Below, one piece after another: positions 1 to 64,000 of a stretch of DNA of 64,000 bases (positions are counted from its first letter, which is position 1; every line of letters begins with the position of its first letter). The position numbers and the translations under genes were made by a program. The DNA comes from an uncultured Actinomycetes bacterium (GTDB taxonomy: Bacteria; Actinomycetota; Thermoleophilia; RBG-16-64-13): NCBI GenBank assembly GCA_963718375.1, contig CAVQZD010000005.1, forward strand, positions 652,841 to 716,840, read 5' to 3'. Under the pieces are notes generated by a model. That model did not search any database, was not told the DNA's origin, and saw only the letters and a program-made list of their open reading frames with translations.

Positions 1-539
1 CCAGTCGCGAGTACAACAATGACTTCGCCGATTGGTGCCGCGCGAGCCTGCACGACAATCGCATAGCTGAGCGCTTGGCCGTCATCGATCCGGCCGACTA
101 TTCCGACATGGAGGCCCTGCGCCAAGAGCTGATCGAGGTCATCGATGAAAGGCTGGACGAGACCGAGATGGTGCTTTTTGCACAGTCCGACCAGCAGTTC
201 CAGTTCGTCCGCGCGATCATCGTGCAGTTCGACACCCACAAGCGCATCAAGCACCCCAGGGAGCTGGTCGCTGAGCTACCCCAGCTGTCAGTCGGCAGCA
301 TCTTCTACCACTTCGTGGACGCCAGGCGGCGCGAACCCATCGCCGTCGACGACTTCAGAACTTGGCTTCAGGGCCTAGGACCTCAATACAACCCCCTGTG
401 CGACTCGCTGGCAGAGATCGACCCCTACTTCGACTCACTCTACGTGCTCAGGGAGCGCATAACGGAGGCCTTCGCCCGGTTCTTCAGCACGCCGCGATCC
501 AAGCGACCCACGCAGAGTACCGAAGGGCAGAAAGCATGA
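1..539 (+). CDS. hypothetical protein, 5'-partial. The reading frame stays open upstream of the listed TTG at 75 all the way to the window edge
   Basis: ORF track 75..539. No in-frame stop between position 3 and 75, so the gene probably starts upstream of the window. Acidic/helical composition. Overlaps the next start by 4 bp (ATGA). Confidence 0.45.
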   Translation, partial: SREYNNDFADWCRASLHDNRIAERLAVIDPADYSDMEALRQELIEVIDERLDETEMVLFAQSDQQFQFVRAIIVQFDTHKRIKHPRELVAELPQLSVGSIFYHFVDARRREPIAVDDFRTWLQGLGPQYNPLCDSLAEIDPYFDSLYVLRERITEAFARFFSTPRSKRPTQSTEGQKA

Positions 540-1795
540 GCGAGACCTCCAAACCCCAAGACCTGCTGGCCCGCTACGCCGAACACGCCGGTCACGACGC
601 AATAGAGCAACTCCTTCAACTGGCCAAACCTCTGCAGGGGTTGAAGGTGGTGCACGTCAATTCCACGCGACGCGGCGGCGGCGTCGCGGAGATCCTGGAG
701 ACGCTGGTACCGCTGATGCGGGCGCTGGGCATCGATGCCAGCTGGGAAGTCATCGCCGGCACGGAGGACTTCTTCGGCACCACCAAAGCCTTTCACAACT
801 CCCTGCAAGGCAAGACCATCCGCATCCCCGAGACGTCTCTACGCGCTTACGAAGAGGTCAATGCCAAGAACGCCGAGACGCTGCGCCCCTTGCTTGAAGA
901 AGCGGATGTGGTCTTCATCCACGACCCTCAGCCTGCTCCCCTTATCGCCTATTGCCCCAATCGCAGGGGCAAATGGATCTGGCGGTGCCACATCGATCTC
1001 AGCCACCCGTACCGCCCGACTTGGCGATATCTTAGACAGTTCCTGGTCGGTTACGACGCCAGCATCTTCTCTCTGGACGCGTTCGCGCCGCCCATGCCCC
1101 ACCTGGTGTTCCTTATCCCTCCCAGCATCGACCCCCTGAGCGAGAAGAACCTGCCTCTCGACCGGGAGACTGTCAAGCAGGTGCTAAGCGATTTCGGCAT
1201 CGACCCTGAGCGCCCCGTGATCACCCAGGTATCGCGCTTCGATCGCTTCAAGGACCCTTTGGGGGTCATCGAGGCCTATCGGTTAGCCACAGACTTCTTC
1301 CCCAGCCTGCAACTGGTACTTGCCGGAGGCAGCGCGGCCGACGACCCCGAGGGTCAAGAGGTGCTGCAAGAGGTCCGCGATGCGGCGGCCGACGACCCCG
1401 ACATCCACATCCTCTCTGACACGCACTACACCGATCGCGCCATCAACGCTCTCCAGACAGGTGCAGACATAGTGATGCAGAAGTCCATCCGTGAGGGCTT
1501 CGGGCTCACGGTCACCGAGGCTATGTGGAAGGGCAAGCCGGTCATCGGCGGCAACACGGGAGGCATCCGATTGCAGATCATCGACCACTACACCGGGTTC
1601 CTCGTCGACACACCTGAGGGGGCCGCCATGCGAATCCGCAACCTGCTCTCCGATCGCCCGAAGATGGAACGCATCGGCCAGGCCGGCCGCGAGCTGGTGC
1701 GTCAGAACTTCCTCACCACCCGTCACGTCCGGGAGTATCTGACCCTGATGGTAGCTCTGAGGTTCGGGGGCGACGACCGCATCTCACTGGGATAA
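536..1795 (+). CDS. treT: trehalose glycosyltransferring synthase TreT (GT4 family)
   Basis: ATG at 536 inside ORF 362..1795 (MSETSKPQDLL...). Contains the TreT-type motif VHVNSTRRGGGVAEILETLVPLMRALGIDASWEVI and a C-terminal GT4 EGFGLTVTEAM motif. Confidence 0.75.
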   Translation: MSETSKPQDLLARYAEHAGHDAIEQLLQLAKPLQGLKVVHVNSTRRGGGVAEILETLVPLMRALGIDASWEVIAGTEDFFGTTKAFHNSLQGKTIRIPETSLRAYEEVNAKNAETLRPLLEEADVVFIHDPQPAPLIAYCPNRRGKWIWRCHIDLSHPYRPTWRYLRQFLVGYDASIFSLDAFAPPMPHLVFLIPPSIDPLSEKNLPLDRETVKQVLSDFGIDPERPVITQVSRFDRFKDPLGVIEAYRLATDFFPSLQLVLAGGSAADDPEGQEVLQEVRDAAADDPDIHILSDTHYTDRAINALQTGADIVMQKSIREGFGLTVTEAMWKGKPVIGGNTGGIRLQIIDHYTGFLVDTPEGAAMRIRNLLSDRPKMERIGQAGRELVRQNFLTTRHVREYLTLMVALRFGGDDRISLG

Positions 1796-1800
1796 GGCGA

Positions 1801-3304
1801 ATGAACGCCAGACCCGTCAAGCGCTTGGTCGTAGTATCCAATCGCCTGCCTTTCGTCATCGAGCAAGAGGGCGACGACTGCAGGCTGAAGCCGGGCTCCG
1901 GGGGACTGGTCACCGCACTGGTGCCGGTGCTGCGCGACCGCGGCGGCGTCTGGATCGGCTGGGATGGCACTGCTGACAGCCCAGCTGGACTCGAAGAGGC
2001 TTTCGAGAGGGCCTCGCGCAAGACCGGCTACAGCCTCAAGACCATCTCCCTCACCCAGGAGGAGATAGACCGCTACTACCATGGCTACTCTAACGAGAGC
2101 ATCTGGCCCCTGTTTCACGACCTGCAGTCTCGGTGCGTGTTCCGACCCGAGTACTGGCCCACCTACATGAAGGTCAACCGCAAGTTCGCGCAGACGGTGG
2201 CGTCGGCAGCCAAAGGCGACGACTTCGTCTGGGTGCATGACTACCAGCTGATGGACGTGGCCCACCATCTGCGCGACCTGGGACACTGCGCGAAGCTGGG
2301 CTTCTTCCTGCACATACCGTTTCCCTCACCCGACATCTTCATGAAGCTCCCTGAGCGGCACGCCGTGCTCACGGCGCTGCTCGCCTACGACCTGGTCGGC
2401 TTTCAGACCGAGAGAGACCGGCGGAACTTCGTGCAGTGCATACGGGTACTCACCAAGAACATCAAGGTGAGGGCCGAGGGACATCTCCACCTCGTGAGCG
2501 TCGACGATCGAGAGATGCACCTGGGATCGTTCCCCATAGGCATCGACGCCGACAGCATGATCGAGGCGGCAGAGACGCCGGAGGTACTCGAGCAGTACCA
2601 GACCATCAAGGACAGGTACCACGACCGCCAACTCTTACTGGGCCTCGACCGTCTCGACTACACCAAGGGCATACCCGAGAGACTGCACGCCTATCGCCAA
2701 CCTCCTGGAGCGCTTCCCTGAGCTTCGCGGACAAGTGCAGCTGCTGCAGGTGGTTGTGCCCAGCCGGGAAAGCATCCATGAATATGCCGAGCTAAAGGCG
2801 GAGATCGAGCGACTGGTCGGGTCCATCAACGGCGAATACGCCGAGATGGGCTGGACCCCGGTGCTCTACTTCTTCAGGAGCGTCACCAAGACGGAGCTTC
2901 TGAGCTTGTACCGAGCGGCCGACATCGCCCTCATCACCCCCCTCAAGGACGGCATGAACCTGGTGGCCAAGGAGTTCTGTGCCTGCAGCGTCAGGGAAGA
3001 CTCAGTCCTGGTCCTCAGCCAGTTCGCTGGAGCCTCCGCCCAGTTGGGGCGAGCCGCGTTGGTGGTCAATCCTCACGACGTAGAACAGACTGCCGACGCC
3101 ATCTACAACGCCTTCAGGATGCCGCTCAGCGAGCGCCGCTACCGCATGAAGCGCCTCCGCAGCAATGTGCGGAGACAGAACGTCTTCTGGTGGGTCGACT
3201 CGTTCATGCGAGCGGCGATAGACCAGAGACTGACCGACTTCCCCCTCTTGAACGAGTACATACCGGAGCACCACGAGGGCCCCGAGTTCCACGAGAGTCA
3301 CTAG
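1801..3304 (+). CDS. otsA: alpha,alpha-trehalose-phosphate synthase OtsA (GT20), interrupted. Two ORFs (1801..2721 and 2735..3304) are joined by an apparent 1-nt frameshift near 2695-2702, so this is a possible pseudogene or sequencing error
   Basis: N-terminal [10 protein letters not shown] motif. Protein similarity continues across the frame change: ...[11 protein letters not shown] is in frame 1 and [24 protein letters not shown] is in frame 2, matching the OtsA ERFLAYEALLEKYP region. Confidence 0.6.
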
Positions 3305-3349
3305 GCGGATGAAGGCGCAGCCACCAGCGGCCACAGCTCCTGCATGAAG

Positions 3350-3640
3350 CTAATCCTGCCTGGACTCGCCCCCTGCCGTGCCCTGCTCGTCCAAAGCCGC
3401 GAGGATATCCTCGAGTTCAGCCACTTTTCCGCTGAGCGCCGACAACTCACTTGTCAGTCTACCGGCGGCCTGGCTCACCTTCGATCCGGCGGCTTCGCTG
3501 AGATCGTCCTCCTGGATGAGCTCTTCGATCTCGTCCAGGTAGAAGAAGGCCTCATCCAGCTTGAGCTTGGCCTTGTCGAGATTGCCGATTATGCGGTCCA
3601 ACGCACCCTCCCTTGAGGCTATAGGACGTATATTACACAT
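3350..3640 (-). CDS. small acidic coiled-coil hypothetical protein
   Basis: 96-aa ORF with ATG start. Asp/Glu/Leu-rich composition is unlike spurious high-GC ORFs. No recognisable domain and no clear SD. Confidence 0.35.
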   Translation of the reverse strand: MCNIRPIASREGALDRIIGNLDKAKLKLDEAFFYLDEIEELIQEDDLSEAAGSKVSQAAGRLTSELSALSGKVAELEDILAALDEQGTAGGESRQD

Positions 3641-3660
3641 ATACCCAGAAGGAGAGCGAC

Positions 3661-4363
3661 ATGCGCGGCCCCATCCGCAAGCACCTCAAGTTGCACATAC
3701 CCGACGCCGGCACGGTCACCGCCGTCGTCGATTCACCAGGTGCGGCCACGCTCGACGGTCCGGCACTAGTGCTCGCCCACGGAGCCAACAACAACCTCGA
3801 ATACCCACTGCTCGCCTACCTGGCTGAGAACCTCGCTTCCGATGTGTCGGCCACCGTGATCAGGTTCAACTTCCCCTACGTGGAGCGGGGCGGCCAACCC
3901 TCCTCCGATTCGGTCGACACCCTCTTGGAGACCTTCCGTCAGGCATACGCCTACCTGGTACAAGAAGCGGCGCCCGCCGGCGCGCGGGTGTTCGTAGGCG
4001 GCAAGTCGCTGGGCGGCCGCACGGCCGCGGAGCTGGTCTCGCGCCGTCCCGAAGGCGACGGCCTGCAGGCAGCGGGTCTCATCGAACTGGGCTATCCGTT
4101 ACACGCCCCCGGTCGCACCGACCGTATCAATCTCAAACCCCTGCGGCACATCGATATCCCTAGTCTCTTCTGCGTAGGCAGCCACGACGCGTTCTGCGAT
4201 CTGGAGTTGTTCACGCCGGTGTTGCCCACGCTGCTCGCCCCCGCAGAGCTCTACGTGGTTGAAGGCGGCGACCACTCACTACTCTTGCCTCGCTCGTCGG
4301 GCAAGGCGCCCAGAGGCCGCCTACCCTGGGATATTGGCCCGACTCATGGCCTTCATGAGCTAA
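3661..4363 (+). CDS. alpha/beta hydrolase (dienelactone hydrolase / KANL3-Tex30-like fold). An apparent frameshift near 4300-4320 makes the listed ORF run on to 4728
   Basis: AGGAGA RBS at 3646-3652. GGKSLGGR nucleophile-elbow-like motif, then GDHSL. The frame +2 continuation PEAAYPGILARLMAFMS-stop ends at 4361-4363, which looks like a genuine C-terminus. Confidence 0.5.
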
Positions 4364-5364
4364 GGTCCCGGCGGCGCGGGCTCCGCCGCCAGTTGCGGGC
4401 TGTCCCGCGAACCGAGGCGGGCCATCATCGTCCCTGCCAGCACCAGAGCGAAGCCGAGGGTCGTCCGCACCGTCACGCTGTCGTACCCCAGGGCGATGCC
4501 GCTCAGCAGGGCAAAGACGGCCTCGAGGCTCATGAGCACAGCGGCCAGGCTATCCGGCGTGTACTTCTGCCCCACCGCCATGAGCCAGTAAGCCACCACG
4601 CCGCCCATGATCCCCGTCCAGATGATGACACCCAGCGGCCCCCATCCCGGGAAAAGCACTGGGTGCTCCCAGGCGAAGCTCGTGATCAGGCACAGGACGG
4701 CGCAGGTAGCCAATTGCAGCATCACTAGGGCGGTCACGTCGTAGCGGGTACACGCGTATCCCACCACTACGATGTGAAAAGCCCAGAAGAAGCTGGCGAT
4801 CAGAGTCAGGGTCTCGCCCCACCCGAAATGCAGACTGCCGTAGATAGAGAGCACCGCCATGCCGGCCATGACCACGGCGATGCCCAACCAGACCATGAGC
4901 GACGGCCAGGTCTTTCTGCCCAGACCCACCATGAGCGGGACCAGCACAACGTATACACTCGTGAGAAAGCCCGAGATACCGGGAGACACCGTCTTCAGTG
5001 CCGCGGTTTGCAGCACGAAGCCGCAGAAGAGCAGAGCCCCCAGCCCGAAACCCAGTAGCCAGCCGCGCCGCTCCAACCTGCGGAGGCGTCCCATGCAGAA
5101 GGGGGCCATCACCAGCGCGGCCACCAAGAAACGCAGACCCAGATAGTACACGGGAGGCATCTGCTCCACCGCGCCCTTGACAAGGGTGAAGTTCACCCCC
5201 CAGATGATGCCTGCGAGGGCCAGTCCCAACTCGGCAAGCACCCGGATCCGCTTCGGAGTACCCGAGGCTCGCGCGAACACGCTGCGACCGCGAAAGACTT
5301 TTGATATAGGCATACCGACCACCACCCGTCGTAGGGCCATGGGCCGATCAGAGGGCTGCCCCAC
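4360..5364 (-). CDS. EamA/DMT-superfamily transporter (10 TM). Start uncertain: alternatives at 5340 and 5313
   Basis: Two EamA-like halves of 5 TM each. Convergent with the hydrolase; its TAG stop is at 4360-4362. Confidence 0.75.
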   Translation of the reverse strand: MGQPSDRPMALRRVVVGMPISKVFRGRSVFARASGTPKRIRVLAELGLALAGIIWGVNFTLVKGAVEQMPPVYYLGLRFLVAALVMAPFCMGRLRRLERRGWLLGFGLGALLFCGFVLQTAALKTVSPGISGFLTSVYVVLVPLMVGLGRKTWPSLMVWLGIAVVMAGMAVLSIYGSLHFGWGETLTLIASFFWAFHIVVVGYACTRYDVTALVMLQLATCAVLCLITSFAWEHPVLFPGWGPLGVIIWTGIMGGVVAYWLMAVGQKYTPDSLAAVLMSLEAVFALLSGIALGYDSVTVRTTLGFALVLAGTMMARLGSRDSPQLAAEPAPPGP

Positions 5365-5445
5365 GCAGGGGCGAAGATTATCCCCGGAGGCGCTACGTCG
5401 ATCGCAACAGCCAAGGCTATCGACAACGTTCTACGTAGAAAAATA

Positions 5446-5481
5446 GCATAGCCGACTCCGTTGGGGGGGAGTCGGCTATGC
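5446..5481. promoter_or_regulatory. long inverted repeat in the divergent EamA/LysR intergenic region. Candidate LysR operator
   Basis: Arms GCATAGCCGACTCC / GGAGTCGGCTATGC separated by an 8-nt loop. Both flanking genes point away from it, so it is not a terminator. Confidence 0.35.
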
Positions 5482-5643
5482 TGCGGGAAAGCTGCTCAGC
5501 CCTGCCACGATCTAGGAGGGGGGGTTCCGTCGACCGTGTATATTTCAGTGCTCAGCGACGTGCAATCTACGCCACCCGTCACTATAAGTCCAATACGAGT
5601 TATTGATGTCTGTCATTCACTGGTTTTATGATAAGCTCGCCCC

Positions 5644-6576
5644 ATGGAACTGGTGCAATTGCGGCATTTTGTGACCATCGCGGAGACTCTCAGCTTCACC
5701 AAGGCCGCGGAGTTGGCGCACATCTCCCAGCCTGCACTCAGTTACCAGATAAAGCGCCTCGAGAAGGAGTTGGGCGTCGAACTCTTCACCCGGCGTGGTC
5801 GATCGATCTCGCTCACGCCCGAAGGCGACATCTTCTTACCCATGGCCCAGTCACTACTGGCGCGCGCCAATGAGGCCGTGCGGATGGTTCGCGACCAGTC
5901 CGGCATAGAGACCGGCGAGGTCAGCGTGGGGCTGTTACCCTCGATAGCCAACTACCTGGCTCCTGAACTCATGGCCTCTTATCATCAGGTCTTCCCCCGG
6001 GTCCACGTGACCCTGTTAGAGAGCGGAGACCTGACCCTCCAACAGCGAGTGGCCACCGGCGCAGCAGATTTCGCCATCGTAGGCGATGTGGAGGCCTTGA
6101 CTACCCTGGACTCCACCCACCTGGGCTCTGAATCCCTGTTCCTCGTCACGTCGCCATCTCACAGACTGGCGAACGAGGTCACTGTCGAGATCTCCCAACT
6201 CCGACATGAAGAGTTCACACTGCCCTCATCCGACTACCGGTTCCGGGAACAGATCATCGAGACCTGCCGCCGAGAAGGGTTCGAGCCAGAGGTCACCTAC
6301 ACAGCCGACACCATGGGCACCCTCAAGGGCTTCGTGCGAGCCGGCCTTGCTGTCTCGATCTTGCCGGCCCTGGCCTTGGTGGGCATGTTTCGAAACGGGA
6401 TGGCCGTACTCAGAATCAAGGAGGGGCTCTCTCGCAACCTCTATTTGGTCCGCTCCAAGGATAGGGACATTTCCCAGCCCGCCCAGGTACTCCTTACTCA
6501 TATGCGGTCGGCAGTGATCGATCGGATGACGTTTCCGCCGAGAGGCAGGCGCCCAACACAGACCTCTCCCGACTGA
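5644..6576 (+). CDS. LysR-family transcriptional regulator
   Basis: N-terminal HTH LRHFVTIAETLSFTKAAELAHISQPALSYQIKRLEKELGVELF plus a LysR substrate-binding domain. Confidence 0.85.
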   Translation: MELVQLRHFVTIAETLSFTKAAELAHISQPALSYQIKRLEKELGVELFTRRGRSISLTPEGDIFLPMAQSLLARANEAVRMVRDQSGIETGEVSVGLLPSIANYLAPELMASYHQVFPRVHVTLLESGDLTLQQRVATGAADFAIVGDVEALTTLDSTHLGSESLFLVTSPSHRLANEVTVEISQLRHEEFTLPSSDYRFREQIIETCRREGFEPEVTYTADTMGTLKGFVRAGLAVSILPALALVGMFRNGMAVLRIKEGLSRNLYLVRSKDRDISQPAQVLLTHMRSAVIDRMTFPPRGRRPTQTSPD

Positions 6577-6828
6577 GGACCCGGCTCGAGTAGGGGCAGT
6601 CGCGCCGCGCCACGGCCCGGCGCGCACTCGGCGACCGAGACTCACTCGAGTCGGATTGGGGGCCGACGGCTTTTCTTGAGCCCGGTGGGCGCGAGACCCC
6701 AGAGCCAGGGTGAGCTAGGCGCGAGGGGAACGCGCCCAGCGAGCGAAAGACGCGAGGGCTCTCCCGAGCCCGGGTGGGACGAGGCTCGCCTGGGCGGCGC
6801 GATGAGCGCGGGTCAGGCTAGGATGCAG

Positions 6829-6853
6829 GAAGGGCCCGTAGCACCGCTACGGG
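6829..6853 (-). terminator. GC-rich hairpin about 80 nt downstream of ilvC. Putative terminator without a U-tract
   Basis: GGGCCCGTAG cacc CTACGGGCCC, a perfect 10-bp stem between convergent genes. Confidence 0.3.
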
Positions 6854-6933
6854 CCCTTCTGAAGACGACGCATGTCCCCGCTCAGTGCGGCCGCGCAGGC
6901 CGAAGCTCGGTCCAAGCGGGGGAGGGACCAGCC

Positions 6934-7941
6934 CTACTCGAGTTTGCCGGACTTGCCCAACCAGGGCATCATGTCCCGCAGTTTGCGCCCCACGACCTCG
7001 ATCATGTGTTCGGACTCTTCGCGCTTGATAGCGTTGTAGACCGGGCGTCCGGCCATGTTCTCCAGGATCCACTCTCGGGCGAATTCGCCGCTCTGGATCT
7101 CTTCCAGGATGTAAGCCATCTCTTCGCGCACCTCGTCACTGATGACACGCTTGCCGCGCGTCATGTCGCCGTACTCGGCGGTGTCAGAGATGCTGTAGCG
7201 CATGCCGCTGATGCCGTGCTCGTGGATAAGGTCCACGATCAGCTTCAGCTCGTGCAGGCACTCGAAGTAGGCCACCTCCGGCTGATAGCCCGCCTCCACC
7301 AAGGTCTCAAAACCGGCGCGGATGAGCTCGCTGCAACCGCCGCACAGAACAGCCTGCTCTCCGAACAGGTCGGTCTCGGTCTCTTCTTTGAACGTGGTCT
7401 CGATGACGCCCGCGCGCAGGGCGCCGATGCCCTTGGCGTAAGAGAGCGCGCGGGCGCGGGCCTTGCCGGTGGCGTCTTGATACACGGCCACCAGGGACGG
7501 CACGCCGCCGCCCTCAGTGTAGACACGGCGGACCAGGTGGCCCGGACCTTTGGGGGCGACCATGGTCACGTCCACACCCTTGGGTGGGACTATCTGGTTG
7601 TAGTGGATGTTGAATCCGTGGGCGAACATGAGCATGTCGCCGTCTTTGAGGTTGCCCCTGATAGCCGACTCGTAGACGATCTTCTGAGTCTGGTCGGGCA
7701 CCACCATCATGATGACCTCGGCGAGGGCCGCCGCCGCATCGGCTGTCATGACCTGGAAACCGGCCTCGGCCGCACGCTCCCAAGCGGGGGTGCCGGGAGC
7801 CTCAGCCACCACCACCTCGACGCCGCTGTCTCTCAGGTTCTGCGAATGTGCGTGACCTTGACTGCCAAAGCCTATGATGGCGACCTTCTTACCCTTAAGA
7901 AGACCGAGGTCGCCATCCTTCTCGTACAGCATCTCCACCAT
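6934..7941 (-). CDS. ilvC: ketol-acid reductoisomerase
   Basis: [20 protein letters not shown]ossmann motif and full-length KARI similarity. Start is the ATG of MVEML, preceded by AGGAGG. Confidence 0.9.
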
Positions 7942-8010
7942 CAACCTCCTACTACGGATCAGTCCCAGCAAGTTACCATACCTGCGCACCCAGACGCCGC
8001 GGGTGCGCGT

Positions 8011-8496
8011 CTATGTCGCCTTCTTGCCCCGGCCCATCGCCAAGCGACCAGTGCGCATCAACTCCAATATCCCGAAAGGCTGAAGCAGGTCGGTGAAGGC
8101 GCTGACCTTGTCATGAGTGCCGGTCATCTCAATGAGCAGCACCTCACTACTGACATCGGCGACCTTGGCCCCGAACAGCTCAGCCATCTGCATTATCTCG
8201 GGCCGCGTGCTCACGTCGGCCTTGACCTTGATCAGGAGGAGCTCGCGCTCCACGCTGTCCTCGGGATCCAGTGTCGTTATCTTGAGCACATTGATCAGCT
8301 TGTGCAGCTGTTTGGTGATCTGCTCCACCGAGCGGTCCTGCTCGCCCACAGTGATAGTCATGCGCGACAAGGTCTCATCCTCGGTCTCAGCGACCACTAG
8401 GCTGTCGATGTTGAAGCCGCGCCGCGCGAACAGCCCGGCGACCCTGACCAAGACGCCCGGTCTGTTCTCGACCAGGACTGACAGAGTGTGTTTCAT
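8011..8496 (-). CDS. ilvN: acetolactate synthase small (regulatory) subunit
   Basis: ACT domain LSVLVENRPGVLVRVAGLFARRGFNIDSL. ATG at 8496 preceded by GAGGGG. Confidence 0.85.
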   Translation of the reverse strand: MKHTLSVLVENRPGVLVRVAGLFARRGFNIDSLVVAETEDETLSRMTITVGEQDRSVEQITKQLHKLINVLKITTLDPEDSVERELLLIKVKADVSTRPEIMQMAELFGAKVADVSSEVLLIEMTGTHDKVSAFTDLLQPFGILELMRTGRLAMGRGKKAT

Positions 8497-8524
8497 GGCC
8501 GGCACCCCCTCGCGCCACGCGCGC

Positions 8525-10216
8525 TCACGGCTCGCGCTCCATCATGTCGTGGACCGAACCCCCCGCAGGGATCATCGGGAACACATTGGCCTCGCGCTTG
8601 ACGCGGATGTCGATGACGGCCGGGCGGTCGCTCGCCAGGCCCGCGCGCAGGACCTCCTCCAGCTCCTCTGGCTTCTCTGCCCGATAGCCCTCGGCGCCGT
8701 AGGCTTCGGCCAACTTGACGAAGTCAGGTTGGACATCCACGCAGGTATGACTGTAGTGCTTGTTCCAGAAGAGTTCCTGCCACTGCCGCACCATCCCCAG
8801 ATACATGTTGTTGAGGATGCAGACCTTCACGGGCAGATTGCACTGCACCGCCGTGGCCAACTCCTGAAGGGTCATCTGGAACGAACCGTCTCCGGCGATG
8901 TCGATCACCAGCTTGTCCGGACACGCCACCTGCGCGCCGATGGCAGCGGGGAAGCCGAAGCCCATAGTGCCCAAGCCGCCCGAGCTGATGAAGTGTCGGG
9001 GATACTTGGCGAGGTAGTGCTGGGCGGCCCACATCTGGTTCTGCCCCACTTCCGTGGTGACGATCGCCTCCCCACCGGTTATCTCCCAGATCATGCGCAC
9101 CGCTGCTTCGGGCATGATCTCTCCGTCCTCGCAGTCTCGCACCACAAGAGGATGCTTCCGCTTCCAGGCTTCGACTTGTTCCATCCAAGCCACGTGACGG
9201 TCAGGCGACAGCTCCAGCTTCTTGAGTTCGGCAGTCAGTCCAGCGAGCACCGTCTTGGCATCCCCCACTATCGGCACGTCCACCGCGACGTTCTTGGAGA
9301 TCTCCGCCGGATCGAGATCTATGTGGATGATGGTCGCCTCAGGCGCGAAGTCCTGGAGCCGGCCGGTGACCCGGTCGTCGAAGCGCGCCCCCACCGCTAT
9401 GAGGAGGTCGGCCTTGCTCACCGCGTAATTGGCGTACTGCGTGCCGTGCATGCCCAGCATACCCATGGCCAGATGATGGTCTTCGGGGAAGCAACCCTTG
9501 CCGGTCAGCGTAGTGGTGACCGGGATGTTGCTGTAGACGGCCATCTCGCGCAGCTCTTCGGATGCGTTCGCGATGGTCACCCCGCCGCCGGCATATATGA
9601 CCGGGCGTTCGGCGGCGGCGACGACTCGCGCCGCCTCTCTTATCTGCTTGGGGTGTCCCTTGAGATTGGGCTTGTAGCCAGGCAGCCTGATCTCGGGCAC
9701 CGCCTTGGGGTCGTAGTCCATCTCCTCTTTGGTGACGTCCACAGGGATGTCTATGAGCACGGGCCCAGGACGGCCGGTGCCGGCTATGTAGAAGGCTTCC
9801 CGGATGATGCGAGGCAGGTCCTTCTCGTCCTTGACCAAGTAGCTGTGCTTGACGATAGGCAGGGTGATGCCGGTGATATCGGCCTCCTGGAACGAATCCA
9901 GGCCGATGAGGTTGCGGCTCACCTGCCCCGTGATGGCCACCATGGGCACGCTGTCCATGTAGGCGTTGGCGATAGGCGTGACCAGGTTGGTGGCGCCGGG
10001 GCCCGAGGTGGCCAAGCACACACCCACCTTGCCAGACGCCCTTGCGTAACCGTCGGCGGCATGGCCGGCGCCCTGCTCGTGCCTGACCAGGATGTGATTC
10101 AGATCCGATTCGTAGATGGCGTCGTACAGAGGGATGACCTGGCCCCCTGGGAAGCCGAATATGGTATCGACCCCCTCGCGCTTCAGCGCTTCGAGGATCA
10201 CTTGAGACGCTTTCAT
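8525..10216 (-). CDS. ilvB: acetolactate synthase large subunit (TPP enzyme)
   Basis: N-terminal GVDTIFGFPGG motif, TPP-binding GDGSFQM motif. GAGGGG RBS 5 nt upstream of the start. Confidence 0.9.
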   Translation of the reverse strand: MKASQVILEALKREGVDTIFGFPGGQVIPLYDAIYESDLNHILVRHEQGAGHAADGYARASGKVGVCLATSGPGATNLVTPIANAYMDSVPMVAITGQVSRNLIGLDSFQEADITGITLPIVKHSYLVKDEKDLPRIIREAFYIAGTGRPGPVLIDIPVDVTKEEMDYDPKAVPEIRLPGYKPNLKGHPKQIREAARVVAAAERPVIYAGGGVTIANASEELREMAVYSNIPVTTTLTGKGCFPEDHHLAMGMLGMHGTQYANYAVSKADLLIAVGARFDDRVTGRLQDFAPEATIIHIDLDPAEISKNVAVDVPIVGDAKTVLAGLTAELKKLELSPDRHVAWMEQVEAWKRKHPLVVRDCEDGEIMPEAAVRMIWEITGGEAIVTTEVGQNQMWAAQHYLAKYPRHFISSGGLGTMGFGFPAAIGAQVACPDKLVIDIAGDGSFQMTLQELATAVQCNLPVKVCILNNMYLGMVRQWQELFWNKHYSHTCVDVQPDFVKLAEAYGAEGYRAEKPEELEEVLRAGLASDRPAVIDIRVKREANVFPMIPAGGSVHDMMEREP

Positions 10217-10235
10217 GTTCTTCCCCTCGCGGATA

Positions 10236-11927
10236 TCAGGAGGCGGTGGGCTCTCCGCCCAGCACCGCCCCAGTCTCGGCCCCGGACACCGAGGCTACGT
10301 AGCGGCGCAGCACGCCCGATAGTTCCCGAGCCGGGCGCTGCCACGCCATCTTCCTCCGTGCCATCTCTTCGTCCGTGACCTTCAGAGTGAGACTCCGCTT
10401 GGGGATGTCGATGCTTATGACGTCACCGTTCTGCACGAGCGCGATGGGGCCCCCATCGAGGGCCTCCGGTGCCACGTGGCCGATGCTGGCCCCGCGGCTG
10501 GCTCCGCTGAAGCGGCCGTCGGTTATGAGAGCCACACTGGAGTCCAGGCCCGCGCCGGCCAGGGCTGAGGTCGGGGTGAGCATCTCCGGCATGCCGGGCC
10601 CTCCTTTGGGCCCCACATACCGGATGACCACGACGGCTCCGGGCTTGATCTCGTCCTTCTCGATGGCCCGCATGATGCTCGCCTCGTCATCGAACACTGC
10701 AGCCGGACCCTCATGCACCAGCATCTGCGGGAGCACGGCCGACTCTTTGACCACGGCACCCTTTGGTGCCAGGTTGCCGAAAAGTATGGCCAGGCCGCCG
10801 GTCGCCTGATACGCGCTGGCGAGTGGTCTGATGACGCTCTCGTCGCAAACAGCGGCCGCCTCGTACTGCACCTTGATGTCGACCCCGGCCACGGTCGGCG
10901 CCGAGCCGTCCACCAGCTTGCCCTCGGCGAGGCGCTTCATGACAGCCATGACGCCGCCCGCTCGATTCAGATCTTCCATCAGGTTGGGGCCGGAAGGCGC
11001 CAGCTTGACCAGGTTGGGGGTGGAATCAGCCACCTCGTTGAAAGTCTCAAGTTCCAGTGGAACTCTAGCTTCGTTGGCGATCGCCATCAGGTGCAGCACC
11101 GTGTTGGTGGAGCAACCCAGAGCCGCGTCCACGGCCAAAGCGTTCTTGATGCTGGCGCCAGTGATGAACCGCCTGATGGTCCACCCCTTGCGGACGACCT
11201 CCACCGCGGCCTTGCCGCTCCGCCGCGCCAGTGCCAGGCGGGCCGAGTACGGCGCCGGGATGGTGGCGTCGCCGGGCAGCGACAGCCCTAGCGCCTCCAT
11301 GACACAGCCCATGGAGTTGGCAGTGAAGAGTCCGGCGCACGAACCGCAGGTCGGGCAGACTGCGTCCTCGAGGTCGGCCAACTCGGACTCCGACATCTGT
11401 CCTTTGAGGTACTTGCCCAACCCCTCGAAGATGTTGGAGAGGCTGACCTTGCCGCCCTGGTAGTCACCGCCCAGCATGGGGCCGCCGGTGACCATGACCG
11501 CCGGTATATCCAATCGCGCCGCGCCCATGACCATGCCGGGCACGATCTTGTCGCAGTTGGTCACAAACACGATGCCGTCCAAGGCGTGCGCCTTGGCCAT
11601 GATCTCCACCGAGTCGGCGATGTTCTCGCGCGACACCAGCGAGTAGTTCATGCCTTCGTGGTTCATGGCGAGGCCGTCGCAGACCCCGATGACGTTGAAC
11701 TCCAGCGGCAGGCCGCCGCCCTCGTAGACGCCGAACTTGACCTGCTGCGCGACACCGTTCAGATGCATATGACCCGGGATCAGCTCGTTGTACGAGTTGC
11801 AGATGCCTATGAGCGGCTTCCCGGCATCATCGCGGCCTACCCCGAGCGCACGCAGCAGCGAACGGTGCGGCGCGCGCGCCGGGCCGGAGAAGACACTTTG
11901 GCTGGTGCTCTTGGCACTATCGTTCAC
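10236..11927 (-). CDS. ilvD: dihydroxy-acid dehydratase
   Basis: ILVD_EDD signatures CDKIVPGM and CPTCGSCAG. 563 aa. Confidence 0.9.
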
Positions 11928-12082
11928 TCGCGTGATCTCCGAGAGAGCGGCCTACTCGGCCTCTGAACAGGGTTTCTTAGTTTACTCGACAAATAGAGTG
12001 ATTCAAGGACGGCGGCCGCTCACCTGCCCGCGCGCCGCTGCGGAGCCGCGCCGCGCCGTTTGCCTCGTGGTACCCTCGACGC

Positions 12083-13387
12083 ATGACGAACGACGAACTG
12101 ACAGCCCTGCGTCTCGCGAACCTGCCCACCGGGGTCGCCGCGACCGCTCCTGTCTATGCTGCCAAGGCCAAGAACGCCGTGATCACAGATGTCGAAGGCC
12201 GCGAGTACATCGACTTCGCAGCCGGTATAGGTGTGATGAACGTCGGCCACTGCCACCCCAAGGTGGTGGAGGCCGTCAAGACCCAGGCCGACCTCTTCTC
12301 ACATACCTGTTTCGGGCTCACCGGCTATGAGCCGTACCTGCGCCTGGCGGCCAAACTCAACGAAGCGGTGCCCGGCGAGACGCCCAAGCGCACCTTCTTT
12401 GTCAATTCCGGCGCGGAGGCGGTCGAGAACGCCATAAAGATAGCTCGGTACGCCACCAAACGCCCGGCCGTCATGGCGTTCGAAGACGGATTCCATGGCC
12501 GGACACTCATGACACTCAGCCTGACCTCGCAGGTCACGCCGTACAAGCTGGGCTTCGGGCCCTATGCCCCTGAGGTCTACCGCATCCCCTACGCCTACTG
12601 CTACCGCTGTCCCTTGTCCCTGAGCTACCCCGGGTGCGGCTGTGAATGCACCGAGCTGCTGCACAAGGCGTTTGACAAGTACGTCAGCGCCGGCGACGTG
12701 GCCGCGTTGGTGGCCGAGCCCGTGCTCGGCGAGGGCGGCTTCGTGGTACCTCCGCCGGAGTACATGGGCAAGATCAAGAAGATATGTGAAGAACACGGCA
12801 TCCTCTTCATCGCCGACGAGATCCAGACCGGCCTGGGCCGCACCGGCAAGATGTTCGCCATGGAGCACTGGGGGGTCGAGCCCGACATCACCGTGACCGC
12901 CAAGGCCTTGGGAGGCGGCTTCCCGCTCTCGGGGGTCACCGGTAAGCAGGAGATCATGGACGCCGTGCACCCGGGCGGGGTCGGCACCACCTTCGGCGGA
13001 AACCCCACCGCCTGCCGCGCAGGTCTGGCGGTTTTCGACATCATTGAGAGCGAAGGCCTGCTCGAGCGGGCCGCGGTCGTCGGAGGGCGGATCCGCTCAT
13101 TCTTCAGGGCCCTGCAGGAGTCCTACCCGGTGATCGGCGACGTGCGCGGTATCGGGGCGATGGCCGCCATCGAACTAGTCGAGGATCCGCAGAGCAAGAA
13201 GCCCGCGGGCGACTTTGCGAACAAGTTACGCGCCAACCTGTACACGAACGGCGTGGTCAACATCGGTGCAGGCACCTTCCACAACGTGGTAAGGATCCTG
13301 GTGCCGCTTACCATCGAGGACGAGGTCCTGGGTCGCGGTCTGGACATCTTCGAGCAGACGATGGCCCAGACTGTGGATGCCATCTAG
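12083..13387 (+). CDS. class III PLP aminotransferase (4-aminobutyrate/ornithine aminotransferase-like)
   Basis: AAT-III fold motifs: FIADEIQTGLGRTGKMFA and the PLP-lysine region TVTAKALGGG. Confidence 0.8.
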   Translation: MTNDELTALRLANLPTGVAATAPVYAAKAKNAVITDVEGREYIDFAAGIGVMNVGHCHPKVVEAVKTQADLFSHTCFGLTGYEPYLRLAAKLNEAVPGETPKRTFFVNSGAEAVENAIKIARYATKRPAVMAFEDGFHGRTLMTLSLTSQVTPYKLGFGPYAPEVYRIPYAYCYRCPLSLSYPGCGCECTELLHKAFDKYVSAGDVAALVAEPVLGEGGFVVPPPEYMGKIKKICEEHGILFIADEIQTGLGRTGKMFAMEHWGVEPDITVTAKALGGGFPLSGVTGKQEIMDAVHPGGVGTTFGGNPTACRAGLAVFDIIESEGLLERAAVVGGRIRSFFRALQESYPVIGDVRGIGAMAAIELVEDPQSKKPAGDFANKLRANLYTNGVVNIGAGTFHNVVRILVPLTIEDEVLGRGLDIFEQTMAQTVDAI

Positions 13388-13399
13388 GCGACGGGCCTG

Positions 13400-14776
13400 C
13401 TACAAACCAAGTTCTCCCGGCTCCAGCGGCACTATCTCTTCGTCGGGCCGATATAGCAGCTTCTCGAGTTCATCCCACACCTGGTTCATGCGGGCTTTGT
13501 CTTCGAGGGTCAACTCCGTGTCGGTCTGGGGAGTCACCCCAGGGAGCACCGGCAGGACGCGGTAGGTAGCCACCTCTTGGCCGGCTTTCTGAACGTAGAC
13601 CGGCAGATAGCTGATCCCGGTGACTCTCGTCTTGGAGTCCCGCTTCTCTATGTGCACGTACGCGACGATGCCACTGTCGGAATAGCGCCACCGCTGCCCG
13701 CTCAAGAAGTTGCCCAGCGAGTAGGCCGCGTACGCCTCGCGCGCGTCGTCGGCGTATTGCACCACTTTCACGATGGGCTGCACCACATGCGGATGCGATC
13801 CAAGGATCACATCCACTCCGCGCGAGAGCAGCCCCTCGACCCCTGCGGTGCCCTCCACGGACTGGGTCTGCTGAGCCGTGGGAGTCCGCAAGTACTCCGT
13901 CCCGAAATGCAGTAGGGCCACCACCACTTCTGCGCCGCGTTCACGGGCGACCGCGGCCTCCTCCGCGGCCTTGTCCATCTGCAGGACATTCACCGCATAC
14001 TCCTCACGCCCCTTGATGGTGGCATCGCCGTTAACGAACGCCGTGTAGTTGATGAAGGCCACCTTGATGCCTTGGATATCCACGATCAGCGGCGTCTGAC
14101 TCTCTTCGAGCGAACGCGCGGTACCCACGTGGGCTATGCCGACCCTGTCCAACCGTTCCAACGTGCGCACCACGCCCGTCCACCCGAAGTCGGCGGAGTG
14201 GTTGCTCGCGGTGGCGACCAGATCTATCCCAAGCTCCGCGAGCGAATCTGCGAGCGAATACGGCGCGTTGAAGCGCAGAGAGTCATCGCTCCCGCCCATG
14301 ACGCCGCCGGCCATCCGCGACTCCAGGTTGCACACGGTGAAGTCCGCAGCTGCCAGATAGGGGGCCACCGGGGCGAAGATGCCCGTGAAGTCGTACGTGC
14401 GCTTCGTCCGATCGTAGGCCGACTCCAGGACGCTGTCGTGGATGATCACGTCGCCCACGGCTGCGATGGTGATGGCCGCCGTGGGTTCGGTGGTCGTCTC
14501 GGTAGCCTGCGCCAAAGGCGCGGTGGTAGTGGTCGACTGGTCTGGGAGGATACTCGTGACCACAGCCAGCGGCGGCACGGTGATATAGGTCTGCGCCTGT
14601 CCTTCCATACCGGCTCCCCGGTCGTTGGAGGGCCAGAAGAACAACGGCAGCAACGTGACCAGCACGGCGACCGCCACTCCGCCCAGCTTGACGATGGTGC
14701 GCGCGGGCATCCTGCTCAAGAAGCGCGGCTCGCGCTTGGGTGCTTTCGCGGCCACCGGCCTATTCCTTGGTAGCAC
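13400..14776 (-). CDS. CapA/PGA_cap-family membrane-anchored metallophosphoesterase, paralogue 1
   Basis: N-terminal TM anchor, Thr-rich linker, conserved IAAVGD...CNLES...NNH...GSHPHV motifs. Confidence 0.8.
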   Translation of the reverse strand: MLPRNRPVAAKAPKREPRFLSRMPARTIVKLGGVAVAVLVTLLPLFFWPSNDRGAGMEGQAQTYITVPPLAVVTSILPDQSTTTTAPLAQATETTTEPTAAITIAAVGDVIIHDSVLESAYDRTKRTYDFTGIFAPVAPYLAAADFTVCNLESRMAGGVMGGSDDSLRFNAPYSLADSLAELGIDLVATASNHSADFGWTGVVRTLERLDRVGIAHVGTARSLEESQTPLIVDIQGIKVAFINYTAFVNGDATIKGREEYAVNVLQMDKAAEEAAVARERGAEVVVALLHFGTEYLRTPTAQQTQSVEGTAGVEGLLSRGVDVILGSHPHVVQPIVKVVQYADDAREAYAAYSLGNFLSGQRWRYSDSGIVAYVHIEKRDSKTRVTGISYLPVYVQKAGQEVATYRVLPVLPGVTPQTDTELTLEDKARMNQVWDELEKLLYRPDEEIVPLEPGELGL

Positions 14777-16106
14777 TCAGCTCCGCGAGGTCCAGCGGAA
14801 CGATGTTGTCCTCAGGTTTGTCGTACATCGCCTTGTAGTAGTTCCAAGCCTTGTCCATGCGGGCCTGGGTGGTCTCGCTGATCACGGTGTCGGTGTGGGG
14901 TTGCAGCCCTGGCAGTACCGGCAACAAGCGGACCTTCCCGTCCACCGCCTGCCGCACCATCGGCAGGTAGCTGAGACCGGTGACCGTTGCGACGCCGTCC
15001 TCCTTGACGATGTGCACATACGCCACTAGGCCACTATCCTGGGGCCAGGGGACCGAGGTGGGCGGCAGGAAGTTGCCCATCGAATACACGACGTAGGCGT
15101 CTCGGGAGCCCGACTCTGTCTGGTAGGTGACTCGGGCCGCCGGCTGCACCACGTGGGGGTGGGCGCCCAAGATGACGTCCACTCCCCGCTGCAGTAGCCC
15201 CTGGTAGTCGCCCGCACCCACCGCGACCTTGGTCTGGGAGCTGTTCTGTTTGGTCTTCTTCTCCTTGCCCCAGTGCACGATCATCACTACGACTTCGGCG
15301 CCCGCTTCGCGGGCGGCCGTGGCCTCCGCGGCGGCGGCATCAGCGCCGAGGAAGTTGACGGCGTAGCCCTTGTGCTTCGCGGCGAGTGGCAGGCCGTTGT
15401 CGAGGTCGGTGTAGTTGATGAAGGCCACCTTGATGCCCTTGATGTCCACGATGAAGGGGGTGCGAGCCTGCTTGTCCTCGGCCGAGCGGTAACAGCCTAT
15501 GTGGGCTAGACCGATCTCGTCCAGGCGATCCAGGGTCTGGACCATCCCGTCGTAGCCCTTGTCCAGGGAATGGTTGTTGGCCATGGCACACAGGTCGAAA
15601 CCAGCCTGTTTGAGGGCGTCGCCCAGAGCGACGGGCGAGTTCAAGATCATGACACCGTCAGTGCCGCTGTCCAAGTCGGCCAGCCGGCTCTCAAGATTGC
15701 ACACGGCGTAGTCGGCCCCCGCCAAGTACGGGGTCACCGGCTCGAACATGGGGTAGTAGTCATACTTCTTGGCAGTGACGTCCCAGGCGGCCTTGCGTAC
15801 AGACGCCACCCCCATCACGTCCCCCACTGCGGCGATGGTGATCTCCACCGGCGGGGGTTCGGTGGTGCTGGTGGTGGTGCTCGCTGAGGTGGTAGTCGAA
15901 CTCGCCGCGGCTTGTGCCGGCACCACCGTGGTCGTGGTCAGGGAAGTGCCGGGCGGAGTCGCCTCACTCTCCGGCCACAAGATCAGTAGGGGCACCAGGC
16001 ACACGACGATGACCGCCAGCGCCACCCCGGCCCCCTTCAGCGCGTCGGGTAGGGCCCAGCGCCTCGCATAGCGCGTCGGGTACTGCCGTCTCATGGGGAC
16101 CCTCAT
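14760..16106 (-). CDS. CapA/PGA_cap-family metallophosphoesterase, paralogue 2
   Basis: Same architecture and motifs as paralogue 1. Overlaps the paralogue 1 start by 17 nt. Confidence 0.8.
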   Translation of the reverse strand: MRVPMRRQYPTRYARRWALPDALKGAGVALAVIVVCLVPLLILWPESEATPPGTSLTTTTVVPAQAAASSTTTSASTTTSTTEPPPVEITIAAVGDVMGVASVRKAAWDVTAKKYDYYPMFEPVTPYLAGADYAVCNLESRLADLDSGTDGVMILNSPVALGDALKQAGFDLCAMANNHSLDKGYDGMVQTLDRLDEIGLAHIGCYRSAEDKQARTPFIVDIKGIKVAFINYTDLDNGLPLAAKHKGYAVNFLGADAAAAEATAAREAGAEVVVMIVHWGKEKKTKQNSSQTKVAVGAGDYQGLLQRGVDVILGAHPHVVQPAARVTYQTESGSRDAYVVYSMGNFLPPTSVPWPQDSGLVAYVHIVKEDGVATVTGLSYLPMVRQAVDGKVRLLPVLPGLQPHTDTVISETTQARMDKAWNYYKAMYDKPEDNIVPLDLAELSATKE

Positions 16107-16107
16107 G

Positions 16108-17361
16108 CTAGTCGGCGCCCGCCGACGCGGCCACCCCAGGATTCAGGTGCGACGGGTCGAGGGGCAAGATGTTGGCCTGCGGATCGTGGTACATGTCGGT
16201 GACATACTCCCACACTGAGTCAAGGCGCCTCTGCTGGGCGGCGCTCACCGAGCCCGGCGCAGGGACCACTCCTGGCAGCAGGGGTTCGACGACCACCTTG
16301 CGCGGGTAGCTCCCATATTGCTGCATGTACACCGCCATGTACTCCAGTCCGGTGACCTCGACCTTCTGCCCCGTCCTCCTAACATGCACGTACACTATCA
16401 CTCCGCTGTCCGTGCGCCACCTGACCATGTCGGACGAGAAGTTGCCCATAGAATAGACCACGTACGAGTTCTTTGGACCTGACGGGGTGTCCACGGGCAC
16501 CCATTGGGCGGGCTGGACTACGTGAGGGTGGGCTCCCAGGATCACGTCCACCCCCGAGGACAACAGACCGGCGCAGTCCTCCGAACCCAGCGCCAGCGAC
16601 CGCTGCCCCGGGTTGGGCTTGGTCACGTACTCGAGGCCCCAGTGCATCAACGCTATGACCACGTCGGCGCCCGCCGCACGCGCCGCCCGGACTTCCGCCA
16701 CCATCTGCCCGCGATCGGTCAGGTAGTCGACGGCATACTCCCGTGGCAGATGGTGGATGTTCAGGATATCGGTGTAGTTGATGAAGGCCACCTTGATGCC
16801 TTTGATGTCGACGATGAGGGGGACTGCCTTCTCTTCCGCCGAGCGATACGTTCCCACGTGAGCGATGCCCGCTTCGTCCAACCGGTCCAGGGTGTTGACC
16901 AGACCCACCCACTCCTTGTCGAGTGCATGGTTGTTGGCTGTGGCGCAAAGGTCCACGCCCATCAAGGTCAACGCGTCGGTGAGAGAGTCGGGGCAGTTGA
17001 AGCGGGGGAAGCTGGCGTACACGAACTCTGGACCCGCCATCCTGGTCTCAAGATTGACTACGGTGTAATCGGCCGCACTCAGATACGGGGCGACCGAGGC
17101 AAAGGTGGGCCTGAAGTCGTACGCGTCTCCCCCACCCGCGGCCCGCGCCGCTCGCGCGGTGACTCTGTGGATCATAAGGTCCCCTGCCGCGGCGATGGTG
17201 ATCTCGACCGACGGCGGGTCGGTGCTGGTGGTCGACTGCTGAACGGCACCCGCGGATGTGCCTGCCGATGCTTCTGACCCACGTGCCGCCGCAGGCGCGC
17301 AAGCCAGTTGGGCAACACCGACCGCGCACAGGAGCGTCAGCATCAAAGCCGTCGTCGCCAT
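16108..17361 (-). CDS. CapA/PGA_cap-family metallophosphoesterase, paralogue 3. Start trimmed to the ATG before the signal peptide MATTALMLTLLCAV
   Basis: Same motifs. Its stop is 1 nt from the paralogue 2 start. Confidence 0.75.
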   Translation of the reverse strand: MATTALMLTLLCAVGVAQLACAPAAARGSEASAGTSAGAVQQSTTSTDPPSVEITIAAAGDLMIHRVTARAARAAGGGDAYDFRPTFASVAPYLSAADYTVVNLETRMAGPEFVYASFPRFNCPDSLTDALTLMGVDLCATANNHALDKEWVGLVNTLDRLDEAGIAHVGTYRSAEEKAVPLIVDIKGIKVAFINYTDILNIHHLPREYAVDYLTDRGQMVAEVRAARAAGADVVIALMHWGLEYVTKPNPGQRSLALGSEDCAGLLSSGVDVILGAHPHVVQPAQWVPVDTPSGPKNSYVVYSMGNFSSDMVRWRTDSGVIVYVHVRRTGQKVEVTGLEYMAVYMQQYGSYPRKVVVEPLLPGVVPAPGSVSAAQQRRLDSVWEYVTDMYHDPQANILPLDPSHLNPGVAASAGAD

Positions 17362-17622
17362 GCACGGAACTCGTCGCACGCGCACCCCCCCGAGGGACAC
17401 TCGCACGCCCCCCTGGTCGCAAGCACCGGACCCTGTTCCCCATTCTAGAACAAGAGAAGTAGTATCATTACTGCATCGCTTGTTCCTCGCGCCCTGCACT
17501 TGCGGGCACGGTTGAGGTCAAAGCCCGCTCGGGCGGGCGTGATCGATGTCGCAGCCCTCTTGCCGACGCGCGGTTAGCTCCCATCTACTCTTTGCTACTT
17601 TCCGAGAGGACGTGAATGATCG

Positions 17623-19725
17623 ATGCTTGAGAGCCTGCTCAAACCCAAGGCCGTGGCGGTGATGGGGGCCTCGATGACCTCCGGCAAGGTTGGCAACGCC
17701 GTCGTGACCAATCTCATCGAAGGGGGATTCGAGGGCGCGATCGTACCGGTGAACCCTTCTGGCGGCGAGTACATGGGTCAGAAGTTCTACACCAGCCTTG
17801 AGGAATACGGCGGCCCAGTGGATTGCAGCGTCATCGCCGTGCCCACCAAGGCCGTCAAGGGCTCCGTCGAGAGCTCACTCAAGGCCGGCGCCAAGGCAGT
17901 GGTAGTCATCACCGCCGGCTTCAAAGAGGTGGATGAAGAGGGCGCGCATCTCGAGGCTGAGATCGCCGCCATGTGCAGAGCGGCGGGCGCCCGCCTCATG
18001 GGCCCCAACTGTCTGGGACTCATCAACACACACCACAAGTTCAACGCCTCCTTCGCCCGGCACATGCCCAATGCCGGCGGCATCTCAGTGCTCTCACAGT
18101 CGGGAGCACTTTGCACAGCCATACTGGACTGGGCGGCGGCCCGCAAGCTGGGGCTCGCCACCCTCGTCAGCATCGGCAACAAGGCAGACCTGAACGAGAT
18201 AGACTTTCTCTCCGCTTTCGCCGACGACGACGAGACAAAGGTCATCGTCGGTTACCTGGAGAGCATCGGGGACGGCGACGAGTTCATCCGAGTGGCCGAA
18301 TCGGTCGCCACCCAGAAGCCCGTGGTCATCCTCAAGGCCGGCACCACCTCCGCGGGCTCCAAAGCCGCCTCGTCGCACACTGGGGCCCTGGCCGGTGCCG
18401 ACATCGCCTACGGCGCCGCCTTCAAGCGCGCCGGTGTAATAAGGGCAGACACCTTCGAGAGCCTTTTCGACTTGGCCACCGCCCTGGCCATGCAGCCGCT
18501 GCCCAAGGGCGACCGCGTGGCGATCATCACCAACGCCGGCGGACCGGGCATCATGGCTGCCGACGCGGTGGAGTCCGCCGGGCTCAAAGTCACCGTCCTG
18601 GACGATTCGGTGGCGACCGCGCTACGCAGCAAGCTGCCTGCGGCGGCCAGTGTGGGCAACCCTATCGACGTCCTCGGTGACGCCGACCCCTCCCGCTATG
18701 CCCTGGCTGTCGAAGCCGCGCAGGATGACCCCAACGTGGATGCCGTCCTCATCATCCTGACGCCGCAGGCGATGACCCAGCCCGCCGAGACCGCAGTCGC
18801 CATAGCCGAGGCGGTGAAGGGCGAGAAGCCGGTACTGGCAGCCTTCATGGGCGGCGAGGACATCATGCCCGGGCGCGACCTGCTTGTCGCTCACAACCTG
18901 CCCGACTATCCCTCGCCAGAGCGCGCGGTCGTCGCCATAAAGGCGATGGTCGAGTACTCGCAATGGCGAGAGCGCCCAGAGCGCATAGTGGCCCGTTTTC
19001 CAGTCAACCGGCGCCGAGTGGAGCGTGTGATCGCCCGGCAGCTCCGCACCGGCCGCACCTATATCGGGGAGGCCAAGGCCAAGGACATCCTGCGCGCCTA
19101 CGACTTCGTCGTCCCAGACGGACGCTTGGTCACCACGGTGGAAGAGGCGATAGAGATCGCTCCGCGCTTGGGCTACCCGCTGGCCATGAAGATCGTCTCC
19201 CCCGACATCATCCACAAGTCCGATGTGGGCGGAGTGAAGCTGAACCTGAACAGCCCCACCGACGTGGCCGACGCCTTCGAGCTCATGATGATGCGCATCG
19301 GGCGCGGGATGCCCGAAGCCTTCTTGGAGGGGGTGTACATGGAGCGCATGGTGCCCAAGGGCCGCGAGGTGATACTGGGCATGACGCGCGACCCGCAGTT
19401 CGGCCCCATGCTGATGTTCGGCCTGGGCGGTATCTTTGTGGAAGTGATGAAAGACGTCACCTTCCACCTGGCACCGATCACCTCTACCGAGGCGATGGCC
19501 ATGCTCATGGGCACGCGCTCGTACAAGCTCCTTGAGGGGGTCCGGGGCGAGCAGGGCGTCGACCTGCCGGCGATAGGCGAGGCGCTACAGCGTATCAGCC
19601 AGCTGGTCACCGACTTCCCCATGATCGACGAGCTCGACATCAACCCCTTCATCGTGGGCAAACCCGGAGAGGACTCAGTGGCGGCAGACGGACGAATCCA
19701 GTTGGCTGAAGGGGGTGCGCTGTGA
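17623..19725 (+). CDS. acetyl-CoA synthetase (ADP-forming), fused alpha/beta acyl-CoA synthetase (NDP-forming)
   Basis: CoA-binding VAVMGAS, succinyl-CoA-synthetase-like, and C-terminal ATP-grasp domains. About 700 aa, typical of the ACD/Pat N-terminal module. Confidence 0.85.
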   Translation: MLESLLKPKAVAVMGASMTSGKVGNAVVTNLIEGGFEGAIVPVNPSGGEYMGQKFYTSLEEYGGPVDCSVIAVPTKAVKGSVESSLKAGAKAVVVITAGFKEVDEEGAHLEAEIAAMCRAAGARLMGPNCLGLINTHHKFNASFARHMPNAGGISVLSQSGALCTAILDWAAARKLGLATLVSIGNKADLNEIDFLSAFADDDETKVIVGYLESIGDGDEFIRVAESVATQKPVVILKAGTTSAGSKAASSHTGALAGADIAYGAAFKRAGVIRADTFESLFDLATALAMQPLPKGDRVAIITNAGGPGIMAADAVESAGLKVTVLDDSVATALRSKLPAAASVGNPIDVLGDADPSRYALAVEAAQDDPNVDAVLIILTPQAMTQPAETAVAIAEAVKGEKPVLAAFMGGEDIMPGRDLLVAHNLPDYPSPERAVVAIKAMVEYSQWRERPERIVARFPVNRRRVERVIARQLRTGRTYIGEAKAKDILRAYDFVVPDGRLVTTVEEAIEIAPRLGYPLAMKIVSPDIIHKSDVGGVKLNLNSPTDVADAFELMMMRIGRGMPEAFLEGVYMERMVPKGREVILGMTRDPQFGPMLMFGLGGIFVEVMKDVTFHLAPITSTEAMAMLMGTRSYKLLEGVRGEQGVDLPAIGEALQRISQLVTDFPMIDELDINPFIVGKPGEDSVAADGRIQLAEGGAL

Positions 19726-28246: not shown

Positions 28247-28972
28247 CTAGCGTTCCTCGAGGTACTCTAGCGCCATGTGGCGAAGCAACACGGCGTTGTC
28301 GTTGCACCGGTCGGCGATGCGTTCCAGCCGGTCCAGTATGGACTTCAGCTGGGTGAAGGCCTTGTAGTCGATCTCCATATCGAACATGGTGCGATACATG
28401 GACGCATACAGGTCATCGGCCTGACTCTCGAGCTTGTCGACGCTGCCGGCCAGCTTGATGGCCCGCTGCAGGTCGACGCTCATGGCCACCACTGCATCCC
28501 GAAGTCTGCGAGTCGCTCTCACATCCGTCCTGGCCAACTCGACCAACTGCTTGTTCATCTCCAGCGGGAGCGTGAAGCTGTGTATGCAGATGCGATCCGC
28601 CGCGCCCGAGGCAAGGTTAGCGATGCTGTCCATCGACGCCACAAGGCGGGCTAGGTCGGCCCGGTGGATGGGGAAGACTCCCCCTTCGGTCATCTGGTCG
28701 AGCAGGGCCTCCTTCGCATCGTCGGCCTGACTCTCCAGGCGGTCCAGCTCTCCAGCGGCCTTCGCCAGTTCCGCATAGTCCTGGACGGCGAACTTCTCGA
28801 CCACGACCTGGAGCTTCTCGACCATGACGACGACCTGGTCCGCGAACTGGATCATCTGCTCGAGTATCTGCTCCTCGCGCTCGCGTCCCATGGCACCGAT
28901 CGCCCCCTCGAGCGCAGTGCCCTCTCCCCCGAGGAGCTGTCTCATCTTGCCCAGGAAACCTGAATCGGTCAT
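28247..28972 (-). CDS. DUF47 (PhoU-like, TIGR00153) protein, second copy
   Basis: Start trimmed to MTDSGFLGKMRQLL. Paralogous to 30002..30646. Confidence 0.7.
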   Translation of the reverse strand: MTDSGFLGKMRQLLGGEGTALEGAIGAMGREREEQILEQMIQFADQVVVMVEKLQVVVEKFAVQDYAELAKAAGELDRLESQADDAKEALLDQMTEGGVFPIHRADLARLVASMDSIANLASGAADRICIHSFTLPLEMNKQLVELARTDVRATRRLRDAVVAMSVDLQRAIKLAGSVDKLESQADDLYASMYRTMFDMEIDYKAFTQLKSILDRLERIADRCNDNAVLLRHMALEYLEER

Positions 28973-28982
28973 CGCGAAAGCC

Positions 28983-30005
28983 TCACATCCAGAGTCCGAG
29001 CAGATAGTAGATCGCCGCTGCGGCCGCGGCACAGAAAGGCAGGGTGACGACCCAGGCGAGCATGATAGCACGGAAGACTTTCCAGCTGACTGCGCCCAGT
29101 CTGCTGGCCAGACCGGTGCCCGTGACCGCCGAAGTGACCACGTGAGTGGTCGACACGGGAAAGCCAAGCTGGGATGCTATCGTGATTATCAACGCTCCGC
29201 CACATTCAGCCGAGAACCCGTTGATGGGATGAAGCTCGGTGATCCTCTCCCCCAAGGTGCGGATGAGTCGGAAGGAGAGAACGGACAGGTAGGTGCCCAC
29301 CGCCATAGCGGCCGCGCAGGACAGGATAACCCAGAGGGGAAAGCCATGTTGGTCCACATACTCGCTGACCCCCAGGCCCTGCTGCGCCGCCAAGAAGACC
29401 ACGATGATGCCCATCACCTTGGTCGCGTCATTGGAGCCGTGGCTGAACGAGACCCAGCTCGAAGACAGGATCTGCATGTGCTTGTAGAAACGATCGGCCT
29501 TAGCCATGTCCATCCTGCGTCTGGAGAAGGTGAGGCGACTGACCTGCATGAACATGTAGCCGGTCGCGATGCCGATGACGGGTGACACCAGCAGGAACAG
29601 GAATATCCACACGATCTTGTCCCAATTGATGCCCTCCGTCCCCAGGGCAGCCACGCCTGCACCGAGCAGACCGCCGATCAGGGCATGTGAAGAGCTCATA
29701 GGAAGGGCCCAGAGCCAGGTCAACACCTCCCACACGCAGGCCCCCAGCATGGCGGCGATCACCAGCTGGGCCGAGGCGTCCTCGGCGTCGATCACTCCGC
29801 CGATGGTCTTCGCCACGGCCACACCTACAACCAACGGGCCGAGAAAGTTGAAGAAGGCCGACAGAGCGATGGCTACTCGTGGCTTGAGCGCCTTGGTATA
29901 GATGACCGTGGAGACGGCATTGCAGCCGTCATGGAAACCGTTGAGCATATCGAAGATGAGCGCTACCGCCACTACCGCGATGAGAGCTCCGGTGTCTGCG
30001 CTCAT
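28983..30005 (-). CDS. inorganic phosphate transporter, PiT family
   Basis: PHO4 motifs GFHDGCNAVSTVI and repeated GSNDATK-like region, about 10 TM. Confidence 0.85.
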   Translation of the reverse strand: MSADTGALIAVVAVALIFDMLNGFHDGCNAVSTVIYTKALKPRVAIALSAFFNFLGPLVVGVAVAKTIGGVIDAEDASAQLVIAAMLGACVWEVLTWLWALPMSSSHALIGGLLGAGVAALGTEGINWDKIVWIFLFLLVSPVIGIATGYMFMQVSRLTFSRRRMDMAKADRFYKHMQILSSSWVSFSHGSNDATKVMGIIVVFLAAQQGLGVSEYVDQHGFPLWVILSCAAAMAVGTYLSVLSFRLIRTLGERITELHPINGFSAECGGALIITIASQLGFPVSTTHVVTSAVTGTGLASRLGAVSWKVFRAIMLAWVVTLPFCAAAAAAIYYLLGLWM

Positions 30006-30646
30006 CGAGCCTCTAGGTACTCCAGGGCCATGTGACGCAAGGTCTGAGCGTTCTCTCCGCAGCGATCGGCTACGTTCTCAAGGCGCTGGATGATGGCTTT
30101 GAGCTGGTGGAAGGTCTTGTAGTCTGTATCGAACTCGTACATGGCCTGATACAGTTCGGCGTATATGTCGTCCGCGCGGCTCTCGATCTTGTCCACCCGT
30201 CTGGCGGTCTCGATGGCCAATCTCAGGTCTGTTCCAATGGCGACCACCGCGTCCCTCAGCACCTGCGCTGCCTCCAGATCCAGTGTTGCCAGCTTGATCA
30301 AGAGCTCGTTGATGGGCCCGGGCAGAGTGAACTTCCGCATCGAGATACGGTCCACGGCCCCGACCGCCAGATTGGCGATGCTGTCCATAGACGCCACGAG
30401 GCGAGCCAGGTCGGCTCTACCGAGAGGAAAGCGCGACTCCACGGCCAACTGGTCGAGGATAGACTCTTTGAGATCGTCTGCCCGGCCTTCCAGTGAGTCC
30501 AGCTCCTGAGCTGCCGTCGCCAAGTCTTCGTAGTTGTCCGCGGCAAAACGCTCCACAGCGTCCTTCATCTTCTCGACGATGACAACCACCTGGCCGGTGA
30601 ACTCGGCCACGCGCTCTAGGATCTGACTCTGATCATCCTTCGCCAC
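30002..30646 (-). CDS. DUF47 (PhoU-like) protein paired with the PiT transporter
   Basis: TIGR00153-like helical bundle. ATGA overlap with the transporter. Confidence 0.75.
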   Translation of the reverse strand: MAKDDQSQILERVAEFTGQVVVIVEKMKDAVERFAADNYEDLATAAQELDSLEGRADDLKESILDQLAVESRFPLGRADLARLVASMDSIANLAVGAVDRISMRKFTLPGPINELLIKLATLDLEAAQVLRDAVVAIGTDLRLAIETARRVDKIESRADDIYAELYQAMYEFDTDYKTFHQLKAIIQRLENVADRCGENAQTLRHMALEYLEAR

Positions 30647-30729
30647 GTTCGCTCCTCGCGCCTCAAGGGTCCCGGAAGATGATAGCGCAAAGACAGCGCC
30701 GATAGGGTGCCGGTCCTAGGCGAAATGAA

Positions 30730-30776
30730 GGGCGGGGAGGGGCGCTGCGCTTGCCGCGCGCCGCCCCTCCCCGCCC
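30730..30776 (-). terminator. strong GC hairpin downstream of the lipoprotein gene
   Basis: GGGCGGGGAGGGGCG / CGCCCCTCCCCGCCC, a perfect 15-bp stem with a 17-nt loop. TTCATTTCG follows on the minus strand. Confidence 0.5.
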
Positions 30777-30814
30777 GGTACCGCTAGGCGGTGCTACCTA
30801 CCTTCGACAGCGGC

Positions 30815-31267
30815 CTATTCGGCAGCGGTCGTCGTGGCGGTAGTCTCCTCGCCGGTGCCCACGAGGGCGCGAAGTTCCTGCTCATAGGCCTGCAGAGCCT
30901 GGACAGGGCCAAGCACGGCAGCCATCTCGGCCAGACCGGCATCGTCGGGCAGCGCGTTGACGGCAGCCTCCACGTCATCCCAGACTTGCTGAGCCATCTC
31001 CGCGTCAGCGCCCTCGACATCCGCACATGCGTCGATAACAGCCTGCCAATGCGGCTCTACCTCGGCGATAGCCGCCTTCAGATCGGCGCCGGTGGCCTGA
31101 CCAGAGCTGAACGCAGCGGTCATCTGCGCGATGTCAGCCTCGACGACCGTGAGGGCGTCCCGCATGGTCTGCTTTGCTGCCTCATCATCGCCACCGCAGG
31201 CGACGGCGAACAGCGTCCCGATCGAGAAGATCACGACCAGGCCGATAACCAACAGTTTCCTTCTCAT
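30815..31267 (-). CDS. lipoprotein, hypothetical
   Basis: AGGAGGA RBS. Signal peptide with lipobox LFAVACGG. Ala/Asp-rich helical body. Confidence 0.6.
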   Translation of the reverse strand: MRRKLLVIGLVVIFSIGTLFAVACGGDDEAAKQTMRDALTVVEADIAQMTAAFSSGQATGADLKAAIAEVEPHWQAVIDACADVEGADAEMAQQVWDDVEAAVNALPDDAGLAEMAAVLGPVQALQAYEQELRALVGTGEETTATTTAAE

Positions 31268-31470
31268 TCTTCCTCCTTGTCCTCTGTACACAACCGGACC
31301 GTTGAACCCCATCCGTCCGAGCGTAGCGTAGCGCACTTGCACCCTACAGGGAAGAAAAACGGCCAGCATCGAACACCTACTGTTCGCATGGCGAGTGAAC
31401 GCTGCCTCCATCCATGCGGCGTGGGGCAAAAGGCGTCGGCCACACCTCGCGGGGAGACTTCCTGGGTCCC

Positions 31471-32337
31471 CTACGCTTCGGCGGCCTTCTGCGCTTCACG
31501 AAACGCCGCGATAAAGCGCATGGCGAAGTTGTCGCGCCCCAAGATCAAGTCGGCGGAAAGGACAGGGAGCCGCACCAAAGCCGCATCCACCGTGGGGCAG
31601 GTCAGACCTGCCTCGATGGCCAGGGCCAGATACGCCCCGTTCAGCACCGGACGGTTGGGCAGACCGTGCGAGATGTTGCTGCAGCCCTGGGTCTGGTTGA
31701 CGCCCAGCTCATCCCGCACGCGCCGGGTAGCCTCCAGCGACGCCAGTCCAGCCTTGACATTCGCCCCCAAAGACAGGGTCAGGCAGTCGATGATCACGTC
31801 CTCGCGCTGGATACCCAGCGCCTCGGCCCGCCCCACGATTTTGTGTGCGATGGCCACTCGCAGCTCCGCATCCGCGGGTATCCCTTTCTCGTCAAGGGTC
31901 AGGCCGATGACGGGAACATCTCTCTCTTTGACCAGAGACAGCACGACCTCCAGTGAGGCCTCCTCACCCGTGACCGAGTTCACGATCGGACGTCCTGGAC
32001 ACACCTCCAGGGCTGCTCTGAGCGCCTCGATGTTGCGACTGTCGATGCATAGCGGCACGTCCACTACCTCACACACGGCCTTGACAGCCTGGGGCAGCAT
32101 GGCCACCTCGTCTACCCCTGTGGCACCCACGTTGACGTCAAGGATGCCGGCGCCTGCCGCCACTTGCGCGATAGCTTCCTCGCGGACGACGCTCAGATCG
32201 CCGGCGCGCAGAGCCTCGGCCAGCCTCTTCTTGCCTGTCGGGTTGATGCGCTCGCCTATCAGCACCGTGGGACGGCCCCCACCGATGATGACTTCCTTCG
32301 TTGCGCTGGCTACCCGTGTCTCCCTTGGCGTCTCCAT
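31471..32337 (-). CDS. methyltetrahydrofolate:corrinoid methyltransferase (pterin-binding, MtrH/AcsE/MT-II family)
   Basis: DHPS-like pterin-binding barrel: RINPTG, ILDVNVG, CIDS motifs. Confidence 0.75.
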   Translation of the reverse strand: METPRETRVASATKEVIIGGGRPTVLIGERINPTGKKRLAEALRAGDLSVVREEAIAQVAAGAGILDVNVGATGVDEVAMLPQAVKAVCEVVDVPLCIDSRNIEALRAALEVCPGRPIVNSVTGEEASLEVVLSLVKERDVPVIGLTLDEKGIPADAELRVAIAHKIVGRAEALGIQREDVIIDCLTLSLGANVKAGLASLEATRRVRDELGVNQTQGCSNISHGLPNRPVLNGAYLALAIEAGLTCPTVDAALVRLPVLSADLILGRDNFAMRFIAAFREAQKAAEA

Positions 32338-32340
32338 TTA

Positions 32341-33135
32341 CTACTCCCCTTTCTGGTCGACCCTTCGATCGGCCTTCGCACCGAACAAGTGCGCCATCTC
32401 TATCGGCTCGCCTGGCGCCATCACCACTATCTCGCTGTCCCTCTCTCCCCTGAAGAGCTTCTCCAGCAGTTGCACAGAACCAGGCACGACGTCGTGGGCC
32501 AGGTCCAGACTTGCCGCCACGGATGTGCTCTCATGAGTACACCCCCCGACGTCGTATGCGCCGGTATCGATCAGGTTGACGCGCTCATAGCCCGCGAACA
32601 TGCTCTTGCGCAACCAAGCTGCTCGTTCTGCGCCGAAGCGCTCTTCCCAATCCTCGAAAGCCTCTTGCAGGGTGCTCTCGTGGACGAACCATCCGCGGGT
32701 CAGATAGTACCCACGAGGGTCGCGTACTATCTCTTCCCTCGCACACCCCCGGTTCAGAAGTAGCGAGATGCAGTCATCCACCCGGGGGAAGACGATGGCC
32801 AGATGCTTCGCCGAGAGTCCCTGCAGTGCGCCGCCGCAGAACCCAAGTGCTAGTACGATCTCCTTGACCGCGCCTACCTGCACCTGCTCGCGGCGCTCGC
32901 GCGCAGGCCCCCTACCGGGCTGGACCGAGGACACGCTCACTGGGATGCCGGTCTCAGCTGCCGCGTCCAATTCGGCTATCAGCCCCGCCAGCGCATCGCG
33001 CAACCGCTCCGGGCGATCATGAAGACCGCTCTCCACCCAGACCACCGGCGGCCGCTCCTGCGCAGGCAACACCTCCAGAGCCAGGCGCACCTCGTCCTCG
33101 AGCATCTCGCAGGCAAGGATCACGACGTCGGTCAT
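32341..33135 (-). CDS. DUF1638 domain protein (associated with corrinoid methyltransferase systems)
   Basis: DUF1638-like sequence. Gene context between the MT-II and the corrinoid protein. Confidence 0.55.
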   Translation of the reverse strand: MTDVVILACEMLEDEVRLALEVLPAQERPPVVWVESGLHDRPERLRDALAGLIAELDAAAETGIPVSVSSVQPGRGPARERREQVQVGAVKEIVLALGFCGGALQGLSAKHLAIVFPRVDDCISLLLNRGCAREEIVRDPRGYYLTRGWFVHESTLQEAFEDWEERFGAERAAWLRKSMFAGYERVNLIDTGAYDVGGCTHESTSVAASLDLAHDVVPGSVQLLEKLFRGERDSEIVVMAPGEPIEMAHLFGAKADRRVDQKGE

Positions 33136-33187
33136 CCCGCTCCTCCCGCTCGGACCTCGAGGCCCTGGAGTCGTGTGTCAATCGTGG

Positions 33188-33820
33188 TTACGCCGCCCCC
33201 ACTGTTTGCTTGGCGAAGGCAACGGCGTCCATGGCGTCCATGCCGAAGGCGTCGGCGGTAGTATAGGCGCGGACAGTGTCGTCCATCTGCCCTCCGCCGA
33301 TGATCACCTTGAGGCCCTCGCGCAGACCGGCCGCCTCCACCTGCTCGATGGTCGACTTCATGGAGTCGAAGGCCACCGATAGGAAGCCTGAGAGCGCCAG
33401 CACATCCGGCTTGTGCTCCTTCACGGCGTCAACGAACCGCTCCTCGGGCTGGTCTATCCCCAGATCGTGCACGGCGAAACCGTTGACCTCGAGCATGAAG
33501 CCCACGATGTCCTTGCCGATGTCGTGGATGTCGCCACGGACGGTCCCCAAGACGACTGTGCCCAACTTCTTGGCGTCCCCCGACCCGGCCACCAACCTCG
33601 GCTTGAGTATCTCCCCTATCTTGCGCAGCATCTCACCACTCATGATGAGTTCGGGCAGGAAGTAAGTGCCCTCCTGATACCGCGTGCCAACGACCTGCAT
33701 GGCCTCAGAGGAGAGATCCAGGATCTTGTAGGGGTCCTCGCCCTTGGCGAGCATCTCGTCCACTATCTTGAGGGCTTCGTCCTCCCTCATGTTGGCCATG
33801 GCTTCGACTAGTTCGTGCAT
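33188..33820 (-). CDS. cobalamin-binding corrinoid protein (B12-binding domain, MtbC/MtmC-like)
   Basis: DxHxxG motif GDIHDIGK, B12-binding helical cap plus Rossmann domain. Start at MHELVEAM with an AGGAG RBS. Confidence 0.8.
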   Translation of the reverse strand: MHELVEAMANMREDEALKIVDEMLAKGEDPYKILDLSSEAMQVVGTRYQEGTYFLPELIMSGEMLRKIGEILKPRLVAGSGDAKKLGTVVLGTVRGDIHDIGKDIVGFMLEVNGFAVHDLGIDQPEERFVDAVKEHKPDVLALSGFLSVAFDSMKSTIEQVEAAGLREGLKVIIGGGQMDDTVRAYTTADAFGMDAMDAVAFAKQTVGAA

Positions 33821-33845
33821 CACCGTCTCCTGTCCTATCTTGGTT

Positions 33846-35297
33846 CTACTGCCTGGCCACGTGCACTGACTCACAGTGCACGTCATGTGCGGCTTCCATC
33901 ACCGCTTCGGCCAAAGTCGGGTGAGCATGGATGGTGTCACCCAACTGACGTACGCTCAGCCCGTTCTGGAGCGCCACCGCCACCTCGTGGATGAGGTCGG
34001 TGACGTGGGGTCCCATCATACTGGCCCCCAACAACAGATCGGTCTCTTTGTCGGCCACGAGCTGGACGTAACCGATGCCTTCGCCGATGGCGAGCGCCTT
34101 GCCCAAGGCCGGGAATCGGTAGGTACCCGTCACCGTCTTGTGGCCTCGCGCGGCCGCTTGGGCCTCATTCAACCCCACGCTCGCCACCTCCGGATGGGAG
34201 TAGGTGCAGGCGGGCACGAACCGCAGATCACGGTCTCTCTGCGCACCAAGGGCGTTTTCTGCCGCCACCCAGGCCTCGTGAGACGCCACGTGAGCCAATA
34301 ACATGCCCCCGTCTACATCGCCGATCGCATAGACGCCGGGCGCACTAGTCTCCAGCCGCTCGCTCACCTTGATGAAGCCGCGTTCGTCCAGTGCCACACC
34401 GGCTTCTTCCAGACCGATCCCGCTGGTGTTGGGCCTACGGCCCACCGAAACAAGGAGTCTGTCGGCGGTCACTTCTGACCCGTCGGAGAGTCGAACACTG
34501 ACGTGGTCGACAGCGTACTCGGTGATCTCTTCCACCGTTGTATTCAGCAGTACCTGGATGCCGCGCTTGCGAAAGGCACCCTGGAACTGCTTGGCCAGGC
34601 GAGCGTCTTCGTACGGGAGCATCTGCGAAGCCATCTCTACCATGGTGATCCGGGAGCCAAGATCGGCGAACAACGAGGCGAACTCGCTGCCGATGACCCC
34701 CGCGCCCACGATCAAGAGCGACGCCGGCACGTCCCGCAACTCTAAAGCTGAAGTCGAGGTCAATATCGTCGGCTGGCTGAAGTCGAAGGACGGCAACTCA
34801 GCCGGCTCCGACCCGGTGGCGATGATCACCTTGTCGGCCTCCAAAACCACCGTCTCTTCGCCGGAGTCCACCGCCACCCGACGGCCGTCCTGCAGCTTGC
34901 CCGTACCACGTACGACCCTGACCCCGGCCTTCTTCAGCAGGACCTCGACACTGTCACGCACCTGCGAGACCACCCGTTCCTTGCGGGCCATCATGGCACC
35001 CAGGTCGGGCTCTGCCTCCCCGGTGACTACAAAGCCGAACTCCCCGCCCGCCCGCGCATGAGCCAGCGCCTCGGCGCTGGCCAGGAGGGCCTTAGTGGGG
35101 ATGCAGCCGCGATTGAGGCAAGTGCCGCCTATGAGGCCTTTCTCTACGAGGGTGACGGAGGCGCCGAGATGGGCCGCGCGCAGCGCGGCCACGTAGCCAC
35201 CCGGTCCACCGCCAAGCACCACCAGCCGTAAGGCCGCAGCGCCTGGAGCGCCCGCTCCGGCCCCACCGACGTCGCCCGCTGTAGATAGGCTGGCCAC
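33846..35297 (-). CDS. lpdA: dihydrolipoyl dehydrogenase
   Basis: GGGPGGYVAA FAD motif, redox disulfide GGTCLNRGCIPTK, C-terminal HAHPTLAE. Confidence 0.8.
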   Translation of the reverse strand: MASLSTAGDVGGAGAGAPGAAALRLVVLGGGPGGYVAALRAAHLGASVTLVEKGLIGGTCLNRGCIPTKALLASAEALAHARAGGEFGFVVTGEAEPDLGAMMARKERVVSQVRDSVEVLLKKAGVRVVRGTGKLQDGRRVAVDSGEETVVLEADKVIIATGSEPAELPSFDFSQPTILTSTSALELRDVPASLLIVGAGVIGSEFASLFADLGSRITMVEMASQMLPYEDARLAKQFQGAFRKRGIQVLLNTTVEEITEYAVDHVSVRLSDGSEVTADRLLVSVGRRPNTSGIGLEEAGVALDERGFIKVSERLETSAPGVYAIGDVDGGMLLAHVASHEAWVAAENALGAQRDRDLRFVPACTYSHPEVASVGLNEAQAAARGHKTVTGTYRFPALGKALAIGEGIGYVQLVADKETDLLLGASMMGPHVTDLIHEVAVALQNGLSVRQLGDTIHAHPTLAEAVMEAAHDVHCESVHVARQ

Positions 35298-35299
35298 GC

Positions 35300-36208
35300 C
35301 TACACCGCTCCCTGGTCCAAGCCGGCCATCTCCAGTATCTCAGGCACTATGTCCTCTTTGCCTATGGCCATGACGTGCACTCCGTCGGCCAACTGGTTGT
35401 CGCGGATGAAGCGGATGTGCCGCGCTGCGATCTCCATGCCTCTATGCATGGCATCCTCTTTGGGTACCGCCGCCATCTCCTCGATGAGGGCGTCAGGAAC
35501 GAGGATGCCCGGCACCGCACGGTTCATGTACTTGGCCATGCCCACGCCGGTGAGCACCACCAGGCCGGCCATGATCTTGGCGTTTGTCCCCGCCGTGATC
35601 TCGCGGGCCTTCTCCATGAAGCGACGGAAGTTGTCCATGTCGTAGACGGCCTGCGTTTGGAAGAAGTCAGCGCCGGCTTCGACCTTGCGGGCGAACTTGT
35701 AGAGTTGCGGCTCCAACGGGTCCGACTCAGGGGTGACCACGGCGCCCACGTAGAAGTCGGTCTTGCCGTCGAGCTCACTACCTTCCCAGTCCTTGCCCTC
35801 GTTCATCTTCTTGCAGCACTGGATCAGGTGGATGGAGTCAAAATCGAACACGCCCCTCGCCTGCTTGTGGTCGCCCACCACCGGATGGTCGCCGGTGAGA
35901 CACAGCACGTTGGTGATCCCAAGAAACGCCGCCGAGAGTAGGTCGGATTGCAGCCCCAACCGGTTGCGGTCACGGCAGGTAGTCTGAAAGATGGGGTCGC
36001 CACCCCGCCTCACTATCTCGCCCGAGACGACCAGAGAACCCATGCGCATCACTGCGCTCTGGTTGTCGGTGACGTTCAGGCCGTGGACCTTGTCCTTGAG
36101 CAGGTCGATGTGGTGGAGCATGGTGTGCACATTGGTGCCCTTGGGTGGACCGATCTCTCCCGAGACCACGAACTCGCCGCTGTTGGCTGCATCGCGATAG
36201 GCACCCAT
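35300..36208 (-). CDS. metF: methylenetetrahydrofolate reductase
   Basis: MTHFR TIM-barrel similarity. Start trimmed to MGAYRDAAN. 1-nt TGATG overlap with metV. Confidence 0.75.
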   Translation of the reverse strand: MGAYRDAANSGEFVVSGEIGPPKGTNVHTMLHHIDLLKDKVHGLNVTDNQSAVMRMGSLVVSGEIVRRGGDPIFQTTCRDRNRLGLQSDLLSAAFLGITNVLCLTGDHPVVGDHKQARGVFDFDSIHLIQCCKKMNEGKDWEGSELDGKTDFYVGAVVTPESDPLEPQLYKFARKVEAGADFFQTQAVYDMDNFRRFMEKAREITAGTNAKIMAGLVVLTGVGMAKYMNRAVPGILVPDALIEEMAAVPKEDAMHRGMEIAARHIRFIRDNQLADGVHVMAIGKEDIVPEILEMAGLDQGAV

Positions 36209-36900
36209 CACTTCTCGCTCCCCATCTTGAGCTTGTGGCCGTGTTCGTCTTTGAGATTGCGCTCGTTGAGCTCGGCCGGATGGCGGATGACGTTCCACTC
36301 CTTGGGCTCATGAGTCATGGTGCGCTTGTCTTCGCGGCCTTCCTTCTTGAGCTGCTCATGGATGAGCACCCAAGCGCAGTCCATCTCGGGGTCCACCTCG
36401 CACTTGCCATGGTTGGTACCACCGCAAGGCCCGTTGACCAGTCCCTTCGGGCAGCGGGTGATGGGGCAGATCGCACCGTAGTCGTCGATGACACAGGCTC
36501 CGCAGTGCGAGCACTTCTCCAGGAAATCCATGGAACGCTGGATGTTGCCCAAGAACAGCGGATCGCAGCCGGGGACGACGTGCTTGTCGGTCGCGGCGCG
36601 GCACGCTTGCGTGCCCGCGCCGCACGACAGAACCAAGTAGGCATCAGCGTCGGCCACCGCGTGGGCGTTGCTGCGCAAGATGCGCTTGACATCCAGCTCG
36701 TGACAACCGGTATGCACGATGTCTGTGAACACCACTTCTTTACCGGCGGCCTCGAGCTTCTCCTTCATCTCAGCGACCTCGGGCTCCCCCCCAGTGCGGG
36801 TGGCAGTGGCGCACTCGCCGCACCCCAGGATGACAATCTTCTTGTCATCCTCAAGGTCTTCGAGAATCTCTTCAAACGGTTTCTTCTGGGAGATGATCAT
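36208..36900 (-). CDS. methylene-THF reductase C-terminal-domain protein (MetV-like Cys-rich Zn/FeS subunit)
   Basis: Multiple CxxC clusters (GCGEC, SCGAG, CSHCGAC, CPKGLVNGPCGG) typical of the acetogen MetV partner of MetF. Confidence 0.65.
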   Translation of the reverse strand: MIISQKKPFEEILEDLEDDKKIVILGCGECATATRTGGEPEVAEMKEKLEAAGKEVVFTDIVHTGCHELDVKRILRSNAHAVADADAYLVLSCGAGTQACRAATDKHVVPGCDPLFLGNIQRSMDFLEKCSHCGACVIDDYGAICPITRCPKGLVNGPCGGTNHGKCEVDPEMDCAWVLIHEQLKKEGREDKRTMTHEPKEWNVIRHPAELNERNLKDEHGHKLKMGSEK

Positions 36901-37865
36901 GTCTTCTCCACTCTCAGTCGAGCCGCGCGCAGGGTATTGCGCGCCAGCATCATTTTCGTCACCGCCCCCACTCCCCCTGGCACGGGAGTGATGGCCGCCG
37001 CCTTCTCAGCGACCGCCTCGAAATCGACATCGCCGACGGTCTTGGCCTCGGCCTCAGCGAGCTCAGCGCCGCACACCTTGCAGGGCTGCTTCTTGCCCCG
37101 GTTCAAAGCCCCGCACGAGGGACAGACCACGACACGGTTGATGCCGACATCCAGGACTACGGCGCCCTCTTTCACCAGGTCCGCGCCGACCAAGAGCGGC
37201 ACGCCCGCCGCCACCACCAGATAGTCGGCCATCTTGGTGTGTCTGGCCAGGTTGCCTCGGTTCGAAGTGTACACATGGGTGACAGTGGTCGTGGCGTTGC
37301 GGTTCAGCAGCATCAGAGCCAACGGCTTGCCCACGGTGTTCGAATGACCGACCACGCAGACTTCTGCTCCTTCGAGCGCATCCGTTACCTCACGCCCCTC
37401 CGCCCGCAGGTGTCGCTCGAGCAGCTCCATGCAGGCGGCGGGAGTGGCAGGCGGAAAGGTGGGCTCGCCCAGTGCCAGGCTGCCCATGTTCGACGGGTGG
37501 AAGCAGTCCACGTCTTTGCCAGGGTCGATGGAGCCTATCACCACGGAGTCGGCCACCCGTTCAGGGAAGGGGCGCAAAGGCAGGATGCCCGATACCGCGG
37601 GGTCGGCGTTCAGACTCTCGACGGCTCCGATCACGTCGACCTCGCTCGCGTCCGCGGGTAGGGTCTCGTTGCGGTAGCCCAGACCCATCTCCCCACAGAA
37701 CTTCTCCACGGCGCCCCGGTACATGCCGGCTCCGAAGTCCCCACCCACCATCAAGGTGGCTATGCCTGGGTGCGCCCCCATGGCCTTCAGCTCATCCAAC
37801 TCCCGGGCGAGTTCGGTCCGCAACTCCTCAGCTATCGCCCTGCCGTCTATGATCTTCGCTGCCAC
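36897..37865 (-). CDS. folD: bifunctional methylene-THF dehydrogenase / methenyl-THF cyclohydrolase, with a ~20-aa Cys4 insertion
   Basis: IIDGRAIAEE N-terminus, GHSNTVGKP and PVPGGVGAVT motifs. CPSCG...CKVCG is inserted between DVGINRV and GDVDF. Confidence 0.8.
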   Translation of the reverse strand: MAAKIIDGRAIAEELRTELARELDELKAMGAHPGIATLMVGGDFGAGMYRGAVEKFCGEMGLGYRNETLPADASEVDVIGAVESLNADPAVSGILPLRPFPERVADSVVIGSIDPGKDVDCFHPSNMGSLALGEPTFPPATPAACMELLERHLRAEGREVTDALEGAEVCVVGHSNTVGKPLALMLLNRNATTTVTHVYTSNRGNLARHTKMADYLVVAAGVPLLVGADLVKEGAVVLDVGINRVVVCPSCGALNRGKKQPCKVCGAELAEAEAKTVGDVDFEAVAEKAAAITPVPGGVGAVTKMMLARNTLRAARLRVEKT

Positions 37866-37892
37866 GCCGGCCTCCCGGTCTCGATCGCTTCT

Positions 37893-38567
37893 CTAAAGCT
37901 TGTCGTAGGTGATGGCCAGGACCGTCTCGCGCAACTGGGCGACTTCGCTGAGCGACTCCTCGACTCGCGTCCACGCCGTGCGCTTGAACTCCTCGTCGTC
38001 CATCCAGGCCAGGTTTATCTTCACGTTAAGCGCCGCCGCTTGCGCAGCCGCGTCCGCCAACAGGGCAGCCACGCCCGCGTCGGAGACCGCGAACAGATTG
38101 CCCTTCTCGGCGGCAGGCACTGCAAGCTTGGCCACCTCCACGGCGGTCAGGGCTATCTTGAGCGGCACCGCCGCCGCGCCGTTGAGGGCGTTCTGCAGGA
38201 CCCGCTTGCGCTCGGCCTTCTGAGCCTCATCGTCCTGTGGCAGCTTCATGGCTTCCGCCACCGCGCCGTACGCCAGGGCGTCCAGAGTCACCAATCCCTC
38301 AAGCTCCAGGCGCAGCTCTTCCGCTCGCGCCTCGATCTCCACCATCTCGGCCTGCACGCCCGCGTACTTGGGTTTGCCCAGTGTCAGGTGAGTGACCATA
38401 CCGACCAAAGCCGCGCCGAGAGCGCCCACCAGTGCCGCGACGCTGCCGCCGCCCGGCTCGGGGGAGTCACTGGCCAAGCGGCCCAGATACGACCGAAGGG
38501 TCCAGTCGACGTAGGCGCCTTCTCCACCGTCCTTAGCCCCATCGCTGCGTTCACCCAACCCACTCAT
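37893..38567 (-). CDS. methenyl-THF cyclohydrolase / formimino-THF cyclodeaminase family protein (FchA/FtcD-C-like)
   Basis: Cyclodeaminase-family helical protein. Start trimmed to MSGLGERS, overlapping the fhs stop. Confidence 0.65.
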   Translation of the reverse strand: MSGLGERSDGAKDGGEGAYVDWTLRSYLGRLASDSPEPGGGSVAALVGALGAALVGMVTHLTLGKPKYAGVQAEMVEIEARAEELRLELEGLVTLDALAYGAVAEAMKLPQDDEAQKAERKRVLQNALNGAAAVPLKIALTAVEVAKLAVPAAEKGNLFAVSDAGVAALLADAAAQAAALNVKINLAWMDDEEFKRTAWTRVEESLSEVAQLRETVLAITYDKL

Positions 38568-40231
38568 CAGAACAACCCCACTATCTCGTTGTCGATAAGG
38601 TCGATCTCTTCGGCGGCGGGTCGCGCCGGCAGACCCGGCATGGTCATTATCGATCCACACACCGGTATGACCATACCCGCGCCGGCCGATAGGCGAATCT
38701 CGCGGACCGTGAGTCGCCAGCCCCGCGGGCGCCCGATCCTGGTCTTGTCGTCGGAGAGCGAGGACTGCGTCTTGGCCATACAGACCGGCAGCGTACCATA
38801 GCCCAAGCGCGTGAAGCGCTCGATGGCCGAGCTGGCCTCGTAGTGGTAGTCAACCCCGTCGGCCCCGTATATCTTGGTCGCTATGGCCTCGATCTTCTCA
38901 GGGATGCTCATCCCCAATTCATAGGCATAGTTCAGTTCGGGCTTCTCCTTGGCCTCGCACAGCTTGACTACCTCTTTGGCCAATTCGATGCCGCCTTCTC
39001 CACCCTTAGCCCAGACCTCGGAGAGCACCACCTTGGCGCCCAGCTTCTCCACCCTATCTCTGAGCAGCTTCAGTTCGGCCTCGGTATCGTCGGGGAAGCG
39101 GTTGATGGCGACCACCACCGGCGGACCGAAGGACTGCAGGTTCTCCAAATGCTTCTCCAAGTTCTCGATGCCGGCGCCGAGGGCCTTGAGGTCTTCCTTC
39201 TTAAGGTCGGCGAGAGCCACGCCCCCGTGCATCTTGAGAGCCCTCACCGTGGCCACCAGCACCGCAGCGTCGGGCTTGAGACCCGCGTAGCGGCACTTGA
39301 TGTCGTAGAACTTCTCCGCCCCCAGGTCCGCACCGAAGCCGGCCTCGGTCACGCAGTAGTCGCCCAGCTTCAGGGCCATGCGCGTCGCCTGGACCGAGTT
39401 GCATCCATGGGCGATATTGGCGAACGGGCCACCGTGGATGATCGCAGGCGTGTTCTCTAGCGTCTGCACCAGGTTGGGCATGAACGCGTCCTTCAGCAGA
39501 ACGGCCATCGCACCCGATACCCTCAGATCTTGGGTTGTGACCTTGCGACCCCACAGCGTCGACCCAACGATGATGCGGTCCAACCGCGCCTTCAGATCTT
39601 CGACATCACTGGCGAGACACAGCACCGCCATGACCTCCGAAGCCACCGTGATGTCATAGCGGGTCTTGCGCTCGACTCCTTCGCCACCCTGGGCGATGGT
39701 GATCTGACGGAGCGCACGATCGTTCAAGTCGACGACGCGCGGCCAGGAGATGTCATTGGCGTTTATCTTAAGATCGTTGCCCTGGAACAGGTGGTTGTCG
39801 AGTACGGCCGAGCAGAGGTTGTGGGCCGTAGTGATCGCGTGTATATCGCCGGTGAAGTGGAGGTTTATGTCTTCCATGGGTATGACTTGAGCGTAGCCTC
39901 CGCCAGCGGCACCACCCTTGACCCCGAAACAAGGGCCCAGCGATGGCTCGCGCAACGTGGCGATGGCCTTCTTGCCGATCTTGCTCAGGGCCATCGACAG
40001 TCCCACGTTGGTGGTGGTCTTGCCCTCACCGGCCGGCGTGGGTGTGATAGCGGTACAAAGCACCAGCTTGCCATCCGGCTTGCCCGCGAGCTCTTGGAGG
40101 ACATCCAGATGGACCTTGGCCTTGTACCGGCCAAAGGGGTCGACCTGGTCTTCGCTCAGCCCCAGACCGGCCGCTACCTCCATTATCGGAAGGGGGTGTG
40201 CCTCTCGTGCTATCTCGATGTCGCTCTTCAT
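38567..40231 (-). CDS. fhs: formate--tetrahydrofolate ligase
   Basis: FTHFS signatures [11 protein letters not shown] and GGGYAQV. 554 aa. Confidence 0.9.
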
Positions 40232-40268
40232 CGTCCCCTCGATCGGTTGCGTTCTCTTGAGTCTTATT

Positions 40269-40282
40269 CTATATTTATATAG
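40269..40282. promoter_or_regulatory. perfect palindrome CTATATttATATAG in the AT-rich divergent fhs/GntR intergenic region. Candidate GntR operator
   Basis: AT-rich island cttattctatatttatatagttaaatctgtcaac between divergent operons. Confidence 0.35.
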
Positions 40283-40303
40283 TTAAATCTGTCAACTCGC
40301 TCG

Positions 40304-41128
40304 ATGGGAGCTTCTGACAACTTGGCTGACAAGTCACGGCAGAGGATAGAACAACAAGCCGCCAAGGCCCCGGAAGCCGATCGGGCGTACGATCCCGACT
40401 CCTTCGAGCCGGCGTACCTGCAGATCGCGGGCGCTCTCTCGGACCAGATTGCTGCCGGCGTCTACCGGGCCGGCGATCAACTGCCTACCGAGCCACAGCT
40501 CAGGGCGCGGTACGGGGTCAGCCCCGTCACGGTACGCCGCGCCGTCGGCCTTCTACTGGACCGCGGGCTGGTCACCACCACCAAGGGCAAGGGCACCTTC
40601 GTTCGCTCTCTGGACATGGGTGAGGCCATCTTCCGCCTGCAAGAACTCACAGACATGTGGGCCGAAGACGATGCAGTCGAGGTCCGGCTACTTGAGGCCC
40701 GCATCGTACCCGCAGACGAACGCGTGGCAGCCAAGCTTCAGGTCACGGAGGACACGCTGACAGTGCTGCTGAGGCGCCTCATCCAGCGCGGGGGCGTGCC
40801 CCTCATCTATCAGATCGAATACATCGTGTATGACGAGCGCCGTCCCTTGGTGGAGGCACAGCTACAGGTGACTTCATTGGAGGGGCTCCTGCGCTCCCCA
40901 CAGACCGAAGGCATTCTGAGCGGCCACCTCACGATCCAAGCGGTGAGCCTGGAAGCAGAAGCTGCAGCCGCCTTGCATCTGCCGCTAGAGTCGCCAGCCT
41001 TCAGCCTGGAAAGCCTCTTCTCGGACTACGGCGGCCGTCCGGTCAGTTGGGGTCGCTTCTACTGCCCCGCCGACCAGTTTCGCCTGACCACGAACGTGGG
41101 CCCCGCCCTGAGAGCCCCGGGGGTATGA
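40304..41128 (+). CDS. GntR/HutC-family transcriptional regulator (wHTH plus UTRA effector domain)
   Basis: LPTEPQLRARYGVSPVTVRRAV HTH, C-terminal UTRA-like domain. Confidence 0.8.
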   Translation: MGASDNLADKSRQRIEQQAAKAPEADRAYDPDSFEPAYLQIAGALSDQIAAGVYRAGDQLPTEPQLRARYGVSPVTVRRAVGLLLDRGLVTTTKGKGTFVRSLDMGEAIFRLQELTDMWAEDDAVEVRLLEARIVPADERVAAKLQVTEDTLTVLLRRLIQRGGVPLIYQIEYIVYDERRPLVEAQLQVTSLEGLLRSPQTEGILSGHLTIQAVSLEAEAAAALHLPLESPAFSLESLFSDYGGRPVSWGRFYCPADQFRLTTNVGPALRAPGV

Positions 41129-41781
41129 GCGTGAACACCTTCAGCGCCATCAAGAAGGCTGTCACAGCCCTGGACGAGACGCACGCGCTCGCCCTAGTCG
41201 AGCAAGCCGTGGCCGCCGGAGACAACTCCGCGGACATAATTCGCGCGGTCCAAGAGGGCCTCCGCGGCGTGGGAGAGCGCTACGAACAAGGAGACATCTA
41301 TTTGGCGGGCTTGATAATGGCGGGTGAGATATTCCGAGGCGCCATGGAACTCGCGCAACCCGGGTTGGAGATAGACATGACGGGGGCCGCCTCCGGGGTG
41401 GTGGTGCTGGGCACCGTGGCAGGAGACATCCATGACATCGGTAAGAACATGGCCGCTCTGGCCTTCCGCATGCAGGGTCTGGCCGTGGTGGACCTGGGCG
41501 TCAACGTGCCGCCCGAGAAGTTCTTGGAGGCGGCGCGAGAGTTCGCCCCGGACATCGTGGGCATGTCGGGACTTCTGGTCGTGGCTTTCGATGCCATGGC
41601 CCAGACCATCCAGTTGCTCAGAGAGCATGAGGAAGAGCTACCCAAACGACCACTGTTCGTGGTGGGAGGCGGCACCGTGAGCGAACAAGTATCGCGGTTC
41701 GTGGGCGCAGACCTCTGGGCGGACGACGCCATGGAGGGCGCCCGGCAGTGCCAACTCGCCCTCGCAACAAGGAAGGCCTAG
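41125..41781 (+). CDS. cobalamin-binding corrinoid protein, second copy
   Basis: GDIHDIGK DxHxxG motif. ATGA overlap with the GntR gene. Confidence 0.8.
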   Translation: MSVNTFSAIKKAVTALDETHALALVEQAVAAGDNSADIIRAVQEGLRGVGERYEQGDIYLAGLIMAGEIFRGAMELAQPGLEIDMTGAASGVVVLGTVAGDIHDIGKNMAALAFRMQGLAVVDLGVNVPPEKFLEAAREFAPDIVGMSGLLVVAFDAMAQTIQLLREHEEELPKRPLFVVGGGTVSEQVSRFVGADLWADDAMEGARQCQLALATRKA

Positions 41782-42648
41782 TTGGAGAACAAGCTCACTG
41801 TGGATTCACTCATGCCCCCTGAGATGGCTCTGAGGGCCGAGCGTGCCGGCGTCACGAAGGCAAGCATGGGTCTGCTGCAGACCCTGGTACTCTCCGTATT
41901 GGCAGGCGCCTTCATCGCTTTGGGCGCCATGTTCGCTACCACCGTGACCGCCGGGGGAGGAATGCCCTTCGGTGTCACCAGGCTACTCGGCGGACTGGCC
42001 TTCAGCCTGGGACTCATACTGGTGGTGGTCGCCGGCGCGGAGCTCTTCACCGGCAACAACCTCATAGTGATGGCTTGGGCGGGACGCAAGGTCGGCACGC
42101 TGCGCATGCTGCGCAACTGGGGCATTGTATGGGTCGGCAACTTCGTGGGCGCCTTAGGGACCGTGGCCCTCGTGTTGATCGCAGGGCAGTACAGGTTCGG
42201 CGGCGGCGCGATCGGCGCGGCTGCGCTGTCCACGGCCGAGGCCAAGGCCGGGCTAGGCGTCTTGCAGGCTGTGGCTCTGGGCACGCTGTGCAATGCGCTG
42301 GTCTGTCTGGCTGTCTGGTTGACCTACAGCGCCCGCTCCACCACTGACCGTATCCTCGCCGTCATCCCTCCCGTCACCGCTTTCGTTGCTGCGGGGTTCG
42401 AACACAGCGTGGCCAACATGTATTTCATCCCCATGGGACTCGCGATCAAGGCTACGGCCCCCGAGAGCTTCTGGAGCGAGATCCACAAGACCGCCGCGGA
42501 CTACCCCGATCTCACGTGGGGCAACTTCTTCGTGCACAATCTCATCCCGGTCACGATAGGGAACATCATCGGCGGAGCGCTCTTGGTGGGAGCGGTCTAC
42601 TGGTTCGTCTATCTGCGCAGACGGCCGACGTCGGCAACCGCGGACTGA
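41782..42648 (+). CDS. formate/nitrite transporter family protein (FocA-like)
   Basis: FNT signatures LVVVAGAELFTGN and AAGFEHSVANM. TTG start directly after the upstream stop. Confidence 0.8.
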   Translation: MENKLTVDSLMPPEMALRAERAGVTKASMGLLQTLVLSVLAGAFIALGAMFATTVTAGGGMPFGVTRLLGGLAFSLGLILVVVAGAELFTGNNLIVMAWAGRKVGTLRMLRNWGIVWVGNFVGALGTVALVLIAGQYRFGGGAIGAAALSTAEAKAGLGVLQAVALGTLCNALVCLAVWLTYSARSTTDRILAVIPPVTAFVAAGFEHSVANMYFIPMGLAIKATAPESFWSEIHKTAADYPDLTWGNFFVHNLIPVTIGNIIGGALLVGAVYWFVYLRRRPTSATAD

Positions 42649-42701
42649 GCTAGAGCCGCACTCGAGTCGGGGCCCTCCTCAGCCCGGGACGCGGTCGCCG
42701 A

Positions 42702-43535
42702 TCAGGCCTTACGCATCTGGCGGCTGCGCTCCATGGCAGCCGCCACGGCATCACTGAAGGCAGACCTGAGGCCTCTACTCTCTAGCAGCGCGGCAGCCCC
42801 CGCGGACAACTGCCCCCCGGCAGTCGCACCCTGCCCATTACTCGACCGCAGCTCGAAGTCTGCATCCGAACTGACCGCAGTCTCCAGAGCGGCCCGCCGC
42901 ACGACGCGACGCGCGTCGGCGCGGCTGAGTCCAGCGGCTACGGCCCCGTCCTCCAGACCCTCCAGAGCCAGCGCCAGGAACGCGGGACTGGAGCCCGAGA
43001 CAGCTGTGAATACGTCGAACAGCTCTTCTGGGAGCGCCTCCGCGATACCAGTCTGACCGAACAGAGCCAATACTCTCTCCAGCAAGGCTGCATCGACGCC
43101 ATCTTCCGCCGCCACCGCTACCGCACCCGCACCCTTTTCTACGGCGAGATTCGGCATAGCCCTGAGCAGTGCAGGACCCGGACCCAACTCATCCCGCAGC
43201 CATTCCAGGGTCAGCCCGGCCATCGCGGAGACCAGGGCTTGGTCAGGACGCGTGATACCGCGCAAGGTGCCGAGCAGGTCTTTGGCATCCTTGGGTTTGA
43301 CCAGCACCACGATGATATCCGCTGCGCCCACCAGTTGTTCGAGCGACTCGGTAGCCGCCACGCTCGGGCCCTTGGCCCCATCCGCCATGCTCGCCTGAGC
43401 GTCCTCGACCAGTCGGTCGACTGAAGGTCGAAAGGTGTCCCACACGAGTAACCCAGCCCGACCCGCGCGCAGCCAGCCCTTGACTAGGGCAGACCCCATG
43501 TTGCCGACGCCTATGACCCCGACAGTGTCCGTCAT
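42702..43535 (-). CDS. proC: pyrroline-5-carboxylate reductase
   Basis: VGVIGVGNMGSAL Rossmann motif and P5CR dimerisation domain. Confidence 0.85.
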   Translation of the reverse strand: MTDTVGVIGVGNMGSALVKGWLRAGRAGLLVWDTFRPSVDRLVEDAQASMADGAKGPSVAATESLEQLVGAADIIVVLVKPKDAKDLLGTLRGITRPDQALVSAMAGLTLEWLRDELGPGPALLRAMPNLAVEKGAGAVAVAAEDGVDAALLERVLALFGQTGIAEALPEELFDVFTAVSGSSPAFLALALEGLEDGAVAAGLSRADARRVVRRAALETAVSSDADFELRSSNGQGATAGGQLSAGAAALLESRGLRSAFSDAVAAAMERSRQMRKA

Positions 43536-44785
43536 CCACCCGAGCTCTCAGCACCGTAGTGCTGACCGATCACGAGGTACGAGAGGTCCTCGCGGTCCCT
43601 GATCACCCGTACGCTTCCGTCCGTTTGCACCAGGATCTCCGCCGGACGCAGCCGCGCGTTGTAGTTGGATGACATCGCGAAGCCGTAGGCGCCCGCGTCG
43701 AGTACGGCCAAGATGTCGCCCAGCGCTACGTCAGGCAGCATGCGCGCCTCAGCGACCAAGTCGCCGCTCTCACATATGTTGCCGCAGACGCTTACTTCTA
43801 CCAGGTCGCGGCTTTCGACATTGCTGCAGACGACCACCTCGTGGTAGGCGCCGTACAACTCCGGACGGATGAGCACGTTGAAGCCCAAGTCCGTCCCCAC
43901 GAAGACGGTGCCGAAGTTCTCCTTGATGGAGTGCACACTGCCCAAGAGCGTCGAACACTCAGCGACCGGATAGCGGCCCGGCTCGATGAGGAACTTGACC
44001 TTCTTGTTGCCGGTGCGCTCCTCCCAATCCGCGAGCACTGCCTCGAACTCCTTGGCGAACTCGTCCAAGGGAAAGCGGTCCTCTTCAGTGTGGCGATAGG
44101 GGACACCCAAGCCACCCCCGAAGTCGATGAGCTTGAGATGGTCGAAGCTCTCGGCTATCTCGAGCAGGCGCTCTATGGCCGCCAGGTAGTTGTGCGGGGA
44201 GAGGAACAGCGACCCGATGTGCATGTTGATGCCTACTATCGTCAGGTCGTACTTCGCGGCCATCCGCTTGAGTTCGGGCAGTTGGTCGTGCGGGGTACCG
44301 AACTTGACCCGGCCCGCGGTGATCACCTTGGCGCTGTGCCCGTCACCGATGTTGGGATTGATGCGCACCACCACCTCGCCACCTGGATTGAGCTCGCCGT
44401 AGTATTCGAGCTGCGAGATGGAATCGATGCTCATGAGGATGCCGCGATCTATCGCGTAGCGCATCTCTTCCTTGGAGACGTTGTTGCAGATGAACAGTAT
44501 CTCCTGCGGCTTGTAGCCGGCCTCCATCGCCAAGAAGATCTCGCCAGGGGACATGGTGTCTACCCTGAGCCCCTCGCTGCGGACGATCTCGAGCAGGGCG
44601 ACGTTGCCGTTGGCCTTCATGGAGTAGTTGACGGCGAAATTGGGGCGCTTCAGAAGACTCTTCAGCTCACGACAGCGGGCGCGCAGGACTTCTTCTTCGT
44701 AGACGTAAAGGGGTGTCCCGAATTCCGCAGCCAGATCACCGGCGAAGTGGGTCCCGAAATACAGACGGTTGTCCTTGATGCGCAC
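43532..44785 (-). CDS. lysA: PLP-dependent Orn/DAP/Arg decarboxylase family 2, most likely diaminopimelate decarboxylase
   Basis: PLP lysine region FAVNYSMKAN. GGG...EPGR and C-terminal CESGD motifs. GTG start with an AAAGGGG RBS. Confidence 0.75.
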   Translation of the reverse strand: MRIKDNRLYFGTHFAGDLAAEFGTPLYVYEEEVLRARCRELKSLLKRPNFAVNYSMKANGNVALLEIVRSEGLRVDTMSPGEIFLAMEAGYKPQEILFICNNVSKEEMRYAIDRGILMSIDSISQLEYYGELNPGGEVVVRINPNIGDGHSAKVITAGRVKFGTPHDQLPELKRMAAKYDLTIVGINMHIGSLFLSPHNYLAAIERLLEIAESFDHLKLIDFGGGLGVPYRHTEEDRFPLDEFAKEFEAVLADWEERTGNKKVKFLIEPGRYPVAECSTLLGSVHSIKENFGTVFVGTDLGFNVLIRPELYGAYHEVVVCSNVESRDLVEVSVCGNICESGDLVAEARMLPDVALGDILAVLDAGAYGFAMSSNYNARLRPAEILVQTDGSVRVIRDREDLSYLVIGQHYGAESSGG

Positions 44786-44840
44786 TGGCTACCCCTTTCT
44801 GGATGGCAGCCTCAATGATACGCGGTCGGCCGCCGCCTTA

Positions 44841-45413
44841 CTAACGCCCGGATATCTGCTCGATCTGAGATGCTGCCTGCCTGAGTACTTCAGCCATCTC
44901 CTTGAGCTTGTCCGGGTCCCCGGCCCCGTCCTGCACTGCCCTCTTCACAGTGTGAAATGACTCATGGAGATCTCTGAGCGTCTCGTCAGACCGGCCGTGC
45001 CGCCCGCCGCCCCATCGAGCGTCCCACCGCTCTCTGTGAGACTCTGCCTTGTCCTTGTGCGTCTCCAAGAAGACCGCGCCGACCTCAGTGATCGAGTAGA
45101 CCTTCTTACCGTCTTCGGTGCTGGCGGCAACCAGGCCCTCATCCTCCAGAGCCTGAAGCGTGGGGTAGATCGCTCCCGGGCTGGGACTATACAGCCCCCC
45201 GGAGGCCTCCTCCATGGCGCGGATGATGTCGTAGCCGTGTCTGGACTTCTCCTTGAGCATGTCCAGTACGGCGAACTTGATGCCCCCTCTAGCTATCGAC
45301 CGCGGCGCTTCGGACAGGGACCCTCGTACGTGCATGCCGCGCGGCCCGGACATGCCTCGGGACCCACGCATGCGCCCTGCGTCGTGCCTGAATCGCCGTT
45401 CGTGTCTCTGCAT
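44841..45413 (-). CDS. PadR-family transcriptional regulator with an Arg/Gly-rich N-terminal extension
   Basis: AGGAGAA RBS 6 nt before the ATG. wHTH IKFAVLDMLKEKSRHGYDIIRAMEE...YPTLQALEDEGLV. Confidence 0.8.
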   Translation of the reverse strand: MQRHERRFRHDAGRMRGSRGMSGPRGMHVRGSLSEAPRSIARGGIKFAVLDMLKEKSRHGYDIIRAMEEASGGLYSPSPGAIYPTLQALEDEGLVAASTEDGKKVYSITEVGAVFLETHKDKAESHRERWDARWGGGRHGRSDETLRDLHESFHTVKRAVQDGAGDPDKLKEMAEVLRQAASQIEQISGR

Positions 45414-45493
45414 ATCCGTTCTCCTCTTGTTTCGCAGGCGGCGCCGGCCTCCGGCACGTCCCCACCCTGTGCCCCGACGTGACCAATACAGGC

Positions 45494-45580
45494 GCCGTGT
45501 CCGTGACCGCCGTGTCCGTGACCGCCGTGTCCGTGACCGCCGTGTCCGTGACCGCCGTGTCCGTGACCGCCGTGTCCGTG
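45494..45580. repeat. tandem repeat, 15-bp unit GCCGTGTCCGTGACC x 5.8. On the minus strand it would encode (HGHGG)n within ORF 45293..45691
   Basis: Directly visible perfect tandem copies. Coding status ambiguous. Confidence 0.8.
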
Positions 45581-45623
45581 CTTTGCTCCGACTTGTTTCA
45601 ACCCGACCTCCAAATATTCATAC

Positions 45624-45641
45624 GATATATCGCGATATATC
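45624..45641. promoter_or_regulatory. 18-bp perfect palindrome GATATATCGCGATATATC in an AT-rich island upstream of the repeat/PadR region
   Basis: Perfect inverted repeat in an AT-rich stretch of a GC-rich genome. Operator-like. Confidence 0.4.
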
Positions 45642-45744
45642 TTATACCATGGGTCGGTATTGTCAAGCGAGTCGATGAGTCCCGAAAACACGAGGCGCCC
45701 GCAGAATCGCGGGCGCCTCGCACTGCATCTGGGGTTGGGTCGTT

Positions 45745-46080
45745 CTAGGCCTTGGCCTTGCGCAGGCCCCAGCGCGCGAGAAAGACGCCCACCGTGATGG
45801 CCCCAAGGGACGTAGCGGCTTCCGCGCAGACCCTAAGCGAGCCGATCAACTGATAGTCAGCGTAGGTAGAGTTGGTCGCGAAATCTTCGGAGGGTATGAG
45901 ATAGAGCAGTATCTGCCCGATGACACCCAGCAGCAAGACGATCAGCCCCACCCATAGGCTCTCGCGCGTCTTCCAGCAGCCCGCGATCTTCTGTGAAATC
46001 TTGCTTGACTCGGCGGGCGCGTCTGCCGCACCCTCGACTGTCCCCTCTTGTGACGTGGCTCCCTCAGCGGCCCTGTCCAT
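45745..46080 (-). CDS. small membrane protein (2 TM), hypothetical
   Basis: Hydrophobic segments. GAGAGGTGG RBS-like sequence upstream. Confidence 0.45.
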   Translation of the reverse strand: MDRAAEGATSQEGTVEGAADAPAESSKISQKIAGCWKTRESLWVGLIVLLLGVIGQILLYLIPSEDFATNSTYADYQLIGSLRVCAEAATSLGAITVGVFLARWGLRKAKA

Positions 46081-46232
46081 GCTCGTCCACCTCTCACTGA
46101 TGTGGTTGACAACCTCCGCTTAAGGGTACGCTTTTCAACAACGCCTCGCCACGCGCTGCTTGACCTGGACGCGCCGGTGCGAGACTCTTCACTCAGGCAC
46201 AATCACAGCACACCGCCAGGGGAGGGATCCAA

Positions 46233-47468
46233 TTGCGCATAGCAGTGGTGTCACCGTATTCGTGGAGCGTGCCTGGCGGAGTCAACAACGTCGTCATGAA
46301 TCTTGTCCGCCGCCTCGAGAAGACTGGCCACGAAGTCTGGATCATCGCTCCTGCGGGGACGCTGGTCAGACGCGCCAAGAACCTGCCGCCGAATTTCATA
46401 TCAGCGGGAAGGACTATCCCTGTGAGGTCGAACGGCTCAGTAGCCCACGTCTCAGCCTCGCCCTTCATGCTCCAGAAGATGCAGCGACTGCTCTCTCAGA
46501 AGCAGTTCGACCTGGTCCACGTGAACGAGCCCGGCACTCCTGCGGTCGGCTCCACGGCCGTCTTGGTGGCCAAGATCCCGGTCGTCTCGACCTTCCATGC
46601 CGCCGGCGACGCCAGGGAGTACTATCAGCGCTGGGCCCCCCTTGCCACTAGGGTCCTCGCCGGCATCTCGGTGGGCATCACTGTCTCCGAAGCCGCTCGT
46701 GATTGCGTCAGTACCCATTTTCCTGGGGACTACCGCGTGATACCCAACGGCATCGACATCGAGCCCTACGCAAAGGTCCGCGATGCCGCGAAGATCGAGG
46801 GGCGCATCCTGAACATCGGACGCCCTGAGCCGCGCAAGGGTCTGACGATACTCATAGAGGCCTTCGCCGAATTGCGTCAGCGCATGCCAGGAGTGTCACT
46901 CACGCTTGTAGGCACCAGCGAAGAACAACTGCGGGCTCTGTATTCTCGCAAGACTCCTGACCTCGATAAGAAGCTCCAGGGGATCGAAGCTCTGGGAAGT
47001 CTGGGAGAGGCAGACAAGATAGAGCAGATGGGTAAGGCCGAGGTGATGTGCGCTCCATCCTTGGGTGGGGAGAGTTTCGGTATCGTGCTCACCGAAGCCC
47101 TGGCCGCCGGCCTTCCCATAGTCGCCTCCGACATCGATGGTTACCGAGCCGTGCTCGCAGACGGGGCGAACGGGGTCCTCACGCCCCCTGGGGACGCGAA
47201 GGCGCTCGAGGACGCTCTCTTCAAGACCCTATCCGACGAAGAGCTGCGTCGGCAGTTGTCCGAAGACGGCATCAAGCGCGCGCAGCGCTACTCGTGGGAC
47301 AGAGTCGTCGGCCAGATCGAGGACGCCTATGAGGACGCGATAAGGCTGGGTCCCCGCACCGTTCCGGGTCCGCGGGTGCCGTTGGTGAAGCAGGCGCTAC
47401 ATTTCGCTCGTTCGCGCAAGCCCAAGGACAAGAAGCTCAGAGCAGCCCGGGGCCAGGCGGTAGGCTAG
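46233..47468 (+). CDS. glycosyltransferase family 4 (PimA/MshA-like)
   Basis: RIAVVSPYSWSVPGGVNN N-terminus, C-terminal GT4 E-x7-E region. TTG start with GGAGGG RBS. Confidence 0.8.
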   Translation: MRIAVVSPYSWSVPGGVNNVVMNLVRRLEKTGHEVWIIAPAGTLVRRAKNLPPNFISAGRTIPVRSNGSVAHVSASPFMLQKMQRLLSQKQFDLVHVNEPGTPAVGSTAVLVAKIPVVSTFHAAGDAREYYQRWAPLATRVLAGISVGITVSEAARDCVSTHFPGDYRVIPNGIDIEPYAKVRDAAKIEGRILNIGRPEPRKGLTILIEAFAELRQRMPGVSLTLVGTSEEQLRALYSRKTPDLDKKLQGIEALGSLGEADKIEQMGKAEVMCAPSLGGESFGIVLTEALAAGLPIVASDIDGYRAVLADGANGVLTPPGDAKALEDALFKTLSDEELRRQLSEDGIKRAQRYSWDRVVGQIEDAYEDAIRLGPRTVPGPRVPLVKQALHFARSRKPKDKKLRAARGQAVG

Positions 47469-48394
47469 TCGAGGAGACCTCGGCCGCTCACTCCGGCCGC
47501 GCGAACGAAGGCGTCCTCCAAGGTCGGCTCCACTTCTTCCACCCTGGCGTCCCGTATACCGGCCGCCTCCAGCACGCGTACCACCTGCTCCGAGTCGATG
47601 CCGGTCATCTGTATTCTCAGTCGATCCCCGAGGAGCGACGCGCCGAATTCACTCCTCAAGATCTTGTGTGCTTCGTTGATGCGTTCCGTAGCGACGGACA
47701 ACACCGGACCCGGGAAAGCCCCGAGCATCTCTTTGGGAGACCCCTCGAAATTCAGGCGGCCGGCGAGCATGAGACACAGCCGGTCGCACACTTGGACTTC
47801 CTCGAGATGGTGGGTGGTCATCACCACCGAAGCGTCGTTTGCCACCAGACCGCCCAAGAAGACCCAGAACTCCCGACGACTGGTGGTATCCATCCCGCTG
47901 GTGGGCTCATCCAGGATCAGCAGCTTGGGCTGATGCAGGAGCGCCACTGCCATGGAACAACGGCGTTGTGCGCCGGTGGGTAGCAGGCCTAGTTGTCGAT
48001 GCAGGTCGTCCTGCAGTTGGAAGCGGGCCGCCTCGGCCCGCACCCTTTGAGCCAAGGCGTCGGCGCCCAGGCCATACATGCGCCCGAAGAAGAGCAGGTT
48101 CTCCTCGACAGTGAGGTCCAGATAGAGCGACCGCAGTTGCGAGACGTAGCCGACTGCCCGGCGCAGGACCGCGCCTTGGCGCTCGCTGTCGAATCCGAGC
48201 ACTGAAGCGGACCCTGAGTCGGGGGTGATAAGGCCCAGGAGCATCCTGAGGGTGGTGGTCTTGCCGGCCCCGTTCGGACCGAGGAAACCGTACACTTCGC
48301 CGGACATCACACTCAGGCTCAGGTCGTCGACGACCTTGCGGCCCCCAAGGGTCTTGGTCAGCCCTTCGGTCTTGATGGCCGCGGTCTTGCTCAC
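47465..48394 (-). CDS. ABC transporter ATP-binding protein (ABC-2 exporter type), NBD 2
   Basis: Walker A GPNGAGKTT, signature and Walker B motifs. Confidence 0.85.
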   Translation of the reverse strand: MSKTAAIKTEGLTKTLGGRKVVDDLSLSVMSGEVYGFLGPNGAGKTTTLRMLLGLITPDSGSASVLGFDSERQGAVLRRAVGYVSQLRSLYLDLTVEENLLFFGRMYGLGADALAQRVRAEAARFQLQDDLHRQLGLLPTGAQRRCSMAVALLHQPKLLILDEPTSGMDTTSRREFWVFLGGLVANDASVVMTTHHLEEVQVCDRLCLMLAGRLNFEGSPKEMLGAFPGPVLSVATERINEAHKILRSEFGASLLGDRLRIQMTGIDSEQVVRVLEAAGIRDARVEEVEPTLEDAFVRAAGVSGRGLLD

Positions 48395-49344
48395 GAGCGG
48401 GGCTCCGCGACCTCGGCCGGACCGTAGCTCGCCTCCGCATCAGAACCGCGGCGCTCCATCAGGACGAAGGCATCTTCGAAGGTCAGGCCACTCTCGATCA
48501 GAGCGCCGCGTGCGTACTCGGCACCGACCGTGCTAGACAAGAGGCTCCGGGCACCCTTCTCGTCTTGCGCCAGCGCGGTCAACCCCTCGGGTCTCAGATA
48601 CACGCGTGGCTCATGCAGGGCGCGGCCTAGCCGGGCCCGCACGTCGATCCTGTCGTCGGGCACAGGCTGCACCCAGGCCGACCAGTCCCGGCTCTCCGCG
48701 CTTACTTCGTCCACCGTGGTCTCGCGCAGGCGGCCGTGAGCCATCGCGCCCAGCCGGGACGCATACACCGACTCCTCCAGGTAGCTGCTGGTGAAGATCG
48801 TGGCAGTGCCTTCGCTCACCACCTTGGTGATGATGTCCCAGAGCGCGTGTTTGGAGACCGGGTCCACACCTACCGTCGGTTCGTCCAGCAGCAGCAGTGG
48901 CGGCTCGTGGATCAAGGCACAGGCCAAGGAGAGTCCCTTCTTCATGCCGCCTGAGAGCCGGCCCGCAAGCCGGTCGCGAGCATCCCGAAGTCCGGTCAAC
49001 GCCAGCATCGCCGTCTTCCGTTCCTCTAGGCGATCGCGCTCGAGGCCACGCAGGCGTCCGAAGAAGTCGAGGTTCTCAGACACCGTCAGGTCAGCGTAGA
49101 GGTCGAAGCTGGACCCTGCATATCCCCGCGTCCCTCTCCTCATGGACGACTTGACCGTCCCCTCGTCAGGAGAGAGCAGTCCGGCCAATACCCGCAAGAG
49201 TGTGGACTTGCCTGCCCCGTCGGGACCCAGCACCGCCACCGTCTCGCCAGGTCTCACGCCGAAGCTGACCTCATCCAGCGCCACCGTGCGGCCGAACCGG
49301 ACCGTGACCGCCCTCAGCTCGAGCAGCGGGGCCTCGGAGTTCAC
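48391..49344 (-). CDS. ABC transporter ATP-binding protein, NBD 1. GTG start overlapping the permease stop
   Basis: Walker A GPDGAGKST, signature LSGGMKK. GAGGAAG RBS. Confidence 0.8.
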   Translation of the reverse strand: MNSEAPLLELRAVTVRFGRTVALDEVSFGVRPGETVAVLGPDGAGKSTLLRVLAGLLSPDEGTVKSSMRRGTRGYAGSSFDLYADLTVSENLDFFGRLRGLERDRLEERKTAMLALTGLRDARDRLAGRLSGGMKKGLSLACALIHEPPLLLLDEPTVGVDPVSKHALWDIITKVVSEGTATIFTSSYLEESVYASRLGAMAHGRLRETTVDEVSAESRDWSAWVQPVPDDRIDVRARLGRALHEPRVYLRPEGLTALAQDEKGARSLLSSTVGAEYARGALIESGLTFEDAFVLMERRGSDAEASYGPAEVAEPRS

Positions 49345-50405
49345 ACCAGCTTCCTCTTGAAACGCCACGCAGCCAGACTCACAACTACGACCGCATACCC
49401 GACGAGGATGACCGCCCACATCCAGAGTTCGCTGAGCCCCTCGCCTCGCAGGAAGATGCCACGCGAGATAGGCAGGAAATAGGTCAGCGGAAATAGATAG
49501 GCGACCCACCTGATCGCCCACGGGATGCCCGCAAGCGGGAAGATGAAGCCGGAGAGGAGTATCTGCGGCACCAGGGTGAACACAGCCAGCTGCATCGCCT
49601 GCTGTTGTGTGTGCGACACGGTGGAGACCAGCAGCCCTATGCCCAGGCAGACCAGCAGGAAAGCGAGCCCCAACGCAAGGAGCAACAGCGGACTGCCCGC
49701 CATCGGTACATTGAATACGAATACCCCACAGATGATGACCAGTACGAAGTCGACGAAGGCCACCACCATATAGGGCACTATCTTGCCCAGCATGATCTCC
49801 ATGGGACTTGCGGGAGTGACTAGGAGCTGCTCCATAGTCCCTCGCTCCCGCTCCCTCACGACTGCGACCGCAGTGAGCAGGGTGGCGATAAAGACCGTCA
49901 CTATCCCCACCAGTCCCGGGATCATGTAGTTGACCGAACGCAGATCGGGGTTGTAGAGGACCTCGGTCTCTATGTAGGTAGAACCCCCGGTCTGTTCGGC
50001 CAGGGTCCGTATGACCGCTTGCAGTTGCTGGACTGCCGCCTGAGCCACGAACAGGTCAGAACCGTCCGTCACGAAGTACCCGGGGGTACCTGGCTCGGGC
50101 GGTCGGATGCCCACCGAGGCACGGCCCTCTTCCACAGCCGCCTTGAGTTCGGCGTCGGTGAAAGGCCCTTTCTCTACCACCTGGAAGCGCCCAGACTGTT
50201 CCATGGCATCCGCGACTAGTTCGGCCGTGGGCGACCCTGCGGGCACGGCCACGGCGGCCCGGATATACGGCACATCGAAGGTCGCCGCGTAACCGAACAG
50301 GATTATCCAGATGAGCGGGATAGCCACCATCATGGCCAGCGTGCGCTTGTCACGCGCTATCTGGATGAACTCCTTGCGAATCAGTGAGCCGATGCGCTTG
50401 CCCAT
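49341..50405 (-). CDS. ABC-2 family transporter permease
   Basis: N-terminal cytoplasmic segment, large extracytoplasmic loop, 6 TM ABC-2 fold. Confidence 0.8.
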   Translation of the reverse strand: MGKRIGSLIRKEFIQIARDKRTLAMMVAIPLIWIILFGYAATFDVPYIRAAVAVPAGSPTAELVADAMEQSGRFQVVEKGPFTDAELKAAVEEGRASVGIRPPEPGTPGYFVTDGSDLFVAQAAVQQLQAVIRTLAEQTGGSTYIETEVLYNPDLRSVNYMIPGLVGIVTVFIATLLTAVAVVRERERGTMEQLLVTPASPMEIMLGKIVPYMVVAFVDFVLVIICGVFVFNVPMAGSPLLLLALGLAFLLVCLGIGLLVSTVSHTQQQAMQLAVFTLVPQILLSGFIFPLAGIPWAIRWVAYLFPLTYFLPISRGIFLRGEGLSELWMWAVILVGYAVVVVSLAAWRFKRKLV

Positions 50406-50564
50406 GGTCGTAAGAGCCTAGCACAGGCGACGGGCCCCTCGGACAGGTTCGTTGGGTGCCGAGCATAAAGAACTCCGCGAGAGCCTCAGGGCTCTCGCGG
50501 AGTGGAGGAAGAGTGTGTCTCGCTGGTCGAACGGCGCGCAGCGCCCCTCGACCTTAGGATGCCG

Positions 50565-50813
50565 CTACTCGGACTTGGCGTCCTCGGGCTTCTCGCCCTT
50601 GGGAGCGTCACCCTTGGGCTTCCTGAGATGGCGCACCATGGTTATCATGCCCATGACCAGAGCCGTCATCGCAGCCGCCCAGAGCAGGATCCCAAGCACT
50701 ATCCATGTTATCTCCAGCGCACCGAGATGATGGCCGCCGGCCTCCATCATGCGCCCGCCGGATCTACCGAACTCTCTGGTAGCCTCCAGCATCCACTGCT
50801 GCATACCGTTCAT
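50565..50813 (-). CDS. small membrane protein, hypothetical
   Basis: 82 aa with one TM and a Lys/Glu-rich tail. GAGG RBS-like sequence. Confidence 0.4.
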   Translation of the reverse strand: MNGMQQWMLEATREFGRSGGRMMEAGGHHLGALEITWIVLGILLWAAAMTALVMGMITMVRHLRKPKGDAPKGEKPEDAKSE

Positions 50814-50966
50814 CTATAACCTCTGTTTCATCCGGGGACCAATCCTCCCGGTCCGCTTACCAATGCCCTGCAGTGTAGTCACCCCTGCGTAAGGTACTCG
50901 TTAGGCCAGGCGCGATATCATTGGCTGCGCGACAGAGTCACCCGTGTTAGAGTCGAGGAGTTAGTG

Positions 50967-52073
50967 ATGCGAAAGACGTATCTGGCCCCCATGCTGCTCT
51001 GCCTCCTGCTCTTGGCCTGCTACGTCTTGGCCTGCTCGAACAGCGACTCGCCGGCGGACACGGCCAACGGTGACGGCCAAGCCGCGGATGAAAGCACCAC
51101 GACCACGCTCAAGCGGACCACCACCACGCTCGCACCGGCGACGTGGGAAGCTCTCTCTCCGACCGGTGACCTTCCGGCACCCAGACTGGGTAGTTCCATG
51201 GTCCATCTTGCGGACGGCAACAGATTGCTGCTGTTCGGAGGCTACGACGGTTCCAAGTACATGAGCGACCTCTGGAGCTACGACCTGGCGACCGGCAGCT
51301 GGACTGTGCTGGCGCCCGCTGGCGCAGTGCCCCCCGCGCGAGCTTCTCAAGCCACAGCCTACGACCCAGTAGCCGGCCAGCTTGTCATGTTCGGAGGCTA
51401 CGACGGCTCCAGCTACATGGGCGATGCGTGGTCCTACGACGCTACCAACGGTTCCTGGTCACCTCTGGCCGCGACCGGCACGACACCTCACGCGCGGTAC
51501 GGCCATTCTCTGGTCTATGACTCGGACTCGAAGAAGATGCTGCTCTTCGGAGGATACGACGGGAGTGTCCAGTACGCAGACACTTGGTCTTACGATCCTG
51601 CCACCAACGTGTGGACCGAGCTCAAACCCAGCGGTGCGCTTCCACCGGCGCGTGACTCCCAGGCACTCGCCTACGATCCGGCCAGCAAGGTCTTCGTGCT
51701 GTTCGGAGGCTGGAGCACGACGTCCATGTTCGACGATACTTGGGCGTACGACCCAGCTGCGAACGTTTGGACGCCTCTCAAACCCGTGAGCGGGGAGCCT
51801 GCCGCAAGAGCGCTCCACCGGATGGTTTACGACGAGAGCATCGAGAAGTTCGTGATGTTCGGAGGCGGGACCAGCACCGCCACCTTCAATGACGCCTGGC
51901 TCTTCGATCTCGCCACAGACACCTGGACCCCACTCGGGGCCAGCGGAACGTCACCCTCAGCGCGGGCAGGTCTCGCGATGGCCTACGATACCTCGGGCCG
52001 TCAGGTACTGCTGTTCGGGGGCTCCGACGGGATCGACGTCTACCTGAACGATCTCTGGAGACTGCGCCGCTAG
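50967..52073 (+). CDS. Kelch-repeat beta-propeller lipoprotein
   Basis: Signal peptide plus lipobox LLLACYVLAC. Six Kelch repeats with FGGYDG / W(S/A)YD motifs. Confidence 0.75.
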   Translation: MRKTYLAPMLLCLLLLACYVLACSNSDSPADTANGDGQAADESTTTTLKRTTTTLAPATWEALSPTGDLPAPRLGSSMVHLADGNRLLLFGGYDGSKYMSDLWSYDLATGSWTVLAPAGAVPPARASQATAYDPVAGQLVMFGGYDGSSYMGDAWSYDATNGSWSPLAATGTTPHARYGHSLVYDSDSKKMLLFGGYDGSVQYADTWSYDPATNVWTELKPSGALPPARDSQALAYDPASKVFVLFGGWSTTSMFDDTWAYDPAANVWTPLKPVSGEPAARALHRMVYDESIEKFVMFGGGTSTATFNDAWLFDLATDTWTPLGASGTSPSARAGLAMAYDTSGRQVLLFGGSDGIDVYLNDLWRLRR

Positions 52074-52104
52074 AATCAGCTTAGGTGGCAGCCCAAGCGG
52101 ACTG

Positions 52105-52848
52105 TCAAGAGCCGTCCGTCTCCTTTCGCACAAGCTCCTTCTCCAGATCGGAGCGCCACCTGCGCTCTCTCATGCCCACCAGAAAGGCGAGGGTCAGACC
52201 GGGCGCCACCGCCACCACAAGGAAGGCGAAGAGCGCCAGGCCCATACCCTTGAAGAGTGGATACTGCGTACCCTCCAGCCACGAGTAGGCCGAGAACAGA
52301 AGGGCCAACAGGGCGATGGTCCCTAGCCAACTGGTCATACGGTATCGCGCCGCCGTCCGCCGCGCTATCGCGGGCATGCCTGTCTGCATATACAGTTCGC
52401 TCCCCACCGACACGAAGAGCCCCACCGCCAAGGCATACCAGATGCCTGCCCCGGCCAAGGCAGTCGCTGTGAACAGGACCGCGAGACTCCCGGAGAGCCG
52501 CTCGAGTCCTGTCGCTCGACGTGCCCCTGTCGCCACTTCCTCCGGCACTTCGGGCCGCACGCGTCCGGCGGCAGCGACAAGTCTGTCGATCCTTCCCGTG
52601 ACCAAGTAGGGGCGTTCGCAGATGAGCTGGTAGTAGCTATGTCCCTCGCTGAGAGCTCCGCAAACAGCGTGAACGATGCCCGCCCACTGGTCCTCGGAGT
52701 CGATATCTGGGGACTTGGTGCGCTTGATAGTCTGGGTGACCACCTCTCGCGCGATGCGGTCTGCCGCTTCCTCGCTCAGGCCTCGCTTCTTGAGACGCTT
52801 GAACGAGTCCGCATACAAGGCCTGCCGCAAGAGCTCTCCCGTAGACAC
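52105..52848 (-). CDS. hypothetical membrane protein (cytoplasmic N-domain plus 4 TM)
   Basis: Follows the LCP gene in the same operon. Confidence 0.5.
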   Translation of the reverse strand: MSTGELLRQALYADSFKRLKKRGLSEEAADRIAREVVTQTIKRTKSPDIDSEDQWAGIVHAVCGALSEGHSYYQLICERPYLVTGRIDRLVAAAGRVRPEVPEEVATGARRATGLERLSGSLAVLFTATALAGAGIWYALAVGLFVSVGSELYMQTGMPAIARRTAARYRMTSWLGTIALLALLFSAYSWLEGTQYPLFKGMGLALFAFLVVAVAPGLTLAFLVGMRERRWRSDLEKELVRKETDGS

Positions 52849-52853
52849 ACGCT

Positions 52854-54425
52854 CTACTCCTTGGGTTTCTTCCAGCAGTCCCCGGGGTCCAGCCCGGTGC
52901 CGTCGGAGTTCGCGAGTATCTCCTCGGGATTCAGCAGCACTCTCTGGACCGTCTCCTGGATGAGCTTTTCGTTGAGCACCCAGCCGTTTCGCGTCCTATC
53001 GGGGTAGCCCGCGGTGCCCTTAGTGTATCTGGGCTCGGTAAAGCCTATCGTGATCATCTCGTCGGTCTTCAGCTTGGACCTCAGCTTGACCAACTCCTGA
53101 AGGGCATCGATGGGTATGTCCGTGCGGATCGTGTTCTTGATCACATCCATGATCGCCGGAAAGTTCCAGACGAGCTCGGTCATACCGGTCTGGTCTATCA
53201 GGGCCGCGATCAAACACCTCTGCCGGCTCATCCTGTTGTAGTCCGAGCTGTCCTTGCGCGTGCGCGCGTAGGCCAACGCTGCCAGGCCCTCCAGATGATT
53301 GACGCCCTCCTCGACCTTGAAGTACAGGTAGTCACCCTTCGAGGTCGGAGAGGAGATGCCCATGCGCATGGCCTTGTCGAAGTAGATGTCTACCCCGCCC
53401 ATGGCGTCCACCAGATTCGACAGCCCCAGCATGTTCACCACCGCGTAGTAGTCGATGGGGATGCCCAAGACTATGCTGGCCATGTCCCGCAGCACCTCCG
53501 CCCCGGGATCGCCGCCCTCCGGAGCCAACCCCGGGTTCTTGGGCCATAGCCTCCAGGCCTGTCCGTATATCTCGTTCAGGAGAGTGGGGTAGTGCTCAGA
53601 ACCGAAAGCCTTCTGTGCCTCTTCGCCCAGGGGCAGCTTCCCCGAGTTGCGCGGCAGCGAGAAGAGAGCGATGCGACCGTTGTTGAGGTCGAACGAGGCC
53701 ACGATGGTCGTGTCATTGCGCCCCGCCCCTTCGCGCGTCTCATCAACATCGGCACCGATGAAGAGGACTGTCAACCGTCCGTCATCACCGTAGTTGACTG
53801 TGACGGGCGGCAGCGTGGTGGTCGTGACGGCAGGCTCGGTACTGTCGGTGGATGCCGGCGAGAAGAGCGTCGTGGTGGTTGCGATGGTGGTCGTGGTCGG
53901 GGGCGCCTGGAAGACTGTGGTGAGCAAGTCGCGGAACTTCCAGACATAGTTGTATCCCACCCAGATGTGCGGCACGAGCGTGAAGGCAAAGAGAAGCACC
54001 AAGCCCGCGATGGCCACCGGCAGCGTCCACCTGTTGGTGCGCGCATCTTCGGGCGCCGGACCTTCCCCGACGGCTCCTCGGCGCTTGTCGGTAGAACCCC
54101 ACCGGGTACGTCTCATCCACACCGCGTCTGCGACCGCGTACAACCTGAACAAAGCCAACACCACGTCCAGTATCAGAACGACCAGAAGGTTGGTGGGCTC
54201 GATCATCCAGACCAGCAGGTTGTCCAGATCCTCGACCGCGAACAGCACGAGTAGGATCAGGCCGACGACGATCGCTACGTCAATACCTAGAAGGATGTAG
54301 CCGCGCTTGCGCGCTCCGCCAAGCAACTGCCCGGTGCCGGGGACGATTGCAGAGCAGAAGCCCCGCAGAAGGCGGTGGCCCCAGGTGTCGTGGACGGTGT
54401 ACTTGCTGTAGCTAGGCGAGGCCAT
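52854..54425 (-). CDS. LytR-CpsA-Psr (LCP) family cell-envelope phosphotransferase
   Basis: N-terminal TMs, Thr-rich linker. LCP catalytic region with R(N)D(T/S)IMV-like motif RNDTTIVASF, LFSLPRN and GGVD. Confidence 0.8.
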   Translation of the reverse strand: MASPSYSKYTVHDTWGHRLLRGFCSAIVPGTGQLLGGARKRGYILLGIDVAIVVGLILLVLFAVEDLDNLLVWMIEPTNLLVVLILDVVLALFRLYAVADAVWMRRTRWGSTDKRRGAVGEGPAPEDARTNRWTLPVAIAGLVLLFAFTLVPHIWVGYNYVWKFRDLLTTVFQAPPTTTTIATTTTLFSPASTDSTEPAVTTTTLPPVTVNYGDDGRLTVLFIGADVDETREGAGRNDTTIVASFDLNNGRIALFSLPRNSGKLPLGEEAQKAFGSEHYPTLLNEIYGQAWRLWPKNPGLAPEGGDPGAEVLRDMASIVLGIPIDYYAVVNMLGLSNLVDAMGGVDIYFDKAMRMGISSPTSKGDYLYFKVEEGVNHLEGLAALAYARTRKDSSDYNRMSRQRCLIAALIDQTGMTELVWNFPAIMDVIKNTIRTDIPIDALQELVKLRSKLKTDEMITIGFTEPRYTKGTAGYPDRTRNGWVLNEKLIQETVQRVLLNPEEILANSDGTGLDPGDCWKKPKE

Positions 54426-54434
54426 ACCCCTCCG

Positions 54435-55025
54435 TCACGCGGCCCTTCTCGCGCGTCTACCGTTGCGCGTCGATATCTGGACTATGAGGCCTACGGCAAA
54501 CAGGACGACCATGATGGACAACTCTATCCACTTGGCAGGCGCGGGTTCAGCGACCGTCGACTCCGGCGTGAAGAAGTACATGATGCCGTCCGCCGTTGCC
54601 CCAGCTCCGAACAGGGACGTGAGCACTATCAGAGCCCAGTCGAAGAGAAGACCCATTATCAGCGCGCCAACAACGCCGCCGCACACAAAAGCTACCCAGT
54701 GGGTGCCAGAACCGTCAGGGACGTCGGCTCCGAAGTACCGGGCTACGAGTACAGTAGCCGTCCCAAAGAAGAAGAAGCCCGCAATGCCTACCATGAGCTT
54801 CGTGAACTTGGTAGCCAAGAACGCGAGAACCAGACCGACGACCAGACCGATCGCGATCCTGGCCCACACCTCGAGAGTGGCACCGTCGTTGAAAGCCCCA
54901 TAGACAGCCGGGACGACGAACCACCCAACGAGAAAGCCGCCCAAGAAGACAAAAAGCCAGAACAGCTTTCTGCCGAAGAGCGTCTCAACCAGACCGATGG
55001 CGATCTGAGCTATGGCTATGCCCAA
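54435..55025 (-). CDS. multi-TM membrane protein (DUF4203-like), hypothetical
   Basis: 6 TM. First gene of the LCP operon. Confidence 0.5.
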   Translation of the reverse strand: MGIAIAQIAIGLVETLFGRKLFWLFVFLGGFLVGWFVVPAVYGAFNDGATLEVWARIAIGLVVGLVLAFLATKFTKLMVGIAGFFFFGTATVLVARYFGADVPDGSGTHWVAFVCGGVVGALIMGLLFDWALIVLTSLFGAGATADGIMYFFTPESTVAEPAPAKWIELSIMVVLFAVGLIVQISTRNGRRARRAA

Positions 55026-55270
55026 TACAGTCCTCCTTCAGAGTCCGCACGAAGAGACGAACAAATGGAGAGAAAGGTGCCCCGATGACCCGGGTCACAT
55101 ATCCGGAAGCTTACCCCATCGCCGGTAGCGTCACCAAGGGGGCCTTTAGGCCGTCACAGAAGACCTTCGGGCCTAATGTCGAATAGCTAGTCAGCCGATA
55201 GTCTAGCAGTGACGTTCTGACCATCATCGGGGCGCCATGGCTGAAGCATGCAAGCATAGAGACAGGGGGC

Positions 55271-55816
55271 ATGGTGCTGCCGACGGAGCAGCGAGACAAT
55301 CCGGGGATTCTTGATACCACGGCCGAGGGACGCGTGGTCAGCGCGGGCGACGGCACAGTCGAGCCTTGGGTCCTCTTCACCGTGGACGAACAGATCTACG
55401 CACTCGACCTGTGGGAAGTCGAGAGGATAGTGCGCGCCGTCGAGGTGAAGCCCCTGCCCGAAGTACCGATCTATGTGGCGGGAGTCGTCGACGTGCACGG
55501 CCGCGTGCTCCCCGTTGTCGATCTCAGACTCAGGTTCGACCGCCTCACCAGGCCCCTCTCGATCCGGGACCAATTCATAATCGCGCACACACCGACGCAC
55601 TCCGTCGTCCTGCCCGTGGATACGACCTTGGGCTCTCGCGACATTCCGACGGACCAGATACCGTCCGATACCCAGTTACCGCGGTGCGTGCGCAAGGTCG
55701 TGCCTCTCGATATCGGCGTTGCCTACTCACTGGATCTTCAGCGAGTACTGTTCGGTGATGAACCACCGTTCGACTCGCGGCTCGCTCAGGTCCTAGCAGA
55801 ACTGCAGGGTCCATGA
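55271..55816 (+). CDS. cheW: chemotaxis protein CheW
   Basis: CheW-like domain (VLFTVDEQIYALDL...PIYVAGVVDVHGRVLPVVDLR). Confidence 0.8.
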   Translation: MVLPTEQRDNPGILDTTAEGRVVSAGDGTVEPWVLFTVDEQIYALDLWEVERIVRAVEVKPLPEVPIYVAGVVDVHGRVLPVVDLRLRFDRLTRPLSIRDQFIIAHTPTHSVVLPVDTTLGSRDIPTDQIPSDTQLPRCVRKVVPLDIGVAYSLDLQRVLFGDEPPFDSRLAQVLAELQGP

Positions 55817-57285
55817 TCAAGGACCTCTCGATCCCGGCAGCGCTCATCGCGGAGCGGATGGGTCTGAGCTTCCCTGAGGACAGGTGGGCGGACCTCGCAC
55901 ACGGGCTGACGGGAGCGGCCGACGGTCTGGGATACGAAGACCCGGACTCCTTGATAGCCGCCCTGGTAAGCGGTGACTTCGGCCCCAAGCAAGTGCAGGC
56001 GCTCGCGAGATGCCTCACCGTGCCCGAGACCCACTTCTTCCGTAGCCCTGGGACTTTCGCCATGCTGCAGAAGGACTTGCTGCCGGAGCTCATAGCCGCG
56101 CGACGTTCCAACACGCGCAGACTGCGCATCTGGAGCGCCGGCTGCGCCACAGGACCCGAGCCCTTCTCCCTGGCCATCTTGGTCTCGCGGCTGCTCCCCG
56201 ACCTCGCCGATTGGGATGTGAGCATCCTCGGCACCGACATCAATCTGGAGGGCTTCGCGACCGCGCGCAAGGGCGAATACACCCAGTGGGCCTTTCGGGG
56301 CACACCTGCGTGGGTGATGAGCGGCTATTTCACCAAGACCCGAGAGGGTCGCCACAGGCTCTCTCCGGCCATTAGAGACCTAGTAGAGTTCCGCTATCTG
56401 AATCTGGTGGAGGACCCTTTCCCCTCTGACTGCGACCTGATCCTGTGTAGGAACGTGATCATGTACTTCTCCCGAGACACCGCCGTGCAAGTGGCGGACA
56501 AGTTGAGAGGGGCGCTCAGAGAGGGTGGATACCTTCTGGTAACAGCCAGCGAGACCGGCCGTGACATCCAAGGGGCCCTCAGCTCGTCCACACTGGGCGG
56601 GGAGATCGTCTACCGGCGCACTCCGCCCGAGACGAGGACCTCCTGTGTGAACTCGGCCCACACCGCGCCTGCTTCCACCCGGGACGAGCACGCCGACGCT
56701 TCGGCGGATCGTTCATCGCGCGGCAAGCGAGCCCGCAAGAGTCAGCCCGCGAAGCGTCAGGTCGCCGAGCCAAGGAGAAGCCGCGCTGCGACCCCGCGAC
56801 CCGAGCAAGGTGATCTGCGGCTCGAACGCAGAGCCTATTCCCGAGACACGCAGCGGATACCAGCACCCGCGGCGGCGGCCGAGGCCGGAGCCGCCGCGGA
56901 AGAAGCGAGGAAGCTTGCCGACAGAGGCAGTCTCGACGAAGCGCTGGCGCGGTGCACCGAAGCCTTGGCTTGCGAGAAGTTGAACCCGTCCCTCTACTAC
57001 CTGAAGGCGAGCATCCTGCAGGAGCTCGGGCGATCGGAGGAAGCGGAACAGGCACTGCAGTCCATGCTTTTCTTGGACGGCGATTTCGCTCCGGCAAGGG
57101 TGATGTTAGGTGCCATAGCGCGCAGCCAGGCCAGGAGCGGCGAAGCCGCCAAGCATTTTCGTGAGGCTCTGGCGTTGCTCGAGCGCATGCCGTCGGACTC
57201 GGTGCTCGCTGAGACCGACGGATTGACCGCGGGTGAAATGGTGGAGACTGTGGCATCACTGATCGAGAACGAAAGGGTCTCGTGA
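55813..57285 (+). CDS. cheR: chemotaxis protein methyltransferase CheR fused to C-terminal TPR repeats
   Basis: SAM-binding RIWSAGCATGPEPFSLAI, then a TPR-like C-terminus. Confidence 0.8.
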   Translation: MIKDLSIPAALIAERMGLSFPEDRWADLAHGLTGAADGLGYEDPDSLIAALVSGDFGPKQVQALARCLTVPETHFFRSPGTFAMLQKDLLPELIAARRSNTRRLRIWSAGCATGPEPFSLAILVSRLLPDLADWDVSILGTDINLEGFATARKGEYTQWAFRGTPAWVMSGYFTKTREGRHRLSPAIRDLVEFRYLNLVEDPFPSDCDLILCRNVIMYFSRDTAVQVADKLRGALREGGYLLVTASETGRDIQGALSSSTLGGEIVYRRTPPETRTSCVNSAHTAPASTRDEHADASADRSSRGKRARKSQPAKRQVAEPRRSRAATPRPEQGDLRLERRAYSRDTQRIPAPAAAAEAGAAAEEARKLADRGSLDEALARCTEALACEKLNPSLYYLKASILQELGRSEEAEQALQSMLFLDGDFAPARVMLGAIARSQARSGEAAKHFREALALLERMPSDSVLAETDGLTAGEMVETVASLIENERVS

Positions 57286-57821
57286 TGGCGGTCGGCGGTC
57301 CCATGCAAGATGCAGCGACGCTGGCGGTCTTGCGGTCCAGAGCCAGGGATCTGGCAAAACCGCCCGTGCTAGAAGACCCAAGCGTCCGGCTGGTGGAGAT
57401 CGTCGAGTTCACGCTAGGGCCTGAGCGTTACGCGTTCCCGGCGTCTGCGGTGAGAGAGGTGTTCAATCTCACCGAGATCACGCCTCTGCCCAGTGTCCCC
57501 GCCTTTGTCATGGGGGTGACGAACCTGCGAGGTCGAATACTCTCAGTCATCGACATACGCAGGTTGCTCGAGCTGGGTGGGGTGGGGCTCACCAACCTGA
57601 ACCGAGCGATTGTGCTGCACCATGGCGACATGGAGCTGGCCGCCTTGGCTGATGAGGTAGTTGGAGCATACTCCAGTGATTCAGATAAGTGGCAGAGGAC
57701 CTTACCCACGTTGGCGGGAAAGAGAGAGGAGTTCTTGGGAGGCGTCACCAAGGACAGGGTGGTTGTGCTTGACGCCGAGAGAATGCTCGAGTCTAAGGAC
57801 TTGTTGGTTGGCGCGAACTAG
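57282..57821 (+). CDS. cheW: chemotaxis protein CheW, second copy
   Basis: CheW-like domain. ATGA overlap with cheR. Confidence 0.8.
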   Translation: MMAVGGPMQDAATLAVLRSRARDLAKPPVLEDPSVRLVEIVEFTLGPERYAFPASAVREVFNLTEITPLPSVPAFVMGVTNLRGRILSVIDIRRLLELGGVGLTNLNRAIVLHHGDMELAALADEVVGAYSSDSDKWQRTLPTLAGKREEFLGGVTKDRVVVLDAERMLESKDLLVGAN

Positions 57822-57875
57822 TAACTTTGACAGGTCGGAGACTCCGGCCCCCATGCTCTGGTGGAGGTAGAGAGA

Positions 57876-59369
57876 ATGACACTTCTAGGCAAGCTGAGAC
57901 TCGGATTCAGGGCGATAGTGATAGCGGTGGCCGTCCTCATGGCTATCAACTTCGCTGAACTGCTATGGATAAACTCCTGGCAGAGCGAGACCGAGGAGGC
58001 CGTGGCCCGCGCAAACGCCACGGCGCAGCTGACGGTGGCGGTCGAGAGGATGAATGCGGTCATCGGCGGTGTCAGTGAGGTCGTGTACCAAGGTGGAGGA
58101 TTCGAAGCCCTGGCGAACGCCTTCAATACAGACGGAGAGAAGGGCACGCAGGCTCTAGAATCCATGCTGAACGGTCTCGAACCGGGCGACGCAGCCTATC
58201 AGGGCATAACCGACATGCAGACACAGTTCGACGAGTATTACCAGGCCGGCAGTGATCTACTCGAGTCTGGCCAGATCGACTCAACCAATATGATCAGCAC
58301 CACTCAGCCCATCTCCGTTCAAGGCTACGCCATCCTCTCGGATGCCCAGGAGTATCAGACCGTCGCCAATGCCGCCGTCGCCGCCAAACTGGACCAACTC
58401 GGGACGGTGGGGATGGCCTGCCTCATCGCAACGGCGGTGTTGGGTATCGTGGCAGTCACGGGCGGCATAGCGATGAGCATCATCATCCCGCGTAGATTCG
58501 GGCGTGAGTTGAACGGCGCAGCCACCGGTATCGGCAGTTCGGCGGCCGAACTCATGGCTGTGGCCTCCCAAGTAGCCGCCAGTGCCGCCCAGACGGCAGC
58601 GTCCACCAACGAGACCACGGTGACCGTCGAAGAGGTCAAGCAGACGGCCCAACTCGCCAACGAGAAGGCCGGCGAGGTAGCGAGGAGTGTCGAGGGAGCC
58701 GTCAAAACCACTGAGTCGGGGCTCGAGCAGGTGGAAGGCACCATAGCCGGGATCGAGCGCATGCACGACTCCATGGATGTGGTCTTCGAGACCATCAGTC
58801 GTCTGAGCGAACGGGCACTGGCAGCGGGCGACGTGATCGCCGCCGTCAATGATCTGGCCGAGCAGTCCAACTTGCTGGCTGTGAACGCCTCAATAGAGGC
58901 CGCCAAGGCCGGCGAATACGGCAAGGGCTTCACCGTTGTAGCTCAAGAGGTGAAGAGCCTGGCCGAGGAATCCAAGCAGGCTGTCGCGCAGGTCCGCACC
59001 ATCCTGAGCGAGATCCAGAAGGCCAGCGACACCGCAGTTCGCGCAGCCGAGCAAGGTCGTGACTCCATAGAAGCGGGCCGCAGACAGTCGGTCGAGGCCG
59101 GTGAAGTCATACAGAACCTTGCGGAGGGCGCCGGAGACGTAGCCCAGTCGGCAGTTCAGATATCCGCGTCCAGCAGGCAGCAGCTCGCCGGCATGGAGCA
59201 GATCAGCCAGGCTATCAGCAGCATCAACGAGGCGGGCAACCAGTCGGTCGCCGGAACGCGTCAGGTGGAGCAGGAGGTCAAGCACCTTCAGGACCTCGCC
59301 CTGCAACTCAAAAAGCTCGTGCAGACAGACGTCACCAAGACCAAGACCAAGAAGTCGAAGAAGAAATAG
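57876..59369 (+). CDS. methyl-accepting chemotaxis protein
   Basis: GGAGG RBS. 2 TM plus HAMP, and the highly conserved signalling hairpin NLLAVNASIEAAKAGEYGKGF. Confidence 0.85.
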   Translation: MTLLGKLRLGFRAIVIAVAVLMAINFAELLWINSWQSETEEAVARANATAQLTVAVERMNAVIGGVSEVVYQGGGFEALANAFNTDGEKGTQALESMLNGLEPGDAAYQGITDMQTQFDEYYQAGSDLLESGQIDSTNMISTTQPISVQGYAILSDAQEYQTVANAAVAAKLDQLGTVGMACLIATAVLGIVAVTGGIAMSIIIPRRFGRELNGAATGIGSSAAELMAVASQVAASAAQTAASTNETTVTVEEVKQTAQLANEKAGEVARSVEGAVKTTESGLEQVEGTIAGIERMHDSMDVVFETISRLSERALAAGDVIAAVNDLAEQSNLLAVNASIEAAKAGEYGKGFTVVAQEVKSLAEESKQAVAQVRTILSEIQKASDTAVRAAEQGRDSIEAGRRQSVEAGEVIQNLAEGAGDVAQSAVQISASSRQQLAGMEQISQAISSINEAGNQSVAGTRQVEQEVKHLQDLALQLKKLVQTDVTKTKTKKSKKK

Positions 59370-59385
59370 GAGCGGAGAGACCTCG

Positions 59386-61695
59386 ATGATCAACGAGGAC
59401 GAAGAGTTCCTTCGAGACCTTATGCGCACCTTCCGTGAGGATGCGGAAGAGCGGATCAGACTCTTATCTCAAGCTATAGTTGACCTTGAGCATGCGAGCG
59501 GCAGCGCCGCGGCTTCTGCCTCCCTGGAAAGCCTGTACAGGGAGACACACAGCCTCAAAGGCGCCTCCGGTGCGGTGGAACAGACACAGATGGAGTCTGT
59601 CTGCCAACAGCTCGAGTCGGTCCTGTCGGCTCTGAAGCAGGGCGTCCTGCAGATCACCGAGCCCTTGGTGGATACACTCAGCGACACTGTGGACTGCCTT
59701 CACGATCTGCTGATCTCCGCTCCGGGTGCCGAGATCAGGGCCAGCGCGATGGTCGAAAGGCTGTCATTCATGGCCATTCCCGGCCCTCGTTGGAGTCCAG
59801 GTCGGCCCGCAAGTGTCCAGAGGCGACCCGAGACCGAGCCGGTCAGACCTGCAGTCGTGCCGCTCAGGCCGGTGGGCGACCCTCCCGCCGACGAGCACAC
59901 GTCGACGCCTGCGAATGAGCTGCCCCCCGCCTCCAGGCAAGAGCCCTCACCTGCCCCACGACCGAGCGACCCGCCGGCCGCGGCCGACAACGTACGGGTG
60001 TCCACCGCCAAGCTCGAATCCATAATGCTCCAGGCGGAGGAGTTCATAGCAGTGAAGCTGGCTTCCAGGCGCCGCTCCGCCCAGTTGAGCGGCGTGGGTG
60101 CGCGTCTGGAGACCTGGAAACGCGAACTCTACTTGGCCCGCATCAGCGGGAACGCCTACAAGATGCAGGAGTTCCTGGAATGGAACACTGTCCTCGTGGA
60201 CGGGTTGTTGGCCGACCTGCGGATGCTGCTCAAGGTATCTGACGACGAGCGCCGTACGGTCGGACCGATGGTCGATGAGTTGCTGGACGCCATGAAGCGC
60301 GTACTCATGCTGCCCGTCTCGGCGCTGCTCTCGAGCCTTCCGAAGATGGTGCGCGATCTGGCCAGGAGTAGCGGCAAAGAAGTCGAGTTGGTGGTCACCG
60401 GAGCCGAGATCGAGATAGATAAGCGCATCATAGAGAACCTCAAGGATCCGTTGGTGCACATACTCAGGAACAGCGTCGACCACGGCATCGAGACAACTGC
60501 CGACCGCCGCAAAGCCGGCAAGCCGGAGCGCGGTCGCATCACCATCGCAGTCAGCCAACTCGAGAACAACAAGATCGAACTCTGCGTCTCCGACGATGGC
60601 GCTGGGATCAACATGGCCCGGCTGCGCGAGGTGGCGCAGCGCGAGGGTCTGCGCACACCGAAGCAGCTAGAAACGATGGGCGACTCCGAACTCGTGCGGC
60701 TGGCCTTCACCTCAGGGGTCTCGACCAGCCTGGAAGTGTCGACCGTCTCGGGTCGCGGACTCGGGCTGGCGATAGTCGACGAGAAGGTGCGGCAGTTGGG
60801 CGGGTCGGTGGTCGTAGAGTCTACGCAGGGTGAGGGTACAGTCTTCCGCCTGCACGTCCCTGCCACCTTGGCCACAGCCCGCGGAATACTGGCAGAGGTC
60901 TCCGGCTGGCTGTTCGTGATACCTGTCGTCGGCGTGGATCGCGCCATAAGGATCGAACCCGACGAGATACGGATGGTGGAGAATCGAACCACCATCCAGC
61001 TCGACGGACAGACCGTGCCCCTCTATCGCATGCATGAGGTCTTGGAGCTGCCGCTCAAGCCGCAACGCAACCCCTCCGATCGTCTCCAGGCTTTGGTGCT
61101 GGGGGCCGCCGAGAACCGCGTCGCCTTTGTGATCGATCGCATCATCGACGAGCAGGAGGTGCTGGTAAAACCTCTGGGGCCGCAGTTGGTGAGGGTCCGG
61201 AACGTGTCGGGGGCGACGGTGCTCGGCTCGGGCAAGGTGGTTCCCATTCTCAACCCGGCCGATCTGGTCAATTCGGCCACGGCGAAGCCGGCGCCCGCTA
61301 AGCAACTGGCAAGCACTCAGGACGACACGGCGAAGAGGTCGGTCTTGATCGTGGAGGATTCGATCACCTCGAGGATGCTGCTCAAGGGTGTTCTGGAGTC
61401 GGCGGGTTACTACGTCAGACCCACTGTCGACGGACAGGATGCCTTGAACGCACTCGAAGAAGAGGATTTCGACCTAGTGGTCAGCGACATTGAGATGCCC
61501 CGGATGGATGGCATCGAACTCACCCGCAAGATCCGCGGCAACCAGAAGTTGGCCCGCATCCCCGTGGTCTTAGTGACCGCCCTCGAGTCACAGGAGGACA
61601 GGGAGCGCGGCCTCGACGCCGGAGCCAACGCCTACCTGACGAAGAGATCCTTCACTCAGGGCACGCTGCTCAAGACGGCGCGCAGCCTGCTGTGA
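59386..61695 (+). CDS. cheA: chemotaxis histidine kinase CheA with a C-terminal receiver domain (CheA-CheY hybrid)
   Basis: HPt HSLKGASGAV, HATPase_c (DDGAGI, GRGLGL), CheW-like domain, REC (DLVVSDIEMPRMDG). Confidence 0.85.
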   Translation: MINEDEEFLRDLMRTFREDAEERIRLLSQAIVDLEHASGSAAASASLESLYRETHSLKGASGAVEQTQMESVCQQLESVLSALKQGVLQITEPLVDTLSDTVDCLHDLLISAPGAEIRASAMVERLSFMAIPGPRWSPGRPASVQRRPETEPVRPAVVPLRPVGDPPADEHTSTPANELPPASRQEPSPAPRPSDPPAAADNVRVSTAKLESIMLQAEEFIAVKLASRRRSAQLSGVGARLETWKRELYLARISGNAYKMQEFLEWNTVLVDGLLADLRMLLKVSDDERRTVGPMVDELLDAMKRVLMLPVSALLSSLPKMVRDLARSSGKEVELVVTGAEIEIDKRIIENLKDPLVHILRNSVDHGIETTADRRKAGKPERGRITIAVSQLENNKIELCVSDDGAGINMARLREVAQREGLRTPKQLETMGDSELVRLAFTSGVSTSLEVSTVSGRGLGLAIVDEKVRQLGGSVVVESTQGEGTVFRLHVPATLATARGILAEVSGWLFVIPVVGVDRAIRIEPDEIRMVENRTTIQLDGQTVPLYRMHEVLELPLKPQRNPSDRLQALVLGAAENRVAFVIDRIIDEQEVLVKPLGPQLVRVRNVSGATVLGSGKVVPILNPADLVNSATAKPAPAKQLASTQDDTAKRSVLIVEDSITSRMLLKGVLESAGYYVRPTVDGQDALNALEEEDFDLVVSDIEMPRMDGIELTRKIRGNQKLARIPVVLVTALESQEDRERGLDAGANAYLTKRSFTQGTLLKTARSLL

Positions 61696-62840
61696 TGACT
61701 CCAGCCAAACCCTCGGTGCGACTGCTGCTCGTCGACCAGTCACCCGCGGCCCGACAAAAGATCCGGTCGCTGTTCGAACCCAGGACGGGCATCCAGGTGG
61801 TCGGGGAAGCGGGTACCGCCCAGAAAGCGTTGAAGTTGCTCGCGGAGACCTCTCCCACCGCCGTGCTGATGGATTGCGACCTGCCCAAGCCCGGCAGCTT
61901 CGCCTTAGTGACAGAGATGATGACCGTACATCGCGTACCCATCGTCATGCTGACCAAGCAGAGCCGCATAGTCCCGAATGCTCTGGAGGAGAAAGCGCTG
62001 CAATCGGGAGCGGTGGCCATGGTCGCCCTGGCAGCTGAGGCGATGGGTACAGATAGGCTGGGACAAGACGATCTGATCAAGACGATCCGGACGATGTCCG
62101 AAGTGAAGGTCGTAAGGCGGCGCGGCACCCGACCCAGCGCCCAGGAGGCGAGCACCAGGACCACCGACGGGAACGACGCCAGACCCAAACTCTTGAGCGA
62201 CACGGGATCCACCGACTCCGATGAGCCGAGATCCGACGAGACGATCGAACTGGTCGCTATCGGGGCTTCTACCGGAGGCCCGCAGGTCATAGAGACCATA
62301 TTGAAAGGACTCTCCAAACGCCTCACGGTGCCGGTCGTGATCGTCCAGCACCTCAGTGAGGGTTTTCAGAACAACCTCATCCAATGGCTATCTGATGCCA
62401 CCGGGACCCAGATCCGGGTGGCTCAGCATGGAGCTCCTCTGGTCCCTGGATTGGTCTACCTGGCTCCCGATCACCAGCACCTGGAGGTAAATCGCACCGG
62501 GCACATCGTCTTGACCGACGACCCGCCCGAGAACGGATCGCGGCCCTCGGTCTCGGTGCTCTTCAGATCAGTGGCCAAACACTACGGTCCTCACGCCATC
62601 GGTATCCTGCTCACAGGCATGGGGCGCGACGGAGCCATCGAGCTACGGACCATGAGGGAACTGGGGGCTACCACGATCGCGCAGGACGAGCAGACGTCGA
62701 CGGTGCACGGCATGCCGGGCGAGGCCATAAGACTGAAGGGAGCTCGCTACATCCTCCCGCCGGACCGCATCGTATCGGTGGTGGAGCGTCGGCTTCCTGC
62801 CAACGTCGTGCCACCCCCCAAGGCCGCCGCCTGCGGCTAG
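61692..62840 (+). CDS. cheB: protein-glutamate methylesterase CheB (REC plus methylesterase)
   Basis: REC VRLLLVDQS. Methylesterase region: active-site Ser context IGASTGGP, plus His and Asp. Confidence 0.85.
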   Translation: MMTPAKPSVRLLLVDQSPAARQKIRSLFEPRTGIQVVGEAGTAQKALKLLAETSPTAVLMDCDLPKPGSFALVTEMMTVHRVPIVMLTKQSRIVPNALEEKALQSGAVAMVALAAEAMGTDRLGQDDLIKTIRTMSEVKVVRRRGTRPSAQEASTRTTDGNDARPKLLSDTGSTDSDEPRSDETIELVAIGASTGGPQVIETILKGLSKRLTVPVVIVQHLSEGFQNNLIQWLSDATGTQIRVAQHGAPLVPGLVYLAPDHQHLEVNRTGHIVLTDDPPENGSRPSVSVLFRSVAKHYGPHAIGILLTGMGRDGAIELRTMRELGATTIAQDEQTSTVHGMPGEAIRLKGARYILPPDRIVSVVERRLPANVVPPPKAAACG

Positions 62841-63736
62841 TGTAACCCCGCGATGTGTCTGACCTGGGCCTCCAGGTTGGCCATATATGCAGCCCTCTCT
62901 TGCTTGACGCTGCCCTTCACGTCGTACTCGTCGTGAGCCAGATGTTCGAGCGCTCGCTCGACATCGCCGCCCGCGTCGTCTAGATACCGCTCCACGAGTT
63001 GCCTATGCTTGACTGTCTCTTTCGACGAGAGGTCGAGGAACTGGGCAACATCGTCCCCTGTGAGTACCCACCTGTGGGCGAGACCGAGAACGTGCGGATC
63101 AAGTCGGGCGATGCGCTCGATCGAATCAAGATAGTCCTGGTAGGAGGACAAGAACTCCACCCGCACGTGCGGCGACGGCTCGGCCTCCAACACTCCGCAG
63201 GCGTCGCCGACAAACAGCGTATCCGTCTCCACCAGATGGTAGGAGAGCGAGTCTCTGGTGTGTCCAGGGGTCTCGTAGACCCTGCAGGTCAGGCCGCCCA
63301 GATCCAGCTCGTCGCCTTCTCCCAGCACCACGTCCAAGACGGTGGGGTTCACGGTCAGGTCGTCCGCAGAGCCGACCTGTTCGCGCAGCTCAGTGTGGCT
63401 GTCACTCAGCCGGTTCATCAAGTCCAACGCCGACGGCTTCTGGAGCAGACTCATGAGTCGCTCGTGCCCTGCCAGCTTGAGTCCCGGCAGACGCGCTTTG
63501 AGGTACGACGCAGCCCCCACATGGTCATAATGAGAGTGGGTGAGTAGCAGATACTGCAGCCCCGGATCTTCCCCCAGGAGCCCTCGCAGCGCGGTCAGAT
63601 AGGCTGGTCCCAGCCAGTTCAGGCCCGCGTCTATCATAACGCTGGCTTCGTCACCCTGGATCACGTACCCCGGATAGGCGACGCTGCCCAGCGCCGTCAC
63701 GCGTGTAGCGACACGACCGTCTGATTCGAGTCTCAT
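62837..63736 (-). CDS. MBL-fold metallo-hydrolase
   Basis: HxHxDH motif LLTHSHYDHVG and downstream His/Asp ligands. Confidence 0.8.
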   Translation of the reverse strand: MRLESDGRVATRVTALGSVAYPGYVIQGDEASVMIDAGLNWLGPAYLTALRGLLGEDPGLQYLLLTHSHYDHVGAASYLKARLPGLKLAGHERLMSLLQKPSALDLMNRLSDSHTELREQVGSADDLTVNPTVLDVVLGEGDELDLGGLTCRVYETPGHTRDSLSYHLVETDTLFVGDACGVLEAEPSPHVRVEFLSSYQDYLDSIERIARLDPHVLGLAHRWVLTGDDVAQFLDLSSKETVKHRQLVERYLDDAGGDVERALEHLAHDEYDVKGSVKQERAAYMANLEAQVRHIAGLH

Positions 63737-63861
63737 CTCGCTCCTTGTCTTGCCCGGCAGACCCCAGAAGCATACATCACGGCCCTGCGACCTCGGGAGA
63801 CTCAGGCTACAATCGACGCTTAGTGTCCAGACGCGAGCGCGCAGCAGAGAGGAGTCGCCGG

Positions 63862-64000
63862 ATGCCCATCAACCTCTCTATCAAGAAAGTGCCGGACGAT
63901 GTCGCCCGGGGACTACACAACCGGGCGGCCGCCAACGGGAGAACCCTAAACGCGGAACTCCTGGACATTCTGAGACGCGCCTCCCACGGTCACGAGGAGG
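63862..64000 (+). CDS. ribbon-helix-helix (Arc/FitA/VapB-like) antitoxin-type protein, 3'-partial at the window end
   Basis: AGGAG RBS. MPINLSIKKVPDDVARGLHNRAAANGRTLNAELLDILRRA is typical of RHH antitoxins. Confidence 0.55.
   Translation, partial: MPINLSIKKVPDDVARGLHNRAAANGRTLNAELLDILRRASHGHEE

Follow-up and report, generated by a model that had tools for sequence, protein, structure and literature searches.

The 15-bp tandem repeat in this window, by which we mean the whole 64-kb stretch of DNA analyzed, lies inside a conserved small open reading frame (ORF) that precedes the gene of a PadR-family repressor and continues in the +1 frame across its N-terminal codons. We regard it as probable that the locus is an autoregulated NfeR-like unit, in which a small protein encoded by an overlapping gene of its own serves as the His/Cys-rich and probably metal-binding module. 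The coordinates of the elements are given in Table 1.

Table 1. Elements of the small ORF and PadR locus, with positions counted from the first letter of the window
Element	Position	Strand	Description
NfeR/YqjI-like PadR-family repressor gene	44841..45413	-	190 aa; Pfam match, homologues with the same start
Small ORF, unannotated	45293..45601	-	102 aa; TTG 45601 to TAG 45293
Dual-coding overlap	45293..45413	-	121 nt; first 40 PadR codons, +1 frame
Conserved four-Cys C-terminal motif	45296..45376	-	+1 frame of PadR codons 13-39
Shine-Dalgarno of the PadR gene	45419..45426	-	GAGGAGAA; inside the small ORF
Tandem repeat	45493..45580	-	15 bp x 5.9, perfect; in-frame (HGHGG)n coding
Shine-Dalgarno of the small ORF	45607..45611	-	GGAGG, 5 nt ahead of the TTG
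Probable NfeR/PadR operator, putative	45624..45641		two 8-bp palindromic GATATATC boxes, 10 bp apart
Sigma-70-like promoter	45639..45666	-	TTGACA (45666-45661), 16-nt spacer, TAAGAT (45644-45639)
Terminator-like hairpin, end of the upstream gene	45691..45720	-	12-bp perfect stem, 6-nt loop

Tandem Repeats Finder reported the repeat with 100% matches and a score of 176. The first-pass annotation had described a 15-bp unit in almost six copies, which holds, with its start (45494) one base off from the 45493 found here, and its reading of the three frames (HGHGG on the minus strand, AVSVT and RRVRD on the plus strand) was reproduced by translation. The small ORF encodes MKQVGAK-(HGHGG)5-HGHG...GACVGPEACPGRAACTYEGPCPKRRGR, followed by the stop; an example peptide from this predicted protein is ICRDTNGDSGTTQGACVGPEACPGR. 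A start at a TTG near 45598 preceded by GGAGG had been proposed, and the pair was located at 45601-45599 and 45611-45607, respectively, with both elements conserved in relatives. The codon at 45691, listed earlier as an ATG start, is a GTG, and it was rejected as the start of the small ORF, being within the terminator-like hairpin and upstream of the promoter. That promoter has 10/12 matches, with 0.3 expected in shuffled sequences, and both of its hexamers are kept in the relatives. Two other candidate frames were discarded: a 7-codon mini-ORF of the 5' leader (MNIWRSG), for which conservation is absent, and frame 2 (TDTAV..., the choice of the gene callers in loci L087 and L093), which has no conserved start or Shine-Dalgarno (SD) sequence and contains stops in several loci. 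The earlier description of a Cys-rich tail was right, with seven rather than eight Cys in the window genome and only four of them conserved, and the overlap with PadR exists at a size of 121 nt instead of 42-120 nt.

To assess conservation, we compared 13 syntenic loci, i.e. the window and 12 loci from other metagenomes, all relatives being metagenome contigs; one of the 13 contigs is cut at its 5' end, and 5' features were scored in 12. The PadR proteins of these loci are 58-69% identical to that of the window. Conserved elements comprise the promoter, the operator, the SD, the TTG or GTG start and, mostly, an initial MKH. Wherever the 5' end can be read (12 loci), the small ORF has its SD, which is GGAGG in 11 loci and GGAGC in one. 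Its start lies 137-281 nt from the PadR ATG, a distance equal to 2 mod 3 in 12/12 intact loci, and all 13 loci place the stop at the identical column of PadR. With a length of 89-157 aa, the ORF overlaps PadR by 115-193 nt, in the +1 frame. Its products contain 12% His and 26% Gly, and His and Gly together make up 41-70% of the stretch upstream of PadR. The pattern C-x5-C-x5-C-x5-C is found in 12/13 loci, with the four Cys invariant, and the C-terminal motif reads G-x-C-x-G-P-E-A-C-P-G-R-A-A-C-T-Y-E-G-P-C-P-K-R-R. The His/Gly tract differs in length among loci with the frame kept in each, and variable length with a preserved frame is what the first-pass annotation had named as favoring a coding function. 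A scan of genome contigs for the PadR protein gave a single locus, which was irrelevant. Of the two readings put forward at the outset, that of a peptide rich in His and with a Cys tail, expressed together with PadR, is supported, as far as sequences can tell, by the conserved ORF, SD and start in 12 other loci, the maintained frame and the purifying selection described below.

The other initial reading was a noncoding repeat or iteron array in the PadR promoter. In a wider form of it, the repeat would be an iteron or protein-binding array, or a product of slippage, in the PadR leader, with the open frame as a GC-rich accident. Slippage does yield perfect tandem repeats, long open alternative frames are common at 63% GC, gene callers give nothing or another frame here, and no called protein is a homologue. 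However, the relatives have no common nucleotide repeat unit at the tract; they share His/Gly composition, frame, start and stop, and units that differ between loci inside a conserved ORF do not fit an iteron or other noncoding array. Moreover, the promoter, operator, SD and start all precede the repeat, and substitutions follow a 3-base periodicity that fits the small-ORF frame (d3 0.56, d1 0.28 and d2 0.31 in the portion upstream of PadR). The outgroup loci, an illustration of a +1 frame that is open by accident, contain no conserved ORF in that frame, the ends being variable and the motif absent. The noncoding explanation appears extremely improbable and is already contradicted by the comparative data. 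The 15-bp repeat is, on the same comparison, a recent in-frame expansion within the conserved His/Gly tract, because the repeats of the relatives are imperfect and unlike one another; almost all repeat periods in the intact relative loci are divisible by 3.

In the overlap up to the small-ORF stop (29 scored codons), the diversity at PadR codon positions 1, 2 and 3 is 0.373, 0.128 and 0.153, compared to 0.217, 0.166 and 0.484 in the rest of PadR (Mann-Whitney P = 1e-9, a naive value that counts 13 related sequences as independent, as do all selection statistics given here). None of the other 29-codon windows of PadR comes near this pattern, and the first five PadR codons show ordinary PadR-frame wobble (d3 0.55). 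For the 23-codon Cys motif, the Nei-Gojobori pN/pS ratio is 0.22 in the small-ORF frame, with a pS of 0.445, and 1.28 in the PadR frame, the value for the rest of PadR being 0.32. Where the small ORF encodes its four conserved Cys, PadR varies freely between Met, Val and Leu, but its codon is invariably NTG with C or T as the next base (52/52 cases); Val is encoded by GTG in 14/14 (background 37%) and Leu by YTG in 10/10 (background 56%). The small-ORF stop, TAG (45295-45293), arises from the PadR codons ATA-GCT, and an NTA-G codon pair occupies the stop column in 13/13 loci, GTA being only 8% of Val codons. Judged from these substitution patterns, the frame under selection over the Cys motif is that of the small ORF, and the two genes are an overlapping, dual-coding pair with purifying selection in the alternative frame.

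Selection on the motif also bears on the possibility that the small ORF is a cis-acting regulatory upstream ORF or leader, the translation of which, possibly slowed at the His/Gly codons, gates PadR initiation while the peptide itself is functionless. The PadR SD and ATG are inside the small ORF, all relatives have a weak TTG or GTG start, and runs of His codons underlie classical his-operon attenuation. Mere passage of ribosomes, however, would not be expected to select for amino acids in the motif, where purifying selection is accompanied by free synonymous change, and the stop is fixed 115-193 nt beyond the PadR start. No terminator, antiterminator or stable RNA fold was found in the leader, which in the window and in locus L004 folds no better than shuffled sequences (z-scores -1.3 and 0.05) and has no Rfam match at a permissive threshold. 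The downstream genes are PadR, lysA and proC, none of them a his gene, and neither these genes, the lack of RNA structure nor an ORF of 89-157 aa is in line with a his-leader attenuation peptide. Overall, we consider a purely regulatory leader unlikely.

Searches of the small protein against Pfam, NCBIfam and PDB sequences gave no match, and no orthologue of the small ORF was found among 1.8-5.8 billion protein sequences, apart from one frameshift artefact, protein P0110. That artefact was all that a profile of the complete small ORF retrieved, as His/Gly words flooded the search. When the 66-aa tail was compared exhaustively with 1.84 billion representatives by phmmer, just one unrelated repeat protein was returned, and a tail-only profile search had no match. 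Protein databases lack the small protein because gene callers miss the ORF, and the homology check proposed by the first-pass annotation is therefore empty at the protein level, with the orthologues present in DNA; taking an absence of homologues of the His-rich ORF as support for a noncoding repeat would have misled at this locus. The AlphaFold2 model of the small peptide alone (pLDDT 44) is uninformative. Conserved Cys account for 4% of the protein (four of about 100 residues), unlike in metallothioneins, for which Cys contents of at least about 15% and C-x-C or C-x-x-C motifs are expected. The C-x5-C spacing of the four conserved Cys is not a classical metal-site pattern.

The PadR gene was as described before, with its start at 45413 and a strong ribosome-binding site, and the GGAG before its ATG is conserved in relatives. 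The protein matches PF03551 with 66.3 bits (cut-off 27) over residues 49-117, which assigns it to the PadR family. In the AlphaFold2 model, a winged helix starting at about residue 43 is followed by C-terminal helices, and residues 1-42, with 4 His and no Cys, have a pLDDT below 50 and are predicted to be disordered. BLASTP aligned the protein with Escherichia coli NfeR (YqjI, the PadR-family repressor of nfeF/yqjH) at 35% identity over 148 aa (E = 1e-25, residues 43-187 versus 61-206), showing homology over both the winged-helix and the C-terminal helical domains, and the signature Y-[ST]-P-S-P-G-x-[IV]-Y-P-T-L is common to both regulators. E. coli NfeR is a repressor relieved by nickel (PMC7981267; PMC9508795). 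In both systems a His/Cys/Gly-rich module accompanies the regulator. In NfeR it is the N-terminal part of the polypeptide (22% His, 12% Cys) and contains CC pairs, whereas the regulator of the window has no such in-frame extension; there the module is encoded by another ORF, in the +1 frame, which has an SD, a start and a stop of its own and shows C-x5-C spacing. No nfeF-like ferric reductase gene was found among the neighbours in the window or the syntenic loci. An hhalign comparison of the small-ORF alignment with the NfeR N-terminus revealed no detectable similarity, and the resemblance between the two, as far as the sequences tell, is compositional and positional.

The likeness to NfeR extends to the control region, where GATATATC-type boxes occur in the promoter region of the regulator's own gene in both cases; the region between nfeF and nfeR of E. 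coli contains two copies of AGATATATCT (L094, 4518-4527 and 4748-4757). In the window the boxes form the perfect 18-bp palindrome GATATATCGCGATATATC (45624-45641) noticed in the first-pass annotation, which is a single site in 64 kb even with 3 mismatches allowed (0/100 shuffles), without further operator copies. The putative operator overlaps the -10 element and the expected transcription start. The suggestion that the palindrome is an operator is strengthened by a strong phylogenetic footprint, as the GATATATC motif lies upstream of the homologue in 72/77 loci, its density being about 100-fold that of the background. The boxes are a probable target of PadR.

Given the in-frame His/Cys-rich extensions of E. 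coli NfeR and several distant homologues, one protein might be made from both frames, either by programmed frameshifting or because an assembly indel hides a single NfeR-type repressor with a His/Cys N-terminus. In the sequence of contig L002, a single-base insertion joins the small-ORF tail seamlessly to the PadR domain, giving protein P0110. However, L002 contains many indels, which also break up several genes nearby, and the frames are separate in the 12 other loci, which come from different samples and assemblers. The PadR ATG is conserved in 13/13 loci (the SD ahead of it was checked in twelve, L005 and L006 being left out), the rare NTA codons uphold the small-ORF stop in all loci, and the PadR-frame wobble of the first five codons is ordinary. 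Furthermore, PadR-frame stops lie upstream of the ATG in L003 and L085, and no X-XXY-YYZ slippery site was seen on reading the overlap. A single fused protein is, in our view, very unlikely.

In the arrangement that we favor, two separate proteins from one mRNA, the small gene would be the first cistron of an autoregulated two-gene transcript. Transcription would begin at the TTGACA/TAAGAT promoter, and PadR, encoded downstream, would occupy the two boxes over the -10 element and start, switching off its own mRNA. Ribosomes loading at GGAGG-N5-TTG would synthesize a protein of about 100 aa, in which a short linker joins a variable His/Gly tract to a conserved C-x5-C-x5-C-x5-C-PKRR tail; the final 121 nt of the small gene would be read in +1 across the first 40 PadR codons. 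PadR would be made from its own SD and ATG, its N-terminal 42 residues forming a disordered tail. Because NfeR bears a His/Cys-rich N-terminal extension, which presumably senses nickel, and nickel releases NfeR from DNA, the small protein is most likely the metal-binding module of the unit, supplied as a polypeptide of its own. Its role might be that of a metal buffer or effector, with induction once the repressor leaves the operator; alternatively, it might be a trans-acting sensor partner of the repressor. More tentatively, the locus may encode a split metalloregulator, in which the His/Cys-rich sensing module that NfeR carries in cis now exists as a small protein of its own, encoded in +1 over the N-terminal codons of the regulator; this protein would bind metal and then, in trans, the repressor or its disordered tail, and would so control the GATATATC operator; we regard this version as possible rather than probable.

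His-rich proteins for metal binding or storage are known, such as Hpn and Hpn-2 of Helicobacter pylori and the His-rich tails of HypB, UreE and SlyD, and (HG)n-type motifs are known Ni/Zn ligands. Like these, the small protein is small or tail-like, of low complexity and likely disordered, with a variable His tract and few Cys. Unlike them, it has less His (about 12%) with Gly dominant, a conserved, ordered-looking four-Cys tail and a gene overlapping that of a regulator, and it has no sequence homology to them in Pfam, NCBIfam or PDB. Same-strand overprinted genes include comS inside srfA of Bacillus subtilis and many viral overlaps. As there, two proteins are read from one DNA in different frames, with the constraint mostly in one frame and the other tolerant in a disordered region. 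The overlap described here differs in being terminal (115-193 nt), in pairing a regulator with a putative sensor or effector peptide, in its conservation in a clade with regulators 58-69% identical to that of the window and in that the dominating frame is the unannotated one.

The locus thus reveals a conserved small-protein family overlooked by gene callers and protein databases, and a long same-strand dual-coding region in bacteria in which the hidden frame, rather than the annotated regulator, appears to steer sequence evolution. It also links environmental PadR proteins, which form a large uncharacterised group, to the NfeR/YqjI nickel-sensor paradigm, with a common GATATATC operator. Should the peptide act on the repressor in trans, the unit would represent a new architecture of metal-sensing switch, and if the split metalloregulator is true, the dual-coding stretch of about 120 nt would be a rare case of bacterial overprinting or gene fission. 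The window contains signature motifs of hgcA (about 24222) and hgcB (about 25154), which makes the earlier assignment to an Hg-methylating organism plausible, and the unit offers predictions on metal sensing in uncultured bacteria, this putative mercury methylator included.

Comparison with related loci shows the minus-strand locus to be a predicted bicistronic transcription unit of overlapping genes under an operator supported by phylogenetic footprinting, the first cistron putatively encoding a conserved His/Gly-rich small protein with four Cys. Its translation reads MKQVGAK-(HGHGG)5-HGHGACIGHVGAQGGDVPEAGAACETRGERICRDTNGDSGTTQGACVGPEACPGRAACTYEGPCPKRRGR, with seven Cys in the tail, not eight as the first-pass annotation had counted; the overlap with the PadR gene is 121 nt rather than 42–120, and the codon at the start listed there (45691), taken for ATG, is GTG and lies within a hairpin. 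By chance, 0.3 sites matching the promoter as well as the one at 45666-45639 are expected, and the palindrome overlaps the final bases of the −10 element and the expected transcription start. As noticed earlier, the palindrome is perfect; it is built from two copies of the 8-bp palindromic box GATATATC at a spacing of 10 bp. It is the sole copy in the window even when up to three mismatches are allowed, and none of 100 shuffles yields it. The 5′ leader also holds a seven-codon mini-ORF (ATG AAT ATT TGG AGG TCG GGT TGA), whose stop overlaps the TTG of the small ORF and which is not conserved among the relatives.

Features of the locus and positions of the HgcA and HgcB motifs in the window
Feature	Position	Strand	Remarks
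Membrane protein gene	45745-46080	-	111 aa; no Pfam or NCBIfam match
Hairpin	45720-45691	-	perfect 12-bp stem
Promoter-like TTGACA, 16 nt, TAAGAT	45666-45639	-	10/12 positions match
18-bp palindrome GATATATCGCGATATATC	45624-45641		
Mini-ORF	45598-45621	-	seven codons
GGAGG	45611-45607	-	five bases, then TTG 45601
Small ORF	TTG 45601 to TAG 45295-45293	-	102 codons
15-bp tandem repeat	45493-45580		5.9 copies, 100% identity, score 176 (Tandem Repeats Finder)
PadR SD GAGGAGAA	45426-45419	-	inside small ORF
PadR ATG	45413	-	inside small ORF
PadR-family regulator	44841-45413	-	PF03551, 66 bits, cut-off 27
lysA	43532-44785	-	TIGR01048, 369 bits, above its cut-off
proC-like gene	42702-43535	-	follows lysA
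HgcA cap-helix motif NVWCAAGK	23886-24998	+	
HgcB ferredoxin motif CIECGAC	~25154	+	

The PadR protein has hundreds of homologues, the closest being 58–69% identical and sharing an M-[DE]-x-x-E-H... N-terminus, which supports the assigned ATG. DNA was fetched around twelve of the closest homologues (one contig is cut at its 5′ end), and all twelve loci are syntenic, with a GT4 glycosyltransferase, a small membrane protein, PadR and lysA. Each carries the TTGACA/TAAGAT promoter and the ATATATCRYGATATATCG operator, degenerate in one locus (L003) and reduced to a single box in another (L090). Wherever the 5′ end can be read (12 loci), GGAGG (once GGAGC) stands 5–9 nt before TTG or GTG, after which the small ORFs mostly read M-K-H followed by a His/Gly-rich tract, and in every syntenic locus the frame runs past the PadR start to the same stop site, giving proteins of 89–157 aa, with the window's 102 aa in mid-range. 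The membrane protein (94–111 aa, apparently two hydrophobic segments) is conserved across these loci and, wherever the contig reaches that far, its gene lies directly upstream of the small ORF and PadR in the same orientation with a hairpin between. In the window lysA begins 55 nt after PadR, the same position as in every relative whose contig extends to it, and co-transcription of lysA and the proC-like gene with the PadR unit is possible.

The last ~27 residues of the small protein are nearly invariant (G-V-C-x-G-P-E-A-C-P-G-[RK]-A-A-C-T-[YF]-[ED]-G-P-C-P-K-R-R), and this Cys motif is read from PadR codons 13–39 in the +1 frame. In a codon alignment of 13 PadR genes, diversity at the three codon positions (d1/d2/d3) follows the normal pattern after the small-ORF stop (0.217/0.166/0.484) and the reversed one in the overlap up to that stop (0.373/0.128/0.153), so that variation within the overlap concentrates at the small ORF's wobble position rather than at PadR's (Mann–Whitney p = 1e-9; all the evidence is comparative, and this and the following probabilities ignore the phylogeny of the 13 related sequences). 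No 29-codon window elsewhere in PadR comes near the overlap value. Nei–Gojobori estimates over 23 gap-free codons of the overlap gave a pN/pS of 0.22 in the small-ORF frame (pS 0.445, pN 0.096) and of about 1.3 in the PadR frame (pS 0.16–0.17, pN 0.20–0.22), compared with 0.32 in the PadR frame for the rest of the gene (pS 0.603, pN 0.193). Where the four Cys are encoded, the PadR residue varies between Met, Val and Leu, and in 52/52 cases its codon is NTG with C or T as the next base; Val is encoded there by GTG in 14/14 (37% elsewhere) and Leu by YTG in 10/10 (56% elsewhere), a bias with a naive probability of 3e-9. The small-ORF stop is formed by the PadR codons [AGC]TA-GCN in 13/13 loci (naive probability 1e-14), GTA making up 8% of Val codons. 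Without that stop the window's +1 frame would run for more than 100 further codons, and its conservation thus argues for translation.

Two other ways of using the small ORF are unlikely given these data. A purely cis-acting leader peptide would depend on translation as such, yet it is the peptide sequence that is conserved, and no RNA switch structure was detectable. A frameshift fusing the two frames into a single protein is at odds with a PadR start and a small-ORF stop that are each conserved. In those columns of the His/Gly tract upstream of the PadR start that can be aligned, though with uncertainty, substitutions have a coding periodicity in the small-ORF frame as well (d3 0.56 versus d1 0.28 and d2 0.31); the first five PadR codons display normal PadR-frame wobble (d3 0.55), indicating that both genes are real and that constraint changes hands along the overlap. 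AlphaFold2, given 20 homologues, predicts PadR residues 1–42 to be disordered (pLDDT <50), followed by a confident winged helix and helical domain, which accounts for the regulator's tolerance of a sequence dictated by the small-ORF frame. In ~70 more distantly related loci, which served as a negative control, the +1 frame contains no conserved ORF, motif or stop position.

The distance from the small-ORF start to the PadR ATG ranges from 137 to 281 nt, yet is 2 mod 3 in 12/12 intact loci, so copy number varies with the frame preserved, the outcome named in the first-pass annotation as favoring a coding repeat. Translated in its three minus-strand frames, the repeat gives HGHGG, SRTRR and VTDTA. 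Because the relatives' nucleotide repeats are different and imperfect, with nearly all periods in intact loci divisible by 3, the window's perfect array is judged to be no conserved DNA element but a recent in-frame expansion, by slippage, within a low-complexity coding tract that is itself conserved. An independent perfect 18-bp repeat (x2.6, encoding SQGPGR; L090 604-649, within the orthologous small ORF at 581-913) indicates that such slippage recurs. A noncoding iteron array, the second of two earlier readings, is contradicted by these comparisons; the first, a His-rich, Cys-tailed peptide beside PadR, proves correct, with metal binding as its presumed function.

In most loci gene callers put nothing between the membrane protein and PadR, and in two (L085, L092) they chose a minus-strand ORF in that interval. 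Calls in L087 (2353-2508) and L093 (1380-1508) follow the third frame (TGTAPGT...), which is the wrong one: it was rejected as a gene for want of a conserved start or SD and for its stops in other loci, and the calls illustrate how automatic prediction can pick the wrong frame in GC-rich sequence of low complexity. When 5.8 billion clustered proteins were searched with a profile, the sole match was P0110, which was rejected as a true homologue because it owes its fusion of small-ORF tail and PadR to a single inserted base. Its source (L002 2779-3408) holds many indels and fragmented neighboring genes, and the product has the look of an NfeR-like regulator carrying a Cys-rich N-terminus in frame. 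An exhaustive search with the tail among 1.84 billion representatives found only an unrelated repeat protein, a profile search with the tail alone gave no match, and neither did the small protein against Pfam, NCBIfam and PDB. The homology search proposed earlier for the His/Cys-rich translation yielded no genuine homologue among database proteins, because gene callers miss the ORF; its orthologues were recovered from the DNA of the twelve syntenic loci.

The PadR assignment itself holds, and the signature YSPSPGAIYPTLQALED pointed to E. coli YqjI, now named NfeR. The two regulators (NfeR, b3071) are 35% identical over 148 residues (E 1e-25), spanning the winged helix and the entire C-terminal domain. 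NfeR differs in having an in-frame N-terminal extension of 55–60 residues (MSHHHEGCCKHEGQPRHEGCCKGEKSEHEHCGHGHQHEHGQCCGGRHGRGGGRRQRFF...; 22% His, 12% Cys, 23% Gly), whereas the second cistron encodes an NfeR-like repressor whose disordered tail is poor in His and devoid of Cys. The small protein could not be shown to be homologous to the NfeR N-terminus. In work attributed to Blahut et al. in 2018, the nickel response of NfeR is said to be mediated by this Cys/His-rich N-terminus. Many environmental homologues have in-frame tails rich in His, Gly, Pro and Met, a few of these also with Cys. Some NfeR-like homologues (proteins P0064, P0069 and P0096; L007 1073-1816; L017 94-786) have a hydrophobic, transmembrane-like N-terminal segment (e.g. 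GKALLLGGPALAGLAFHV) before the His-rich part, which suggests membrane-anchored regulator variants.

The nfeF–nfeR intergenic region contains AGATATATCT twice, one copy beside each gene (0.01 expected), and the core of the palindrome box occurs ≤350 nt upstream in 72/77 homologue loci, usually just downstream of a TTGACN −35 element and in overlap with the −10, at a density of 6.7 versus 0.06 per kb in the background (~100-fold). This footprint identifies the palindrome, earlier thought to resemble an operator, as the predicted operator of the NfeR-like family, with the unit presumably autoregulated. Most of the loci L007–L084 have an array of GATAnATC-like boxes, two or three in number and 10 bp apart, that lies 30–300 nt upstream of the PadR homologue and starts at the −10 of a TTGACN promoter, which looks like a family-wide autoregulatory architecture common with E. 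coli nfeR. NfeR represses nfeF and excess nickel relieves repression, according to PMC7981267 (citing Wang 2011 and Wang 2014) and PMC9508795.

With its (HG)n tract and its Cys4 tail, the small protein would bind a transition metal, supplying as a separate chain what the N-terminal extension of NfeR does in cis. It may be induced on derepression and buffer the metal, or it may act in trans as a sensor that partners the repressor. The arrangement could have originated by fission of an ancestral in-frame extension, a single base being enough to fuse the two frames seamlessly in the L002 artefact. Alternatively, a PadR tail with periodic Met residues could have been overprinted: an ATG codon with C or T after it yields Cys when read in +1, and in outgroup tails (e.g. 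...MRGHGSMPGHGHMHG...) Met likewise recurs every six residues.

The HgcA and HgcB motifs make the organism a putative mercury methylator, as had been proposed; they lie 20 kb from the small ORF and PadR, and neither motif occurs in the 2.5–3 kb of flanking DNA obtained for the PadR genes of the relatives. The locus is best read as an NfeR/YqjI-type metalloregulator locus with its His/Cys-rich module present as an unannotated small protein; the gene for this protein overlaps the regulator gene in a different frame, and the overlap is conserved.
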